This document shows positions 1 to 64,000 of a DNA stretch of 64,000 nucleotides, piece by piece. Under the pieces are notes generated by a model. The model saw only the letters and a list, made by a program, of their open reading frames with translations. It was not told the origin of the DNA and did no database searches. How positions within the stretch are numbered: position 1 is the stretch's first letter; each line of letters starts with the position of its first letter. A program made the position numbers and the translations under genes. The DNA is from a virus: positions 1 to 64,000 of IMG/VR virus record IMGVR_UViG_3300027969_000052. One strand, given 5' to 3'.

Positions 1-104
1 TTTGGGTACCCGTAGATAGTCCACTATATACAGACTTTATACTACGCTTTAGAGATCATTGCCCGCCCGTAGATACTTCATTGGACTTGATAACCGGATT
101 GTAA
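1..104 (+). CDS. 3' end of a hypothetical protein (truncated by window edge)
   Basis: Open frame from position 3 (WVPVDSPLYTDFILRFRDHCPPVDTSLDLITGL) ending in TAA at 102-104, followed by a hairpin and T-run. Confidence 0.5.
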   Translation, partial: WVPVDSPLYTDFILRFRDHCPPVDTSLDLITGL

Positions 105-126
105 AAATTTTGCGCAGGATTTTTTT
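103..126 (+). terminator. putative intrinsic terminator
   Basis: Imperfect inverted repeat aaaaatttt-gcgc-aggattttt with a T-run, directly after a stop codon. Confidence 0.35.
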
Positions 127-157
127 GTCTGCTATATAGATCGGCATATATAATACT

Positions 158-325
158 ATGAACGACCTATATAACCAAACAGTTGTACGTAACGGTAAAA
201 CTTATCATTACGATCCAGATCATGACATATACTACTCTAGATCCAGTGACGAATCCTTATTCAGCAAATGGGCATGGATTCCAGTTACTCTAGCACTGGC
301 TGTTGTCTGCTATCTATTGGACTAG
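158..325 (+). CDS. small 55-aa hypothetical protein with C-terminal hydrophobic helix (not in ORF track)
   Basis: ATG 158 to TAG 325: MNDLYNQTVVRNGKTYHYDPDHDIYYSRSSDESLFSKWAWIPVTLALAVVCYLLD; TATATAAT immediately upstream. Confidence 0.55.
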   Translation: MNDLYNQTVVRNGKTYHYDPDHDIYYSRSSDESLFSKWAWIPVTLALAVVCYLLD

Positions 326-327
326 TA

Positions 328-633
328 TTAGATCAGTGGAGCGGATTTAGTCACTCGTTGACTGCTACGCTCACCTACAGAGATTATGCAAGCACGTGAT
401 CCTTTGTACTCAACCAGTGTCCAAGAGCCCGTTTGGGGATTTACAGTCAGAGTTAATTCGGTATCAGTCCCGGGACTAATTCCATGCCATACGGGCTGTT
501 CCTTATACTCACCTATGATAGTTTGAAAGACTGCTGTTATATTATCGCATAGCACGGTCTTTGCACGAGTCACTGGTTCAGCTTGGACTGACTGTGATGC
601 CAGTGTTAGGATTAAAGCTACGGTGAATCGCAT
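328..633 (-). CDS. hypothetical exported protein
   Basis: Signal-peptide-like N-terminus (MRFTVALILTLASQSVQA), two Cys; TAAATA (638-643, minus strand) 4 nt upstream of ATG 633. Confidence 0.7.
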   Translation of the reverse strand: MRFTVALILTLASQSVQAEPVTRAKTVLCDNITAVFQTIIGEYKEQPVWHGISPGTDTELTLTVNPQTGSWTLVEYKGSRACIISVGERSSQRVTKSAPLI

Positions 634-749
634 CATGTATTTAATCGCACATTGTTTTTTTGCGCTTTGCGCTGGCCGCTTCGCGGCTTCTGTCTTGGTA
701 GCTAGCGACTGGTAAAACCATAAATAATTTCATAACAAGGAGACTTTTT

Positions 750-1079
750 ATGGCCACAAGAATAGTTACAACTAAACGTATCGTGCAAGATGCTGATACA
801 TTTGTAGGCAGAGATGGTGAGCTGATCATAGACGACGTTGACAACACCATAAAGATTAGTAATGGATATACTCCGGGCGGAGTGGATCTAACAGGACCCT
901 ATGTACAACTGCCTTTTTACAACGGTATAGCAGATCGCAATGCGGCCTTACCAAATCCAGTAAGGGGCATGATGATCTTGTGTCTATTGGATCGTGGTGG
1001 CGCTAACTGGGAATATAGAGTACAGGTGTACCAAGATGGCTACGGCTGGACTGATTTAACTTGGGGTACTTCGGGCTAA
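750..1079 (+). CDS. small virion protein with Mtd_N-like N-terminal domain
   Basis: Motif FVGRDGELIID...IKISNGYTPGG; AAGGAG SD; TAAATA at 721-726. Confidence 0.65.
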   Translation: MATRIVTTKRIVQDADTFVGRDGELIIDDVDNTIKISNGYTPGGVDLTGPYVQLPFYNGIADRNAALPNPVRGMMILCLLDRGGANWEYRVQVYQDGYGWTDLTWGTSG

Positions 1080-1085
1080 CAATCA

Positions 1086-1124
1086 GTGCGTTGCCTAATC
1101 GACCATCCCGATCTGACTAAATAA
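1086..1124 (+). pseudogene. relic duplicate of the 5' end of the 2273..2533 gene
   Basis: GTG-started MRCLIDHPDLTK* matches MRCLIDHP at 2273; 15-nt exact repeat taatcgaccatcccg at 1096-1110 and 2283-2297. Confidence 0.55.
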
Positions 1125-1150
1125 ACTCATATATAACAAAAGGAGTCGAC

Positions 1151-1540
1151 ATGTCCGACAATTACGCACTTAGCCCAAATGACCGCAAAGCACAGGAAAG
1201 CTATGCGATCGGCACAAAAGATCTAGTATTCCTACAGATAAATGTTAGCTGTACTACAGGTAGCTTAGACACTAACTACGCCAATAGCGACAGCAATTTC
1301 CAACGTCTACTACAGGTTCTACAACAACGTTTAGAATTCTACGGTGTTGGACAGCCCTCAGAATCATATGTTACTGTGGTCGTTACTCGTGCTACAGTAC
1401 CTTATTCTGGTAATGAAGAATCAAATGCAGGTGGACGAGTATCAGTTGTCGAAACCGACATCAATGACAGCCCATACTTTAGTTCGGCTTATGTTTTCCA
1501 AGGTCAGATCAATGGCTGGGCAATTGAAAACGACTGCTAA
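1151..1540 (+). CDS. hypothetical protein (possible virion protein)
   Basis: AAGGAG SD, TAAATA at 1118-1123, followed by a terminator. Confidence 0.7.
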   Translation: MSDNYALSPNDRKAQESYAIGTKDLVFLQINVSCTTGSLDTNYANSDSNFQRLLQVLQQRLEFYGVGQPSESYVTVVVTRATVPYSGNEESNAGGRVSVVETDINDSPYFSSAYVFQGQINGWAIENDC

Positions 1541-1560
1541 TTAACCCAGTCTTTTTATTC

Positions 1561-1590
1561 AAGCCCAGTTTGATCGCTGGGCTTTTTTTT
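1561..1590 (+). terminator. rho-independent terminator
   Basis: Stem aagcccag/ctgggctt with a T8 run. Confidence 0.8.
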
Positions 1591-1607
1591 GGCTCGTAAA
1601 TATGGGT

Positions 1608-2252
1608 ATGAAGATCCGACCAGCAGAAACCCGTGGCCGCATTGCCAGTCCCCGTACCAATCGAATTGTCAGCTATCGTAGTTTTGACTGTATGAGTTTT
1701 CACAGTCCCGAATATCCCAGCTGGCATTGCGTTGACACTATCAACGATGATCGTACTGCACCCGGATTTATCACAACTTGGCATAATCACATGGGGCTGG
1801 ACATATTGAGTTACGTGATCGAGGGAAGTGTAGAACACAAGGACAGCTTGGGTAATCATCGAGTAGCAGGACCCGGGCAGATACAGCACATGAGTTGTGG
1901 CGCGGGTATTTGGCACACAGAATCCAATCCCGGACCCGAACTCAATCGCTATCTACAGATTTGGCTACGTCCTGCTCAACGTTTTCTAGAGCCACCCCGT
2001 TACTCTTTGGTTGAAAGACCCCGTGAGTTTTCTCAATTACAGTTGGATTTATATCACCCGCAGGTAGCTGTTTGGGCGGGCTGGTTGGAGCACACTCTAC
2101 AGGCGAGTCAAAGCTATATACTGGTATTAGAAGGCATGATCTATGCCAATGGCCAAATGGTCTATGAAGGTGACAGCGTGGACACTGAAGATGACTTGGT
2201 TGAGATCACTGTACCAGCCGCCGCACACATTATACAGTTTCAACGGATCTAA
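1608..2252 (+). CDS. pirin family protein (YhhW-like bicupin)
   Basis: INDD...GF..WHNHMGLDILSYVIEGSVEHKDSLGN...QHMSCGAGIWHTESN...LQIW matches the pirin N-terminal cupin with H-x-H...H-x-E metal ligands; start placed at ATG 1608, 5 nt after TAAATA. Confidence 0.9.
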   Translation: MKIRPAETRGRIASPRTNRIVSYRSFDCMSFHSPEYPSWHCVDTINDDRTAPGFITTWHNHMGLDILSYVIEGSVEHKDSLGNHRVAGPGQIQHMSCGAGIWHTESNPGPELNRYLQIWLRPAQRFLEPPRYSLVERPREFSQLQLDLYHPQVAVWAGWLEHTLQASQSYILVLEGMIYANGQMVYEGDSVDTEDDLVEITVPAAAHIIQFQRI

Positions 2253-2272
2253 ACCGCTAAAATAAATACTGG

Positions 2273-2533
2273 ATGCGATGTTTAATCGACCATCCCGTGG
2301 ATCCCTACTTTCCCTATCGTGCGGTAGTGCCTTGGCCCATTGACATACGGGAAGATCAGCGGGATTGGATACTGTGTGTAGACACACTGGAATCGTGGTT
2401 GCGAGAGTATGTGGGCGGCCACTACAGTCATTGGGTTTATGCATCATTGGATCAGCAGGCCTATTGGCAAGCCTGTGTGGCATTTCGCCGTGATCCAGAT
2501 CGCACCATGTTTGTCTTACGGTGGGCTAACTAA
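2273..2533 (+). CDS. small phage hypothetical protein
   Basis: 86 aa, Trp-rich, ends in F.LRW as do many small phage proteins; TAAATA 4 nt upstream. Confidence 0.7.
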   Translation: MRCLIDHPVDPYFPYRAVVPWPIDIREDQRDWILCVDTLESWLREYVGGHYSHWVYASLDQQAYWQACVAFRRDPDRTMFVLRWAN

Positions 2534-2537
2534 CAGT

Positions 2538-2768
2538 ATGTTCCAAATACAAAAAATATCAGCACATATACAACTGCTGGAAAATCGCCTGGCAAAACTA
2601 CGAGCACATCGTGAATCAGTGGTTGGTGCTTTTGATCCCGAACCCAGCAAAGTTACTTTTGCACAGCGTGATCGACTCACGGAAATTGAACGGCAAATTG
2701 CCCGTATGGAAACCAGTATCACTGGCTACAGATCGCAGTTGGATCGAGCGCAGAATCTCCTGGGTTAA
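2538..2768 (+). CDS. small coiled-coil hypothetical protein
   Basis: ATG 2538 (MFQIQK) just after the preceding stop; heptad pattern. Confidence 0.55.
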   Translation: MFQIQKISAHIQLLENRLAKLRAHRESVVGAFDPEPSKVTFAQRDRLTEIERQIARMETSITGYRSQLDRAQNLLG

Positions 2769-3070
2769 TTATTGGTTTTAAGAGCCTGACGTACTTTGCG
2801 TTTGGCTTTTGATACAGCACGTTTAGCTTTCTTTACCACACCTTCGGGGGCGGGTATAAACACAGGTTCAGGTTCTTGAGCTTGAACTACTGGTAGCAAT
2901 GCTGGCTCAGGCTCTTCTAAAATTACTAAATTAACGGGTGGATACTTTGGCTGTTCCACTTCAAACTCTTTTTCCCAATCATCTGCACTGGTCCAAGCAT
3001 AGGCCACTGCGAGTAGAGTGACTACACTGATTATTTTAAGAGGGCGGACCCAGAAAGGTTCAAATACCAT
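2765..3070 (-). CDS. hypothetical membrane-anchored protein
   Basis: N-terminal hydrophobic helix, Pro/Glu linker, basic tail; sigma70-like promoter upstream. Confidence 0.65.
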   Translation of the reverse strand: MVFEPFWVRPLKIISVVTLLAVAYAWTSADDWEKEFEVEQPKYPPVNLVILEEPEPALLPVVQAQEPEPVFIPAPEGVVKKAKRAVSKAKRKVRQALKTNN

Positions 3071-3075
3071 ACTAC

Positions 3076-3104
3076 ATTATACGCTGAATCCTATCTAGGG
3101 TCAA
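3076..3104 (-). promoter_or_regulatory. sigma70-type promoter, apparently leaderless transcript
   Basis: TTGACC (3104-3099), 17 nt, TATAAT (3081-3076), then 5 nt to ATG 3070. Confidence 0.65.
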
Positions 3105-3738
3105 TGGTTTTAAAATGGTTTTCTCGCCAAATGCGCAGATCTACATAACCCGGTCCTAGGTCGCTATCCCGTGGTAAACTTTCGGCTATTACCCTATGTT
3201 CAGGGCGCATTAGGTCTCCCCAAAAGGCTAGGTTAATGGGCTGTGCCTGATCTTCAAAACATAGTCCCGCACCTAGACAACAAGTTAATCCATCTTGTGT
3301 ACGATAGAGATTTCTATTTTCCAGTGTAGGCCAAATTAAGTTGTGCTGTTCTAAATCTCTAAGTATCACAGGTATGATAGGGTCAGGGTCAGGTAGTTTA
3401 CCTAACCACTCACATCCTTCAAAGTCATGTATGATTTGAAAGTCCCAGTTTTTAAAACCTCTAATACGGGGGCACCATCGTAATTCTTTACTGTAAAAAT
3501 ACTGTTGCATGATTACTGCATCTTGTTCAAATGCTGTACGACGATTCCGCCAATGTGGCTGTCCGTGCCAGTTGTACCATTGGACTAACCACTTTTTACA
3601 GGGACTTAACCACAGCTCGTATATATTGTTGTCGATACACTTCCACTCGGTGAAATCGATGTCTTCACCGTTGCTGTCTAGATCTATAGGAGTGCGATCA
3701 GAAGTAGTAACCATTGTCTCGTTTAAAGTAAGTTTCAC
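3091..3738 (-). CDS. hypothetical protein, possibly a degenerate kinase-like fold
   Basis: Spacing WCPRI...ILRDLEQHNLIWPTLENRNL...CLGAG loosely follows protein-kinase-like subdomains, but without the HxD or DFG Asp residues. Confidence 0.45.
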   Translation of the reverse strand: MKLTLNETMVTTSDRTPIDLDSNGEDIDFTEWKCIDNNIYELWLSPCKKWLVQWYNWHGQPHWRNRRTAFEQDAVIMQQYFYSKELRWCPRIRGFKNWDFQIIHDFEGCEWLGKLPDPDPIIPVILRDLEQHNLIWPTLENRNLYRTQDGLTCCLGAGLCFEDQAQPINLAFWGDLMRPEHRVIAESLPRDSDLGPGYVDLRIWRENHFKTIDPR

Positions 3739-4525
3739 AACCTTCTAGTGTGCAGTTATCCTTACGATGATCATTCCAGAAGTTTACACCTAATCCCTGT
3801 GCTATGGCCATACCTACTGATTGGTTGCCAATATAAAGCTGTGATCCATTGATAACTTCTGCTAGTTCCAATAGGTCTTCTGTTTTATAGTGCTGTAGTT
3901 TGATTTTAAAATCTTCTTCGTAGTTTGCATGTTCCTCAGCAGTACCTACAAACACAGCCTGCTTGTACCATTCTTGTTCTACGATGTTACGCCATACTTG
4001 ATGTACTTGTCCGTTGCCGTAGCGATCAGTCTTGCTGATCACAATGTGTTTTCCGGCTACGCTGGTCTTTTTTACGTTGGTTAGCCACGGACGAGTAATT
4101 TCTGGTTCAAACTGAGCTGGATCAAGACCTACTGCTAGACTATACAAGCGACCATAGTGGCCCTTGTCGATTTGATTGCCGTAGAACCAACAGCAGATGT
4201 TATCTAATGGATGTGTGATTTCTTGACCTTCCCACTTGGCCCATTTCTTGATATAAGGCTGTGCTTCAATTAGGGGTGCGAGCAAATCAAAGTCTTTTTG
4301 CGTCATGCGACCTGAGTGACTTCCTCCATCACGCCAACCGATTACATTTTGACATAGGTTATCGAGGTTTTCAAATCGTAGGTAAAACTCGCCGCCACCT
4401 AACAGTCTAATCGGAATCATGGAATAAATGATGTCACCAAAAGTCCATGTCTGTGAGAATGTTAGAGTGTCGCCGGGTTTATAGGGTGCTGGCTCATATG
4501 GGCCGGGTTTGAATTTGTAAAACAT
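3698..4525 (-). CDS. glycosyltransferase family 9-like (heptosyltransferase-like, GT-B fold)
   Basis: N-terminal FGDIIYS and C-terminal DLLELAEVINGSQLYIGNQSVGMAIAQGLGV match GT9 GD.. and L.EL..LI....L.IGNDSG..HLA.A motifs. Confidence 0.7.
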   Translation of the reverse strand: MFYKFKPGPYEPAPYKPGDTLTFSQTWTFGDIIYSMIPIRLLGGGEFYLRFENLDNLCQNVIGWRDGGSHSGRMTQKDFDLLAPLIEAQPYIKKWAKWEGQEITHPLDNICCWFYGNQIDKGHYGRLYSLAVGLDPAQFEPEITRPWLTNVKKTSVAGKHIVISKTDRYGNGQVHQVWRNIVEQEWYKQAVFVGTAEEHANYEEDFKIKLQHYKTEDLLELAEVINGSQLYIGNQSVGMAIAQGLGVNFWNDHRKDNCTLEGCETYFKRDNGYYF

Positions 4526-4574
4526 CGCTGTCCTTTATATGCTAAGTTAATTATAGCATATTTAAGACATTAAT

Positions 4575-5009
4575 CTATGGATATATGCGTTGTTTGATTT
4601 TCATGCCAAAACTAGGTGTACCATCAGCATGTAGTGTTTGAGCAAGCCAATCGATGTCTGTACACATAATTCTAGGTTTAGATCGTGTAATAACAAATTG
4701 TACATACATAGGTTGATCAACGTACAAATGACCACTCCACTTAAAATTGGTAAACGATATATCTCTAATTTCTTTAACGTTGACCCATTTAACTAGGGTT
4801 TTAAAATATTTTAACACTAGGTCTAGCTCTGTTTGCCCAGGCACTACTTGATAACCAGTTTCTGATTCTTCTGGTAGATCGTAGATCCAGTTGATACTGG
4901 CACGATTTAATGGAAATGGCTGTGTCTTAACACCGTATCCTATCTTAATCTGATTCAGCAATAAGGCTGGCGGAATGGTTAAACTTTGAGCGTTGACGGT
5001 AAATAGCAT
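4575..5009 (-). CDS. hypothetical protein, possible MaoC-like hotdog fold
   Basis: C-terminal NFKWSGHLYVDQPMYVQFVI...DIDWLAQTLHADGTPSF resembles the hotdog strand pattern; TAAATA 7 nt upstream. Confidence 0.45.
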   Translation of the reverse strand: MLFTVNAQSLTIPPALLLNQIKIGYGVKTQPFPLNRASINWIYDLPEESETGYQVVPGQTELDLVLKYFKTLVKWVNVKEIRDISFTNFKWSGHLYVDQPMYVQFVITRSKPRIMCTDIDWLAQTLHADGTPSFGMKIKQRIYP

Positions 5010-5046
5010 AGTAATATATTTAACCTATACGACAAAGGAACAAGAT

Positions 5047-5280
5047 ATGCCCTACAGAGTTTACCAAGGTAAAGAAATTTTAACTACCAACCCACCCGTT
5101 TTGCCAAGAGGGCAAGTATCTGTGGATCTTAATTCGTTAGTTCTACACATAGGCGACGGATTAACTCCTGGTGGAGTTCCTGTTACTGGGTTAGGTAGCG
5201 GTGGCACATTAGCAATCGATGGAGGCGGCGCGGCTTCCGTTTTTACACCAGATGAGACCTTTGACGGAGGCGGAGCATAA
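5047..5280 (+). CDS. small Mtd_N-like virion protein
   Basis: GQVSVD...LHIGDGLTPGG motif and DGGGA repeats; AAGGA SD before ATG 5047. Confidence 0.65.
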   Translation: MPYRVYQGKEILTTNPPVLPRGQVSVDLNSLVLHIGDGLTPGGVPVTGLGSGGTLAIDGGGAASVFTPDETFDGGGA

Positions 5281-5282
5281 AA

Positions 5283-7205
5283 ATGGCACAAAAAATTCAA
5301 TTTAGAAGAGACACAGCAAATCAGTGGACTACGATTAATCCTATCCTTAGTCAAGGTGAACTAGGATTTGAAGTTAACACAGGTAAATTTAAAATCGGTA
5401 ACGGCGGTTCGTACTGGAATGAGCTTGCCTATGCTAGCGGTGGTGCTACTGGCTTCTCACAGCTAACAGGTCAAATCGGTGAAACTCAAATTCCTACTGG
5501 TCAAAATGCTATTGTTATTCCTAGTCACATCAATTCAGCGAACGTTGCAGAATCTGGGCAAGTTCTTAGTATCAATAATACCGGACGATTTGAATGGTTA
5601 ACATTAACTGGTGGCGGCGGTGCTCCGTTAGCTACAGTTGCAACAACTGGTAACTACGACGATCTCACACACAAGCCTAACTTTAGTCTAGGCAATTTAC
5701 GTACAACAAATACTGTAGTTTCTTCAGGTAGTTTTGCAGAAGGATCGACCTATGTAATTCTAAATCCAAGTAATACTAATTTTACATTGATTGGCGCGGC
5801 CAATAACAACACTGGCACGGTATTCACAGCAACCGGCCCAGGAATTGGGTCAGGTACAGCTAGCCTGCGTGGTCGTTTTGCAGTTGCGTTAACTGCTAAC
5901 TACAATGATTTATTAGATACTCCGACAGGATTATCTGCTTTTACAGATGACGTTGGATACCTTTCTACATTAACATTATTAAATTATGTAACCACAAGTC
6001 AAGCTATTCAAATTGTAGGTAATCAAATTGATCTAGCTATTGGTAGCTCTGGTACATTCTATACTGTATTACAAGAGCTAGCATCTGCAAGCACTAACAC
6101 ATCAGTAACTACTGCATTAGCAAATCGCTTGCGTGTCGATATTGATACACAGAATTTATCTAATCAACAAAAATTTAATGCCTATAGAAACATGGGATTG
6201 AGCGCAGTTTCTACATCAGGTAGCTATCTTGATCTAACCGATCTACCAAATACTTTTGAAATACAAACTGCTAGCGAATATGTATTAGGTGGAATCAAAG
6301 TAGGTACAGGATTAACAATTGATAATACTGGGCGTCTGAGCACTAATACTGCAACATCTATTATTGAAATGGTCGGCGCCGAATATAATAACGGTACTGC
6401 ACCGAGTTTAAAAGGTGAATTGGATCAGTTACCTGGTCAAATACGTGCCGACGGCAATTATGAATATCTAGTAACTAAGACTTTTAATCCTGGCTCATTT
6501 ACAACTAATCAAGCCGCTACTAGTAACACTACGGTGATTAGTACTATTGCAAGTCAATGGCTTAACACTATTAACAATGCAACTTCATCATATACTTCGG
6601 GCCAATGGAGTTTATTTAATACAGCAAAAACTGTCGAATATCCAATTAGTAACATTTCAACTAATGCCGGCACCGCTTATTTTACAATTGATGATCCGAC
6701 AGGGGTTACATACACTAGCGGACAACAGTTCTTTGTTCAAACTACTGATACAGTAAGTCGTATAGCAGTCATGGACAGTTATGGTGCATCTAAACAAAGT
6801 ATCGCCGGTGCTCCATCAACAACAGTATCCGGGACTATTACATTGCCCCGTGGACAAGCTAGCGGAACAACTGCTACACTAGTAACTGTTGATTGCACTG
6901 ATGTTACATACGGTGAATTAGCAATGAGCTTTACTGATACAAGTAATACCGAGTACTATAAAGGTATTTTAGAAATACACATTTATCCTGATAACACATA
7001 CATTGTTCAGCCTAACTTGTCTGGTAATAAAACAGATAAGATTGCAGTTGGATTTTCGTCAGGCGTAAATGCTCCTTGGACATCAACATCTGCAATTAAG
7101 ATTCCAGTTTATAATAGCGATGTTAGCGTCTCAACGCTTCTAACTCAAAGCACCGCAACTATTACAAATATTAAATATTCTTGGATCTTAAGATCAAACA
7201 TATAA
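5283..7205 (+). CDS. fibre/decoration protein with Mtd_N (hyaluronidase-like) N-terminal domain
   Basis: MAQKIQFRRDTANQWTTINPILSQGELGFEVNTGKFKIGNG; repeated A.VAT.G.Y.DL...P motifs; LGGIKVGTGLTI motif; Ser/Thr-rich. Confidence 0.8.
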   Translation: MAQKIQFRRDTANQWTTINPILSQGELGFEVNTGKFKIGNGGSYWNELAYASGGATGFSQLTGQIGETQIPTGQNAIVIPSHINSANVAESGQVLSINNTGRFEWLTLTGGGGAPLATVATTGNYDDLTHKPNFSLGNLRTTNTVVSSGSFAEGSTYVILNPSNTNFTLIGAANNNTGTVFTATGPGIGSGTASLRGRFAVALTANYNDLLDTPTGLSAFTDDVGYLSTLTLLNYVTTSQAIQIVGNQIDLAIGSSGTFYTVLQELASASTNTSVTTALANRLRVDIDTQNLSNQQKFNAYRNMGLSAVSTSGSYLDLTDLPNTFEIQTASEYVLGGIKVGTGLTIDNTGRLSTNTATSIIEMVGAEYNNGTAPSLKGELDQLPGQIRADGNYEYLVTKTFNPGSFTTNQAATSNTTVISTIASQWLNTINNATSSYTSGQWSLFNTAKTVEYPISNISTNAGTAYFTIDDPTGVTYTSGQQFFVQTTDTVSRIAVMDSYGASKQSIAGAPSTTVSGTITLPRGQASGTTATLVTVDCTDVTYGELAMSFTDTSNTEYYKGILEIHIYPDNTYIVQPNLSGNKTDKIAVGFSSGVNAPWTSTSAIKIPVYNSDVSVSTLLTQSTATITNIKYSWILRSNI

Positions 7206-7217
7206 AAGGAATAAAAA

Positions 7218-7505
7218 ATGGAAGAACAAAAAAGCTGTATTATGTGGTCTAGACCTCTAGATTCATTATGCATGAAAGTATTAAAGCATCTGCAGAGTAA
7301 ACAGGTTAACGTTGACGAACGTCAAGTAGATAATGCTGTTTGGACATGGGCACAGTTTAAGGCCGCTAGTCCAAACTGGAGTAATTTACCGTTAATTCAA
7401 TTACCAGACGGTACACAAATTAAAAATATTAAAGAACTTGAGTCTTGGATTGGCAAGGACGATTCTATACACAATCCAGAGCAGAGACCCTGGAATCCTA
7501 GATAA
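7218..7505 (+). CDS. glutaredoxin-like protein with degenerate active site
   Basis: MWSRPLDSLC...LQSKQVNVDERQV...WT...PNWSNLPLIQ follows phage glutaredoxins (WSK..CP.C...ERNI...WT...P.ARTVPQI), but CxxC is replaced by DSLC. Confidence 0.6.
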   Translation: MEEQKSCIMWSRPLDSLCMKVLKHLQSKQVNVDERQVDNAVWTWAQFKAASPNWSNLPLIQLPDGTQIKNIKELESWIGKDDSIHNPEQRPWNPR

Positions 7506-7864
7506 TGTCAATTGAACAATTTTATTATGATTGGGATGTTACTAAACTAGAAAGCACTGAAAAAATTGGTGACTATTCTAATGTAGTTACACGAGTGTTT
7601 TGGACGCTTTGGGGGTTTGACGATCACGGCAATCGTGCCCCCTTATACGGAGAAACTGAAATTGCAGTAGATCAACTACACAACGGTGCAGTTATTGAAG
7701 GATGGGTTAATTATAATAACCTAACTAAAAGCTATGTTGAAGACATGCTTGAGGAAACATTAGGCGAAGACGAAATTTCTAGACTAACTGATAATTTAAA
7801 AATACAGTTAGAGCAACTTCGTGAAAATAAAACTACAACCCAAATTCCGCCTTGGGTATCATAA
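7505..7864 (+). CDS. phage hypothetical protein of a type commonly found beside fibre genes
   Basis: Y.WDV..LE......NVV..V.W...G.D and Y.NLT...V...LE..LG motifs, C-terminal PPW. Confidence 0.65.
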   Translation: MSIEQFYYDWDVTKLESTEKIGDYSNVVTRVFWTLWGFDDHGNRAPLYGETEIAVDQLHNGAVIEGWVNYNNLTKSYVEDMLEETLGEDEISRLTDNLKIQLEQLRENKTTTQIPPWVS

Positions 7865-8545
7865 ACTTAGTAGTTGATCTTTTTTATCGTTAATAGCAGT
7901 CATTAGTCTGCTAATGTAATCTGAATTGCGGAGTGCCTTAAACGCAAGATTTCCAGAACCAAACTCACCATCCCTAGCAAGACTCTTTTTACGGAATACT
8001 GCTAGGGAATTTTTTATGACCTGCATAACTTCAAGATCCTCGGAATTGATTGCATTGTCTATAACCTTGCTCCACATTGTAGCTAGTTCCTCAACTTTAT
8101 TGCGGTCGTAATCTTTGGTTATTTTACTAGGTTGTCTAATCCAAGTTTCTTTGATAATGCTGTAACTTGCGGTAACTGCGGGATCGTTTAGATCTTCCAC
8201 ATAGCACTCAACTGGGATCCCTTTAATATTAATATCGTGGTTTTGTTTCCATAACTTACGTTTAGTATCAAATAGTTCTCGAACTTCGCCTTCACAATCT
8301 ACCTGAGAAAAATCCACTATTAAATGAAGATCTATATCTGACTGCCTAGTGTAGTTGTAGTTGGCTTGTGAACCAGTGATTAAAATGTCGTCAATTCGTG
8401 TCGAAACGTCTAGAAAACCGTAGAATTCCTTGGCGATTTTAAGCAATTTGACCTGGATTTCACGCCTAATTTTCCCGTCGTCCCATAGGGCAGGGTTTAG
8501 TTCGTTGTGAATCTCAATAGGGGGATTAAACTCAAAGATATACAT
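7859..8545 (-). CDS. Pol-beta superfamily nucleotidyltransferase
   Basis: GS..NYNY...SDIDLHL (GS/DxD), third acidic residue in PVECYVED, GEFG..NLAFK.LR motif; start moved to ATG 8545, 8 nt after TAAATA. Confidence 0.85.
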   Translation of the reverse strand: MYIFEFNPPIEIHNELNPALWDDGKIRREIQVKLLKIAKEFYGFLDVSTRIDDILITGSQANYNYTRQSDIDLHLIVDFSQVDCEGEVRELFDTKRKLWKQNHDINIKGIPVECYVEDLNDPAVTASYSIIKETWIRQPSKITKDYDRNKVEELATMWSKVIDNAINSEDLEVMQVIKNSLAVFRKKSLARDGEFGSGNLAFKALRNSDYISRLMTAINDKKDQLLSL

Positions 8546-8553
8546 AGATGATA

Positions 8554-8570
8554 TATTTATGGCGTAAATA
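8554..8570. promoter_or_regulatory. back-to-back T4-late-type promoters (TAAATA on both strands)
   Basis: tattta 8554-8559 and taaata 8565-8570 between two divergent genes. Confidence 0.65.
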
Positions 8571-8575
8571 CCCAT

Positions 8576-9136
8576 ATGACCAGTTTTGAATCATTCTCAG
8601 GAAAAATACTTGTAAGCCAACCTAAATGTAATAGCCCTCACTTTGCAAAAGGTGTTGTGTTAGTAGTCCAGCACGGTGTTAATGGAGCATGGGGTGTAAT
8701 GCTAAACAAGGAAGCAAAGACTGTTAATATTGGCACAGTAATGCATGCCGCAGGTATTGATTATCCCGGAAGTTCGACAGTATATTTAGGAGGACCAGTT
8801 GAGCCAGCTAGAGTTCATGTTGTACACAGTATGGATTGGTCTAGTAGTAGCACAATGCAAGTAACGCATGATATTGGCATCACTGGCGATATGAGTATTA
8901 TGGCCGCTATTGCAGGCGGCGAAGGCCCTAGTTTGTGGAGAGCAGGAATTGGATTAGCGGCTTGGAGTGCTGGCCAACTTGACGGAGAAATGAGTGGTAT
9001 TAGTCCGTGGACTCCTGATCATCGTTGGCTTACTGCGCCAGCAACTGTCGAAGTATGTCTATCAGGTACCGGCGAAGAACAGTGGCAACGTGCGATCAGT
9101 CATTGTGTTAACAACCAGATCGCAACATTATTTTAA
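8576..9136 (+). CDS. yqgE: YqgE/AlgH (DUF179) family protein
   Basis: ILVSQP....PHFAKGVVL...H...GAWGVMLNK, VYLGGPV, AWSAGQLDGEM...W motifs. Confidence 0.85.
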   Translation: MTSFESFSGKILVSQPKCNSPHFAKGVVLVVQHGVNGAWGVMLNKEAKTVNIGTVMHAAGIDYPGSSTVYLGGPVEPARVHVVHSMDWSSSSTMQVTHDIGITGDMSIMAAIAGGEGPSLWRAGIGLAAWSAGQLDGEMSGISPWTPDHRWLTAPATVEVCLSGTGEEQWQRAISHCVNNQIATLF

Positions 9137-10596
9137 TCCTTTTCAGGATTCAGCCCAGCAAGCAATTCTCGTACCTTTGAAGTACCAGTTACACCTTTAA
9201 TTTTACCTATTGAAATTCCTTCAGTAGGATCTGACTTAATTTCCCCAGTTTCACTATCCACATTATTTGCTGTTACCGTTGAGGTCTTTTTAAGAGAATC
9301 ATAAATGCTAGGGCCAGCAGGTTTCTTAAAGCCATTACCAGAATCGTCATCTTCCATTAAGTCGTTAATCTTCAGGGTATCAACATCGAACTCTAAGTCA
9401 ACTTTCTGACCGACGCCACTACTTGAACGTGTCTTCATAAACTGAATCTGATAGCGTCCACGTTCTTTCATTGCACGACTTGTAAAGATACCAATCACAT
9501 TATCAGCAGTTTGAATCTTACTCAAGCCACCCGAGATATGACTGTGGTCGAACTCAATTTCTTCAACAGCACTACGGTTTAACTGTGATGCTGTACATAC
9601 AATCGCTTGTGTCTCCATCGCCAAGTTGCGCAACTCTTCTGACACATATTTGTCTTTGACAAACAAGTCGCTTGGACTAACTTTAACACTCATCGGCATC
9701 ATCAAGTCCAAATAGTCGATTAAGATAATGTCTGGCTTGAAGCCTTTTTTAACCTGATATTCTTTCAAATATGCACGAATGTCGTTCGCAGTCTTTCCGC
9801 TAGGCATATACTTAATTTGAATGTTGCCTGCCTTCTTTCCAGTCATCTTAACCTTAAGTTCAACGTCTTCGAGATTCTTAAAAATCTCACGAGTTGCAAC
9901 TCCAGTAAGCATACTATCCATACGCATTGACACTAAATTTTCACTTAATTCAAATGTTAGGTATATAACATTTAAACCATTTAGTGCCCAGTTGATTCCT
10001 AAGTTTGCAAGGAACAATGACTTACCACCACCTGATGCCGCACACCAAATGTTCAATTCGCCTCTGTTAAATCCGCCATATAATTTCTTGTCAACACTCG
10101 GCCATCCTGTGCTAATTTGACCATTTGAGTTCTTTAATGCTTCAAGTCGTGCTCTCGGGTCTTCAAAATAATCTGTGCCCATATCCTTGTTCAAACTAAT
10201 CTGAATTGCGTCTTTGATTAGTTTCTCAACTGGACCATATTCACCTTTATCAAGTAAATCAGCACTTTTAAGAATTGCACGTTCAAGCCCTTTATGACGT
10301 GAAAAATTCTCAAATTCGTCCATTAACCAATCATAGTTTTCTCTAGGTAATTGTGCTGGTTGTAGATTTGTATTACATGCCGCATTTACAATACTTGCCT
10401 CGGGCATTACCTTATATTCATTTACATATTCATTAATGAAGGTTGCAGTTTCTTGCAATTTTCTGTCAAAATTTTCAGGGTCAAATATGTTCTGACAGCG
10501 TACAAATGTCTCTGCATCACTCATGAACATTTCAATATATAGCTTCTGAACATCAAAACTATAATTAGGTGCTTGTTTGTCTTTGTTATTGATCAT
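9133..10596 (-). CDS. gp41: replicative DnaB-like helicase (T4 gp41-like)
   Basis: ISTGW, Walker A AASGGGKS, TFELSE, IDYLDLM, TASQLNR, MKTRSSSG. Confidence 0.93.
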   Translation of the reverse strand: MINNKDKQAPNYSFDVQKLYIEMFMSDAETFVRCQNIFDPENFDRKLQETATFINEYVNEYKVMPEASIVNAACNTNLQPAQLPRENYDWLMDEFENFSRHKGLERAILKSADLLDKGEYGPVEKLIKDAIQISLNKDMGTDYFEDPRARLEALKNSNGQISTGWPSVDKKLYGGFNRGELNIWCAASGGGKSLFLANLGINWALNGLNVIYLTFELSENLVSMRMDSMLTGVATREIFKNLEDVELKVKMTGKKAGNIQIKYMPSGKTANDIRAYLKEYQVKKGFKPDIILIDYLDLMMPMSVKVSPSDLFVKDKYVSEELRNLAMETQAIVCTASQLNRSAVEEIEFDHSHISGGLSKIQTADNVIGIFTSRAMKERGRYQIQFMKTRSSSGVGQKVDLEFDVDTLKINDLMEDDDSGNGFKKPAGPSIYDSLKKTSTVTANNVDSETGEIKSDPTEGISIGKIKGVTGTSKVRELLAGLNPEKD

Positions 10597-11584
10597 GTTT
10601 TTGTTCTAGCTTTTTCTTTATTAGTTGTATTTTTATCTCACCTTGCTCTCGATACTGCAAAATTGTGAAAAGTGTGTAAATTCTTCCAAATTTCTTCACG
10701 GCATCTGCTACATCCTTTACATCTGGTCCCCAATCTGGTAGGCTAACCGACCATCCGGCTTCGAGTGCTTTCTTAATCATCGTAGCACCCGGTTTATCAT
10801 TATCAGGTACAACGATTACTTCTTTACCAAGTTTATTAATTCTAGCAATTTGAGTGTCATTTGGCTCGTTATGCATGATTGCTACACCATCTACTGCGAT
10901 CGCATCAAACTGCCCTTCGACAACAATAACAAATTTACGATCATCTGTTTGTCTATCGATATTGAAGACAACTCCTGATTGACTAGTAGTTAAGTACTTT
11001 GGCTTCCCTTCGGTAATTTTTCGACCCGTCCACCCTACAACTACATTTTCATGAAAAAATGGCACTATCACACGATCTTTATAACCGTTCTCTGGAGTCC
11101 AATGCCAGTCGTACCAATCAAGGTCCATACCTCGATTAAAAATATATGCGACCACTTCTAAAAAATTTGGATCCTCGCATCCTTCATCAATCCACTGCTG
11201 TACCGGAAGACAATTTTCTGGCAATTTTTTCGGCTCGAGACTGAAATTTAGTGGTATAGGTGTTTTGTCTAATTCGTCTTTATTCTTTAGTGCTTCTAGG
11301 CTAAGTCGGTTGATCTCATCATCTGGCATACCGAGCCAGCGCATAAGATTTTTAGTATTTTTACTTAATAGTTTACCAGGAGTCCAACCGGCCTTGAAGC
11401 CACAATTGAAGCAATGATACTGGAATCCGTCATCGCCTGATGTTTTGACGCCCCCACGCTGGCGCTTGTCCTGCCTCTCTCCATTATGGACACAGCAGAG
11501 GGCGTTGAAACTGATCCAACCACTTGGAGTTTGTTTTTTCTTCGGAGGCAGAAATTGTAAAAATGTCGCTTGAATCAGATTCAT
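10586..11584 (-). CDS. gp61: DNA primase (T4 gp61-like; Zn ribbon + TOPRIM)
   Basis: CCVH...YHCFNC Zn-binding region, VVEGQFDA and PDNDKPG TOPRIM motifs; overlaps the helicase gene. Confidence 0.85.
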   Translation of the reverse strand: MNLIQATFLQFLPPKKKQTPSGWISFNALCCVHNGERQDKRQRGGVKTSGDDGFQYHCFNCGFKAGWTPGKLLSKNTKNLMRWLGMPDDEINRLSLEALKNKDELDKTPIPLNFSLEPKKLPENCLPVQQWIDEGCEDPNFLEVVAYIFNRGMDLDWYDWHWTPENGYKDRVIVPFFHENVVVGWTGRKITEGKPKYLTTSQSGVVFNIDRQTDDRKFVIVVEGQFDAIAVDGVAIMHNEPNDTQIARINKLGKEVIVVPDNDKPGATMIKKALEAGWSVSLPDWGPDVKDVADAVKKFGRIYTLFTILQYREQGEIKIQLIKKKLEQKHDQ

Positions 11585-11590
11585 GCAACT

Positions 11591-11619
11591 ATTTTAACTT
11601 CTTAGTTGGACTTTGTCAA
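11591..11619 (-). promoter_or_regulatory. sigma70-type promoter for primase-helicase, apparently leaderless
   Basis: TTGACA (11619-11614), 17 nt, TAAAAT (11596-11591), then 6 nt to ATG 11584. Confidence 0.7.
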
Positions 11620-12502
11620 GTTTTCCGTTAGGCCAATATGGCTGATTGGGCGTCGGGTTACCTGCCGCACCAGCACCGTACCAATTTTGTCCAGAGCCGT
11701 CAGCATCCGGAATGTATTTTACTTTAATATTTGTGAAATTTCCACTAACATTAACATATCTTACACCATTGGTTTTAGTAGAAAGGTTAATACTGGTAAG
11801 TAGGGCATATAGCTCGTTGTTATTACCAGAGCCGCTTGGGGAATTTTGTAATGTGCCGTATACATCAATATGTCCTTTAAAGTTATTGAGATAAAATGCC
11901 AGTGTTTGAAGACCGTTATTAGTATTGAAAGCTGGGTTAGCCTCCATATTTCCTGAATGGAAGCTCCACCATTGGTGTTGCACCTGACCAGAGGTGTCCT
12001 TGGGACTATCTCTAAAGTTTTCAAAGGTAGTATTTTCGATACTAGGTGTTAAGTATGGCTCTACATCGTTACGGATTTCGGCTGTTCCTTTAACTCCGTA
12101 GTATGTATCAGCATACGTCGGAGTATAGTTACCTTGGCTATCTAGACTTACGATTGAAAAATTAAAACTCTGGGCTGGTATATCTAGAAGGTCGCTTTCT
12201 GAGAGTGTTAATACTGCTAACCCTCTAGTGCTAGTAGTGACTCCGTCGTCAATAACTGTAAGTGGTTTAGGATTGAACGGCATAACGTTATCCTCACCAA
12301 ACATTTTAAAGAAAAATGTGCTCGAGCTGATGTTAACCGGCTTTTGATCGGAATTTTTAAATTGTAGCTGGACTTGGTTTTTCAAGCCCTTTTGAAAAGT
12401 TAGGTTGCGTTGGTACATGACGTTGTTCACACCTCGAGAGTTTTCCAAATCTAGCTGTACATGGTAGATGTTGGTATATAAATAGACAGGTAAATTCTGC
12501 AT
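11594..12502 (-). CDS. probable virion structural protein (BppU-like beta-sandwich N-terminus)
   Basis: FQKGLKNQVQLQFKNSDQKPVNI...GLAVLTLSESDL; start at ATG 12502, 5 nt after TAAATA. Confidence 0.6.
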   Translation of the reverse strand: MQNLPVYLYTNIYHVQLDLENSRGVNNVMYQRNLTFQKGLKNQVQLQFKNSDQKPVNISSSTFFFKMFGEDNVMPFNPKPLTVIDDGVTTSTRGLAVLTLSESDLLDIPAQSFNFSIVSLDSQGNYTPTYADTYYGVKGTAEIRNDVEPYLTPSIENTTFENFRDSPKDTSGQVQHQWWSFHSGNMEANPAFNTNNGLQTLAFYLNNFKGHIDVYGTLQNSPSGSGNNNELYALLTSINLSTKTNGVRYVNVSGNFTNIKVKYIPDADGSGQNWYGAGAAGNPTPNQPYWPNGKLDKVQLRS

Positions 12503-12521
12503 ACCTATATTTATTAAGTAA

Positions 12522-12911
12522 ATGATAACACGTAAAGACCAGCAATTCCAGGAAAACTTTCCTTTTATAACCTGCATTAAATGTAACGAAGACGAATACG
12601 TCGGAATTGTAATAAACTACGATTCTAACGTCACAAGTATCTACGATTTCGGCATAATTCGCACAGAAACTGAAAAATCTATCTTTTTAGAGATGGGCGA
12701 GAACTGGTGGTGGGAATCTAATCGTAAAATTCCTATTAATATTTTCTTAAAACAAGAAATGTCGATATTTAGACCATATATTAAAACATTTACAAGTAAA
12801 GATGTTTCAATAATCTTCGGTCCTACTGTAAATTTGAGTGAAATTGCAGAAAAACGGATAAAACGTAAATCTATTCAGCTAGTTCGCAGTCCTAGGAATA
12901 TCCGTAGCTAA
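12522..12911 (+). CDS. phage hypothetical protein
   Basis: 129-aa ORF (FPFIT...EYVGI...WWWESNRKIPINIFLK); TATAAATA at 12477-12484. Confidence 0.75.
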   Translation: MITRKDQQFQENFPFITCIKCNEDEYVGIVINYDSNVTSIYDFGIIRTETEKSIFLEMGENWWWESNRKIPINIFLKQEMSIFRPYIKTFTSKDVSIIFGPTVNLSEIAEKRIKRKSIQLVRSPRNIRS

Positions 12912-13461
12912 TTTGTTCACAGATTAAATTCATTTGAACAACGATGGCATGTGCATACGCAACTGCATGTGCTTTCTTAAAGAAATACTCATCACTTTCT
13001 GGTTTAACCCATACTTCCTTTGTCACTATTTCCCAATCTTTTCCGATTAGATATCGTTTTGCTGGACGAATAACCGCTAGTACCGCCGCTAGTTGTTCTA
13101 TAGTCCTCGGTTTCATTTCTCTGAGAATTGAACCATGTCCGTTGACGTGAAAAAGCAAGTTGACGAAATCGTCCTGTTCCAGTAAATCCCATAATGGCTC
13201 CGTATTCATTAGTTGGATTAAATGTTCTTCGTTTTTTACACCATTGTATATACCAACGTTAAGAAAATCTATTTTAAAATAGCCTCTTGATTCTGCTTCC
13301 TTGTATTCAATGCTAGCTAACCCAGTCAATGGGTTAGTTGGGATCTGATGACAGTATACACCGGTGTTATGTTTCTTATCTTCAGACATTGCGGCAGGTA
13401 CATTTTTAATTTTTTCAAGTATTTGTGTTCTATCAGCGAAGTCGATGTCAATATCTGGCAT
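12892..13461 (-). CDS. dnaE: miniature DNA polymerase III alpha (DnaE) catalytic core
   Basis: PDIDIDF, KHNTGVY, GYFKIDFL, KP.TIEQLAAVLAVIRP and FKKAHAVAYA correspond in order to DnaE PDFDVDF, KHAGGVV, GLVKFDFL, P..FEDMIALVALFRP and FNKSHSAAYA. Confidence 0.85.
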   Translation of the reverse strand: MPDIDIDFADRTQILEKIKNVPAAMSEDKKHNTGVYCHQIPTNPLTGLASIEYKEAESRGYFKIDFLNVGIYNGVKNEEHLIQLMNTEPLWDLLEQDDFVNLLFHVNGHGSILREMKPRTIEQLAAVLAVIRPAKRYLIGKDWEIVTKEVWVKPESDEYFFKKAHAVAYAHAIVVQMNLICEQISYGYS

Positions 13462-13847
13462 TATAGTTCTCCGCTTTTTGCTAATGCCAACATCATACTG
13501 TACTGCTCAAATGCTTTTTGTACAGAGGGGTACTTGTTACGAAGAAACTTTTCTTGTTCTTTCTGTTCCATTAACGTTTCAAATATACGATAGTGATGAG
13601 ATCCGTAAGTTTTCATATTATTGAAAACTTGTTCTTCGAAATCTTTTATTTTTTCCAGATCGCTTTCTGGAATTTCTATAGTGAGCAACCGTTCGGTATC
13701 ATTTACTATGTTTAAGTTTTCGACTATCTCTTTGTCTTGGGGATATTCAAAATATTTGTTAGTAATAAGTTTTCTCATTCTATAAAATCTCTTATTACTA
13801 TCAATAACTTTAATATTTCGACGCTGGAAGAAATTATTATCACTCAA
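13461..13847 (-). CDS. hypothetical protein
   Basis: 128-aa ORF overlapping both neighbours in an operon. Confidence 0.7.
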   Translation of the reverse strand: MSDNNFFQRRNIKVIDSNKRFYRMRKLITNKYFEYPQDKEIVENLNIVNDTERLLTIEIPESDLEKIKDFEEQVFNNMKTYGSHHYRIFETLMEQKEQEKFLRNKYPSVQKAFEQYSMMLALAKSGEL

Positions 13848-14538
13848 TTCCGCTCTCCCTACAAATTTCTTTCACTAATTCTGCATCTGCTGGTTTTGAT
13901 TTAAATTTCTTTACCCAAAACATTACATCTAACGCTGGCTGAATTAATTCAAGTTGATCGTCATTCATATTCTCTAACATTGTCTTACCACTAACGCAGT
14001 TCAACACCACCCATGCACTCAATTTGCCGTTTCTAATATCGTGTACTGCTCGATTAAGATTAACATACCTAAAATAATGTTGCCACTGTGCTCCGCTAGT
14101 ATCTCCCCACTCCATCATTGTTGTAATGGTTCTTTGAACTGCGGCTTCTACTGGTTCGATCTTTAACATTTCAAAAAGATACTGATCGTAGAGTTCGTCT
14201 CTACACCAATGGTCTAATTTAATTCCGCTTTTAATTACAAAGTCAACAAACTTGTCTGGATATAACGGACTTACATTAGTAACAAAACTTCCAAACTTAA
14301 CAAAGGCATTATAGTACGAGCTTTTACAAAAATCATCATAACTCTTTTGCTTGCGCTGATTTTGACTGAGCTCATACCAGCGATTCCATGCCATGTACCC
14401 TGCCTGTACACGCTTTTCAGTTCGTTGCATCGCACGGCGCTTTGGCTCACACATATGAGCCATCAGAGTTTTCTCTTGCATAAAACTCTTAGTGCAATGT
14501 ACACATTGAAAAGGTTGTTCGGCTAGTTCCATTATCAA
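13840..14538 (-). CDS. protein with N-terminal C2H2/C2HC-type zinc finger
   Basis: FQCVHCTKSFMQEKTLMAHMC matches F-x-C-x2-C-x3-F-x5-L-x2-H-x-C. Confidence 0.75.
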   Translation of the reverse strand: MIMELAEQPFQCVHCTKSFMQEKTLMAHMCEPKRRAMQRTEKRVQAGYMAWNRWYELSQNQRKQKSYDDFCKSSYYNAFVKFGSFVTNVSPLYPDKFVDFVIKSGIKLDHWCRDELYDQYLFEMLKIEPVEAAVQRTITTMMEWGDTSGAQWQHYFRYVNLNRAVHDIRNGKLSAWVVLNCVSGKTMLENMNDDQLELIQPALDVMFWVKKFKSKPADAELVKEICRESGIE

Positions 14539-15239
14539 AATTTATAAACCGGTAGTGAATATTGTGGGTCGTGCATCTTAGGTCGGAGTCGCATTTCTAA
14601 TCTTGTTTTTCCTTTAATTACCATAGTATGTAACAAAGTCGGATCAGCAAGTTGATGTACAGTCCATGTACCTTTGCTCTGCTTTCCAGTTTCAGTCAAG
14701 AATGTTCCGTATGTTGTATTATATAAAGGAAGATTCCCAGATCTCTTAAATCCGCATAAACTACAATTATACTGCTTATCTTTTACAATAGCAAGGAGAT
14801 AATATTCCTTAACTGCTTTTACTTTTTCAAACCAACCTTCTATATACACATTCCAAAGTGCGGGGGAATCTTTTGTGTGAAACATTGTATCAACATGGCT
14901 GTGGTATGTCTGGAACATGCTTGCTTCGCCTGACTTTGATGTTTTGCCTTTTCCATTACATTTGCCTACACTCTTAACGTCAAGCCCTACATCTATCCCC
15001 ATTCGAACATCTACAATTGAATTACCAGCCCCTGCCCATTCTGCTCCAACGATACTATCTGCAACAGCATATTCCCACGCTTCTTTACCTATGCTAAGTG
15101 GTCTACCTTTAGCAATCTGCTTACGCATAGGAACCATAAATTCATCAACTTCCTTTTGAAAGTTTTTAATAAAGTCAGGCCCAACTAATAATTGTATTTC
15201 TGTGGCGGACATAGGTGTTAACGGATACAAGTTACTCAT
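14535..15239 (-). CDS. putative PD-(D/E)xK restriction-type endonuclease
   Basis: EAWEYAV...IVDV...GLDVKS pattern; ATG 15239 overlaps the upstream stop. Confidence 0.55.
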   Translation of the reverse strand: MSNLYPLTPMSATEIQLLVGPDFIKNFQKEVDEFMVPMRKQIAKGRPLSIGKEAWEYAVADSIVGAEWAGAGNSIVDVRMGIDVGLDVKSVGKCNGKGKTSKSGEASMFQTYHSHVDTMFHTKDSPALWNVYIEGWFEKVKAVKEYYLLAIVKDKQYNCSLCGFKRSGNLPLYNTTYGTFLTETGKQSKGTWTVHQLADPTLLHTMVIKGKTRLEMRLRPKMHDPQYSLPVYKF

Positions 15240-15690
15240 ACTCTTTCCGTTGCTTTTTATCAAAGCCCATCTTATCAAATAACTCTTCTTTATCTTTCTT
15301 GTCCATCATCTTGGCCATTATTTTTATATCTTCTAACTTCATTGCTGGATACAAGTCGAGCAATAATTTTTCAATTTTAATGGCTTTTTCTTTGCTACTG
15401 GCTTTTAAATATGGATGGTAGCAATTAATTCCGGTGCCACAGCTAGCAAACAATTTCCATAACAATGCCTTGTGATTTTTACTTAGAGTCCAATGGTTTT
15501 TATTAACAAATTCGTTAGTCCTTTCTAAATACCATTCTTGTATATCTGTTTCATTAAGTTGTACATTTGCAACATACCGCATTAGTATATAGGGGCTGAA
15601 TTCTTTCTTTTCTTGGTCAGAAAGATTGTCATAGAAATTATATTCTCGTTGATCTACTGCACGTAATTCTCGCTTAATATCAAGAGCCAT
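15232..15690 (-). CDS. gp62: clamp loader small subunit (T4 gp62-like)
   Basis: KEFSPYILMRY...N..H....HK.LLW...HPYLK pattern; replication-block context. Confidence 0.65.
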   Translation of the reverse strand: MALDIKRELRAVDQREYNFYDNLSDQEKKEFSPYILMRYVANVQLNETDIQEWYLERTNEFVNKNHWTLSKNHKALLWKLFASCGTGINCYHPYLKASSKEKAIKIEKLLLDLYPAMKLEDIKIMAKMMDKKDKEELFDKMGFDKKQRKEYE

Positions 15691-15976
15691 TTTTATCCTT
15701 GCTTAGGTGATATATTATTTTAACACGTTCTAATGCGTCTTGTAAAGTGGGATTAGTTTTTGCCATTCGACGAATTTCCCCCCACATTTTATCTTCCGTA
15801 ATGTGATCGTGTAACGGACGACCGTCGCTAGTACGTGGATCAAAGTTTGGATTATCTTTATCGTAGTCCCAACCGGTTACTTTTCTAGTCATAGGGTCTG
15901 CTCCAAATTCTCTACTGTAGACTACATTGCCCACACGTTCGTGTATAAGTGTTGCACCAGGTTTAAGACTTCCCAT
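15680..15976 (-). CDS. phage hypothetical protein
   Basis: 98-aa ORF overlapping the next gene in an operon. Confidence 0.7.
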   Translation of the reverse strand: MGSLKPGATLIHERVGNVVYSREFGADPMTRKVTGWDYDKDNPNFDPRTSDGRPLHDHITEDKMWGEIRRMAKTNPTLQDALERVKIIYHLSKDKNGS

Positions 15977-15979
15977 AGT

Positions 15980-16483
15980 TTACCAACACTTCGAATAATC
16001 TACAATTTCGCTCTGGCGACTAACTTCTTTAACAAAATAAGCACATACAGGTTTCTCTCCACCAGACAACGGAGTAGTTAGTAGTTGACCAGGTTTCATT
16101 TTTGGAAAATACCATTTTACTTCAGGGTATACGTTGATAATATCAATATCGTGAAACTCAGGACGGAAGCTACTCAATGGGTTGAAACAAAATGTCCTAA
16201 ATCCTCTATCGTTTAAACTAGTTAAAGGTAATACTTCCATTTCTGGTCCGGTCGGGTCGCCTACGATAGTACACCAATCTAAAGGCATGGTGAGCTCGTA
16301 AGGTCCGATCTTAAGTACGGCGGCAGGCCCTGTAAAACTTTCTAAGAAGATTAGCGGTAAGAAAAAATGATCAGGATTTTGATTATCACTGTTATCTAAA
16401 ACAGAGTATCGAAAATCTTCATCAATTTCATTAGGCAGATCATTCAAATAGAATGTTGTATTTTCTAATGTTAATATTTGCAT
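15980..16483 (-). CDS. phage hypothetical protein
   Basis: 167-aa ORF directly after uvsW. Confidence 0.75.
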   Translation of the reverse strand: MQILTLENTTFYLNDLPNEIDEDFRYSVLDNSDNQNPDHFFLPLIFLESFTGPAAVLKIGPYELTMPLDWCTIVGDPTGPEMEVLPLTSLNDRGFRTFCFNPLSSFRPEFHDIDIINVYPEVKWYFPKMKPGQLLTTPLSGGEKPVCAYFVKEVSRQSEIVDYSKCW

Positions 16484-16484
16484 T

Positions 16485-17933
16485 TTAGTATTTTACCTTT
16501 TCAATTGCGAATGGATATCTTGCATCTTTATAAAACCGTTTACGCTCAGTAAGATGACGCTTTGCGTATTTTGAACTAGCAGTGATATCCCATATCTGTA
16601 CAAAGTCTTTGTCGTCAGCTTTTCGAACTCCGCGACCTATTGATTGAATAACACGGACAAACGATTTGCCGGGCTCCAGAAGAACCAAATTAAAGATCCT
16701 AGGTATATTAATACCAACAGCCGCGACACCATAGGTTGCAACAATAATTTTGTCATCAGCAGTCGCCACTTCACGATATTGTTCCTTTCGGTCTTTTGAT
16801 TTAATTTTTCCGCTAACAAAAACGCTATCTGGAATTTCGTTTATAATAAAATTACCAGTTTCGATCCTATCGACTAAGATCAAGGTATTGCCGCTACTGG
16901 CAATATTTTTTATTAATTTTGATACCCATTCCATCCTAGTATCGTCAGTAACAAGATATTTTAATTCTGCAGGATAGCTTTCAAATTCTTTCCATTCTTG
17001 TGTTTGCACAATGTTTACATGGCATTCGGCCAATATGCCTTTTTGCTGTAAGTCGTATGCAGAAACTCGATGAATTACATCACCTAAACTACATTTAATA
17101 CTTTCAAAACTTAAATCATCTTTAGGTACTGTTCCCGTTAATCCCCAACGAATTGGCGCATTTGCAAAATTAACAGTAAGCAATTTCTTTAATACTTCTG
17201 CTTTGGCTTGATGCACTTCGTCAACAACAATAGCACTAACACCTTCAATAAACTCTGCAAGGCTAAGTGTATTTGGATCATGCGACTTTTTATCTAGCAC
17301 ATTTAAACTTTGCCAGGTGCAGATAGTATGAGTTTTACCCAGTTCTTTTCTATCGCCAAAATACACACCGACGTCTAGCCCAACGTTTCTAAAATCTTCT
17401 TCTGTTTGTAGCACAAGATCTTTGTTAGGAACAATAGTCATAGTGCGACCATACTTTTCACAAATCTTAGCAAGGGTAGCAGTCATAATAGTCTTACCTG
17501 CACCCGTTGCTACTTCTTGTAATGCCTGCGGATTTCCTAGGAAGTTATTAACTACTTCAACTTGGTCATCTCGCAAACGAATTGGCTCTCCGGCAAAGCG
17601 ATGTCCTTCTGGCCAACACTGGTCTCCCCAAAAATCTCCAGATACTTTTTCAAACGATAATTCTTTATGCTGACGCTGATCTTCGACTTCAATGTAGTAG
17701 CCCCATCCTTCTAACAACGGAAGAATACGGTCAAGCAAACTAACATAAGTCGTACCTCCAAGGCCAAAGAAAGGAGTACAGCCGTCCCAACGCCCTAGCT
17801 TATATGCCGGCATAAACTTCGCAGACGGATCAAAGTATTTGAATTTCTTGACTAACTCCTTGCGGGTAGCTAAGTCAAGGTTTTCAAACTTAACGTTAAT
17901 TTCGTCTTTGATTATTAATTTTGTTGTGGACAA
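16485..17933 (-). CDS. uvsW: UvsW-like SF2 DNA helicase
   Basis: LRDDQ, ATGAGKT, VDEVH, GLTGT, QSIGRGVR; N-terminal WDG motif. Confidence 0.92.
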   Translation of the reverse strand: MSTTKLIIKDEINVKFENLDLATRKELVKKFKYFDPSAKFMPAYKLGRWDGCTPFFGLGGTTYVSLLDRILPLLEGWGYYIEVEDQRQHKELSFEKVSGDFWGDQCWPEGHRFAGEPIRLRDDQVEVVNNFLGNPQALQEVATGAGKTIMTATLAKICEKYGRTMTIVPNKDLVLQTEEDFRNVGLDVGVYFGDRKELGKTHTICTWQSLNVLDKKSHDPNTLSLAEFIEGVSAIVVDEVHQAKAEVLKKLLTVNFANAPIRWGLTGTVPKDDLSFESIKCSLGDVIHRVSAYDLQQKGILAECHVNIVQTQEWKEFESYPAELKYLVTDDTRMEWVSKLIKNIASSGNTLILVDRIETGNFIINEIPDSVFVSGKIKSKDRKEQYREVATADDKIIVATYGVAAVGINIPRIFNLVLLEPGKSFVRVIQSIGRGVRKADDKDFVQIWDITASSKYAKRHLTERKRFYKDARYPFAIEKVKY

Positions 17934-19150
17934 ACATTTACTCCATGTGGATGCTTATTGTTATAATACACTATATTGGGGGTAGATTGCAAGAGCACAC
18001 TCATAGAATAATGCAAATCTTTGTAATAACCTAAGTTAATGACAGTATTAAATCTCAATTCTGATTTTACCAACGGCTTAGGAATTTTTATGCTGGCAAA
18101 TACAATCTTAATATCTGGATGTATGTCGTTGTTTAAATTGTGCTCTTTTATATAGGCGTTAAAAGACCCGTGACTTTCGTTCGGCATTCGGAACAATACA
18201 CACATTTGAGAACTACTAATGCCCCACTTTAATGCAGTTTCGTGCCACAGCCTAGTGTGTTGAATCTCACTGCCTCCGGGAACAATAACTAATATCGGGC
18301 CGCCAAATTTAACTAAATTTTCAAACTGATCGATATTATAAATTGCGGAGTCAATGAAAATAGGATCAACGCTATTAATAATAGTCTGTGTCACTGGATC
18401 TAATTTAGTCAACTTAAGATCTGTTGCTACTTTATCATCCCATGCTGTAATTCCGAAATTTTTTGCAGATATCAAATATTCAATTAAATTAGTAGACGGC
18501 TTGATTTTAATATTCTTAGAAGCATTCTTTAAAAAATACTTGTCGGCATCTTTAGAAACATGCGGAGCATAGTCGAGCATATTGTCTAATGATTTAAGTA
18601 TATCTTCTAAAAACTCGTTGAACACCGGGTCAGTAATAAACCCATGTTCTACTAAATTTGTCTGTAGCCAAAGTATATTATCTTCTCGCAAAGAAAATAC
18701 CCAGGCCTTATTTGTTGCGTTCCATTCGGCGATATGCCCCTTTAATGGGTTAGCATATATTAAACTTTTCCATCCAGTATTAGATACATAGTTATGGATT
18801 AATTTAATTAATTTCTCGTCGTACGGAAATCTTACTGCAATTTTTTTGTCCCCATCGATATTTTCTATTTTAATAGATTTTTCGTTAATAATGTGTCTGA
18901 ATGGAGTTCTGTATACAGGATTGTTAACATCTATTTGACGTTGAAAATAAACTTCTAGGCTAGCTTGATATGTTTTAATAATGCGATGTACTAGAGTTGC
19001 TTGTTTTTCTGTTAACGCATTGCCGCGCTGAATTTGTGTTGATAGACTAGAGACAAAATTTTTCTCCCAACCATTACTTTGAATGATGTCAGGTTCAAAT
19101 AAGTACTTGTCTTCGCAAGCAAGACGCATGACTAGATCTTCTACAAACAT
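17915..19150 (-). CDS. hypothetical protein with HARP-like segment
   Basis: IAVRFPYDEKLIKLI...EWNATNKAWVFSL; lies between uvsY and uvsW. Confidence 0.65.
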   Translation of the reverse strand: MFVEDLVMRLACEDKYLFEPDIIQSNGWEKNFVSSLSTQIQRGNALTEKQATLVHRIIKTYQASLEVYFQRQIDVNNPVYRTPFRHIINEKSIKIENIDGDKKIAVRFPYDEKLIKLIHNYVSNTGWKSLIYANPLKGHIAEWNATNKAWVFSLREDNILWLQTNLVEHGFITDPVFNEFLEDILKSLDNMLDYAPHVSKDADKYFLKNASKNIKIKPSTNLIEYLISAKNFGITAWDDKVATDLKLTKLDPVTQTIINSVDPIFIDSAIYNIDQFENLVKFGGPILVIVPGGSEIQHTRLWHETALKWGISSSQMCVLFRMPNESHGSFNAYIKEHNLNNDIHPDIKIVFASIKIPKPLVKSELRFNTVINLGYYKDLHYSMSVLLQSTPNIVYYNNKHPHGVNVCPQQN

Positions 19151-19605
19151 TAGATATGTACATCTTCCATTCCGGCAGTTCTAAGTTTGATAATGTTAGA
19201 GACTTGCCATTGTTTAATATCAAGACCTTTAATAATCCCTAGCCATTGATTGCGTAACAAGGCAAACTCGTTAACAATTTTTTCTAGATCGACTACGTCG
19301 GCCTCACCGTCAACATATTTCTCACAGTCCCGTGAGCTTAGAGCACGTTGATAATTCTCTAAGTATTTCTTAAACGCCTTGCTTCGAGTACGTCTAAGTT
19401 CAATATTTAAATATTCTAACACAGCTTCAATTTCTTGAAGCTGGTTAAAACGTTGTTCAACGATACCAGGAAGTGCGGCGCTGGCTTTCTCAAGATTGCC
19501 ATACACTTTAACTTCCTTCCTGGCCTCGTCTAACTGAGTATAAAAATACTCAATACAATCAGGCAAGTGAGCAAGATCTCGACTTACTTTACTGTACCAA
19601 GCCAT
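19150..19605 (-). CDS. uvsY: UvsY recombination mediator
   Basis: Helical protein with KYVDGEADV and KGLDIKQWQVSNIIKLR motifs; between uvsX and uvsW. Confidence 0.8.
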   Translation of the reverse strand: MAWYSKVSRDLAHLPDCIEYFYTQLDEARKEVKVYGNLEKASAALPGIVEQRFNQLQEIEAVLEYLNIELRRTRSKAFKKYLENYQRALSSRDCEKYVDGEADVVDLEKIVNEFALLRNQWLGIIKGLDIKQWQVSNIIKLRTAGMEDVHI

Positions 19606-19859
19606 TAATAGTCCTCGTCTTCGTAACCTAAGTTATCTTCGTCAAACGGCTCATCGTCATCAACTCCTTCTTCTTCGACTACTAACTTAATAGCGTCATC
19701 TAAATGGGGATCGTAGCCAGTATAGCCAGACAATGTTTCGGCACTAATATCGTTGCCTAGTAAAAAGTCAACGTATTGATTTGCGGCCATTTCACGATTT
19801 TTTTCAGAAATATATTCACGGAATATATCCCAAACTGTAATAATTAGATTTTCATCCAT
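19605..19859 (-). CDS. small acidic hypothetical protein
   Basis: ATG 19859 (MDENLI) overlaps the uvsX stop; acidic C-terminus. Confidence 0.7.
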   Translation of the reverse strand: MDENLIITVWDIFREYISEKNREMAANQYVDFLLGNDISAETLSGYTGYDPHLDDAIKLVVEEEGVDDDEPFDEDNLGYEDEDY

Positions 19860-20916
19860 TTGCTTCTTCTTCCTCTTGATCAAGTGATATAGTTGAATTG
19901 ACTGCTGATGCATCCCACTCTTTCATAATTGTCATGAGTTTTTCTTCACTCCAATTCTTGCGGAACTCTGCAACAATCTCACCAGTCTCTTTACTAGTGT
20001 AAGCTAATTTATTACCGACCTTGGATAGTACACCCATCTTTTCGAACATGTCAACTAACCCCGAGCTAGGAGCCATACCAGTTGAATATGGAATCTCAAC
20101 TTGTACACTTTCAAAAGGTTTTGCGTAACGAGTTTTCATGATCTTACAAGCTGAACGAATACCCAACACATCAGTTACTTTATTACCATCTGCATCAACT
20201 TTAAGTTTAAGTTTACGCATAGCAACAACAATACTAGATGCATAGATGAAGCCTTGACCACCTGAAATCTTGTCATCTGGATCAAACATATCTTGGCTTG
20301 CGTATGTGTGATTTGTACAAACCATACCTACGTTATAACTACCAAACATGTTTACACAGTTACGAACAAGACTTGTAAGTGCTTTAGGTTTACGGCCCAT
20401 ATCACCTTTCATCTCGCCTGCTTCGAACTGATTTACGTCAGTTGGAGTAAGCAACATACCAAGTGAATCGATTACAAACAACACCTTAGGACGTTCCTCT
20501 AAAGGCATTACTTTGTACTCTTTCATGAACTCTGAAATGGTTTTAGCCACATCATCGATCATAGCCATATTAAGTTTAAGCAACTTATCTTCGGATGTAT
20601 CAACACCCAAATCTAGCAACCACTGTTTGTCCAACGCATTTTCTGAGTCAACTAAGACAACAAAAATACCTTGTTCTTGAGCGGCTTTAATAATGTTTCC
20701 AGAACAGATATATGATTTACCTGCACCAGACTCTCCGGCAAACACAGTTACCTTACCCAAAGGGACTCCCTTAAAGAAGTCCCCCGAGATAAGATAGTTT
20801 AGTGCATAGTTGCCAGTACTGACCCAGTCAGTTGGGTCATTGAAACCAATTCCTAAGCCATCAATACTTTTGGTGATAGACTTACGGAACTTCGAAATAT
20901 CGAAGGCCTTTCCCAT
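19852..20916 (-). CDS. uvsX: UvsX/RecA-like recombinase
   Basis: STGNYALNYLISG, AGESGAGKS, DSENA, VIDSLGML, NHTY, SGGQG. Confidence 0.95.
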   Translation of the reverse strand: MGKAFDISKFRKSITKSIDGLGIGFNDPTDWVSTGNYALNYLISGDFFKGVPLGKVTVFAGESGAGKSYICSGNIIKAAQEQGIFVVLVDSENALDKQWLLDLGVDTSEDKLLKLNMAMIDDVAKTISEFMKEYKVMPLEERPKVLFVIDSLGMLLTPTDVNQFEAGEMKGDMGRKPKALTSLVRNCVNMFGSYNVGMVCTNHTYASQDMFDPDDKISGGQGFIYASSIVVAMRKLKLKVDADGNKVTDVLGIRSACKIMKTRYAKPFESVQVEIPYSTGMAPSSGLVDMFEKMGVLSKVGNKLAYTSKETGEIVAEFRKNWSEEKLMTIMKEWDASAVNSTISLDQEEEEANG

Positions 20917-20928
20917 AGTCTATTCCCC

Positions 20929-21939
20929 TTATGCTTTTTGACGGTTACGAATCATTGCAAGAATGTCTTGCGCTCTTGCACTTGCATCGGTCCCTGCAGT
21001 CGCTGATGTAGCTTTCTCCGCCACAGGAGCGTCTTCAGCAACTTTAACTGCGGGTGCTGACGCCGCACTCTCAAAAGGGACATCGTCTTCGTCCGGAGTT
21101 GATGCTACAGGTGCTTTTGCTGTGGTGTTACCAGTTGCCTGTCCACTGCCGCCCATTCCTGCTGGCTTGAAGTATTGACCCCAACGTTCTAAATCATATG
21201 CTTCACCGTCGACTGACGCTTCAAACATTTCTTTCATTACCTTGAGCTCAACATCGCCTGGCTTCTTGGGTAAGAAGTCTTTCAAGCTGAACAAACCGTG
21301 TTGTTCCACTGCGGCCTTTTCTTCATCACTTAATGCACGTTCACGACGAGCATACTTTGATGTTGAGTAGTCTGCATATCCGCCTTTGCTAGTTTTAGCA
21401 ATACGGAAATCTACGCCACGTAGATAGTCTGTTGGCAAGTCTTCCATATCTGGATCCATTAGAGCGGCCTTAACAATGTTAAAGATCTGGCTACCAATGA
21501 TGAATCGACGGATTGGATTCTCTGGAGTCTTGTCTTCTTTTAGAGGATTATCCAATACAAATCCTTGGAACAAGTAACTACGCTTTTTCCAATACTTACG
21601 ACCCATAGCTTCTAGGCTAGGATCTTTAAACCAAGGACGAACCTCAGTAAGAATTGGACATGTCTCGCCCCACATTTCCATACAAGGAACTTGTACAGTA
21701 ACAGGCTTAGAGCTTGTTTCGCCCTTAATACCTGCAAATGGCAATTTAATCATTGCACGTTCAATCCAGAAGAAAGTATTGTCGCCGTTGCCGTCTGGCA
21801 AGAAACGAACAGTTACTTCACTGTTTTCTTGAATGTTCCAATGGGGATAAATTGCGTTGTCGCCAGTACCAGCGGATTGCCCGCCTTGGCGTGATTGTGC
21901 TTCTTGAAGTTTCGCACGGATTTCTGCTAAAGATGCCAT
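20929..21939 (-). CDS. gp32: single-stranded DNA-binding protein (T4 gp32-like)
   Basis: VRFLPD, C...W..TCP, G.DFRI.K..KGGYADYSTS, acidic/Ala-rich tail; AAGGAG SD. Confidence 0.9.
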   Translation of the reverse strand: MASLAEIRAKLQEAQSRQGGQSAGTGDNAIYPHWNIQENSEVTVRFLPDGNGDNTFFWIERAMIKLPFAGIKGETSSKPVTVQVPCMEMWGETCPILTEVRPWFKDPSLEAMGRKYWKKRSYLFQGFVLDNPLKEDKTPENPIRRFIIGSQIFNIVKAALMDPDMEDLPTDYLRGVDFRIAKTSKGGYADYSTSKYARRERALSDEEKAAVEQHGLFSLKDFLPKKPGDVELKVMKEMFEASVDGEAYDLERWGQYFKPAGMGGSGQATGNTTAKAPVASTPDEDDVPFESAASAPAVKVAEDAPVAEKATSATAGTDASARAQDILAMIRNRQKA

Positions 21940-22013
21940 AATGATTTCTCCTTAATAAAATTTAAATTATGCCTTTATTTGCCTCTCTTTTAAAGCCTAC
22001 TGACTATAAAAGA

Positions 22014-22059
22014 AAAAGTGCATACGTGTTATTGTACGCACTTTTATTTATCATGTCAA
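22014..22059 (-). promoter_or_regulatory. dual sigma70 + late promoter with overlapping inverted repeat upstream of gp32
   Basis: TTGACA (22059-22054), 17 nt, TACAAT (22036-22031); TAAATA at 22050-22045; inverted repeat aaaagtgcgtac/gtatgcactttt. Confidence 0.75.
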
Positions 22060-22062
22060 GAG

Positions 22063-22088
22063 AAAAGGCAGAATATTTCTGCCTTTTT
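22063..22088. terminator. bidirectional intrinsic terminator
   Basis: aaaaggcagaa-tat-ttctgccttttt perfect stem with A/T tails. Confidence 0.8.
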
Positions 22089-22114
22089 AATCTCTGTTAA
22101 CAGAGTGGTTTTGC

Positions 22115-24199
22115 CTATTTGTCTTTGTACTTGTTGAATTTGGCACGTACTGGTTCTAAGTCCTTGCCTTCTGCTTCTGCGTCACGTAAGGCCTGCATAC
22201 CTTTTTTACCATATTTCATTATGCCTTTGGCCGCACGACTCATAGTTTTCTTTTCGGCTTCACTTAATGGAGGTAATCCACTTAGTCTGCGCATTGATTC
22301 CATTTGTTGGCGGTTTTCAAAATCACGCTTAACTTCTTCTTTCTTAATTTGAAGTAACTCATATGCAAGGTCACCTGCCTTTTGGCCAAAGCGTTTGGTT
22401 GTTTCAATCTTAATAGCTTCGTCTCCACGGGGAACAGTTCCGACCAAATCTGGATCATCACCACGATTGATACTGGTCATAACTATTCGAGCAATTTCAG
22501 TCATTGCGTCTTTTGGTAATTTTCCCTGATCCATTTCTTCCATTTCAACGCCGCCAGTGTCAACACCTGGCTTGATTGAGCCACCTTTGGCTTGTGAGCG
22601 CAATCTATTTAGGAAAGAATCATCATCGTCTTCTTCATCCCCACTTTGTGACACATTACCCATTCCGTCATCCGGTGGAGCAACGCGATGTTTAGCCATT
22701 GGGTCTTCGCCGCCTGCAGACATAAACATGCTTTTGGCAACTCTCATAGCTACTTCGTCATTAAACTTGGGAAAGTACATGCCAATCTCTGCGGCAATTT
22801 CTGCCGGGTCTTCGATCTCACCTTTCGCTAGCCTATCTTCGATGCTTGCTTTCCAGTCTTGATAGCTAGTTGGCTCTAGAGAATAACCACCTTCCTTAAC
22901 ATCTCGTCCGCTGTTTCTAGCTAATGTCTTAGGATGACTGATATTCTTTTCAGCTTCTGCATCTAATTCTTGTTTAGTTAAAGGCTTTTCGCCCTTGTCT
23001 TTACGGAATTGGGCAGGAATAGTACTTCTGTCAGGTCCGTCTGCAATTTCGTCTGCCCACTCTTCAAATGCATCAAAACTTTCTTTTTTAATGTCTTCTT
23101 TGCTGTGTATAGGACACTCGTCTTGTCCGCCTTCAAAGGTGCAAGTACACTCTTCTTTATCTTCGCCGACATAGTCTTCTAGATCAACTGTACTTGTTTC
23201 TTGCATTACTTTGTATAGTAGTGGAAAGTATTGTGTTAGGTCTTCTTTGTAACTGCTTACTGTAAATTTAGATTTGTAATCTTCAATAGTAGCCGCATCA
23301 ATTTCAGTCATCTCTGCAATAGCTTCGTCTAAACTTTCACGCCATGCTTCATAATGTGATTGTTTAGCGATATGTTCAATAGTGGCACGTAAGTCACTTA
23401 ATTTAGAACCAACACGGTCAACAATGCCACGTGCTTCATTAGTCAGGCTTTCAATATTGCCCACTTGACGTTTAAATGTACTTAACTGTTTGATCTGTTC
23501 GCTCATCTGCATAATAGATGCGCCTGCTGGATCAAATGGTGTTCCGCCGTTAGATACGTGACGTTGCATTGCCTTTGCGCCTGCAAGGTGAGCGTATGGA
23601 TATTTGAAACGTTCGCCGGCTTCATTTTGAATAAAGACTGCTTTGATATTATTTGGACGACTACGAGCTCCACGGTCTTCGCCAACCTTAGCATTGTGAC
23701 GAATGATTAATAAAGTCTTTTCTAGTGGTCGATAGCTACTCTTTGAACTACCATACATTGTTGATTCGGTTGTCATATTTGATTCCTGTGGAACGGTTGA
23801 TTGTGCTGATGCTTGTTGTGCGGCCTGCTGTGTTGCAAGATACGCAAAATCATTTTTGTCTAGATTACCCTTGCTAATATCACGAGTGTCAAATCTTAAC
23901 ATCCTACGTTTAGCAAATTGGCGCATTTCTTTTAAAAAGTCAAACCAGAATTTCTGTATACTAGAATTAGTATCTTCTACAATTCCTTGGCTATAATAAA
24001 CTTTTAGGCTTCCTAGCTCGTTTATACTGATACTTACTCTTCCTAAGTTGTCACCTTCAACGACAAAATCAAAATCAAAAAAACGAGCTTCTTGCGGTAC
24101 TACAGTAACGGCGCCTGCTTCGCTACCCATTTGAAGGTTAGAAAAGCGGCTACGGACTTTGTCAAAAAGATCTTGGGAAATAAGTTCAATAGCATTCAT
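22115..24199 (-). CDS. large hypothetical protein, probably head-associated
   Basis: 694 aa; globular-looking N-terminal half, acidic low-complexity C-terminal half; late promoter; directly downstream of the terminase. Confidence 0.7.
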   Translation of the reverse strand: MNAIELISQDLFDKVRSRFSNLQMGSEAGAVTVVPQEARFFDFDFVVEGDNLGRVSISINELGSLKVYYSQGIVEDTNSSIQKFWFDFLKEMRQFAKRRMLRFDTRDISKGNLDKNDFAYLATQQAAQQASAQSTVPQESNMTTESTMYGSSKSSYRPLEKTLLIIRHNAKVGEDRGARSRPNNIKAVFIQNEAGERFKYPYAHLAGAKAMQRHVSNGGTPFDPAGASIMQMSEQIKQLSTFKRQVGNIESLTNEARGIVDRVGSKLSDLRATIEHIAKQSHYEAWRESLDEAIAEMTEIDAATIEDYKSKFTVSSYKEDLTQYFPLLYKVMQETSTVDLEDYVGEDKEECTCTFEGGQDECPIHSKEDIKKESFDAFEEWADEIADGPDRSTIPAQFRKDKGEKPLTKQELDAEAEKNISHPKTLARNSGRDVKEGGYSLEPTSYQDWKASIEDRLAKGEIEDPAEIAAEIGMYFPKFNDEVAMRVAKSMFMSAGGEDPMAKHRVAPPDDGMGNVSQSGDEEDDDDSFLNRLRSQAKGGSIKPGVDTGGVEMEEMDQGKLPKDAMTEIARIVMTSINRGDDPDLVGTVPRGDEAIKIETTKRFGQKAGDLAYELLQIKKEEVKRDFENRQQMESMRRLSGLPPLSEAEKKTMSRAAKGIMKYGKKGMQALRDAEAEGKDLEPVRAKFNKYKDK

Positions 24200-24211
24200 A
24201 ATGTGTATTTA

Positions 24212-25801
24212 TTAAAAACTACTGACGTATATGGGTAACGGAAGCTCCATTTCCTCATTTACGTAGTCGTGCATAGTGTCGTAGATCGTCGGATCCCACT
24301 CTTGTAATTGCATAATCATGCGTATTGCAACCAGCATAGCAGACACTAAATCGTCCGGTTCTTCGTTTTTACCTCTAAAACTAGTGCCGTGAGCAATAAA
24401 TGTTTTTAACTGACTAATAAAACTCTGGCTCTTAATCGTGCATTTTCTAGTTTCTATTAGATGTTTTAATTTGGCACATGTTGCTACTTTAGCTTTTTCC
24501 GTAGTATTATAGCCCTTGCGATAGCGCCTAGCATGTCCTTTTTTAATGGGCTCGCTTAGGAACATTCCCGGAAACGTTTCTTCCCCTAGTTCTCCTATAG
24601 CAACTAAGGCGGCCTCTCCAACAGTATTATTCTCAACAGAATAATATATGCTAGCCGACGCTCCCTTTTCTTGACATGCCTCTTCGATGTATCTACATAT
24701 ATCTCGCATGATTTTTACTTGACTTTGAATAGGAGTTAAATTATGGTGCCATTCGCCTACTTGTATCATCGTAGGTATTTCAACAACTTCAATGGCCGCA
24801 TAATTGCCACCAGTACCTAAACTAGGATCAAGGGCAATAACATAGGTACATTTTGGTTCGATCTTTTTATACCATCGTGCCTGCCCCATTTTAACTATAG
24901 GATCTGAACCCTCCATTTGCGTCATAAAAATTGAACTAATTAGGGTTTCATCGTAGACTAGAAATTCGCAACCGTATTCTCGGCGGAAGCGTTCTTCGCC
25001 GATACGCCCCATTTCGACTTGTTTCCATTCTTCGTCTCGATCCGGATGCTCCCACCAGTTTGATTTATAGCCAAAGAATCCATTAACTCCTAGTCCGTCT
25101 TCTTTGACGTTACCGAACTCGTCTTCTATTTTAATTGCACCAAACCAAATTTCTGCAAATTGATCTTCGTCTGAGTTAGGAGTTGAAGTAATAATCGCCT
25201 TACCACCAGTTGCTAGTGTTGGGGATATCGAAGTCCAAAACTCTTTAGCAATATTAGGCGGAACAAATGCAAACTCGTCGCAGTATAATAATGATATAGA
25301 CATACCACGACCAGTGTTTTCAGTTGTTGTTTGTGCCACGATACGTGAACCGTTGTCAAATTCAATTGACTGTTTGTTATAACTTGTAACACCGCAACGA
25401 ATATGATCAGGGCATAATTCGTATGCGTAGCGAATACGTTGCATAATTTCTTGTGCGCCTGTGTATTTGTGAGCCGCAATAAGAATCGTTTGATCTGGCT
25501 TGAACATTGCATACCATAATAGATATCCTACGGCAGTAGTTGTCTTGCCGCTTTGTCGAGGAAGCATGTTTACGTTGAAACGATAGTTGTGTAAACTATC
25601 AACTAAGTTTTCTTGATATCCGTATGCCTCGTACTGTATCTGTCCTCTGGTCGGATGTTGTATTGCAAAAAACTTTTTTAAAAAATATTTGTGACCAGCA
25701 TCAGGATCTGCACAGGCTACAATATCTTGTATATCCTGTTCTGTAAATTTTTGCGTCTTGTTTGCGCTCTTAATTAAGCCACTGTTATTTGGTAAACTCA
25801 T
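24212..25801 (-). CDS. gp17: terminase large subunit (T4 gp17-like)
   Basis: YQE, PRQSGKTT, LYCDEFAF, ITSTPN, ALDPS, VENN, DDLVSA; start at ATG 25801, 5 nt after TAAATA. Confidence 0.95.
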   Translation of the reverse strand: MSLPNNSGLIKSANKTQKFTEQDIQDIVACADPDAGHKYFLKKFFAIQHPTRGQIQYEAYGYQENLVDSLHNYRFNVNMLPRQSGKTTTAVGYLLWYAMFKPDQTILIAAHKYTGAQEIMQRIRYAYELCPDHIRCGVTSYNKQSIEFDNGSRIVAQTTTENTGRGMSISLLYCDEFAFVPPNIAKEFWTSISPTLATGGKAIITSTPNSDEDQFAEIWFGAIKIEDEFGNVKEDGLGVNGFFGYKSNWWEHPDRDEEWKQVEMGRIGEERFRREYGCEFLVYDETLISSIFMTQMEGSDPIVKMGQARWYKKIEPKCTYVIALDPSLGTGGNYAAIEVVEIPTMIQVGEWHHNLTPIQSQVKIMRDICRYIEEACQEKGASASIYYSVENNTVGEAALVAIGELGEETFPGMFLSEPIKKGHARRYRKGYNTTEKAKVATCAKLKHLIETRKCTIKSQSFISQLKTFIAHGTSFRGKNEEPDDLVSAMLVAIRMIMQLQEWDPTIYDTMHDYVNEEMELPLPIYVSSF

Positions 25802-25814
25802 AATGTTATTTACG

Positions 25815-25842
25815 AAAAAAATAGGCTCCGAAGAGCCTATTT
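25815..25842 (-). terminator. rho-independent terminator with C(UUCG)G tetraloop
   Basis: Minus strand ataggctc-TTCG-gagcctat-tttttt. Confidence 0.85.
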
Positions 25843-25858
25843 GTGAGTCCAATTTGTT

Positions 25859-26671
25859 TTACTGAGCCTTATATACTTCGTATTGTTTCATTAAATCTGT
25901 TGTAATAGATGATAAAGATTGCTCTGTTGTATTTTCTTGTACTGTTGATTCTGCTGTCATTGGGTTTGAGCCACTGTTTGGAGGAGTATATTCAAAACTA
26001 CGAATTTTGTTTAATACGCTAGCGAAATCGTTTAAAGGATCTGTGCTTCTTGTTTTTTCTTGTGGACTATTGTCAAACTGCCGTAAACTTTCTAAGCCTA
26101 AATCTTGTTTGTCTTTGCCTGCTAATTGCTGTGCCATGTCTTGTACTTGGTCTGCCATATCGCTAATGTCGCCGCCGGCAGGTCCAGCAGTACCCATTTC
26201 TGCACCCATGTCACCTGTATCGGCAATTTCGTCATTGCCGATATCGTCCATTCCACCTAAAGAAGATTCTTCGTCTTCGACTTGATCGATTGCGTTTAAT
26301 GCAGATCGAATATCGTCCTTGCCGCCCATCGGAGGCTCGCCAGTTAATGGTCGACTTGGTTCATTGTGACCCATTGGACCGTCGATTGGACCGTCTTTTT
26401 TAACACCGGCTAGTGTCATAATTTGTGTCAGCATGTTTGCAACTTCGTCGCCGCTTGCGGCAGAAGCATTAATGCTAAAGCTAGCAGGAGTATTGTTTGC
26501 CATGCCCATTGAAGGAGTCATTGACATCCCCATTGGACCACCGCATTCTCCCATCGCTGACTCAGTTATCACAGCAACATTTGCGTCTTGAACCATTTTG
26601 GTAGATTCTTTAATGCCACCATTGGCGTCATCTAATTCAGCCAATCTTTTAATTACGTCGATCATTTGCAT
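25859..26671 (-). CDS. acidic low-complexity protein, probable internal head/scaffold-associated
   Basis: 270 aa, Met/Gly/Asp-rich, located among packaging genes. Confidence 0.65.
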   Translation of the reverse strand: MQMIDVIKRLAELDDANGGIKESTKMVQDANVAVITESAMGECGGPMGMSMTPSMGMANNTPASFSINASAASGDEVANMLTQIMTLAGVKKDGPIDGPMGHNEPSRPLTGEPPMGGKDDIRSALNAIDQVEDEESSLGGMDDIGNDEIADTGDMGAEMGTAGPAGGDISDMADQVQDMAQQLAGKDKQDLGLESLRQFDNSPQEKTRSTDPLNDFASVLNKIRSFEYTPPNSGSNPMTAESTVQENTTEQSLSSITTDLMKQYEVYKAQ

Positions 26672-26672
26672 T

Positions 26673-27251
26673 TTAGTTTTTCCTTGGAACTATAGGGCTT
26701 GTGTTATTCTGCGCCACATCGTTGGTAGTTTTGCCGCTGTCGCCAGCTGGAATAACTTCGCCCCTTTCTTTACGATTGGCCTTTAAATTATCGTTTAATG
26801 CTTTTACAAAGCTAGTATTGTATTCTGTACCATAATATTTTGTACTGTCAACTGCTGGTACTTCTTTATAATCTGGATCATTTAATAATGCGCCTTCACG
26901 CTTTTCTAATGGTTGCTGATATGCTTCGGAAGGTTCATTGGGATTACGTACTACAACATGATCTGTGCCTAACTGACATGATGCTGTGATGTATTCACGT
27001 AATTCAAAACTAGTAGTAGGGTATTCTAAACTAACTTCGTACACGCTCACTTCACAATTTTTTACTCTTGGGAAATCTAAGGGAAGTGCCTGAGTTGGTG
27101 TTGTTGATACTTTTTTAAATCCTGACACAGAATATTTTTCTAACCCTTGACGAAGTATGCCTTCGTTTTCAGAGGAAAAGTCCCCTGCGATTTTAATTTT
27201 AAAATCGTAAGTCTTTTTTGATTCTGCCAGGTATTCTTTAAATGTTTTCAT
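26673..27251 (-). CDS. hypothetical protein with T4 capsid-targeting-like N-terminus
   Basis: Starts MKTFKEYLAE (compare the T4 internal-protein CTS MKTYQEFIAE). Confidence 0.7.
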   Translation of the reverse strand: MKTFKEYLAESKKTYDFKIKIAGDFSSENEGILRQGLEKYSVSGFKKVSTTPTQALPLDFPRVKNCEVSVYEVSLEYPTTSFELREYITASCQLGTDHVVVRNPNEPSEAYQQPLEKREGALLNDPDYKEVPAVDSTKYYGTEYNTSFVKALNDNLKANRKERGEVIPAGDSGKTTNDVAQNNTSPIVPRKN

Positions 27252-27267
27252 AGTTAATTCCTACCCT

Positions 27268-27750
27268 TTATTTATCCATGTTTTTAAGTTTTGCCAGGAG
27301 ACTATTTCGGTCAGAAATCACGTATCCTTCGCCTGCTACGACTCCGTTGTCGCCGCCGGGATTATCTTTTTTATCTATTGCTAGCTTCTTGAGCTGTAGT
27401 TCAACCATTTTGAGTTTTTTATCAATTTTAGCTGATTTAGCCTCTACTGCTGTTTTTAACATATTACCCGCAACTTCAAACATACGCGAACCATATCTTG
27501 CTTCTACTTGCATACCTAGGTCCATTAAATCATCATATGCTTGTTCTGCTTTAGTAGCAAGCGCATCTAATTCTGAGTCGCTTATATGCCCGAGTCCCTC
27601 TACTTTTGGAAGAGCGGCTGAAATTTTATCAAACTCTTCTAAGTTCTGTTGTAAACTTATATGTGTTTCAACTTGGGTAACAGTTGGCTTTTCTAAAGGA
27701 GCATCTTCAGCAGGCGAAATGTTTAAAAGTTCTTCTAATTTCTTAGTCAT
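27268..27750 (-). CDS. gp16: terminase small subunit (T4 gp16-like)
   Basis: Helical; RMFEVAGNMLK resembles the gp16-family R.(Y/F)EV...L.K motif; close to gp17. Confidence 0.6.
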   Translation of the reverse strand: MTKKLEELLNISPAEDAPLEKPTVTQVETHISLQQNLEEFDKISAALPKVEGLGHISDSELDALATKAEQAYDDLMDLGMQVEARYGSRMFEVAGNMLKTAVEAKSAKIDKKLKMVELQLKKLAIDKKDNPGGDNGVVAGEGYVISDRNSLLAKLKNMDK

Positions 27751-27758
27751 ATTTTTAC

Positions 27759-28202
27759 TTATCGTTTTAAGGCGCCTTGATGGAAAATATCAGTTTCGTT
27801 TAAAACCCGAAATTTAAGCCCTTTTGATTGTGCCCATTGTGTTGCTACTTGCCATTTGGCCATATTCTTAATATATTGAGCTTGGTTATAAGGGTTCTTT
27901 CCTACCTTCTCTTTAATCTGCTGATTTGCTGGTTTAATTTCCCAAAGCTCTGCACGTTTGTTCATGTCTTTGTCAATGAATACAACTAAAAAGTCCGGAA
28001 CGTAAACTGTTTGTTTTCCAGTTAGCGGATCTCTATATGGAATCTTTATACTTTCGCTAGCCCATTGCTGTATAGATGGGTTGTTATCGCACATTCGCAT
28101 AACTGCTAGTTCCCAGCTAGATCTATAGGTAGGTTGCCCTGTACCTATATACTTGTCCGGGTTTTTAAGGTTGTATTGACCTTTTGCAAATCTTAAACTC
28201 AA
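27759..28202 (-). CDS. gp4: head completion nuclease (T4 gp4/TnsA-like)
   Basis: KNPDKYIG...YRSSWE...WASE...IPY...YVPDF...EIKP. Confidence 0.9.
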   Translation of the reverse strand: MSLRFAKGQYNLKNPDKYIGTGQPTYRSSWELAVMRMCDNNPSIQQWASESIKIPYRDPLTGKQTVYVPDFLVVFIDKDMNKRAELWEIKPANQQIKEKVGKNPYNQAQYIKNMAKWQVATQWAQSKGLKFRVLNETDIFHQGALKR

Positions 28203-28573
28203 GGCAGTATCTCTTTTTGCACTTCAGATTCTGTAGAATAGGTTGTTGATAATCCTAAAAAACTTGTTTTGAATCGATTAAAATTTAAAATTTCTGTAAC
28301 TAGTGCTGTAAGTTCTGTGCCATTTAAATCCTTAACTGTTGACAAAACATCAAAAGGATTGTATCCGTCAATTCTTGCCTGTAAGAACATAATGTATGCA
28401 ATCGTTTCTGATGACTCTTTACTAAACCCTCGGCTTTCAAAAAAACCTAGCATTGCAGTAAAGTCTGCATCATTCATCGGAAGTTCGTTGCTATAAAAGT
28501 TTGCAAGGCCTGTTCTTGAGGCATTTGCACTATCTGAGGTTGTCTTTTTTGGAATGTTGTTGTATACTAACAT
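28199..28573 (-). CDS. phage hypothetical protein
   Basis: 124-aa ORF within the tail/head operon. Confidence 0.7.
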   Translation of the reverse strand: MLVYNNIPKKTTSDSANASRTGLANFYSNELPMNDADFTAMLGFFESRGFSKESSETIAYIMFLQARIDGYNPFDVLSTVKDLNGTELTALVTEILNFNRFKTSFLGLSTTYSTESEVQKEILP

Positions 28574-28574
28574 A

Positions 28575-30140
28575 TTATTTGATTTCTAAGATTGATATTA
28601 ATTTTCTTTCAAGGTCTACTTGATTTTCTGTATTAAGTTTTAGATTAGCTTCTAATTTTACAGGATCTTCATATCCTTTCGAAGCATACTGAGCACGGAT
28701 AGCATCGGCTTCTGCTTGTCCGGATGTCTGTATTGCATCTTTATATTTCTGTTGTACTTCTGCATCAACCGATTTACTATAGTCTAATCTTTCTTGAATT
28801 TGTTTTGCGTTTGACGTTTGGGCATCTAATGCTCCTTGTACCTCTTCTTCGGTATTCAATTGTTTTATATCATCTGAACTATAATATGTTGTGTTTTGTC
28901 TAGCTTCGAGTGCGGCAGTATTGTTAACTCCAGTCGTAGATGCTGGTGCAGTTGGGGCGACATCGCCCGGTGATGCTGTTGCTTTATTAGGTATAAAATT
29001 TGAACCTACTAATATCGTGCCCGTCTTTGGTCCAAAGCCTAAACTCGAGCTTAACGAACCCAGACCTCCATTTAAAAATCCAGTAGCGCCACCGCCGAGT
29101 CCACCAAGAGCGCCTTGTAGTGCAGAATTTAAAATACTTTGTCCTTCTGCCCGTAGTCCTGCGGTTGTAATATTTCTAGCATTACGTAATAAATTTCCAG
29201 TTGAAGAGACCGCTCCGATTAAATTCAAAGGATTGCCGCTTAATCCTCTGCTTAATAAACCATCTTGCTCACCGAATATATCATTAACACCTGATATAAC
29301 ACCGCCAGGTCCAAAAATAGTATTTGTGCCACCGCCTGCAATACTTAATGGGCTCGGTGTTAAATCGTAATGGAACGTAGCGAATCCGGTCGGAGCATCG
29401 CGTCTTACTTTGCCTTCGCCGTAGAATACTGTTTCATATGCTACAGTCATTTTATTTGATGCAAATTTATTAGTTTGAGAATTATCTAATTGATCGTGTT
29501 CCCATGCGGTAATTAATGGATTAATAATTACATAACTCGTAAAACGTTTTTGATTTAACTGATATATCGTAATCGCATTAAAAAATGGTCTGCTTTGATT
29601 GTTGTTTAGTCCATACATCCCTGGGGTGCCGGCGCGACCGTCGGGACCCGTTGTATAAGAATCAATAGGTTGATACTTGTTATTTTTATAACCAGCCGGT
29701 TTATTTGATAGTTGGTCCAACATACCCACCTTTTGACCATACCACGTATCTCTATAGTAATAACGATAGTAATTAACCCATAGACTATTTGTAATATTAC
29801 TTTGATCATCGTGGAAAGAAAAACTAATAGGTTGATAAGTGATCTTTGATTGTACGTTAGTTTTTTTATTATATTGATTTAGTGTGTCGACTTGTATTTG
29901 GTACTTAGGTAAGTCACACGACTTAACAAGCATACCAGCTTCATAATCGCGTCTTTGATTTTTCCATTGTGCTTCTGTTATAGCACTAGGGTCAATGGAA
30001 AAGACCACGTAATACATCCAACTAGTTTTTGGTGCTAGTGCATAGTTATTATCGAGGTACAGACGGGTTGCATGTTGGAAATCGCGTAACTGATCTCCGG
30101 TATCAAAAAATTCGGTTAAGTAATCAACAATGTTTGGCAT
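28575..30140 (-). CDS. tail tube-like / baseplate-tube junction protein
   Basis: VKSCDLPKY...LNQYN...I.YQPISFSFHDD gp19/gp54-like fold with a Gly-rich extension; adjacent to the tail tube gene. Confidence 0.7.
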   Translation of the reverse strand: MPNIVDYLTEFFDTGDQLRDFQHATRLYLDNNYALAPKTSWMYYVVFSIDPSAITEAQWKNQRRDYEAGMLVKSCDLPKYQIQVDTLNQYNKKTNVQSKITYQPISFSFHDDQSNITNSLWVNYYRYYYRDTWYGQKVGMLDQLSNKPAGYKNNKYQPIDSYTTGPDGRAGTPGMYGLNNNQSRPFFNAITIYQLNQKRFTSYVIINPLITAWEHDQLDNSQTNKFASNKMTVAYETVFYGEGKVRRDAPTGFATFHYDLTPSPLSIAGGGTNTIFGPGGVISGVNDIFGEQDGLLSRGLSGNPLNLIGAVSSTGNLLRNARNITTAGLRAEGQSILNSALQGALGGLGGGATGFLNGGLGSLSSSLGFGPKTGTILVGSNFIPNKATASPGDVAPTAPASTTGVNNTAALEARQNTTYYSSDDIKQLNTEEEVQGALDAQTSNAKQIQERLDYSKSVDAEVQQKYKDAIQTSGQAEADAIRAQYASKGYEDPVKLEANLKLNTENQVDLERKLISILEIK

Positions 30141-30156
30141 AGTAATATTTAGTCGT

Positions 30157-30187
30157 AAAAAAAGACCCGTTATTATACAGGTCTTTT
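30157..30187 (-). terminator. rho-independent terminator after tail tube gene
   Basis: Minus strand aaaagacctgt...acgggtctttttt. Confidence 0.7.
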
Positions 30188-30209
30188 AATACTAACTGTA
30201 ATTTAAATT

Positions 30210-30839
30210 TTAGCCAGTAGCTAGAGTTCTAATAGTTCTTGCTACTTCTGAACCAATACCTACTCTTGCACCGCCTCGTCCTGACTGTAGTGCATTATCG
30301 TAAGCGATAGATAATGTAATATCCATTGCCTCAGATGAGCTGTAATCTGCTCCTTGATATTGAGCTTGTTTTAGGTAGCAACCGTACAATGTAAATTGTT
30401 CTAGTACGCTTTGATCACCTTGATAATTTCCGCCATTAGAACCATCTAAGATTTCAATCTTAGTTGTAAACTTATAATCGATACCAGAGCTTGCAGAACT
30501 TTGTTCAAAGAAATCAAACTGTTTCTGTAATTGCTCGCCTACTAGTTTCATAACTTGGTTGGTTGCATCGTCTCTAAGAACGATCGAAACGTCTTCCCAA
30601 CTATGTTTACCAGCATACTTTACTTTTGAGTTGTAAACATGTAATTCAACTTGGTCGAACGTAACTTGCGGACGGCCTGCTGAAACAACTTGTTTAGTCA
30701 TTTCTGAAGTTGGTTTGCTTACACCAAAATTTTCAAAAAGTACACGAAATCTGTACTTTAGTTTTGGCATTAACAGACCTTGACTTTGATTACTCTGCGG
30801 TACTGGTACTGATAATTTACTTAATCCTGCGATAGCCAT
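30210..30839 (-). CDS. gp19: tail tube protein (T4 gp19-like)
   Basis: PKLKYRFRV, KYAGKHSWEDVSIVLRDD, FTLYGCY, IAYDNA; directly after the sheath gene; AAGGAG SD. Confidence 0.85.
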   Translation of the reverse strand: MAIAGLSKLSVPVPQSNQSQGLLMPKLKYRFRVLFENFGVSKPTSEMTKQVVSAGRPQVTFDQVELHVYNSKVKYAGKHSWEDVSIVLRDDATNQVMKLVGEQLQKQFDFFEQSSASSGIDYKFTTKIEILDGSNGGNYQGDQSVLEQFTLYGCYLKQAQYQGADYSSSEAMDITLSIAYDNALQSGRGGARVGIGSEVARTIRTLATG

Positions 30840-30879
30840 AATATATGTGCTCCTTGTTCCTTAATATTTACCATTCCCA

Positions 30880-33800
30880 TTAACCGTTGGTCTGTAGGCC
30901 AAAGTTACCTGACTTAATTGCGCCAGTGTTTAGCAAGCGAACTGGGATGTAAATGAATTCGACTGCTTTGACAGGTTCAACAGCAATATCAATCCATAGC
31001 TCAGAACGATCAATTCTGGTAGGAGTATTATTGCTTTCATCGCACACTACGATGTAATCGTATAATGCACGTTGACCTACTAATTCTAACAAGAAACTGT
31101 CAACTGCGTTTTTGGCTTCGTTACGTGTTAGCTGGTCATTTGGTTCGAACAGGAATGGACGAACTAAAACATCTAACTGTCTACGTAGGAATGCTACAAG
31201 ACGTGCAACATTAATTCTGTCTAATGAGCTAGATGCTCTTGCACGACTGTAATTACCAAAGTTTAAAATGCCTGCACCGTTAAGTGTTGCAATTGGGTTA
31301 ACTTTAACACCAGCTAATACATCACGCAAACCTTGCGGTAATGCGGCTTGTGTAAACTCGCCTTCAGTGCTAATATAACCAACTGCTGTAGCATTATCAA
31401 CACCACCTCGACGTGATCCTGCTGGAGCAAACCATTGGTAGCTCTTTTGATCGCTTGTGATGAATGTACGTAACATCATATGACTTGGCGGAACAACAAT
31501 ATAGTTTCCTAGATTATCGTTTGTATAACCGCTTGGGTAGAACATAGCCATGTACTCGTCGTAACTAACGCCACCTTTTTCATTATTATCAAGTGCTTTG
31601 TTACTGTTGCTACCCCATGCCGCTAAATCTGTACCAGTAGCAGGTAAGCGGAATGGTGTGTCGCCAATAACAAACGCTGTTTGAGCGCGATCTGTGTTTA
31701 ATCCAATCATGTTTTGAATTACTTCAGGGTATCCTGGGCAAGCAATTAGATTGTAGATCAACGTATCAGTATCGCGAATCTGTTGATTAGTATCAATTTC
31801 AGCTTTTAATGAAGCAACAACAAAACTACGTTGTGCGTGTGGGCCAAAAGAGCCAGCGCCGTTTTCTTGATTAGGACTTACAGTAACCCAACGATCTGGA
31901 TTGTATGGAGTAGTTGCATTAGAACCGTCCATCGGCTCGTCATTGTAACGAGCATTAGTACCGTTGTTGCTGTAAATGTCAATATGATTCATTACGTATT
32001 TTTTAACGTTGAATCCTGAACGACGTAAATTCCATAACCGTGTGCCACGTGGATATAGTGCTGGATTAGGAGCATCTGGATCAACATAATCGTACGATAA
32101 TAGGGTTTGTATAGAATCTGCATTAACATCGTCGCCTGCACCGCTCCAACGAGCATCTGCAAATACCCAACCATTCGGACTAGTTTGATCTGCTACATCT
32201 TGTTCTTCCCAACGTAATGTTACACCGTTGAATATATAGATATATTGTCCGTATTCGGAAATATTAGATGTTTTAATCCAGATATCGCCATTAACTAGTG
32301 CTGTACCATCTGTTTGTGTTGTTGGCTCGCTGGCCGCAAGGATCGGGCCGGTTGGATTTGATGTTGGGAATGCATTTTTGTATCCCTTCCATGTAGTACC
32401 GTTATGGTACATAATATCAACTTCGTCGATTACTGAACTGTACCATAATTGGCCATCTTCTGGAGATGTTGAAGGAGCACTAGAACTAGCAGTATACACT
32501 AAAGGTTCCCAGTTACTGGCTTTAAAGTCATAACCGTCAACTTCTTTAGATCCTGCCGCATAGTAATTTTCACTGCCTGCCCAAGTATCTGTACCTGAAT
32601 TATAAGCATACGCTGTAAATCCAGCCGCATTTAAAATTCCGCTATTATCGCCGAATTTAATTTCGCCACCTAATCTGTGATTAATACTAATTGTTCTGTC
32701 ACCGTTAACTGATGCAGAAACGTTTGTAAATCCTGCGGCATTAATTTGTGTTACTAGTGCTTCAATAGTAGTTCCATTTAATGTGATGGACTTTTCGTTG
32801 TCTAATAGATATTGATTAGCTAGGCTTTCTTTAATTGTTAATACAGCACCATTAGGTAAAACAGGTGCAACTGTTTTAACTTCGCTAGTAATAGTCGTTG
32901 GACTAACTGCCGCACGTCGTTGGATACGGAAATCAACAAACTTAGAGTAGTTGCTACTAGTCGTTGCTGTACCGTTGCCATGATTAAAGTTTGCTTCTAC
33001 AAATAATGTACCTACAGCAATCTTTGTACCGCCCGTTTTGTCGATTCCATAGATCGCATCTTCTGCGGTAGCATAAATTGGTGCCGCTACTTGATTAAAT
33101 GCTTGTGCAGTTGCACTATATTGTTTTAATGTCCAGCTTGCACCGTCATTTGGGCTAGTTGTTTTAACATAAACAGATCCAGAAGGTTTTACGGAGTAAT
33201 CTGGGTATTGTGTATGTGGAGCAAGTGTTAACGCAGGTCCTGCGTATGTACTCGCCACTAGGCCTGCCGCGGCTAATGTAGACGCTGTACCTGTTAGAGT
33301 AATTTGACCAGGAGTTGCATCAACATACAACTCTAATTGATTCTGGCTATTAACCTTTGCACCAATGCCGCTAGTTCTTAAAGTACTATTGATGCTCTGT
33401 GCGATTGTTGCAACAGTCGAAGCTGTTGTAACTGCAATATTATTAGAGTTAATTGTAAGATTACCTGCCGCAGTTAAGAATGACGGACTTGTCGTTGTTC
33501 CTTTTACTGCTGGCCAGCTTGTTTGCCATGTAGTTGAAACAAAAGTAGAAACGTTTGCATTACTAGCAAAAGCAGTTTCACCAGATGATCCAACAGAAAC
33601 CCAAGTTCCGTCGCTATTCTTGTAGCTAGTTAGGTTGCGGTTACCTTTATCTGTTGTAATAACATATGATCCAACAGCGCCAAAACTTGATTTAAGTGTT
33701 ATGCCGTCGCCGTTTGTTGTATAAAGAGATGCATTAGAGTCGTCAATAATAGTAGGAACTTTATTTGTGAAAACTCCAGTAGCCTTGTTCCATTCAAAAA

Positions 33801-34239
33801 TACCGAATTTAGTATTTGAAGTGTCAAACCAGTAGCTTGAAGATGCTGGAGGACCATTTGGTACGCTGGCTTGCGGTACTAGTTGTGTTAGATCTATATC
33901 TGCTCTTACAACGTAGGCTTTTGAGCTCACACCTAACAATGAGTAAGCGGCTTGTAATCCGTATTCGTTTAATTCTCCGCCGTGAACTGGATTGTTGTTC
34001 ACGTCTCTGTAAAACTTTGGTGTTCCAAAAGTATCAGTTAAATCACGTTGACTTGTGATAGTCCATACTCTGCTCTTATAAGCACTAGTTGTTCCAGGTG
34101 CTGTACCTGTGCTAGATGCATTTGCTTTGTTGGCGCCAGTGGCAACGATAACTAGAGGCACAGTTCCCGGTGCCGCTGGAGTGTAAAAACTCTCGTTAAT
34201 AATGTTTACTGATACGCCTGGTGAATTTAATGTGGCCAT
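30880..34239 (-). CDS. gp18: tail sheath protein (T4 gp18-like) with large insertions
   Basis: L.SPGV at the N-terminus, FGTP, WFAPAG.RRG, DRINVARL, FLFEPND...TR, VCDESNNTP, PVKAVEFIYI; GGAGA SD favours ATG 34239. Confidence 0.95.
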   Translation of the reverse strand: MATLNSPGVSVNIINESFYTPAAPGTVPLVIVATGANKANASSTGTAPGTTSAYKSRVWTITSQRDLTDTFGTPKFYRDVNNNPVHGGELNEYGLQAAYSLLGVSSKAYVVRADIDLTQLVPQASVPNGPPASSSYWFDTSNTKFGIFEWNKATGVFTNKVPTIIDDSNASLYTTNGDGITLKSSFGAVGSYVITTDKGNRNLTSYKNSDGTWVSVGSSGETAFASNANVSTFVSTTWQTSWPAVKGTTTSPSFLTAAGNLTINSNNIAVTTASTVATIAQSINSTLRTSGIGAKVNSQNQLELYVDATPGQITLTGTASTLAAAGLVASTYAGPALTLAPHTQYPDYSVKPSGSVYVKTTSPNDGASWTLKQYSATAQAFNQVAAPIYATAEDAIYGIDKTGGTKIAVGTLFVEANFNHGNGTATTSSNYSKFVDFRIQRRAAVSPTTITSEVKTVAPVLPNGAVLTIKESLANQYLLDNEKSITLNGTTIEALVTQINAAGFTNVSASVNGDRTISINHRLGGEIKFGDNSGILNAAGFTAYAYNSGTDTWAGSENYYAAGSKEVDGYDFKASNWEPLVYTASSSAPSTSPEDGQLWYSSVIDEVDIMYHNGTTWKGYKNAFPTSNPTGPILAASEPTTQTDGTALVNGDIWIKTSNISEYGQYIYIFNGVTLRWEEQDVADQTSPNGWVFADARWSGAGDDVNADSIQTLLSYDYVDPDAPNPALYPRGTRLWNLRRSGFNVKKYVMNHIDIYSNNGTNARYNDEPMDGSNATTPYNPDRWVTVSPNQENGAGSFGPHAQRSFVVASLKAEIDTNQQIRDTDTLIYNLIACPGYPEVIQNMIGLNTDRAQTAFVIGDTPFRLPATGTDLAAWGSNSNKALDNNEKGGVSYDEYMAMFYPSGYTNDNLGNYIVVPPSHMMLRTFITSDQKSYQWFAPAGSRRGGVDNATAVGYISTEGEFTQAALPQGLRDVLAGVKVNPIATLNGAGILNFGNYSRARASSSLDRINVARLVAFLRRQLDVLVRPFLFEPNDQLTRNEAKNAVDSFLLELVGQRALYDYIVVCDESNNTPTRIDRSELWIDIAVEPVKAVEFIYIPVRLLNTGAIKSGNFGLQTNG

Positions 34240-34343
34240 TCTTTCCATCTCCCATACAATGGTTTTTATTGTATCAGTATTTAGTGGTTGTTCCGGATTT
34301 CAGTAGGTTAAATACCTATGAAAAGGGCATAAAAAGGGCGGGT

Positions 34344-34682
34344 ATGATTAGAAGTTTGTGTAAAAAGTGTAACGAGAGACCTGTTGCTATCAATTACCGT
34401 AAAGAAGGTAGGATATTCTACAGAACTATGTGTGACCACTGTTCCAGAGGCCGACATATAGGAAAGTCTAAATGGGAGTTAGCCGGCTATAAGAAAAAAG
34501 ATACCTGCGACCGTTGTTCTTTTACTGGGAAATATCAAGAGCAATTTAACGTATACTACGTCGACGGGGACCCAAATAATTGTAAATTTGGAAACCTAAA
34601 AACAGTATGCGCTAATTGCCAGCGCATACTTCATAAACTCAAGCTACCTTGGAGACGGGGTGATCTTCGACCAGATTTTTAA
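34344..34682 (+). CDS. HNH-like zinc-binding protein
   Basis: Four CxxC pairs and YYVDGDPNN...NLKTVCANCQR; the expected catalytic His (HxDG) is Tyr. Confidence 0.7.
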   Translation: MIRSLCKKCNERPVAINYRKEGRIFYRTMCDHCSRGRHIGKSKWELAGYKKKDTCDRCSFTGKYQEQFNVYYVDGDPNNCKFGNLKTVCANCQRILHKLKLPWRRGDLRPDF

Positions 34683-35295
34683 CTTGTTCAAACAGGTCAT
34701 CAATTGTAGTATTGTTATCTAACACGGCATCAAACTTAGTTCCTACCCAAGCAGTTTCACTTGCATGAATACCTAATTTTTCAAGTCTATTCCTGCTAGT
34801 TGCCCACGAGAAATTGCCAGCATCACCCTTGTTAGCATTAATAGCATCATCGTACCATTCGGGTTCCGGGCCACGGGAAACCCGTATTACAAGGCCTCCT
34901 GCGGCCTTAATTGATTTAATTTCGTTAGGAAAACGACAGTCACTAATAACAATATCATCTTTGCTGTTACGTAATTTGTTTTCTAAACTAGCGATCCAAA
35001 TATCATCGTGGAAGCTCTTACGACATACTTCTGTGCCCCAATGTTGTAGCACCCAACGTGGAGTCAGGGTAGGCATTTTTAAACGTTCTGCCCACCACGG
35101 ATCTACTTGTTCGCGCCATGCACGAGCTTGTGTAGTGCGTCCTTCTAGCATTGTACGATCCCAACCAAATACTTGGGCAACAGCATCTTTTAAACTGTTG
35201 GCAAAACTTTCTCGTCTAAAACCGTGGAAATTTGTTAGATAGTCAGCAATAGTATCTTTGCCGGACCCAATAAAACCGCACACACCAATAATCAT
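34639..35295 (-). CDS. gp1: deoxynucleoside monophosphate kinase (T4 gp1-like)
   Basis: GFIGSGKDT, SFA..LK, TPR.VLQ.WGTEV.R, ISDCRFPNE, HASE. Confidence 0.92.
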   Translation of the reverse strand: MIIGVCGFIGSGKDTIADYLTNFHGFRRESFANSLKDAVAQVFGWDRTMLEGRTTQARAWREQVDPWWAERLKMPTLTPRWVLQHWGTEVCRKSFHDDIWIASLENKLRNSKDDIVISDCRFPNEIKSIKAAGGLVIRVSRGPEPEWYDDAINANKGDAGNFSWATSRNRLEKLGIHASETAWVGTKFDAVLDNNTTIDDLFEQVKNLVEDHPVSKVA

Positions 35296-35317
35296 AGTAT
35301 CCCCTAACTGATACTTT

Positions 35318-35346
35318 ATTGTATTACAAAGTGATTACAAAGTCAA
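35318..35346 (-). promoter_or_regulatory. sigma70-type promoter for dNMP kinase
   Basis: TTGACT (35346-35341), 17 nt, TACAAT (35323-35318). Confidence 0.7.
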
Positions 35347-35348
35347 TG

Positions 35349-35735
35349 CTATTTGGATTTTTTGGATGTATTACGTGGATTCCAGTTCGATACTGGACTT
35401 TGAGTGTAGGTGTCGTCTAACTCTTTACTTTTTAGATCACCATTGTTTAAATCTTGGAAGTCTGCACCCACCGCGTTGGCCGCCTGTATAAACATTTGTT
35501 GTTCTAAAGGCGAAAATGGCTGTACTGTTTTCTTTTTACCGTGCCAACTTTTTGCGTCCATATCTAACGGCTTCTTTGATCCGTCAGCCATGGCCATTGC
35601 TTGCCCTAATTTAAATGAAACATAGTCTCCACTGATGTGCTCAATGTCGCCATATGTATTGATTCCGATGCTAGATTGCTGATCGTGCTTAGTAATCTTG
35701 CCTATCTTTCTTTCAAATAAATCACGTATTTTCAT
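35349..35735 (-). CDS. hypothetical protein, possible internal head protein
   Basis: N-terminus MKIRDLFE; lies in the neck-gene operon. Confidence 0.7.
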   Translation of the reverse strand: MKIRDLFERKIGKITKHDQQSSIGINTYGDIEHISGDYVSFKLGQAMAMADGSKKPLDMDAKSWHGKKKTVQPFSPLEQQMFIQAANAVGADFQDLNNGDLKSKELDDTYTQSPVSNWNPRNTSKKSK

Positions 35736-35744
35736 TTTTTTACC

Positions 35745-36509
35745 TTATGCCAGTGCTACCGGGTTCATTAGTTGACCAGTTACTAGGTTTTTCTTTTCCC
35801 AATGTAAATGGGGTCCAGTAGATCGGCCAGCTCCTGGATCACCTTTTTTGCCGCCGGTCAGCCCAACGACGTCGCCTTGGGAAACTTCTTGTCCTACTTT
35901 TACGTCGATATTAGAACAGTGACAGAATCTATGTTGTATTTTACCATTTGAAATTGCGATCGTGCCCCCGCATACAGGAGATTCAGGCGTTGCCTGCGTG
36001 ACCTTTCCCGATATTGGAGCCTTTATAGGTGTTCCTTTGCCTGCAGGAATATCTACACCGGCATGAGATTGAGGTTGACCTGTGACTGGATTGATTCGAT
36101 TACCGAAAGGACTACTTACAGAACCATTCACAGGTTTTATCTCCGGTGAGCTAGCAGAGGGGTTATTTGATGCGGGAGTAGTAATTGCGGGAGTAGTAGT
36201 TGCAGGAGTAGTAGTTGCAGGCTTTGGTAAATTAGCTACAGATGCCTGTGCTCGCTGTCTTGTAGGATCGTCAATGTTTGGATTAGGACCTGTTTTTACA
36301 GATCCAGCAACTGGTGGTTTACCTTTAAACTGTCCAGTAACTATATTATACAATGTATCCCCAGTTGCCACAGTATAAGTGTTCCCGCCTGGTAGAGTTA
36401 GTTGTTGTCCTACTTTAATTAAATTAGGATTTGCAATGCCATTAGCAGAGGCTACTTTTTTCACAAGCGACATAGCCGATTCTTCTTTGAGAAATTCTCT
36501 GGCTCTCAT
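35745..36509 (-). CDS. LysM + M23 peptidoglycan endopeptidase
   Basis: NGIANPNLIKVGQQLTLP and YTVATGDTLY (LysM); HAGVD (HxxxD), GRSTGPHLHWE (HxH) M23 motifs. Confidence 0.92.
   Translation of the reverse strand: MRAREFLKEESAMSLVKKVASANGIANPNLIKVGQQLTLPGGNTYTVATGDTLYNIVTGQFKGKPPVAGSVKTGPNPNIDDPTRQRAQASVANLPKPATTTPATTTPAITTPASNNPSASSPEIKPVNGSVSSPFGNRINPVTGQPQSHAGVDIPAGKGTPIKAPISGKVTQATPESPVCGGTIAISNGKIQHRFCHCSNIDVKVGQEVSQGDVVGLTGGKKGDPGAGRSTGPHLHWEKKNLVTGQLMNPVALA
36171..36221. repeat. 15-bp tandem repeat encoding the PATTT linker
   Basis: tgcgggagtagtaat / tgcgggagtagtagt / tgcaggagtagtagt / tgcagg. Confidence 0.85.
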
Positions 36510-36510
36510 A

Positions 36511-37269
36511 TTAGCCTCTTACAAACCACATCGGAGTTTCTCCGCTAGCATAGTTTATTATGTCTTGTTCTAATTTTTCAATTGCGGCCGCACCTTCGGC
36601 TTTTAGCGCATCACCGTTAAGTTGCGTTCCTCCTTGAGGACCTGCGATTTGAGCAAATTTAGAACGTGCTTCGCCTAGTATCATTTTACATTGTGCGAGA
36701 GAATAATCTTTAATCCACAGGCCTGCAAAATTATCTTGTAATAGTGTAAATTCCGGACGACTGTTTGTTACCCATAATAACAATATTTCTTGTCCCCTAG
36801 GACGTTGTTGTATTGTTAACTTTTTTGATGTAGAATTAAAGTTAAACATGATATAACTACCAAACATTTTACCAACTAGCTTTTGGTAGCCTGCAAATAA
36901 TTCGTAAGTTGCTAAACCGCCCATATTACTAGAACTTAACAAATATGTGTTTGTATATGCTAAATTAAATGGTTCAAATAATGTGCCGCCATCACCGCCA
37001 CCTGTTCTAGAACCAATACTTCTACGAAATACTTCACGGACACTAGTAACTTCTGGTGCTAATGTATATTCGTTAACATCAGTATCAAGCGTAAGAAAAC
37101 AGTAGCTTTCTTCTACAGAATTGCTACTACGTTGACGGTATTTTGCTAGGGCGCGATCAATAGCTGTTTTATAATGTATAGGATCTAGTTCGACATCGAC
37201 CATGCCTTCGCCTAGCATTGCTTTACAATAATCAGTTATTTCCTTGCGGGCTGTTTGAATATCACTCAT
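36511..37269 (-). CDS. gp13: neck protein (T4 gp13-like)
   Basis: LG..MVDVEL, WIKDYSLA..K..LGEARSKF..IAGPQGG..LNG. Confidence 0.85.
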   Translation of the reverse strand: MSDIQTARKEITDYCKAMLGEGMVDVELDPIHYKTAIDRALAKYRQRSSNSVEESYCFLTLDTDVNEYTLAPEVTSVREVFRRSIGSRTGGGDGGTLFEPFNLAYTNTYLLSSSNMGGLATYELFAGYQKLVGKMFGSYIMFNFNSTSKKLTIQQRPRGQEILLLWVTNSRPEFTLLQDNFAGLWIKDYSLAQCKMILGEARSKFAQIAGPQGGTQLNGDALKAEGAAAIEKLEQDIINYASGETPMWFVRG

Positions 37270-37274
37270 GCTTA

Positions 37275-37288
37275 TATTTAGTTAAATA
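37275..37288. promoter_or_regulatory. back-to-back late promoters (tattta-gt-taaata)
   Basis: Near-palindrome; 5 nt to ATG 37269 (minus) and 7 nt to ATG 37296 (plus). Confidence 0.75.
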
Positions 37289-37295
37289 CATTACT

Positions 37296-38507
37296 ATGCC
37301 AAGACTCTCTTTATACAAGCCAGAAAAAGGTGCCGATTTTAAGTTTATTGACCGCGTGATCAACGAACAATTTCAAGTGGGCGGAACTGATATTTACATA
37401 CACAAATATCTAGGGCCCGTTGCGCCTGAATCAGGGAGTGCGACTCCTGCACTTCCAAATAATACTAATCCTATACCAGAACTAGGTATTCAGGATCTAC
37501 TGTTTATGGAAAATAGAGATAGACATTATTCTCCGGATGTGTATATTTGTAGAGCAATTTATCAAATGCAGGACGTTGCTTTTAACCTAAGTCAATTTGG
37601 TATTTTTTTACAAAACGACACTATACTGTTACATGTGCATCTGCGTTCTAGTGTAGAAATGGTGGGCAGAAAACTAATGCCCGGTGATGTATTAGAATTA
37701 CCGCATTTAAAAGATGAATATGCATTAGATGATGCAATGGTCGCATTAAAAAGATTTTATGTTATAGAAGAAGTTACACGGGCCGCATCAGGATTTAGTC
37801 CTACTTGGTACCCGCATTTATTGCGATTAAAATGTGTACCAATGGTCGATAGTCAAGAGTTTAGCGAAATTCTTGATAAGAAAATTGTTAACCAAAGTAC
37901 GGGTCAAGAACTTGATACTACTATTAGAGATTTGATGTCGACTGCAAATAATCAACTGGCTGTAAATGAAGCGGTGATTGCACAAGCGGAAGCAGATGTT
38001 CCTAGAAGCGGCTACGATACAACTCCATTCTTTGTTTTACCACTAAACAACGAAGGCAAAGTTGATATCGAGGATGTTAGTGATACTAATGTAGACTTAA
38101 CACACGAAGGCGCAATAGATGCTAGTGTTATACTAAGGAGTCCTGAAAAAGACTTTTATGTGGGCTATTTGACCGACGACGGAACGCCGCCGAACGGTGC
38201 TCCCTATAGCTTCGGACTTGATTGGCCAAAAAGACCTGTCAAGGGGCAATTCCATTTAAGAACAGACTATTATCCTATGCGGTTGTTTAGATTTGATGGC
38301 GCACACTGGATTAAGTATGAAGATAATCTACGAATGGATATTACCAACAAGCCACTTGACGGTACCGCAACACATCCTAATTCAGAAACACGCCAAACTC
38401 AAATTACCGGATTTATTAATAATACAACAACTGCTACAATCGCTAATAAGGTTGTGGTACAGCGTCAAGCATTAAGTAAAGTACTACGTGCCAAGGCCGA
38501 CGAATAA
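37296..38507 (+). CDS. gp14: neck/head-closure protein (T4 gp14-like, extended)
   Basis: IQDLLFMENRDRHY, LSQFG, GDVLELP motifs; lies between gp13 and gp15; start MPRLSLY at ATG 37296. Confidence 0.7.
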   Translation: MPRLSLYKPEKGADFKFIDRVINEQFQVGGTDIYIHKYLGPVAPESGSATPALPNNTNPIPELGIQDLLFMENRDRHYSPDVYICRAIYQMQDVAFNLSQFGIFLQNDTILLHVHLRSSVEMVGRKLMPGDVLELPHLKDEYALDDAMVALKRFYVIEEVTRAASGFSPTWYPHLLRLKCVPMVDSQEFSEILDKKIVNQSTGQELDTTIRDLMSTANNQLAVNEAVIAQAEADVPRSGYDTTPFFVLPLNNEGKVDIEDVSDTNVDLTHEGAIDASVILRSPEKDFYVGYLTDDGTPPNGAPYSFGLDWPKRPVKGQFHLRTDYYPMRLFRFDGAHWIKYEDNLRMDITNKPLDGTATHPNSETRQTQITGFINNTTTATIANKVVVQRQALSKVLRAKADE

Positions 38508-38518
38508 GGAGAATTAAA

Positions 38519-39955
38519 ATTCAACATTTTTATGATGGTCAAATAAGACGCTATCTAACACAATTCATGAGATTAATGAGTAGCTTTAGCTATAAAGATG
38601 CTAAGGGCAAACTTATTCAGGTTCCAGTTCGATACGGTGATACTAATCGTCAAGTTGCAAATATTCAACGCAAAAATAGTGAAAACACTATGCCGTCTGC
38701 TCCGATGATTTCTTGCTATATTAAAAATTTAAGTATCGCAAGATCAAGATTACAAGATCCTACTCATGTTAGTAAGGTGCATATTAAAGAACGAGATACT
38801 TGGGTTAATCCTGAAACAGGGCAAGAAGAATACATTAATACTATGGGAGAAAATTATACCGTAGAAAGATTAATGCCTGTGCCTTACGACTTAACATTTC
38901 AAGCAGATATATGGACAACTAATACAGATCAAAAATTACAAATTTTAGAACAATTATTAGTGTTGTTCCGTCCTAGCTTAGAACTACAAACTACCGACAA
39001 CTATTTAGATTGGACTAGTTTAAGTACTCTAGAACTTACAGACATGACTTGGACTAACAGACAAATTCCAGCCGGCACTGAACAAGATATTGACATTGCT
39101 ACTATGCAATTTTTAGCACCAGCATGGTTAACAACTCCTGCAAAAGTTAAACAAATGGGAATTGTTACAAGTATTATTACTTCAATCTTTGTAGAAGCTC
39201 CGGGAACAATTGAAGGCGGTGACTTTAAAAATATCGACTCAGTTAATTACTTTGAAGGAAGATCGCCCTCGAGTATACTAGCAACAACTATAGGAAATTA
39301 TAGTTTGTTGGTTGTAAACAATACCGCTAAACTTGTAGCACCGGGAGTACATGTATCTAATAGTACCGGAGAAGCTCCTGTAAAATATGGATCAGATGTA
39401 AACTGGTATAGAATTCTAGATTTATATCCTGGCAAATTTATTGCGGGATTGACTCAAATTAGACTCATGAAACCTAGTGGTGAAGAAATTAGTGCCCGTA
39501 TTAGTCTAGATCCATTAAATGAATCAATTATGCATTTAGATATAGATGCTGATACAATACCTGCTAACACTGAAGTTCCCCAGGGAAGTGGAAAAACATA
39601 CATAGATGCTATTATAGATCCTACTACATTTGTTCCATCCAATCCAACTAGCGGAATTAGATATCTAATATTAGAAGATATTAATACAGACCCAAATTTA
39701 GCAGTTGCATTAGGTCAAGGTACTGCGGCAACAGCATGGAAAAATAGTGACAATACATATCTAGTAGCAAACGCTAACGACATTATCACCTGGGACGGAA
39801 CTACCTGGTCCGTAATTTTCAGTTCGAAAAGTGTAAGTACGCTAACATATATAACTAACTTACGTACTGGAATACAGTACCTATGGGACGGTGAAATATG
39901 GAGCAAGAGCTTTGAAGGAGAATACGCTCCTGAAAACTGGCGTATTATAATATGA
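38519..39955 (+). CDS. gp15: tail sheath stabiliser/terminator (T4 gp15-like); probable ATT start
   Basis: HFYDGQIRRY N-terminus, VPVRYG, MPVPYDL, DQKLQILEQLL.LF.P; AAGGAG 7 nt before in-frame ATT 38519; first ATG is at 38567. Confidence 0.85.
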   Translation: MQHFYDGQIRRYLTQFMRLMSSFSYKDAKGKLIQVPVRYGDTNRQVANIQRKNSENTMPSAPMISCYIKNLSIARSRLQDPTHVSKVHIKERDTWVNPETGQEEYINTMGENYTVERLMPVPYDLTFQADIWTTNTDQKLQILEQLLVLFRPSLELQTTDNYLDWTSLSTLELTDMTWTNRQIPAGTEQDIDIATMQFLAPAWLTTPAKVKQMGIVTSIITSIFVEAPGTIEGGDFKNIDSVNYFEGRSPSSILATTIGNYSLLVVNNTAKLVAPGVHVSNSTGEAPVKYGSDVNWYRILDLYPGKFIAGLTQIRLMKPSGEEISARISLDPLNESIMHLDIDADTIPANTEVPQGSGKTYIDAIIDPTTFVPSNPTSGIRYLILEDINTDPNLAVALGQGTAATAWKNSDNTYLVANANDIITWDGTTWSVIFSSKSVSTLTYITNLRTGIQYLWDGEIWSKSFEGEYAPENWRIII

Positions 39956-40377
39956 ATATAATTTGTAGTGGTGGAATATTTCTATCTAAAGATACAAAAA
40001 GGCTACTGTTCTTGCATCGTAACCAGGGAAAAACTGCCGGAACTTGGGGTATTGTTGGCGGAAAAAATGAACCAATGGATCAAGCACCCATTGACACTCT
40101 TCAAAGAGAAATTAAAGAAGAATTAGGATTTTTGCCGCAGATTGATAAATTCATTCCTTTAGAACAATACATTTCTAAGGATGAAGAATTTTATTATCAC
40201 ACTTATTTGTTGCTAGTAAAAGAAGAATTTATTCCTAAATTAAACAACGAACATAGTGGATATTGCTGGTGCGATTTAGATCACTGGCCGAAGCCATTGC
40301 ACAACGGCGTACGAGTAACTCTAAATAATAAAATTATAAGAGCTAAAATACAAACCGTAATTGATATCTTAGGTTAA
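39952..40377 (+). CDS. Nudix hydrolase
   Basis: Nudix box GGKNEPMDQAPIDTLQREIKEELG; LNNEHSGYCW...P.PLH. Confidence 0.9.
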   Translation: MNIICSGGIFLSKDTKRLLFLHRNQGKTAGTWGIVGGKNEPMDQAPIDTLQREIKEELGFLPQIDKFIPLEQYISKDEEFYYHTYLLLVKEEFIPKLNNEHSGYCWCDLDHWPKPLHNGVRVTLNNKIIRAKIQTVIDILG

Positions 40378-42069
40378 TTTCTTTCGAACTACTAAAAGAT
40401 AAAAACCGTTCCACCAAGCATTAATATCTTCTTGATCGTTTAATACTACTTTAGAATATAGCACATCGACATTAATTGCACGTATAGCTTCGTCTACTCC
40501 CTGAACTACACCTTCCCAATTAGCGTCATCAACTAAGATAACTGCTTCGTTAGATAAGCACGGTGCATAGTATTTTAAGGCTTTTATTGTAGATCCAATG
40601 TCGTGTGGGCCATCATAGAATAAAAAATCAACATCAGTAATTTCTTCTCTGTTTACCATTAGCATATCGCTTTCGTAAACAATGACTTTATTTTCGCCTT
40701 TGTATCGTTTGACATTGGTAATAAAATCTTCTTTCTTATTTTCCGGCATTACGAACAATTCGTTTGCTGGTTGGAAAGTGTCTTCCCAAGTGTCGACACA
40801 TATTACTTCTAACTTATTATTTTTTAAGGCCGCACATGCTGTTGCTCCTAACGCACTTCCGATTTCTAAATAACGTGTGGAATTGCTTGCAAGTTTATTA
40901 ATTAAACTTTCCATTTTCCAACTTGTTAATCCAATAACATCAATGTCAATATTATTCATTGCACTATGCAATACTGCATCGACTGCATGTTGTACCTTAG
41001 GACTTATCTTTTCTTGTTGTTTCTTACTAACAATTTTATCGCAATACTGACATTCCCAACATTCAAACTTACAGTTCTTAATTTTTTCGCGCCAAATATT
41101 AATTGGTTTTTCTATTAGGTTAGTATCCTCAATAAATTCTTCAAAGCCGTCTGCAAGAATTTCTTCACCTGCAACATATTTGCGAACAATGTCAAGTGTT
41201 TCATTAAATCGGTTTATGCTTTCTCTACCATGCATTTTAAAAACATCAACACCCAAATCAAAGAATTCTTCCCAGTCTGCTCTCCACGGCGGTAAATTAG
41301 CGGTCTTTAAAGGTACCGCAGGATCTTCATGATCCCACTTAGGACAGCTGACTCTGCTAATAGCGTCTGCAAAATACTGTGGTCGATTTTGGTCTCTGGT
41401 ATTATTAAATTCATAATGTTCGTCCATCATTGGGCAAGCCCCTAAACATCCTTCATTTGCTAATAAACTAATAGTAACATCTTTGTTCATTGTTTCTTTA
41501 ACAAACTGTTTGGCTTTTTTTAATCTTAATAATGCATCTCTATCTCGCATTAAATCTCTATCAACACAGATATAATCAAACCCTGCTTTAGCGTAAGCAA
41601 CAAACTCTGCACCTGTTGTTACATTTCTTAAGATCGTATTTTTTACATATAGGTCTGGATACCTATTTTTAATTTGTCCAGTTGCCATCCAGTGTATGTG
41701 CGGAATAATTACAGATCGAATACCTGCGTCATATAATGGTTGAAAGGACTCTAACCATATTTCTAGATATTGTTGGGTTGGGGGTACTTCAATATTATTG
41801 AATGTTGCACACGCAGTTATACCAGTTTCTTGCTGGATATGCAATGCGGCTTCGATAGCCGAAATAGCATCTTGTTGTGTTACAAGCACGTCGCCCATTG
41901 CATCTTGTGCAAAAGGAGGAATCCTTGATGTAAAATATACATCAAAAATCCACTCCTTATATTGTTTACAAAACTCTAAAAAATTATAGAACTGTTGTTC
42001 CGTTAATTTTGGGTTGACCGGCAAGCTGAATATTTTCTGCGTCTTTGACAATGTCTGGTAATCTTTCAT
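40369..42069 (-). CDS. U32-family (Fe-S hydroxylase-type) domain fused to class I SAM methyltransferase
   Basis: N-terminal DAGIRSVII, GFDYICVDRDL, LLANEGCLGACP..DEH, SC, GVDVFKMHGRE (compare U32 KIEGR) and CKFECWECQYC; C-terminal YLEIGSALGAT, CVDTW, FYDGPH, LVDD (Methyltransf_24-like). Confidence 0.8.
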   Translation of the reverse strand: MKDYQTLSKTQKIFSLPVNPKLTEQQFYNFLEFCKQYKEWIFDVYFTSRIPPFAQDAMGDVLVTQQDAISAIEAALHIQQETGITACATFNNIEVPPTQQYLEIWLESFQPLYDAGIRSVIIPHIHWMATGQIKNRYPDLYVKNTILRNVTTGAEFVAYAKAGFDYICVDRDLMRDRDALLRLKKAKQFVKETMNKDVTISLLANEGCLGACPMMDEHYEFNNTRDQNRPQYFADAISRVSCPKWDHEDPAVPLKTANLPPWRADWEEFFDLGVDVFKMHGRESINRFNETLDIVRKYVAGEEILADGFEEFIEDTNLIEKPINIWREKIKNCKFECWECQYCDKIVSKKQQEKISPKVQHAVDAVLHSAMNNIDIDVIGLTSWKMESLINKLASNSTRYLEIGSALGATACAALKNNKLEVICVDTWEDTFQPANELFVMPENKKEDFITNVKRYKGENKVIVYESDMLMVNREEITDVDFLFYDGPHDIGSTIKALKYYAPCLSNEAVILVDDANWEGVVQGVDEAIRAINVDVLYSKVVLNDQEDINAWWNGFYLLVVRKKLT

Positions 42070-42817
42070 CTTTACTCTCTAGCATTTTATCAATCTGGCC
42101 TTGTACGCCCAGTGATATATTATGTATGCCTGCTTGCACCATGCCACTGTATTTCATGGCTAATGATAGCGTTTCGAGCTGATCTTCTTCCGGCATCATT
42201 GAGATGCTTTCCATATTACCAGAACCTACACGACCGTAAGAAATAACATCAATTGCGGCTTGTTTGCCCATACGTGCAATCCAGTACTTGCGTTCTTCGT
42301 CTGGGTTATCCTCAGCATAGTAACGTAAATCTTCTTCAGTTTTAGCAAAATGCTTAACTACATCTAAGAATGCGTTAATTTCGCGTTCGGCTTGAATTAG
42401 TTTGCGTTTATAAATTGTAAGATCGTATTCGTTTTTATCAATGTCTACTTGTAACATTTCTTTTGCGATCTCATCAGTTGCTTCTGCTTGGTCGCGCAAC
42501 CATTTTTTCTTAATTAATTCAGCCTTACGGAGGCTAGTTTTAATTTCTTGATAAGCGTGATAACGAACCTCAAGTTCCATATATGCTTGACGTACTTGGC
42601 GCCATGGAGTTACTTGGCTTCGAGCAACGAAGTTTGCGCATTGGTAAGCAGTCATTCCCATATTGGAATGAATAGCATAATGCATGATTTCTTTTTCAAA
42701 ATCTTCTAGATCATATCGATCTAAAAAGTCTTCGTCTACTCGCTTTGCCCTAGGTTCAGGATGTTTTGAATTAAGTGTATCTTGTATTAATGTTGATTTG
42801 TTAGAATTGGAATCCAT
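41984..42817 (-). CDS. coiled-coil hypothetical protein
   Basis: 277 aa with a long central heptad region; overlaps both neighbours. Confidence 0.75.
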   Translation of the reverse strand: MDSNSNKSTLIQDTLNSKHPEPRAKRVDEDFLDRYDLEDFEKEIMHYAIHSNMGMTAYQCANFVARSQVTPWRQVRQAYMELEVRYHAYQEIKTSLRKAELIKKKWLRDQAEATDEIAKEMLQVDIDKNEYDLTIYKRKLIQAEREINAFLDVVKHFAKTEEDLRYYAEDNPDEERKYWIARMGKQAAIDVISYGRVGSGNMESISMMPEEDQLETLSLAMKYSGMVQAGIHNISLGVQGQIDKMLESKDERLPDIVKDAENIQLAGQPKINGTTVL

Positions 42818-43736
42818 GTGGCACCTCAGTTGTTCTAATGTTACTATCGGGGCCTTCCGTTAGTCCCATTGACTTTGCCTGATTAATCGGTATAGGAAGA
42901 CCAAAATACTGCTCGTATTTAATGTTCATATCCCATACAGTGGTGCATGATTTGAAATCCTTAACTATCTTCTGTTCTTGTACTAATAGATCAGAAAGTG
43001 CGTCTTGATATACTTCGGCTTTTTCTAAAATTCTATTAGCTAGTTCTGTTTTATCTTTACCGTGCTCGACAGCTAGATAATCTAAAAACGGAGTGCGTGA
43101 TCCATTTTGACCTTGTTTGTCTAGCCACTCTCTAGCCTCGTGTTTTTGTGTTTCCCAGCTCACAGCTTCGCATGTGCCACCTGGACGCATACGCAAGAAA
43201 CGACGTTCAAATTCATCTTGTACTGCTTCTCTAGCAAATATAAACATAAATTCAGCTACTTGGGAAACAATATTATCTGTTAGTTCTACTTCGCGTTTGA
43301 TATAGTTAGGAGCATCAGGATTGATTGTCGCTTCAGTGTTTGGAATCCAAATCTTTGCCGCGGCACGATAGTCGCCAAAAAACTGACGGCCATTGAGTGC
43401 AAGTTCTTCTGTTATAAGAGTAACTTTCTCTCCTTGCCAATATGGGCTCAAAGTTTCGTATAAGTGTTCGCTCATGCAAACACAAGTAACTCCTAGCAAT
43501 TGATATAATTCTTGGCACCATAATGCAGGATCGCCAGTAGAAGTATCATACCATTTTGGATCTATAGTATTACAACCTACAATCATAAAAACTTTACCAG
43601 CTTTTACAAAGGGGTTAGCTGGTGTTTCTGGGCCTTGGTATAATGCGGGAGGTAAAGCCTCGACGTTTGGAGCAATCGAAACGTCCCAAAAGTCTACTGA
43701 ATAGTTACCGCTCTGAGATTGCTGTTCTTCTGCCAT
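42801..43736 (-). CDS. tail fibre assembly-like protein
   Basis: C-terminal E..SW..Q..EA..W...TPFL..LA...G.....L..RIL.KA motif, typical of proteins encoded beside fibre genes. Confidence 0.6.
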   Translation of the reverse strand: MAEEQQSQSGNYSVDFWDVSIAPNVEALPPALYQGPETPANPFVKAGKVFMIVGCNTIDPKWYDTSTGDPALWCQELYQLLGVTCVCMSEHLYETLSPYWQGEKVTLITEELALNGRQFFGDYRAAAKIWIPNTEATINPDAPNYIKREVELTDNIVSQVAEFMFIFAREAVQDEFERRFLRMRPGGTCEAVSWETQKHEAREWLDKQGQNGSRTPFLDYLAVEHGKDKTELANRILEKAEVYQDALSDLLVQEQKIVKDFKSCTTVWDMNIKYEQYFGLPIPINQAKSMGLTEGPDSNIRTTEVPHGFQF

Positions 43737-43737
43737 A

Positions 43738-44859
43738 TTATACTCCTGGTCGTCCTGATGATGCTACTGTTGCGGCCGCGCTCATTGCTACGCCCGAGCT
43801 TGCTCCGTAGTGACCTTTGTTACGTGTCGTCGGTCCCATGCGTGTTTGTGCATCGTTATTATAAGTTGTTTTATCGCACATATTATTTTGCTGGCCGTCA
43901 TATTGACCGGTCATATATCCCCAGTCTTGCCCCGCCATCATAACGTCTTCGCCGTATGCAGAAAGTTGGCTAAAATAACTTTGAGCGTTACCGCTTGTGT
44001 CATTGAAACGTACACGACCTTGCTGTACGTTGTTACCTGTTCCAATATAATGCCAACCATACTTAGTTGTTAGACATTTCATAAATCCGTCTGGAGTAAC
44101 ACCAATTGGGCCGCCAAACCAACTGTCATTTGAGTGGTACATACCGCTCTGACCGCCGTTAATAGACCACCAACTAATGTCTTGGCCTGCACCACCAGTA
44201 CAGTTACCACCACCTCGGTTATTACCGTTTGTAGTGTACATAATTTCTGTAGCAAAGTGCATCTTTTCTGTGCCTTGTGGGCCACCGGCTGTTGCATATC
44301 CATATTGGTAATTGGCCGCGCTTGACGCTCCGAATACACGACGACCGGAAGACATGTCCCAACCGCCGACTGTGCCGTATCCCATAACGTCACGAGGATT
44401 ATCACCGTTGTAGCCAAATGAGTACGGACTGAATGTTCCGCCGCCCCATGTACGACTAATACCTGTATATAAGTTAAAGCTAGATGTATGGTTCGATGTG
44501 CCGCCAAAGCCGTTGTTCATACCTAGAGCATAACCGTTGTAATCTGAATAAAATCCGTCCATGTAGTCGCCAGCGCGATCTACTTGTTCACCACAATAAT
44601 ATGTTATTTCAGAAAGCATCCATGTTTTATTCAACGCTCTCCAAGAATTACTGCCCTTGTAGCCAGCGCAACTAAATCCGTGAGTAATAATGCTACGATA
44701 TCGATATCCAGCTACTGGATTGCCGCCTGGGAATCCTGGATAACTCCAGTACGCTTGTGTTCCGTCAGTTACTAAGGTAGCGCCCCTAGATTGCGAATCA
44801 GCGGAAGGTAAGGGATATATTCCGGGGATTACGTTTGTGTTACCAATGTATAAAGGCAT
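43738..44859 (-). CDS. Gly/aromatic-rich repeat protein, putative beta-propeller fibre-tip/adhesin
   Basis: Roughly six kelch-like units (GFSCAGY, GYALG, GYATAGG, WWSING, HYIGTG, GYMTGQY); own TAAATA (44891-44886) and AGGA SD. Confidence 0.6.
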   Translation of the reverse strand: MPLYIGNTNVIPGIYPLPSADSQSRGATLVTDGTQAYWSYPGFPGGNPVAGYRYRSIITHGFSCAGYKGSNSWRALNKTWMLSEITYYCGEQVDRAGDYMDGFYSDYNGYALGMNNGFGGTSNHTSSFNLYTGISRTWGGGTFSPYSFGYNGDNPRDVMGYGTVGGWDMSSGRRVFGASSAANYQYGYATAGGPQGTEKMHFATEIMYTTNGNNRGGGNCTGGAGQDISWWSINGGQSGMYHSNDSWFGGPIGVTPDGFMKCLTTKYGWHYIGTGNNVQQGRVRFNDTSGNAQSYFSQLSAYGEDVMMAGQDWGYMTGQYDGQQNNMCDKTTYNNDAQTRMGPTTRNKGHYGASSGVAMSAAATVASSGRPGV

Positions 44860-44888
44860 GTTATTAGCTTCCTATATTTGTTATATAT

Positions 44889-47390
44889 TTATGGCGTCAA
44901 CGCCTTAATTTGCGATTTTAGCTCTTCTATTTGAGCTTGCTGTTCTTTCATAGCTTCTACTAGCAAGGGCACTAGACGCTCATAGTCGACACCTAGATAG
45001 TTTTTGCCAGATTTTGACTGCTCATTTTCGTCTAAATCAAAACTTGCAGGAGTAACTGCTACTGGGTAAACAGCGTTTACTTGTTGTGCAGAAAGACCAC
45101 CTTTAACTTGACCTGCTTTGTAGCCTAATGCAACTGCTGTTTCGTTAGGAGTATAGTAGAAACCTTCTAATTGTAGCACTTTTTCAAGCGCATTTTCAAT
45201 TTTTCCTATACGATTCTTGAGTCTTTCGTCTGAATAGTTGGTGTAAAGGTCGCCTGTAACAAATAGTGTGCCGTTGACCTGCATGTTGTTACCGTTTGTT
45301 TGGAAGTTATTATTACCTGCACGGTAAATGTAAAGTTCGCCTGTTGCGTTTCCACGAATATATGTTCCGCCGGCGTAGCTATAACTACCAAAGAACAAAG
45401 AACCACCGGTTGTTATATTAATATCACCAGATCCGCCAACTACTAGGCAGGGATTGTTACCATTAGAAACACCGTTTGAAATTGCTAATGCACCGCCCGA
45501 ATTTGATGGTCCAGTAATAGTATGTATTGAGCCGCCGTTAGTTACTTGTAAGAATGTAGCACCAAGTGTTGTGAAGTTTCCTGTAGCCGCTGTTGTAGCA
45601 CCTACAGTACCATTGTGTGGTCCGCTAAATGCACTACTTAAAATACCCGTGCTTGGGTTGAATGTAATCTTACTTGAAGCAACATACATCGTAGTAATTG
45701 CACCACTTACAGAACTAGTAAATGTTATGTATCTTGCCGCATTAGTTGTTGTGTCGTCAGTAACACTCACACCAGCCTGCGCCCACTGCACACCAGTACC
45801 TGTAGTTTGTAAGAAATATCCGTTAGTACCTGCAGAAGCTCCTGCATATAGAGCGCCGCCCAAATATAAACCTGATGCAATACTTACACCGCCGTCTACT
45901 CTTAAAGCACCGGTACCTAAAGTTGCACTTGCGGCTGTTGTTGAATAAATTCTAGCATCGCCGCTGGTACCGTTAAAGTCAATACGAACGTTTGCCGCAC
46001 CGTCTGATAAAATAATACGACCGTTTTCAACACCAGAGCCCGTTGCACTACCAATAATAGTAACGTTATTTTGTGCGCCCAATGCATTACCCGAGTTATA
46101 ACCAATTGTTACGTTTTGACTACCACCAACTAACTGGTTGCCGGCATTATATCCAACTGCGGTGTTACTTGCGCCGCCTGCTAAGTTTCCTAGTGTCTGA
46201 TAACCAATTGCTGTATTTTGGTTAAATGCGCCGTTGCCTAAGCCCAGTGATCGATAACCAATAGCAACGTTGTTGATCATACTAGCGTTATTGCTGGTAT
46301 ACATTGCTTGGTAGCCGATGGCTACGTTGTTACCTCCTGTGGCTGTTTGAGCTAATAGTGCTTGATATCCGATAGCAGTATTATTGGCCGCACTAGTAAG
46401 TGCATTACCTGATTGGAAACCAATTAATAAATTACCGCCACCTGTTAATAAATTTGCGCCTGCCGCGTTACCAATAACAGTATTTGATGAAATGCTACCT
46501 GCTCCCCGTCCAACCCTAATGCTATTATGATATGCATCACCGTTAGTAACAAGGCCACCACCTGCTGAAATACCACCGTATGTAATTATCGCACCTGTAC
46601 CTGTCGATCCAACACCTGATGTTACTGTAATATCTGTAGATAGGGGAACTGTAGCGCCAGTTGCGCTTAGGCTTAAACTTTGAATTTGGGTAGCAATAGC
46701 ATTTGCTGATTGACTAGCTGACGAAATTAAGAAATTTAATTGTCCAGTACCTAATTGAATTTGTCCATGGTGTCCAGTTCCCGATACGTAAGTAGTACCT
46801 ACGTTATTGTAACTGTTTAGACCGACGCCTAACGGATATGTACTAGTACCAACTTGTAAAGCAATGCTCGAACTGTCTGCTACATCATAAAAATATCCAG
46901 CGACGTTTGTAGTAGTTGAAACTGTAATGCCGTATGTAGATCCTGCTCCGCCAACGCCTAAGTTTGCGTTCATAGCAAACGATCCACCAATGTTTAAGTT
47001 TCCTGAAACACCGACTCCACCTAATACTTGTAGGGCACCAGTAGTTGTATTTGAACTTGCTGTGTTGTTGCCTAAATAAACAACTCCCTGATATTTGGCA
47101 ATATTAACTGTGCCGGCGTCTGTAATCTGTAGACTAGGAATACCGCTCTTATCAGTTACAGAATAAATGTTACCAGTTACAGAGTTGACAATCGCTTTAA
47201 TTTGACCGGTTGATCCCTCAAACGATATACTTCCGTCATCAAGTACGCGAATAAAAGTAGACGCAGATGTAGAGGTTCCTACAAGACCGTTTGTAGGATT
47301 AGCGCCAGTAAATCTAATTGTGGCTTCTGTGCTTCCAGCACCCAGCGGGCCCGAAGGTGTTATAACTATATTACGATCTGTTAACGGCAT
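44889..47390 (-). CDS. tail fibre with C-terminal peptidase S74 intramolecular chaperone
   Basis: YSDERLKNRIGKIENALEKVLQLEG...GLSAQQV..VYP.AV...VDYERLVPLLVEAMKEQQ; N.AIGY.AL beta-roll repeats; TGAL.V.GG repeats. Confidence 0.88.
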   Translation of the reverse strand: MPLTDRNIVITPSGPLGAGSTEATIRFTGANPTNGLVGTSTSASTFIRVLDDGSISFEGSTGQIKAIVNSVTGNIYSVTDKSGIPSLQITDAGTVNIAKYQGVVYLGNNTASSNTTTGALQVLGGVGVSGNLNIGGSFAMNANLGVGGAGSTYGITVSTTTNVAGYFYDVADSSSIALQVGTSTYPLGVGLNSYNNVGTTYVSGTGHHGQIQLGTGQLNFLISSASQSANAIATQIQSLSLSATGATVPLSTDITVTSGVGSTGTGAIITYGGISAGGGLVTNGDAYHNSIRVGRGAGSISSNTVIGNAAGANLLTGGGNLLIGFQSGNALTSAANNTAIGYQALLAQTATGGNNVAIGYQAMYTSNNASMINNVAIGYRSLGLGNGAFNQNTAIGYQTLGNLAGGASNTAVGYNAGNQLVGGSQNVTIGYNSGNALGAQNNVTIIGSATGSGVENGRIILSDGAANVRIDFNGTSGDARIYSTTAASATLGTGALRVDGGVSIASGLYLGGALYAGASAGTNGYFLQTTGTGVQWAQAGVSVTDDTTTNAARYITFTSSVSGAITTMYVASSKITFNPSTGILSSAFSGPHNGTVGATTAATGNFTTLGATFLQVTNGGSIHTITGPSNSGGALAISNGVSNGNNPCLVVGGSGDINITTGGSLFFGSYSYAGGTYIRGNATGELYIYRAGNNNFQTNGNNMQVNGTLFVTGDLYTNYSDERLKNRIGKIENALEKVLQLEGFYYTPNETAVALGYKAGQVKGGLSAQQVNAVYPVAVTPASFDLDENEQSKSGKNYLGVDYERLVPLLVEAMKEQQAQIEELKSQIKALTP

Positions 47391-47414
47391 CTCTTATTTC
47401 CATTATTTTAATAT

Positions 47415-48068
47415 TTATAGTCCAAAACTTGTTTTAAATGCATTAAACGTTTGACGAATTTCGTTGTCAGACAGTTGTCTAGTATAAAACATTGTAGGAC
47501 CAATGCTTCCTTGCATAGCACCAGAATGTAGTCCTATTTGCATGTTTGCACTATTGCTGGCGGTGCCAGCTACAGTATTATAGTTGTCTAAGATACCATT
47601 GTAGTAAATTCTACTAGTACCCGAGCCGCCTGCAGAACCTGTTCCGCTGAAGCTTCCTGCGACCATAAACCAAGAGCTCAATGGCATTGTTGTGTTACTG
47701 TTTAAGTCGCCGCCCGAACCGTAAGTTCTCCAGCGCATTTGGTTTGCACCACCCATGTAAAAGTTTATTTCGTTTAGGCCCGAAGTATAGCTAAATGTTC
47801 CGCCAACTCTTGATGTAAGATTTAACCATTGTATAACTGTAAATCCTGAACTTAGGCTATAAGAATATGCAGAGTTAGACTGTACTACGCCAGCCGCGTT
47901 ATTAAACCACACACCGCCGGAGTATGTAATAGAGCTTACTGTTAATCCTAAATTATCGATTTGATTTGTTGCGGCCGCGCCTGCACCACTGTAACATTTA
48001 ACATTTCGTGGGTCGGCCATAAATGTAAGACCCGATAATGGGATATATGTTCCGTCTATGATTGCCAT
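47415..48068 (-). CDS. LamG/concanavalin A-like domain virion protein
   Basis: GLTFMADP.N..CY.G.G, FTVIQW, WFMVAGS, RIYYNG, GSIG..MFY.R.LS..EI.Q.FNA. Confidence 0.8.
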   Translation of the reverse strand: MAIIDGTYIPLSGLTFMADPRNVKCYSGAGAAATNQIDNLGLTVSSITYSGGVWFNNAAGVVQSNSAYSYSLSSGFTVIQWLNLTSRVGGTFSYTSGLNEINFYMGGANQMRWRTYGSGGDLNSNTTMPLSSWFMVAGSFSGTGSAGGSGTSRIYYNGILDNYNTVAGTASNSANMQIGLHSGAMQGSIGPTMFYTRQLSDNEIRQTFNAFKTSFGL

Positions 48069-51000
48069 TATTTCTTATACTCCACTTTAAGTTTATCTAT
48101 ATCTTTACGTTCTGCCCAAACTACATAGAAGCAGTTTACAGATTTGTTAATCATATTGTCATTTCCAACTACGATTGTTTTTGCTGTAACTGTTTCAACA
48201 TACAGTTTCTGATGTTTACCAATTGGTGTTAGATCCACAGTCATAGTAGACTCATCAATTAAATCTTTCCAATAGTCTGGCAATTCAATTACTGAACTAT
48301 TTGTTAATCGACCGCGTACATAAACACCATTTTCTGGACCTTCTAAAGATCCGTATTGTAGTTTATGACCAGCTTTGCTTGGATGATCGATTAAGAAGCT
48401 CTTGGCTGTAGCAACTAATGTGCCGCCAACATATACGTTACCACCAACTCCAATGCCACCATTAATGATTTGTAGGGCACCTGTTGTTGTGCTAGTCGAG
48501 TTTGTGGCATTGTTAATGACTAAACTATTAACTGTTGTGCCACCAAACTGCGACATCAATGTTGCTTGTGTAGTTACAGTACTGCCTGCTACTGTTGCTG
48601 TGTTAGCAACATATAAACTACCACCAGCATATATATTTGATGCAGGAGTTGATGCACTACCAGCTGTAGCTACATACGCACCTGAATAGTAACCTGGCTC
48701 TGCTTGTGAACCAAATACATACAATCCATTACCTGCTGTTCCAGTGTAGGCACTCAAAGTACCGCTGATAGCTGTATCATTTCCTAGTGCCGCATAAACG
48801 CCAACGGCTGTTGCACTTGCACTTGAAGGAGCCCAAACTGTAACAGAACAACGATACCATCCGCTACTTGCACCGTATGGTAATGTTTCTATACGACTTG
48901 TTGTAGGATATAGACCTGATACTGTGTTACCTGCCGCGCCAGTTGACAAGTTAAACCATGCCGCATGTGCTTGTCCGCCAACAGTAATATTTAAAATACC
49001 AAATGTTCTTTCTGCGGCTTTTAAATATGCGCTGTATGTTACTGGGCCAGTTTGACTAATTGTCTGCTGGAAGTAGTGTCCGCCAGTAGCACCTGTTTCA
49101 ATTAATTTTGTTCCATTCAATGTACCGTCTGGGCTAGTTGTTGAACCAGCTTGGAACGTTGAATTAAATTTACTCCAGTTCGCTTGACTGTAATCTGAAC
49201 TTTGAACTAATAAGTTGCCACCCTGTGAGTACACACCATTAGCAACAGATGCACCAGATGCTTCGGTATTGCCGCCGACTTGTATGTTTGCAGAGCTATC
49301 AATAAATGTACGGTTAACAACTATTGGTCCACCAACAAACATATCTTTACCGATACCAGCACCACCAACAACAGTCAGCGCACCAGTAATAGTTGACAAG
49401 CTAACTGTACCTGTGTATACGTTAATGAACTCGGTCGATGTGCTTGATCCACCACTGCCACCACTGCCACCAGTGCCGACTAATGCACCGTTAGCGTAAA
49501 TGTTGCGAGCATAGATATCGCCTTGGACGCCTAAGCCGCCTGTAATTCTTACAGCACCAGTTAGTGTACTTGTTGCAGAAGTTGCATTTGTAAATTGTAC
49601 AGCACCTGCCGCAGTCATTGACTGTAGTTGTGTGTCACCTAAGAGTGTTGTTATACCGCCAACAACTAGTCCGTTACCAATTGCCGCTCCACCACGTACT
49701 TGTAGAGCACCGGTTGCTGTGTTAGTAGCATTGATTGTTGATAGTTCAACTAATTCCCCAGTATCTAAAACTTGTACTCTTACAGTATTAGCTGTTTCAA
49801 TATCAAAAGAAGTTGTTGAAGTATTTCTTCGAATTCTTGCATTGCCGCCAAAGTTAGCATAGTTGCCGGCTGATAAATCAACAGTCCCGCCGATTGTAGC
49901 AGTAGTTCCTACGTTAATGTATCCACCAACCCAAGCATTGCCACCGACACCAAGACCACCGTTTGTAATCTTTAATGCCGCAGTAGTTGTGCTAGTTGCT
50001 TGTGTGGCATTGGCAATAGTTCCAATACCGCTGATTGTTGTAAGTGATCCAGCAAGGGTTGTGTTACCGCCAACATAAAGTTGTTTAGTAATACCAACAC
50101 CGCCTAGTGTGTAGAGCGCACCCGAACCTGTTGATCCGCTATCAGTTTGATTTCTGATAAACAACGGATTGTTAATTGTGCCGCCGTCAAACGCACCGGT
50201 AAACGAACCAACGTTTTGTGTTGTAACTACCTGATAACCGTTAATCCATGCGCTGTTATCTAACCATAAACTAGCCGCACCGATACCGCCAGTAACAACA
50301 AGTGCATTACCTGATTTGCTTGATGTACTTGCAATAGCAGAAGCATGGTACGCCGCACCAGTTGAAGTAAATATTCCTCCAACATATACGTCGCCACCAA
50401 TACCAACGCCACCGTCTACACGCAATGCACCACTTTGTGTGCTTAATGATTGTGTAGCTGTTGAAATGTAGAATTGACTTCCATTTAGTCTTGCTACTTC
50501 AAACGAACTTTGCTGACCAAATAATATTGCCTGACCGAATGTAATTACTGCATCACCCTGTGCCGCTGTGGGTAAGAAGTTAGCCGATGCGGCTGAAGCG
50601 CCAATTCGTAAATCTGCAGAGCTACCAGTTGCCGTTCTAGTAATTTGTACGTTTGTATATTGGTTTACGTTGTTTGATAAGAAAATGTTATCATCGTTAC
50701 CAACTTGTACACGTAATTTTCCACGAACATCTAGTTTTGCTAACGGAGCACCTGCTACACCGATACCCCAGTCGCCGCCACTTGCACCACTACTTACTAC
50801 TCCGCGCAGTGTTTGACTTGTACCGTTGCTTGTATAAAAACCTAAGTAACCATTTAGACCCTGGACTGCTCCGACTGCCGCGCCGCCTGTGGCTAATGCT
50901 TGCGTTCCGTTCATAAACGCAATACCAGAAACTCCAGTTCCTAATAAATCTCGGCCGATCTGCCAACGTGGGCTACTTTCTGTAGTAGCTATCTCATAGA

Positions 51001-54000
51001 TTGCATTTGAACCGCCAGCACCTGTAATTTGTACACGGCTACTATTGTATGCACCAGCAACAAAGTTGCCGTTAACTTCGAGTGCTACGCCAGGAGTGGG
51101 TGTTTGAATACCAACGTTACCGCCAAAATATCCTTGGCCTGCAACATAAGTATTGCCACTAATACCTGCACCGCCTAATACTTGTAAGCTACCAGTTTGT
51201 GTATTTGTAGACTGTTGATTGAGCGTTACTCCAACAACATGTAAGCCGCCGTTGTAAATATTGCCACCAACACCAACGCCTCCATTTAGAACTTTTAGTG
51301 CTCCAGTTAATGTGCTAGTTGCTTGTGTAGGATCATTAATTATCAACGAGGAGTTGATCTGACCGCCTGAGAAGCTGTTGATGTTAGCCGCCGTAACAAT
51401 CGGGCTACCATTGATCCAACCTTCTGTGCTTAGGTATAGTGATCGAGCACCAATACCACCAGTAACTGATAACGCATTATTAGCAATAGTTGATGTGTTA
51501 AATATTGCGCTTTGAATTACTTCATAGCCGCCTAAGAACAAATCTCTAGTAATTGCTACACCACCGATAGTTCTAATCGAACCAGTAGTTAATGTTGCAT
51601 CAGCATTTGTATTTGTATTAACAACGATAGCACTATTAACAATACCGCCATTGAAAGAATATGCACCGATATTTGCCGCTGTTAAGACCTGACTACCGCC
51701 AATGTAACCAGCAACATCAATTGTTAGATATCTACCACCAATACCGCCTAAGCTAGTTAATGCGTTACCTGTTGACGTTGTTAGATTAAATGCAGAACTT
51801 ACGATTGTTGCTGTGCCGCCAACAAATAAATTCCTACCAATACCTGCGCCGCCAATGGTTTGAAGTGCGCCAGTCTGCGTAGAGCTTGCATCTGTTACTG
51901 CATAACTTCTTACACTTTGAGAGTGTACAGTATTCCAAAGGTTAGTTGAATCGCCTAGGCTAAATCCGCCAGCGGTTGATGGAATAATATTTCCGTTTGA
52001 GCTCCAAGAACTAATACCGTTAAACAGTAAACTAATATAAGGTGCTGTTGAATTTCCTACTGCAATTCCTGCACCAACTGCGGCTCCTGCGTTAGGAGAG
52101 CTTGTGCTTAGATAAATTACCTTGTTGCCAGTTTCAATGTTTGTGGAACTTAGTGTGAAAGTTGTGCCATCTACATATAAGTTTCCTAGTACATTTAAAT
52201 CAGCACCGACCCATAAATTCTTACCAATTCCTACACCGCCGAGCACACGTAGCGCACCAGTAGATGTATTTGTTGCATCAGTTGTATTACTTAGATATAG
52301 TTGGTTCGCTACTTCGCCGCCTGAGAAGCTGTTAATTGTGGCCGCTGTAATAATTGGCGATCCGTTGATCCAGCCCTCTTGTTCTAAGAATAATGTCTTA
52401 GCACCTACGCCACCGTTAATTGCTTGGACTGCATTACCAGCGATAGTGCCGGTGTTGATCATTGAAGAACCGACAATTATGTTTTGGTTAGCCGCAATAC
52501 CGCCTGTGGCCCAAATGCCTGCGCCGTTGATAGAGCCACCACTTACTGTGGCTGTAGTTGCAGTTGTAACCTGTACAGTACCGGCAATAGTTAATGGACT
52601 ACCTGCCGCATTAATATTTGTTGCAGTTACGTTTGTAGCAATTAAGTTACCATAGAAGTTTGCACCTGCCCAAATATTTCCAACTGCGGATATGCCGCCT
52701 GCTGTACGTATAGCACCGCTAGTTGCGTTAACTGCTTGCGTATTTGTGTTAACATACAACGGAGTTGTAATTGTTCCACCGTTAAACTGATAGCTAGCAA
52801 TAGTTGCCGCAGTAATAATTGGGCTACCTGCGATCCAACCGTTTTCAGTTAAGTAAATCTTGCGAGCGCCAATACCGCCTGTTACTGCCAATGAGTTGTT
52901 GGCAATCGTCGATGTGCTTACGTTATTACTTGTTACAATTACGTTGTTCTTTAATTGGAAATTTCCTGTTCCAGTAAAGCGAGCCCATTCAACAACAGTA
53001 TTAACTGTTGTGTCGTTACTGTCTGCCCATGCTCCGCCACCAAATACTAATGGTTGAGCGTTGCCTGCTGTTTGTTCGCCCGATGCTAACCAGTTTTCAA
53101 ATGTTGCACCTGAATCGTTTGATGTTGCCGCAAAAGCCAATCTTGGTGTATTTGCAGAGAATATATCACTCCAATAACTTGAACGTAAGCTCAAGTAGTT
53201 AGAGACTGTGTTAGAGCTCCATGTTGGGCTATATGGTGTAAGAACATCTACTCCATAAATTGGGTTATGATTCCCACCGATAGCAAACTGTTGGCTGTCG
53301 TTAAATCTTGCAACAGGAACATTGTTAACAATAACGTCAACCGGCTTGTTTATATTATTTGTACCAACATTTAATGCTGTTAATAATCCGTTGGCACCTA
53401 AGTAACCATCAACACTTCCCGTAGTATCGATAGTGTTTAGGCTACCGCCTGACCAAATATTTCCACCAACACCAAGTCCGCCATTAGTGACTTTTAACGC
53501 ACCTGTTATTGTGCTAGTTGCTTGTGTAGGATCGTTAATAGTCAACGGATTATTAATTGTTCCGCCGGAGAAATTATTAATGTTTGCCGCAGTAACTACT
53601 GGACTTCCATTTACCCATGCCGCAGTAGCAACACGTAAGTAGCCAAAGCTACCGCCGCCTGTTACTTGGAATGCATTTCCTGCCGCAGTACTTGTGTTAA
53701 CAATGTTGCTTGTTACTGTTGCTGTTGTAAAGGTTGCTGTACCTGCACTAATTGTTTTAAATGTTGCTGTGCTTAAGAATGTACTTGTGCCAGCAATGTT
53801 TAAATAGCCACCTAAGAATAAATTACCACCAATACCTGCGCCACCATTAGTAATTTGGAATGCGCCAGTGATTGTACTTGTTGCTTGTGTTGCGCTATTG
53901 ATAACAATGGCTTTGTTAATTGTACCACCGTTGAAAGCATAGTCACCAATAGTAGCAGTTGTGATTACAATGCCGCCGTTAACTGTAGCAATGGTGTTAA

Positions 54001-57000
54001 CCATTAAACTATTAAAGTAGCCGCCGCCACTGACAACTAATGCATTATCTGTATTAGTTACTGTCGAAGCATACAAGCTGTTGATGAATATCTTTTCACC
54101 AACTTGAATATTTTTACCGACACCTAAGCCGCCGGCAACTTGTAATGCACCGCTTTGTGTACTTAAACTGTCTGTAACGCTGGTTAGCATTACATCGTAT
54201 GCTGAGTTAGCAGTAATGATTGGACTATTGTTAATCCAAGCTTCGCCTGTTACTTTTAAGCTACCGCCAATATATGCACCACCTAATGTTGTTAGAGCAT
54301 TATTAGTGTTAGTTAATGTGTTGGCTCTCGATGTGCCAATGTAAACGTTTTCGCTAAATGCACCACCACCCAGTACTTGCAATGAACCTGTTGTAGTATT
54401 TGTAGCTGTAATATTACTTCTTACATAAACTGTATTAACATAAGCAGTACCCCATGGATTTAATGCAATACCTAAACTATGGTTTGTGTCACCAGTAATA
54501 CTTACTGTAGATTTCCATGAGGTAGAAGCGTTATCAAATAACCAAGTAGCATAAGCCGATCCAACTGGTCCAACTCCAATACCACTATTAGTTGCTAATA
54601 GTGAACTCGATGCTCCGGTACTTACATATATTAACTTGTCACCAGTTTGAATTGTATTACTTTGAATATCAAATGTAGCACCATCAATGAACAAATTGCC
54701 TTGTAGATATGTATTTCCACCTACTACTAAATTCTTGCCAATGCCTACTCCACCGTCAACGACTAATGCACCTGTTGTAGTGCTTGTGCTGTCTGTTAAG
54801 TTTGTAATACGTAACGGATTGCTGATGTTGCCACCAGTGAAACTATTCAACGTACCAGTTGTAATAATTTGTGAGCCATTGATCCAGCCGCTTTGTGCTA
54901 GATACAATGTTTGAGCACCAATACCGCCCTGCAATGATTGAATTGTATTGCCAGTAATACTACTTGTACTACTAGCTGTGGAGTAATTATTAACAAATGT
55001 TCCTACCTGTTGCCTAATATTATTCCATACATACAAAGATTGTTGTGTGCTAATGCCGCCTAACGCTGTTAATGCACCAGTAGTTGAACTAACAGCCGCT
55101 ACGTTAGAATTTAACCGTGTCTGCCCAAGGTATACTTCTAAGTCACCGTCTATATATACTTTACCTAATGGCAGTAGATTAATATCAGAACTTACTGAAA
55201 CTAAATCAAGATTATTAGCGGAGCCAATTTCTAACGGACCTAATGCAGTTATTTGATTCTGTGTTGCGTTTAGTAATCCAAGAAGACCGCTATTAGCATA
55301 TAAGTTTGCGCCAGTAATATTTCCGCCGGCAGTTATATATGTACCAACGTCAAGACTTGTGTTAACACGTAGATTTTGACCAATGCCAACACCACCGCTT
55401 ACTACCAATGCTCCACTATTAACAGCGGATGATGTAGTAATGCTTTGTATTTGTGCTGTGTTTGTAATGTTTAAATCGCTAGCATATACTGTACGGCCAA
55501 CACGTAAATTGTATCCTATGCCAACACCGCCAACTACACGAATAGCACCAGTAATTGTACTGCTTGCATCAGTAGTGCTTACCTGTATTAAATCGTTATG
55601 GATTGTTCCGCCATCAAACGTAGCGGCGTAAGTAGCCAGGTTACCTGTTGTAATAATTCTTTCGTTATTAATCCAACCATCAGTTGTTAAGTATAAACTC
55701 TTACCAGCAATGCCGCCAGTAGTCATTAGACTATTACCGGCTATTGTAGATGTGCTGAATACGGTGCTTGTAGAACTCGCTGTATCGTAATAGATATCTT
55801 TAACACGTAAAGATTTCCACCAGTAGCCGCCAGTGATGCCTAATTCTAGATCATTACGTAACGGAATAATACCGTTGCCTGATTGCCAGTTGCCCGGACT
55901 ACCGCCATCAAATGTCCAAGTAGCCCAATCAGTGTTTGCATTGTTATCATCTTTGCCAACAATAATTCCGGAGCCAGCTGATAGAGCCGCACTACCTGTT
56001 AGTGTTGATAGGAAAACAACTTTAGTGCCGATGTCAACACTTGTACTGTTAATAGAAGTAACAGTACCTGCAACATTTAAACTACCTTGGATTGTTACAG
56101 TTCCGCCAATTTGTGCGCCACCAGCAAGTACAAATGCGTTGCTAGCCGTGTTAGTAATATTAAACTGCCCAGTAACTTGTGTTGAACTGCTAAATGCCTG
56201 ACCCAATGTAGCTGTTGTAACGAGTTCTGCACCCTGTAGGTAACCAAATCTTGCAATGTATAAACTATCTGCGCCGATGCCGCCAGTTACCGATAGCGCA
56301 TTGTTGGCAATAGTTGCGCTGTTAAGTGCAGTACTAGTTAAGCTAATTGCGGCGGCTGTTGTTGCGCCCCTTGCTGTTACATCTGATAATGTGTCTGTTG
56401 ATGCAACGGTAATAGTACCAGTTGAAGCTGATACTGAAATTCCACTGCCTGCTGATAACGATTGTACACCTAGGTTAACAATGTTGATAGTTGCGGTTGT
56501 GCCGCTCTTAGTTACACTAGCGCCAATATATGCATCAGTTGTTACTGTAACATTTGTTAGGACAGAGCCGCCACCTAATAGCGTTAAGTTGCCGCCAACT
56601 GTTAGATTTCCACCAATGCCAACGCCGCCGTCAACAATCAAAGCGCCACTATTTGTATTACCGGTATTTGGATCTAGATTAGTAATGTGCAATGCGTTTG
56701 GAACAATACCGCCTAAGCTAGCACCAATAGTTGCAGTTGTAACAACTCGATTTGTACCAATCCATGCGTCTTGTTCAACGTAAAGAGTCTTTGCGCCTAG
56801 ACCGCCATTGATTGCTTGAATTGCATTTCCTGCAATAGATGACGTAGAACTTGCAGTAACTAATGTTGTAAATGTGCCGCCGATGTTAACATTGCCGCCA
56901 ATACCTGCGCCGCCTCCGACAGTTAACGCACCAGTTGTTGTTGATGTCGATTGTGTTAGTCCCGGTACAGCTAGCGTTTGTACAGAGAACGCACCGTTAA

Positions 57001-60000
57001 CTTGCAAGTCGCTATTTACTGTTACTAATGTTCCTGCTGGATCTAATGTAATATCTCCAGACAAGCTAGAAATTGTACCACCGGCTAAACTTAAATTGCC
57101 AACCGAAATGCTTGTTGGTAGAATTGTTGCGTTATTTGTGCCGTCGGTGATTGTTAATTGATTTAATCCGCTTAGGTTAACTTGTGCGTTACCAAAACTT
57201 ACGTTACCTGTACGTTGGTTAACTGTAAACGCTGACCCCACACGGAAGTCACCGCTTTGGTCAACTGTTTGATAATATATTTTTCCGTTATTCTGTTGAA
57301 TAATTTCATTAGCTTGTACTGTTAATGAAGTGTCGTTACTTATATCGCCACCTGCACCAATATGACTTATGTTAAATGCGATTAATTTTAAGTCTGTACC
57401 AGTACCGTCGGCTGTAACACCAGTGTTACCAAATACAGCCGCACTACCGATACAGCGTAGTTCAGCACCAAACTGATGATAGTCAGCTAGAGCGATGCGT
57501 TTGGCTGTAGCACCGCCTGAAGATGCAATGTTTTGTGTTCCTTGAGCAGAGTCAATAAATCCTGTTATGCCGTTGCCACCATCCATATTCAATAACAAAA
57601 CAGTATTTGCATCTGATGTTAGGGCACTTGTTGGTGCTGTAAAGTTAGAAGGATAGCGATAATTGTTGCTGATTCTAAAATCGTCAATATAACCGTTGAG
57701 ACTATCTGCCGGTGTTGCCGCAATACCGCCGATACTAACCGGATCGGTATTGTTTACATTACCTGTTGCGCTTGAGCTACTTGCTTCAAGTGTGCCGTTT
57801 AAGAATAATTTAATTGTATTTGAAGAGCCTTGACGACTTAGTGCAACGTGATACCATTGTCCAGTGGTTAATGTCGTAACACCGGTGATAGTTACTCCTG
57901 CATGGATAGCATTTAACACATTTCCTGAAGTAACACTTACTCTAAAGTTTGAGCCGCTGACTGTACCTTTGTAAAAAATCCGTTGGGTCTTTCCTAATGC
58001 GCTTAGATAAACCCAAGCTTCTACGGTATAATTACCTGTACCAAATTGGAAATCGGCGTCGCTTAATACTTCTAGGTAATCGCCACTGCCATCAAACTTG
58101 CCAGAGGTAGGATTAAATTTCTTTTGAACGTTGCTCTGTACCGCATCGCCGTAGGTTGTTACAGTTTTGCCAGCGCGATCTGAGATGGTTTCAAAGCCGT
58201 AGCTTGGACCGGCGATATAGATATAGTTGTTAGCTGTGCTAGCAATAGTACCGGATGCCAGTACAACACTACTTGGACTAGTGTAGGTAATTGTTTCGCC
58301 GGATTTAAATACTCCGGTTACGTTTTCAAGTTTAAGTCTTGTCTTACCTGCGCCACCGTAACCAGTTGTACCAGCAACTGCGTAGATTGATTTATCGGCA
58401 AAGTATGAGAAACCGTTTAATAATTCTGCACGAGCACCGTTGGTCATATACCAACCAGTGGCATTTGGAACGATAAATGTTACTTCATTCCATAACATTG
58501 CAGGTTCTAAACTCGTTGGGTCTAGTACACTTGCATCTAAGAATGCGCCGTTACCAGCATCTGCACTTGCAAAGCCATACGGATCCGCTGAAGTTGTTAC
58601 ACTACCACGAGTGATAACTGACACACGTTCAATATATGGACTGCGTGTAGTAACCTTTGCACCGATCGCAAAGCGGAACGCATAACCTGGTTTAAAGTGT
58701 CCTGAAACAGTTAAGTCAGTAACTTGTGTTTCGCCATTTAAGTAGAAACAAGATAATGTATTTGTTGCAGTAGTTGGTAAAATTGTAGTAGAACGAATAC
58801 CTTGACCATGGATTGTTACCCCTTGCGGAACAACTAACGGCCATGTTTCGTAATAACTACCTGTAAGTATTTGAATAGTATCACCAGACTGTGCTAGACT
58901 AAGCGCATATTTTAGTGTTTTAACTGGGCTTTGTAGTCTATGACCATCATTAGTATCACTTCCTTGATCGCTAACATACCATACATTTGGATCGTATTTT
59001 AATAAATCAATACCGTTGGCCCATACTGTACCATTGCCAGTACCAGTTGTAAGATATAAGTTATTGCCAATCGACGTAATTGTGTTTACATTAACTACTT
59101 GATTAAATGTTGCTGTGCCACCAAATGTACTGCCACCATTAACTTGTAATACGTTACTTGCAGAACTCCAGATTGTTAAAGTGCTCTGTAGGTTTAGATT
59201 ATTTGTAATACCCACGCCGCCATTGACAACTAATGCTCCAGACCCTGTGCTAGTTGACATTTCACCAGAGTTAATCTTTAAGCTGGAATTAATTACACCG
59301 CCAGAGAAGTTGTTAATTGTTGCAGATGTAACAATCTCAGCACCATTTAAGTATGCCTTGTCTGTGATCATTAACGTCTTAGCAAAAATACCACCTAGTA
59401 CCTGTACCGCGTTTGTTGAAGTGACTGTTGTACTTGTTGTAGTGTTTAAAACTATTAATTGATTAGTAGTAGTGTTTCCGCGAGTAGTTACTGTTTGTAG
59501 TGTAGAATTATTTCCTACTAATACAGAACCGCTGTTTGGATTGGCTCCTACCAAAGTATTAGCGTAACTAAAAGAAATGTCGCTATAAATGCCGCCTTGC
59601 GCCCCAATGTCTGTTATACCCGAGTTGAATAACGATACAACTCCTGTGGTACCAGTAAGTGTGCCGACATAAGTTTGGATGCCACCGTTGCCTGCTTGAA
59701 CAGCTAGTACACCAGTGTTTGTCAATGCTACATTTAGTACTGAACCCGTAAATATAGACGATTGTACTAAAATTCCGCCCCATGTGCTAGTTGTAATATT
59801 AACGTTGGTTACAACTCTATTGCCGCCGTCGAATACTCGTGTAGCATAAACATCTTGTCCAACTCCAATACCACCTGCAACAATTAAGTCGCCTGTTGTT
59901 GTACTTGTACTGTTTGTATTGTTAACTAAACTTAGTTGACCAAAACGTGCAGAGCCCCATTCTCCGTTAAACGGATTTGGTACAGTCTTATCAGTGGCCG

Positions 60001-61387
60001 TTGATAAATTCTTTAAGAATACTAATTCGCCAGTATTTGACTGACGCCCTAAGAAACTATGAGCATAGGCATTAGCATTTGTACCTGTATTATAACTTAG
60101 TAATAAACCGCGGTCTAAGCCGTCGTTGATTGCTAGCGGAGTACCGTTTAATCCCCCACCTAGTTCAATTGCCGCGTCGGCAAATAATGTTTGTGTTGAG
60201 TTAACAACGACTGTAGTATAACTACCTACAACTGTTAAACCGCCATAGATAACTGCATCGCCGGCAACAGATAAATTCTTTCCAATGTTGACATTTTCAC
60301 CTACACCAACACCGCCATCGACTACTAGGGCACCTGTCTGCGTACTTATTGAGCTAGTAGTATTTTGAATACGTAGGGTATTTGTAATAATACCGCCAAT
60401 ATATTGATTGATTGTAGAACTTGTAACAACAATCGCACCGTTGATATAGCTAGTGTTAGCAACGTTGAGCTGTCTTGCTCCGATGCTTCCTAATACGTTT
60501 AATGCGTTGCCTGTAGCAGTATTGTTACCTACTACTAGACTATTAAGATCAATTGTTTGGTCAGTATAGTTTCCTCGACCAACAACATCTTGTAATGTGC
60601 TGGCTACTGTAAGTGTAACGTTTCCGGTTGCTTGATCAACTGTAAGATCAGTACCGCCAGCAATAATGCTTAGTACACCACTGTTTTCAATTGTAACAGT
60701 ACCTGTTGACGTGCTTACACTAATTCCGCTACCACTAACTAGCGATGTTACGCCGGTGTTTGTTAAAGTGATAGTTGCAGTATATCCAGACTGGACTGCT
60801 TTGGCAGAAATATAACTGTTACTGTTAAACTGAACAGTTGTTAATAAGTGCTGTTTAGATCCGTAAGCATCGCCACTGATAAATGTTGTGCCTGATGTGT
60901 ATTGATTTCCGCCAATGTGGACATCTCTTCCAATACCGACGCCGCCAGGAGTTATTAAAGCACCTGTTGTTGTGCTAGTTGAATTCGTTGTTGTATTAAT
61001 TGTCAGCGGTGCAGTAATAATACCGCCCTGGAAACCTTCAGCTTCTGTTAAGATTCGAGAGCCTTTGATTACTCCAATACCACTTAAATTAATATTTGTA
61101 GCAAAAATGCCGCCAGAAACTTGCAGGGCATTGCCTTCTGCGCTAATAGTTGAAGTATTAACTGCTGTTGAAAGTATTTTAGTTACATCATTTACTTGGA
61201 GGGCTTGCAGAGTTGCACTGGTTAAAACATTTAATGTTTTTCCAATGAAGACATCGCCACCAATACCGACGCCGCCGGGGGTGATAATAGCACCCGTTTG
61301 GGTACCAGTCGAAATATATTGTGTACTACTTGAAGCCCTTACGACAAGGCCATTCTTTACGATAAAATCGTCATTATACGAAGCCAT
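48068..61387 (-). CDS. giant 4439-aa repetitive fibre protein
   Basis: More than 40 (manual count) S/T-rich TGAL.V.GG.GIG and NAL.V.GGIGA repeats; VWYVS..GSD.NDG beta-helix-like start; LamG domain (FDGSGDYL...TVEAW...WYHVAL...GYIDDFRIS); C-terminal KSFLIDHP...EGPENGVYVRG domain; GGAG SD. Confidence 0.88.
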   Translation of the reverse strand: MASYNDDFIVKNGLVVRASSSTQYISTGTQTGAIITPGGVGIGGDVFIGKTLNVLTSATLQALQVNDVTKILSTAVNTSTISAEGNALQVSGGIFATNINLSGIGVIKGSRILTEAEGFQGGIITAPLTINTTTNSTSTTTGALITPGGVGIGRDVHIGGNQYTSGTTFISGDAYGSKQHLLTTVQFNSNSYISAKAVQSGYTATITLTNTGVTSLVSGSGISVSTSTGTVTIENSGVLSIIAGGTDLTVDQATGNVTLTVASTLQDVVGRGNYTDQTIDLNSLVVGNNTATGNALNVLGSIGARQLNVANTSYINGAIVVTSSTINQYIGGIITNTLRIQNTTSSISTQTGALVVDGGVGVGENVNIGKNLSVAGDAVIYGGLTVVGSYTTVVVNSTQTLFADAAIELGGGLNGTPLAINDGLDRGLLLSYNTGTNANAYAHSFLGRQSNTGELVFLKNLSTATDKTVPNPFNGEWGSARFGQLSLVNNTNSTSTTTGDLIVAGGIGVGQDVYATRVFDGGNRVVTNVNITTSTWGGILVQSSIFTGSVLNVALTNTGVLAVQAGNGGIQTYVGTLTGTTGVVSLFNSGITDIGAQGGIYSDISFSYANTLVGANPNSGSVLVGNNSTLQTVTTRGNTTTNQLIVLNTTTSTTVTSTNAVQVLGGIFAKTLMITDKAYLNGAEIVTSATINNFSGGVINSSLKINSGEMSTSTGSGALVVNGGVGITNNLNLQSTLTIWSSASNVLQVNGGSTFGGTATFNQVVNVNTITSIGNNLYLTTGTGNGTVWANGIDLLKYDPNVWYVSDQGSDTNDGHRLQSPVKTLKYALSLAQSGDTIQILTGSYYETWPLVVPQGVTIHGQGIRSTTILPTTATNTLSCFYLNGETQVTDLTVSGHFKPGYAFRFAIGAKVTTRSPYIERVSVITRGSVTTSADPYGFASADAGNGAFLDASVLDPTSLEPAMLWNEVTFIVPNATGWYMTNGARAELLNGFSYFADKSIYAVAGTTGYGGAGKTRLKLENVTGVFKSGETITYTSPSSVVLASGTIASTANNYIYIAGPSYGFETISDRAGKTVTTYGDAVQSNVQKKFNPTSGKFDGSGDYLEVLSDADFQFGTGNYTVEAWVYLSALGKTQRIFYKGTVSGSNFRVSVTSGNVLNAIHAGVTITGVTTLTTGQWYHVALSRQGSSNTIKLFLNGTLEASSSSATGNVNNTDPVSIGGIAATPADSLNGYIDDFRISNNYRYPSNFTAPTSALTSDANTVLLLNMDGGNGITGFIDSAQGTQNIASSGGATAKRIALADYHQFGAELRCIGSAAVFGNTGVTADGTGTDLKLIAFNISHIGAGGDISNDTSLTVQANEIIQQNNGKIYYQTVDQSGDFRVGSAFTVNQRTGNVSFGNAQVNLSGLNQLTITDGTNNATILPTSISVGNLSLAGGTISSLSGDITLDPAGTLVTVNSDLQVNGAFSVQTLAVPGLTQSTSTTTGALTVGGGAGIGGNVNIGGTFTTLVTASSTSSIAGNAIQAINGGLGAKTLYVEQDAWIGTNRVVTTATIGASLGGIVPNALHITNLDPNTGNTNSGALIVDGGVGIGGNLTVGGNLTLLGGGSVLTNVTVTTDAYIGASVTKSGTTATINIVNLGVQSLSAGSGISVSASTGTITVASTDTLSDVTARGATTAAAISLTSTALNSATIANNALSVTGGIGADSLYIARFGYLQGAELVTTATLGQAFSSSTQVTGQFNITNTASNAFVLAGGAQIGGTVTIQGSLNVAGTVTSINSTSVDIGTKVVFLSTLTGSAALSAGSGIIVGKDDNNANTDWATWTFDGGSPGNWQSGNGIIPLRNDLELGITGGYWWKSLRVKDIYYDTASSTSTVFSTSTIAGNSLMTTGGIAGKSLYLTTDGWINNERIITTGNLATYAATFDGGTIHNDLIQVSTTDASSTITGAIRVVGGVGIGYNLRVGRTVYASDLNITNTAQIQSITTSSAVNSGALVVSGGVGIGQNLRVNTSLDVGTYITAGGNITGANLYANSGLLGLLNATQNQITALGPLEIGSANNLDLVSVSSDINLLPLGKVYIDGDLEVYLGQTRLNSNVAAVSSTTGALTALGGISTQQSLYVWNNIRQQVGTFVNNYSTASSTSSITGNTIQSLQGGIGAQTLYLAQSGWINGSQIITTGTLNSFTGGNISNPLRITNLTDSTSTTTGALVVDGGVGIGKNLVVGGNTYLQGNLFIDGATFDIQSNTIQTGDKLIYVSTGASSSLLATNSGIGVGPVGSAYATWLFDNASTSWKSTVSITGDTNHSLGIALNPWGTAYVNTVYVRSNITATNTTTGSLQVLGGGAFSENVYIGTSRANTLTNTNNALTTLGGAYIGGSLKVTGEAWINNSPIITANSAYDVMLTSVTDSLSTQSGALQVAGGLGVGKNIQVGEKIFINSLYASTVTNTDNALVVSGGGYFNSLMVNTIATVNGGIVITTATIGDYAFNGGTINKAIVINSATQATSTITGAFQITNGGAGIGGNLFLGGYLNIAGTSTFLSTATFKTISAGTATFTTATVTSNIVNTSTAAGNAFQVTGGGSFGYLRVATAAWVNGSPVVTAANINNFSGGTINNPLTINDPTQATSTITGALKVTNGGLGVGGNIWSGGSLNTIDTTGSVDGYLGANGLLTALNVGTNNINKPVDVIVNNVPVARFNDSQQFAIGGNHNPIYGVDVLTPYSPTWSSNTVSNYLSLRSSYWSDIFSANTPRLAFAATSNDSGATFENWLASGEQTAGNAQPLVFGGGAWADSNDTTVNTVVEWARFTGTGNFQLKNNVIVTSNNVSTSTIANNSLAVTGGIGARKIYLTENGWIAGSPIITAATIASYQFNGGTITTPLYVNTNTQAVNATSGAIRTAGGISAVGNIWAGANFYGNLIATNVTATNINAAGSPLTIAGTVQVTTATTATVSGGSINGAGIWATGGIAANQNIIVGSSMINTGTIAGNAVQAINGGVGAKTLFLEQEGWINGSPIITAATINSFSGGEVANQLYLSNTTDATNTSTGALRVLGGVGIGKNLWVGADLNVLGNLYVDGTTFTLSSTNIETGNKVIYLSTSSPNAGAAVGAGIAVGNSTAPYISLLFNGISSWSSNGNIIPSTAGGFSLGDSTNLWNTVHSQSVRSYAVTDASSTQTGALQTIGGAGIGRNLFVGGTATIVSSAFNLTTSTGNALTSLGGIGGRYLTIDVAGYIGGSQVLTAANIGAYSFNGGIVNSAIVVNTNTNADATLTTGSIRTIGGVAITRDLFLGGYEVIQSAIFNTSTIANNALSVTGGIGARSLYLSTEGWINGSPIVTAANINSFSGGQINSSLIINDPTQATSTLTGALKVLNGGVGVGGNIYNGGLHVVGVTLNQQSTNTQTGSLQVLGGAGISGNTYVAGQGYFGGNVGIQTPTPGVALEVNGNFVAGAYNSSRVQITGAGGSNAIYEIATTESSPRWQIGRDLLGTGVSGIAFMNGTQALATGGAAVGAVQGLNGYLGFYTSNGTSQTLRGVVSSGASGGDWGIGVAGAPLAKLDVRGKLRVQVGNDDNIFLSNNVNQYTNVQITRTATGSSADLRIGASAASANFLPTAAQGDAVITFGQAILFGQQSSFEVARLNGSQFYISTATQSLSTQSGALRVDGGVGIGGDVYVGGIFTSTGAAYHASAIASTSSKSGNALVVTGGIGAASLWLDNSAWINGYQVVTTQNVGSFTGAFDGGTINNPLFIRNQTDSGSTGSGALYTLGGVGITKQLYVGGNTTLAGSLTTISGIGTIANATQATSTTTAALKITNGGLGVGGNAWVGGYINVGTTATIGGTVDLSAGNYANFGGNARIRRNTSTTSFDIETANTVRVQVLDTGELVELSTINATNTATGALQVRGGAAIGNGLVVGGITTLLGDTQLQSMTAAGAVQFTNATSATSTLTGAVRITGGLGVQGDIYARNIYANGALVGTGGSGGSGGSSTSTEFINVYTGTVSLSTITGALTVVGGAGIGKDMFVGGPIVVNRTFIDSSANIQVGGNTEASGASVANGVYSQGGNLLVQSSDYSQANWSKFNSTFQAGSTTSPDGTLNGTKLIETGATGGHYFQQTISQTGPVTYSAYLKAAERTFGILNITVGGQAHAAWFNLSTGAAGNTVSGLYPTTSRIETLPYGASSGWYRCSVTVWAPSSASATAVGVYAALGNDTAISGTLSAYTGTAGNGLYVFGSQAEPGYYSGAYVATAGSASTPASNIYAGGSLYVANTATVAGSTVTTQATLMSQFGGTTVNSLVINNATNSTSTTTGALQIINGGIGVGGNVYVGGTLVATAKSFLIDHPSKAGHKLQYGSLEGPENGVYVRGRLTNSSVIELPDYWKDLIDESTMTVDLTPIGKHQKLYVETVTAKTIVVGNDNMINKSVNCFYVVWAERKDIDKLKVEYKK

Positions 61388-61459
61388 TAGTTTCCCTCTC
61401 CACGTCTGGCAAAATGTTGCGTTATGACTTATTTACCAAGAAAAGAGAAACTAGGGTTT

Positions 61460-64000
61460 TTAACGACTTAGAGTGGTTCTATGCACCTTAATGATCATGC
61501 TAGTTGGAACATAATTTGGAGTAAATCTTAACTGGATATCACTGCCGTTTAGGGCGGCTTCAAAATCTCCTAGATCTCCAAAGTTACTGCTCATGCCGTA
61601 TTCTTGTATATAAACTCCGCCAATTGTATCGTGATAGATAATTAGCTCTGTTACATACATTCTGTTGGCTTGTCCGCCCGCAGTATTATCAACAACCTGT
61701 ATAAAGTACTTGGCAGATTGGTAAGTTCCTGTGGCAAAAGTATCTAAGTTTACTACAGTTTGCGATGTAATTGCAGAACTTGTATATGTAAGAATTTGGC
61801 TATTTCCAACATACATTGTGTTAGCATTAACATCCAAGTATCCGTCAATATTAACATCACCTGCAATTCCAACACCGCCAGCAACTTGTAAGGCGCCGCT
61901 TGTTGCGTTTGTACTTACGCTTGTATCAGCAATCTTTACTTTTCCGTTAGCAACATACAAGCTCCAAGCATTAGATACTGTAGCACTTCCACCAGCTGTT
62001 GGTGCTCCTGCTACTGTAACTGTTGCCGCGTTAGTGTAGTTTACGCTATTTGTTGAACTAATTACCGGAGCACCAAATGCGCTTACATACGTTAGTGCTA
62101 CAACGCCATTGCTTGAATTATCTGTATATGTAGCGGCTGGCACTGATAATGCAATACCAGTAGTGCCCCAGGCGCCCGATGTTACGTCCCCGCTTCGAGT
62201 AATAGTACCTGTAGAAACAAAACTTCCGCCATTGATGCTGTTTACAGCGTAAATTGCACCGCCGACGCCTACTCCGCCCTTAACAGTTAGCGCACCAAAT
62301 GCAGTACCTGTACTTTGAGTTGAGTCGTATACGCCTGATTTTGGAAGTTGTAATGTTCCGGCAACAACCGTTGCAGTTAATCCACCAATGTCAATAGTGC
62401 TTGAACTAACAAACAATGTACCCCAACGTTTAGATGCACTACCGATATTGTAAGCACCGTCAACTGCGGGAGTCAAGTGGCCGTTCATTATTGTGTTTGC
62501 ACCTACTGCTAATCCACCGTCAATTACTACTGCGGCCGATGTTGTGGTAGTTGCTGTTGTAGCGTTTGCTACTCTTACAATTCCGTTAATTAATGCACCG
62601 CCTGCTAATGTTACAGAGCTTGTGCCTGTTGTGTTAACCGTAATGCCATTTGCGTTGAATACTGTTGTAGTATTGCTTGCAATAACAACGTCTATATGGC
62701 GATCAATGCCTGCGTTATAAACAGTAATGCTAGATGTACTAACAAAAATTGCAGGAGGATCTAATCCCTCGTATCCATCTTGGCCAACAATTTTTCCACC
62801 CACATATAATTTCTTACCAATACCAACACCGCCTAGGACTTGTAAGGCGCCGCTAAATGTATTATTAGCTAGTGTTGTGTTGTCTAAGAAAATTTGTTGA
62901 TCTGTTGTGTTTCCTCTTACAGTAATCGACTGTAATGTACTTGTATTCCATACAGTAATTGCTCCAGTAGCCGCGCTTACTGCTGTATCTGTGCCCGCTG
63001 TTAAGGCTGTTACACCTGAGTTAATTAAGAATACAGAACCTGTTGATGTAGTGGCTGTAATACCATCACCGATTGTTCCAAGACTGTAAACACCCAGGTT
63101 AGTAATAATAACAGAACCAGTAGTTTGGTTTACACCAATACCTGATCCAGCTGACGCACTTGTAACACCTAAGTTAATTAAAGTCACACTTCCTGTGCTG
63201 GTTGAAGCACGTAAACCGGGACCGCTTGTAGCTAAATTTACAACACCAATGTTTGTAACTGTTGTAACACCGCTTGTTCCTGTGTTTATAATTTTAATAC
63301 CTTCACCAGCATCTAGATTTAGAATACCTGTGTTGGTCATTGTGATTGTTACACCATTGGTTGCTGTAGTAACTGCTCCAGATAATCCGGGACCAGTTAC
63401 TAAGTGAATATCTGTTGTAACCTTACGGCCATTAACATAAAAATCGCTAGCGTTAACTACGCCGCCGACCCATAAATCTCCGCCAATACCTGCACCACCA
63501 TCATGAATGATCAATGCACCTGTTAATGTACTAGTTGCGCTAGTGCCGTTTGTAATAACAACTGGGTTATAAACTTCGCCGCCGTTGTATGCTGTAGCTG
63601 TTGTTAAAACATATCCACGGACAATAACATCTCCGTCTACATAAACGTTCTTGCCAACACCAATGCCTCCGGCTACTGTTAGTGCGCCTGTTACTGTAGA
63701 AATTGCATTTTGAAGATCGTTCATGCGTACACGGCCGTCAAACCAAGTGTATCCTCCAGCATAAATGCCACCAGTAACCTGCAAGTCACCTGTGCCTACA
63801 CCGCTCGAAGCTAATCCGCCTTGAAGTTCTAGTCCAGCAAATACGGCGCCGCCAAGTGTGCCTGTTGATCCGAACGGATTTGGAACATCAGTAACGCCGC
63901 CTGGCCAAATGTTTGTACGATAAGTTAGTTTACCGCTAGTATTAACGCGACCCAAAAATGCGTGAGCATCTGTATTAATATTTGCGCCGCTGTTATAATG
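61460..64000 (-). CDS. repetitive fibre protein (5' part beyond window)
   Basis: Frame stays open to 64000 (HYNSGANINTDAHAFLGR); same TGAL.V.GG repeats; C-terminal DTF...YQSAKYFIQV...EYG...LRFTP domain. Confidence 0.85.
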   Translation of the reverse strand, partial: HYNSGANINTDAHAFLGRVNTSGKLTYRTNIWPGGVTDVPNPFGSTGTLGGAVFAGLELQGGLASSGVGTGDLQVTGGIYAGGYTWFDGRVRMNDLQNAISTVTGALTVAGGIGVGKNVYVDGDVIVRGYVLTTATAYNGGEVYNPVVITNGTSATSTLTGALIIHDGGAGIGGDLWVGGVVNASDFYVNGRKVTTDIHLVTGPGLSGAVTTATNGVTITMTNTGILNLDAGEGIKIINTGTSGVTTVTNIGVVNLATSGPGLRASTSTGSVTLINLGVTSASAGSGIGVNQTTGSVIITNLGVYSLGTIGDGITATTSTGSVFLINSGVTALTAGTDTAVSAATGAITVWNTSTLQSITVRGNTTDQQIFLDNTTLANNTFSGALQVLGGVGIGKKLYVGGKIVGQDGYEGLDPPAIFVSTSSITVYNAGIDRHIDVVIASNTTTVFNANGITVNTTGTSSVTLAGGALINGIVRVANATTATTTTSAAVVIDGGLAVGANTIMNGHLTPAVDGAYNIGSASKRWGTLFVSSSTIDIGGLTATVVAGTLQLPKSGVYDSTQSTGTAFGALTVKGGVGVGGAIYAVNSINGGSFVSTGTITRSGDVTSGAWGTTGIALSVPAATYTDNSSNGVVALTYVSAFGAPVISSTNSVNYTNAATVTVAGAPTAGGSATVSNAWSLYVANGKVKIADTSVSTNATSGALQVAGGVGIAGDVNIDGYLDVNANTMYVGNSQILTYTSSAITSQTVVNLDTFATGTYQSAKYFIQVVDNTAGGQANRMYVTELIIYHDTIGGVYIQEYGMSSNFGDLGDFEAALNGSDIQLRFTPNYVPTSMIIKVHRTTLSR

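Follow-up and report, generated by a model that had tools for sequence, protein, structure and literature searches.

A Fibre-Linked Phage Gene Cassette with a Candidate U32-Like Barrel/O-Methyltransferase Fusion and a Predicted Kelch-Type Propeller

Four minus-strand genes packed behind a tail-fibre gene in the virus record IMGVR_UViG_3300027969_000052 (IMG/VR) of a large uncultured phage encode a cassette whose best explanation, which we hold only tentatively, is that of a mobile late accessory unit carrying a bifunctional methoxylating enzyme, with a protein of the fibre block as the leading candidate target. Its central component is a 566-aa protein in which a U32-like TIM barrel, recognizable from its predicted fold, is joined to an O-methyltransferase-type domain. 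Only recently have U32 proteins come to be seen as a class of O2-independent hydroxylases, for which, to our knowledge, only three substrates are known: ubiquinone precursors, tRNA U34, and 23S rRNA C2501. The window referred to below is the whole stretch of DNA that was analysed, i.e., positions 1 to 64,000 (64,000 nt) of the 129-kb record.

Gene Organization

The initial annotation described four tightly packed minus-strand genes lying directly after a fibre gene with an S74 chaperone domain, with which the ORF list agrees exactly. The locus comprises the following features.

44889–47390, minus strand: 833-aa tail fibre ending in an S74 chaperone domain, immediately upstream of the cassette
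44886–44892, minus strand: T4-type late-promoter-like box CATAAATA (counted from one base upstream), by motif match
43738–44859, minus strand: 373-aa protein, predicted six-bladed Kelch-type beta-propeller (PHROG 1417; T4-GC 351 family)
42801–43736, minus strand: 311-aa conserved protein (PHROG 1604; T4-GC 352/1102 family)
41984–42817, minus strand: 277-aa conserved protein (PHROG 1409; T4-GC 353 family), constant companion of the U32-like domain
40369–42069, minus strand: gene of the 566-aa U32-like/O-methyltransferase fusion, from the ORF list
40975–42069, minus strand: U32-like TIM barrel with a C-terminal Cys-rich helical extension (residues 1–365 of the 566-aa protein)
41344–41448, minus strand: codons of C208, C212, and C242 (CX3CX29C), at the site of the Cys loop in canonical U32 proteins
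41041–41073, minus strand: codons of C333, C337, C340, and C343 (CX3CX2CX2C), by alignment invariance
40372–40956, minus strand: class I metal-dependent O-methyltransferase-like domain (Methyltransf_24; residues ~372–566)
39952–40377, plus strand: convergent NUDIX gene, which ends the cassette

By their ORF coordinates, the 373- and 311-aa genes are separated by 1 nt, while the 311-aa gene overlaps the 277-aa gene by 17 nt and the latter overlaps the 566-aa gene by 86 nt. The 833-aa fibre scores 33.5 bits against Peptidase_S74 in Pfam (cut-off 22). A late promoter had also been placed ahead of the four genes, and motif matching finds there a T4-type late-promoter-like box, 27 nt from the ATG of the 373-aa gene, which is suggestive of late expression. 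The window contains fewer copies of the motif ATAAATA than expected (10 versus 26.3), and six of these ten sites precede, by 7–38 nt, the ATG of an ORF of 100 aa or more on the same strand.

The U32-Like Domain

The N-terminal domain of the 566-aa protein was originally assigned to U32. On the predicted model, this kinship is confirmed at the level of the fold only; neither the Pfam model nor the canonical four-Cys motif bears it out. The model shares its TIM-barrel fold with Mk0906, the U32 domain of solved structure, and matches that structure (PDB 5d88) in Foldseek with an E-value of 2.3e-7 and a TMt of 0.67, whereas other barrels reach at most 0.47. Among the members of its nearest language-model clusters, 20% carry PF01136; one such cluster bears the name “Peptidase U32 (Fragment)”, and the depositor of a 420-aa relative gave it the name peptidase U32. 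Profile–profile alignment (hhalign) of the family with five E. coli U32 domains gave an E-value of 5e-4 and a probability of 31%, pairing query residues 70–184 with residues 45–153 of UbiU in a register that agrees with the structural match; no significant match was obtained against the single UbiU or UbiV sequences.

At E ≤10, PF01136 matched neither residues 1–365 nor anything else across the 129-kb record, and it recognizes one of the 83 family members (E 0.033). No Pfam family was found in two sets (10 and 8) of the barrel's distant or longer relatives, and the profiles of the U32-like domain (A1) and of the 277-aa protein (A2), together with profiles A3 and A4, found nothing significant among PDB sequences. 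The N-terminal extension of one longer relative (P0136) bears no likeness to the 277-aa protein. DUF7483 is carried by one member of the U32-like alignment. We regard the family as a deep, Pfam-invisible branch with a different set of Cys ligands.

The seven cysteines listed above are invariant in all 83 alignment rows and again in nine of nine rows of an alignment that includes bacterial relatives. About 15 polar residues are invariant too, from phages to bacterial MAGs, at 27–38% identity. In canonical U32 proteins, the four-Cys motif CX6CX15CX3/4C binds [4Fe-4S], and UbiU has the variant CX6CX16CX38C (PMC6747719, partial text). A comparison with UbiU, TrhP, and RlhA of E. coli showed that the canonical pattern does not occur in the U32-like family, for which TrhP- or UbiU-like catalysis is therefore an extrapolation by analogy. 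The seven cysteines probably hold one or two metal or Fe–S centres.

The Methyltransferase Domain and the Proposed Chemistry

The methyltransferase call for the C-terminal part, and with it the fusion of a U32-like barrel to an O-methyltransferase-type domain, has held up well: the domain matches Methyltransf_24 above the Pfam cut-off and has a Rossmann methyltransferase fold. It contains a SAM-binding glycine-rich motif and, at the site for metal or substrate, conserved acidic residues, and 17 of the 19 rows with an aligned C-terminal region retain the blocks E-[VI]-G..G, [VI]-D-x-W, F-Y-D-G-x-H, and D-D-A-N; by analogy, these blocks may provide metal ligands. At E ≤1, Methyltransf_24 is found in only 16 of 83 diverse U32-like relatives, and methylation is thus no fixed trait of the family.

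The 566-aa protein would thus be bifunctional, combining a very divergent Fe–S TIM barrel of the U32 superfamily with a metal-dependent O-methyltransferase. The analogy to characterised U32 proteins suggests that the barrel would introduce a hydroxyl at a ring carbon in an O2-independent step and that the methyltransferase part would then O-methylate this hydroxyl, turning C–H into C–OCH3. A hydroxylate-then-O-methylate module had been proposed from the outset. The fusion and the pairing with an O-methyltransferase gene in one bacterial locus (described below) speak for it, the missing canonical Cys motif and Pfam match against it, and we consider this chemistry plausible.

The substrate could be a nucleic acid, in which case the enzyme would be a phage version of TrhP and TrmR, producing 5-hydroxy- and then 5-methoxy-pyrimidine in phage or host tRNA or in phage DNA. 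TrhP and RlhA, both characterised U32 proteins, hydroxylate C5 of pyrimidines in RNA (PMC6599085, partial text), cyanophages re-use tRNA-modification enzymes for DNA (PMC12783734, partial text), and relatives of the window's phage encode tRNA-Thr(UGU) and tRNA-Pro(UGG). However, neither the window nor the 129-kb record, which is 37% complete, contains a tRNA gene, and TrmR is tied with many non-RNA O-methyltransferases as structural neighbour of the methyltransferase domain. The Cys motif and Pfam match common to TrhP and RlhA are missing, the late-promoter motif and the position in a fibre block do not fit, and the linkage to a propeller and two further proteins is without counterpart in the tRNA pathway. 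Modification of a nucleic acid is, in our estimate, distinctly unlikely.

The Partner Proteins

For the 373-aa protein, described initially as propeller-like, fold searches with the predicted model agree on a six-bladed propeller, and the matches listed in both searches are all propellers. No entry for gp38, the T2/S16-type adhesin, is among the 50 matches listed by either search. Pfam returned no family at E ≤10, so that there is no match to Kelch repeats in sequence. Residues 1–49 are modelled with low confidence, yet a conserved motif lies there. In the HMM-based synteny analysis, the propeller gene is duplicated in tandem in eight loci, and two propeller relatives are fused to LamG domains, a behaviour of the fibre type.

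The 311-aa protein had been called fibre-assembly-like, a label that we have dropped. At E ≤10, Pfam finds no family in it and the models Caudo_TAP (PF02413) and DUF4376 match nothing in the genome, nor is there a PDB-sequence match to this protein. The 277-aa protein, whose family includes ORF137 of Ralstonia phage RP31, has strongly conserved, non-repetitive motifs, and Pfam and PDB-sequence profile searches connect it with neither the U32 nor the SCP2 families. It would act as the constant partner of the barrel, and all four proteins may associate physically.

Distribution and Co-Inheritance

Synteny was analysed with family HMMs in 27 related loci that had enough flank. On the same strand as the enzyme and upstream of it, the 277-aa family is found in 26, the propeller family in 25, and the 311-aa family in 21 of these loci, counts which overstate the independent observations because the HMMs were built partly from sequences of the same loci and the set holds near-duplicates (L007/L009, L015/L017, L018/L019, L027–L029, and L011/L030). 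The original proposal had allowed for the case that homologues of the enzyme gene show no linkage to propeller genes; with the two linked in 25 of the 27 loci, this case does not apply.

The cassette corresponds to the unannotated T4-GC 351–354 genes of about 120 cyanomyovirus records. All four families are present in P-SSM4 and S-ShM2, and none of them occupies the same slot in S-SM1, the phage whose virion was analysed by mass spectrometry (PMC3037559, partial text). The nearest relatives of the gp15 of the window's phage are those of rhizobial jumbo phages rather than of cyanophages, and the occurrence of the cassette in such a backbone indicates movement as a unit; the position after the fibre genes is conserved in the two unrelated backbones. 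Ralstonia jumbo phages have only the 277-aa/U32-like pair, without a propeller, at 24–38% identity.

The enzyme might have no functional coupling to its neighbours and be an independent accessory gene riding in a recombination-prone fibre region. Consistent with this, an insert of ~5.7 kb with petE and gnd splits the enzyme from the other three genes in S-ShM2, gene order differs among related loci, and cyanophage fibre regions are known hotspots (PMC3037559, partial text). However, the all-or-none presence across divergent phages, the overlapping reading frames, and the retention of the core pair even in the Ralstonia phages argue otherwise, and we consider a lack of coupling highly improbable.

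Kelch domains serve substrate recognition in other enzymes and adaptors. The four proteins could accordingly be imagined as a cytoplasmic multi-subunit modification enzyme, whose propeller would be the substrate-recognition subunit rather than part of the virion and whose adjacency to the fibre would be incidental. The translational packing and strict co-inheritance of the four genes suit this picture, and the records nowhere describe the propeller as belonging to the virion; GenBank records leave T4-GC 351–354 as a whole without a virion-protein label, though neighbouring genes have one. However, the tandem duplication of the propeller and its fusions to LamG are features typically seen in surface or receptor-binding proteins, the place behind the fibre is kept in both backbones, and the core pair of the Ralstonia phages, like the bacterial relatives, works without a propeller. 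Such an assembly appears unlikely.

Bacterial relatives of the U32-like domain stand alone, none of the three partner families occurring within about 5–9 kb. In locus L049, the relative is followed in tight packing by a family-5 solute-binding protein (SBP_bac_5) and then by an O-methyltransferase from another family, Methyltransf_2, and this position two genes away lends independent support to the hydroxylate-then-O-methylate logic. In L047, a canonical Peptidase_U32 gene (E 5e-32) lies 2.8 kb from the relative, with a B12-binding radical SAM gene also nearby; two long flanking ORFs matched no PDB sequence and could be shadow ORFs, the DNA having 70% G+C. An S41 peptidase is found near the relative in L050. 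For the stand-alone relative in L035, no Pfam family was found among the neighbouring genes. On the phage side, a homologous DUF401/CitMHS-like permease is encoded downstream of the enzyme in 17 of the 35 other loci, and in RP31 this membrane protein directly adjoins the pair, after the enzyme; the frequent permease is easier to reconcile with a small molecule than with a protein as the substrate.

The enzyme and the 277-aa protein might instead methoxylate a metabolite or a free peptide in the infected cell. The permease, where present, would move the compound or a co-substrate, and the propeller genes would be merely co-located fibre genes or product binders. Along with the permease, the bacterial neighbours in L049, L047, and L050, the Ralstonia phages without propeller, and the catechol and sugar O-methyltransferases among the structural neighbours of the methyltransferase domain are in keeping with such tailoring. 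However, the window's own lineage has no permease homologue, either in the 129-kb record or in a 93%-complete relative (G001), propeller and enzyme stay together in nearly all of the 27 loci, and the four families are missing together from S-SM1. Placement behind a putative late promoter inside a fibre block would also be unusual for a metabolic gene. Small-molecule or peptide tailoring is possible, although we find it doubtful.

The reading that we prefer is that of a mobile, late-expressed accessory unit of aquatic T4-like phages, in which the enzyme is passed on together with the Kelch propeller and the 311-aa protein and the leading candidate target is a fibre-block protein, either the propeller itself, which may be located in the virion, or a fibre that it serves. 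The fibre tip, put forward initially as the target, is reduced to one candidate only; the core pair of the Ralstonia phages lacks the propeller, and the bacterial relatives lack all partners. A more specific version, in which the enzyme would hydroxylate Tyr or Trp of the propeller or fibre tip without O2 and then O-methylate the catechol-like group, is in itself unlikely.

Significance

Members of the U32-like family occur across aquatic phages and in some bacteria; those of phages carry a fused O-methyltransferase and are inherited jointly with propeller proteins, beside tail fibres. The identity of the substrate would reveal either an enzymatic tailoring of phage host-recognition proteins or a new phage-encoded modification of metabolites or nucleic acids. 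Either outcome would give a function to four “hypothetical” genes in more than 100 sequenced cyanophage isolates. If the Tyr/Trp version were true, DOPA-like or methoxy-aryl chemistry on receptor-binding proteins could tune adhesion or host range, and the cassette would provide the first protein substrate of a U32-type enzyme as well as the first case of a virion protein that is enzymatically methoxylated on a ring.

Comparison with Known Systems

The closest analogy in chemistry is offered by TrhP (YegQ; TrhP1 and TrhP2 in Bacillus) and TrmR (YrrM), which convert tRNA U34 to ho5U and then to mo5U; the genes yrrM, yrrN, and yrrO are adjacent in Bacillus. Unlike in this pair, both activities would be fused in the 566-aa protein. 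The ligands C-x6-C-x15-C-x3-C of E. coli TrhP contrast with CX3CX29C plus CX3CX2CX2C in the cassette enzyme, the PF01136 match of TrhP is missing, and the partners are a Kelch propeller and two further proteins in a late fibre block.

UbiU–UbiV (with UbiT) are O2-independent ubiquinone hydroxylases built on Fe–S U32 barrels, for which a protein partner is obligatory, and O-methylation follows the hydroxylation (PMC6747719, partial text). The cassette would resemble them in combining a barrel with a protein partner and, as proposed, hydroxylation with subsequent O-methylation; the canonical U32 gene near one bacterial relative adds to this likeness. In contrast, the 277-aa partner matches neither U32 nor SCP2, and the Cys pattern differs. 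With Mk0906 of Methanopyrus kandleri, the solved U32 domain, sequence identity is 9%, and the phage protein is longer by a helical, Cys-rich stretch of ~80 residues and by the methyltransferase. Compared with Kelch propellers (KLHL17, Keap1, NanM/YjhT) and six-bladed propeller lectins, the 373-aa protein has no Pfam Kelch match, is rich in Gly and aromatic residues, and begins with a conserved segment of ~50 residues that is modelled without confidence.

The literature on cyanophage U32, kelch, sericin, and tail-fibre methyltransferases, covered partly for kelch, yielded no described system of such composition. To this extent the initial claim of novelty stands, but the genes themselves have already been sequenced as hypothetical proteins in many cyanophages. 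The T4-GC 351–354 genes (Syn33_042–045, PSSM4_032–035) carry no annotation beyond hypothetical or “sericin 1 precursor-like”, and no discussion of them was found in the available text of PMC3037559, whose Tables S5 and S8 may bear on virion detection. Their phage backbone differs from that of the window's phage, and the proteins are about 27–43% identical to those of the window; nevertheless, all four families, their order, and the placement behind tail-fibre genes are shared with the window's cassette.

Organization of the Cassette

The ORF listing recovers all four minus-strand genes that the initial annotation had described, at the positions tabulated below. In gene order, they are separated by a 1-nt gap (373/311), a 17-nt overlap (311/277), and an 86-nt overlap (277/566). 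The four genes come directly after the gene for an 833-aa fibre that carries a Peptidase_S74 chaperone domain; genes for a LamG protein of 217 aa and a fibre of 4439 aa precede that one. A convergent NUDIX gene adjoins the cassette on its downstream side.

Genes of the cassette (ORF listing) and the gp15-like gene (sequence search) in the window
43738-44859, minus strand, 373-aa propeller gene
42801-43736, minus strand, 311-aa protein gene
41984-42817, minus strand, 277-aa protein gene
40369-42069, minus strand, 566-aa fusion gene
38567-39955, plus strand, gp15-like gene of the window's phage

A CATAAATA box is found 27 nt upstream of the ATG of the 373-aa gene. Across both strands of the window, ATAAATA is strongly depleted (10 sites observed, 26.3 expected; at least 10 sites in 100 of 100 shuffles), and for six of them the ATG of a long ORF on the same strand follows 7-38 nt after the site. 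Judged by motif, this placement is the pattern expected of putative T4-type late promoters; the depletion, with survivors mostly just 5′ of long ORFs, would agree with stray late promoters being selected against.

The U32-Like/Methyltransferase Fusion

The methyltransferase assigned to the 566-aa protein is confirmed by Pfam Methyltransf_24 (residues 401-515; 41.1 bits, cut-off 26.3), the only Pfam family in the protein. The N-terminal 365 residues have no Pfam match at E values up to 10, and a PF01136 (Peptidase_U32) search of the whole 129-kb record returned no match. An AlphaFold2 model built on an 83-sequence alignment is confident (pLDDT 93.1) and comprises two domains. With this model, Foldseek retrieves 5d88, the U32 domain of Mk0906, with an E value of 2.3e-7 and a TMt of 0.67; among pyruvate kinases and aldolases, the TMt does not exceed 0.47. 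A five-domain E. coli U32 profile aligns with residues 70-184 (E 5e-4, probability 31%) in the register predicted from the structural match. In a language-model search, the domain's neighbors are clusters of viral and bacterial proteins, 20% of whose members carry PF01136, and a 420-aa relative bears the depositor's name "peptidase U32".

The U32 assignment thus holds at the level of superfamily and fold, but not of family membership. PF01136 touches only one of the 83 aligned relatives (E 0.033), and the canonical cysteine motif, described as CX6CX15CX3/4C in PMC6747719 (C170/C177/C193/C197 in E. coli TrhP; C169/C176/C193/C232 in UbiU), is replaced by C208-x3-C212-x29-C242 together with C333-x3-C337-x2-C340-x2-C343. 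By the family's own criteria, the domain therefore falls outside it. The seven cysteines are invariant in 83/83 sequences and are kept in bacterial relatives of 27-38% identity.

Some relatives in the alignment (rows P0124 and P0127 among them) have C-terminal domains other than the methyltransferase, and one row carries DUF7483 (E 1.3e-51). Such fusions among the barrel relatives might hint at the substrate.

The Partner Proteins and Their Linkage to the Enzyme

The 311-aa protein has a well-conserved central block, and the 277-aa protein two strongly conserved ones. Since the former matches nothing in Pfam, PDB sequences, DUF4376, or Caudo_TAP, its earlier description as fibre-assembly-like is unsupported; the latter has no known relative in Pfam and PDB-sequence searches.

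The proposed survey of gene neighborhoods supports linkage. It covered 27 loci whose upstream flank spans 3.2 kb or more, some of them near-duplicates and part of the source of the HMMs used. The 277-aa family accompanies the enzyme at 26 of these loci, the propeller family at 25, and the 311-aa family at 21. The partners are always upstream of the enzyme gene, on the same strand, and in one of two orders. That the genes are chance neighbors is highly improbable. We also regard as unlikely a cytoplasmic multi-subunit enzyme in which the propeller serves as an adaptor.

Distribution and Phage Backbone

In the isolate-phage collection, the 566-aa protein matches 126 records (123 cyanomyoviruses and three Ralstonia jumbo phages) and the 277-aa protein 128, of the same make-up plus two. 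The propeller matches 111 by tblastn, which overlooks diverged copies such as that of S-ShM2, detected by HMM. As a comparison search with cyanophage gp15 matched at least 439 Synechococcus/cyanophage records, many more than the cassette proteins, the cassette is accessory in cyanophages. In Syn33, P-SSM4, and S-ShM2 its genes are T4-GC 351-354 or 351/1102/353/354, carry the label hypothetical or "sericin 1 precursor-like", and follow the fibre genes T4-GC 345-347; a petE/gnd insert in S-ShM2 parts the enzyme gene from the others.

All four families are absent by HMM from the corresponding slot of S-SM1. In this interval, which the fibre genes and denV delimit (L052:10100-14725), lie two genes for 2OG-Fe(II) oxygenases and five different hypothetical genes; the change may represent a swap of oxidative tailoring enzyme class.

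The gp15 of the window's phage is closest to those of Sinorhizobium phage Phosso (36%) and Agrobacterium phage Atu_ph07 (32%), so that by its backbone sequence the phage is not a cyanomyovirus. Yet it shares the cassette with cyanomyoviruses; the cassette has therefore moved between phage lineages as a unit. Because the 129-kb record is rated 37% complete and a 79%-identical relative spans 331.6 kb (93% complete), the phage probably belongs to the jumbo phages, with a genome of roughly 350 kb.

Contexts Beyond the Fibre Block

Other contexts loosen the link to fibres. Ralstonia phage RP31 has just two parts of the cassette: ORF137, which resembles the 277-aa protein, and ORF136, a U32-like protein that stands alone. 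Next comes ORF135, which encodes a DUF401/CitMHS-like membrane protein. At 17 of the 35 other loci, a homologue of ORF135 (E no worse than 1e-47) is encoded downstream on the enzyme's strand, directly adjacent to the enzyme gene in five of these. The permease was not found in the 129-kb record or in the near-complete relative.

DUF401/CitMHS-like polytopic membrane proteins after the U32-like gene (examples; others exist among the 17 loci)
L018:7118-8053
L026:11595-12530
L032:11599-12468
L034:11638-12516
L036:10016-11056

Stand-alone U32-like relatives with all seven cysteines are also encoded at five bacterial MAG loci, whose flanks contain no partner family or permease. In one bacterial MAG locus (L049, 8914-12719), the U32-like gene is followed by SBP_bac_5 (family-5 solute-binding) and Methyltransf_2 O-methyltransferase genes with gaps of 15 and 7 nt. 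This second, unrelated O-methyltransferase independently supports hydroxylation followed by O-methylation. In L047, the U32-like gene lies 2.8 kb downstream of a canonical Peptidase_U32 gene (E 5e-32), and a gene for a B12-binding radical SAM protein lies on its other side. On the 6.7-Mb contig L050, the neighboring genes encode an AraC regulator, UPF0489, an S41 peptidase, and an IS1595 transposase. Three U32-like copies (L047, L048, and L051) lie on three contigs of one Deltaproteobacteria MAG of 70% G+C.

Taken together, these contexts resemble the tailoring of small molecules or peptides more closely than the assembly of virions. For the window's cassette, a small molecule or free peptide as target is nevertheless somewhat doubtful.

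Proposed Chemistry and Target

By analogy, the fusion and the 277-aa protein would most likely hydroxylate a ring carbon, which they would then O-methylate. A ring carbon is proposed because, in every U32 substrate described in PMC6747719, PMC6599085, and PMC10990095, the site of modification is a ring carbon, either of a quinone precursor or of a pyrimidine. We tentatively place the target among the proteins of the fibre block. Modification of tRNA or DNA is quite improbable; it is weakly favored by the tRNA-Thr(UGU) and tRNA-Pro(UGG) of the phage's relatives, and no tRNA gene was found in the 129-kb record.

The 331.6-kb relative also has a predicted tRNA with anticodon CUA, labelled tRNA-Pyl by ARAGORN (L041:302-376), a possible amber suppressor, alongside ordinary tRNAs (Gly-UCC, Asn, Thr-GGU, Pro-GGG, Thr-UGU, and Met).

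Comparison with Known Systems

No functional description of the cassette was found in the literature searched; the unannotated T4-GC 351-354 set of cyanomyoviruses is the same cassette. Among known systems, it comes nearest to TrhP with TrmR and to UbiU-UbiV, and the closest solved structure to the U32-like domain is Mk0906. We regard the cassette enzyme as a deep branch of the U32 superfamily in which the ligand set, the fusion, and the gene context are all new.
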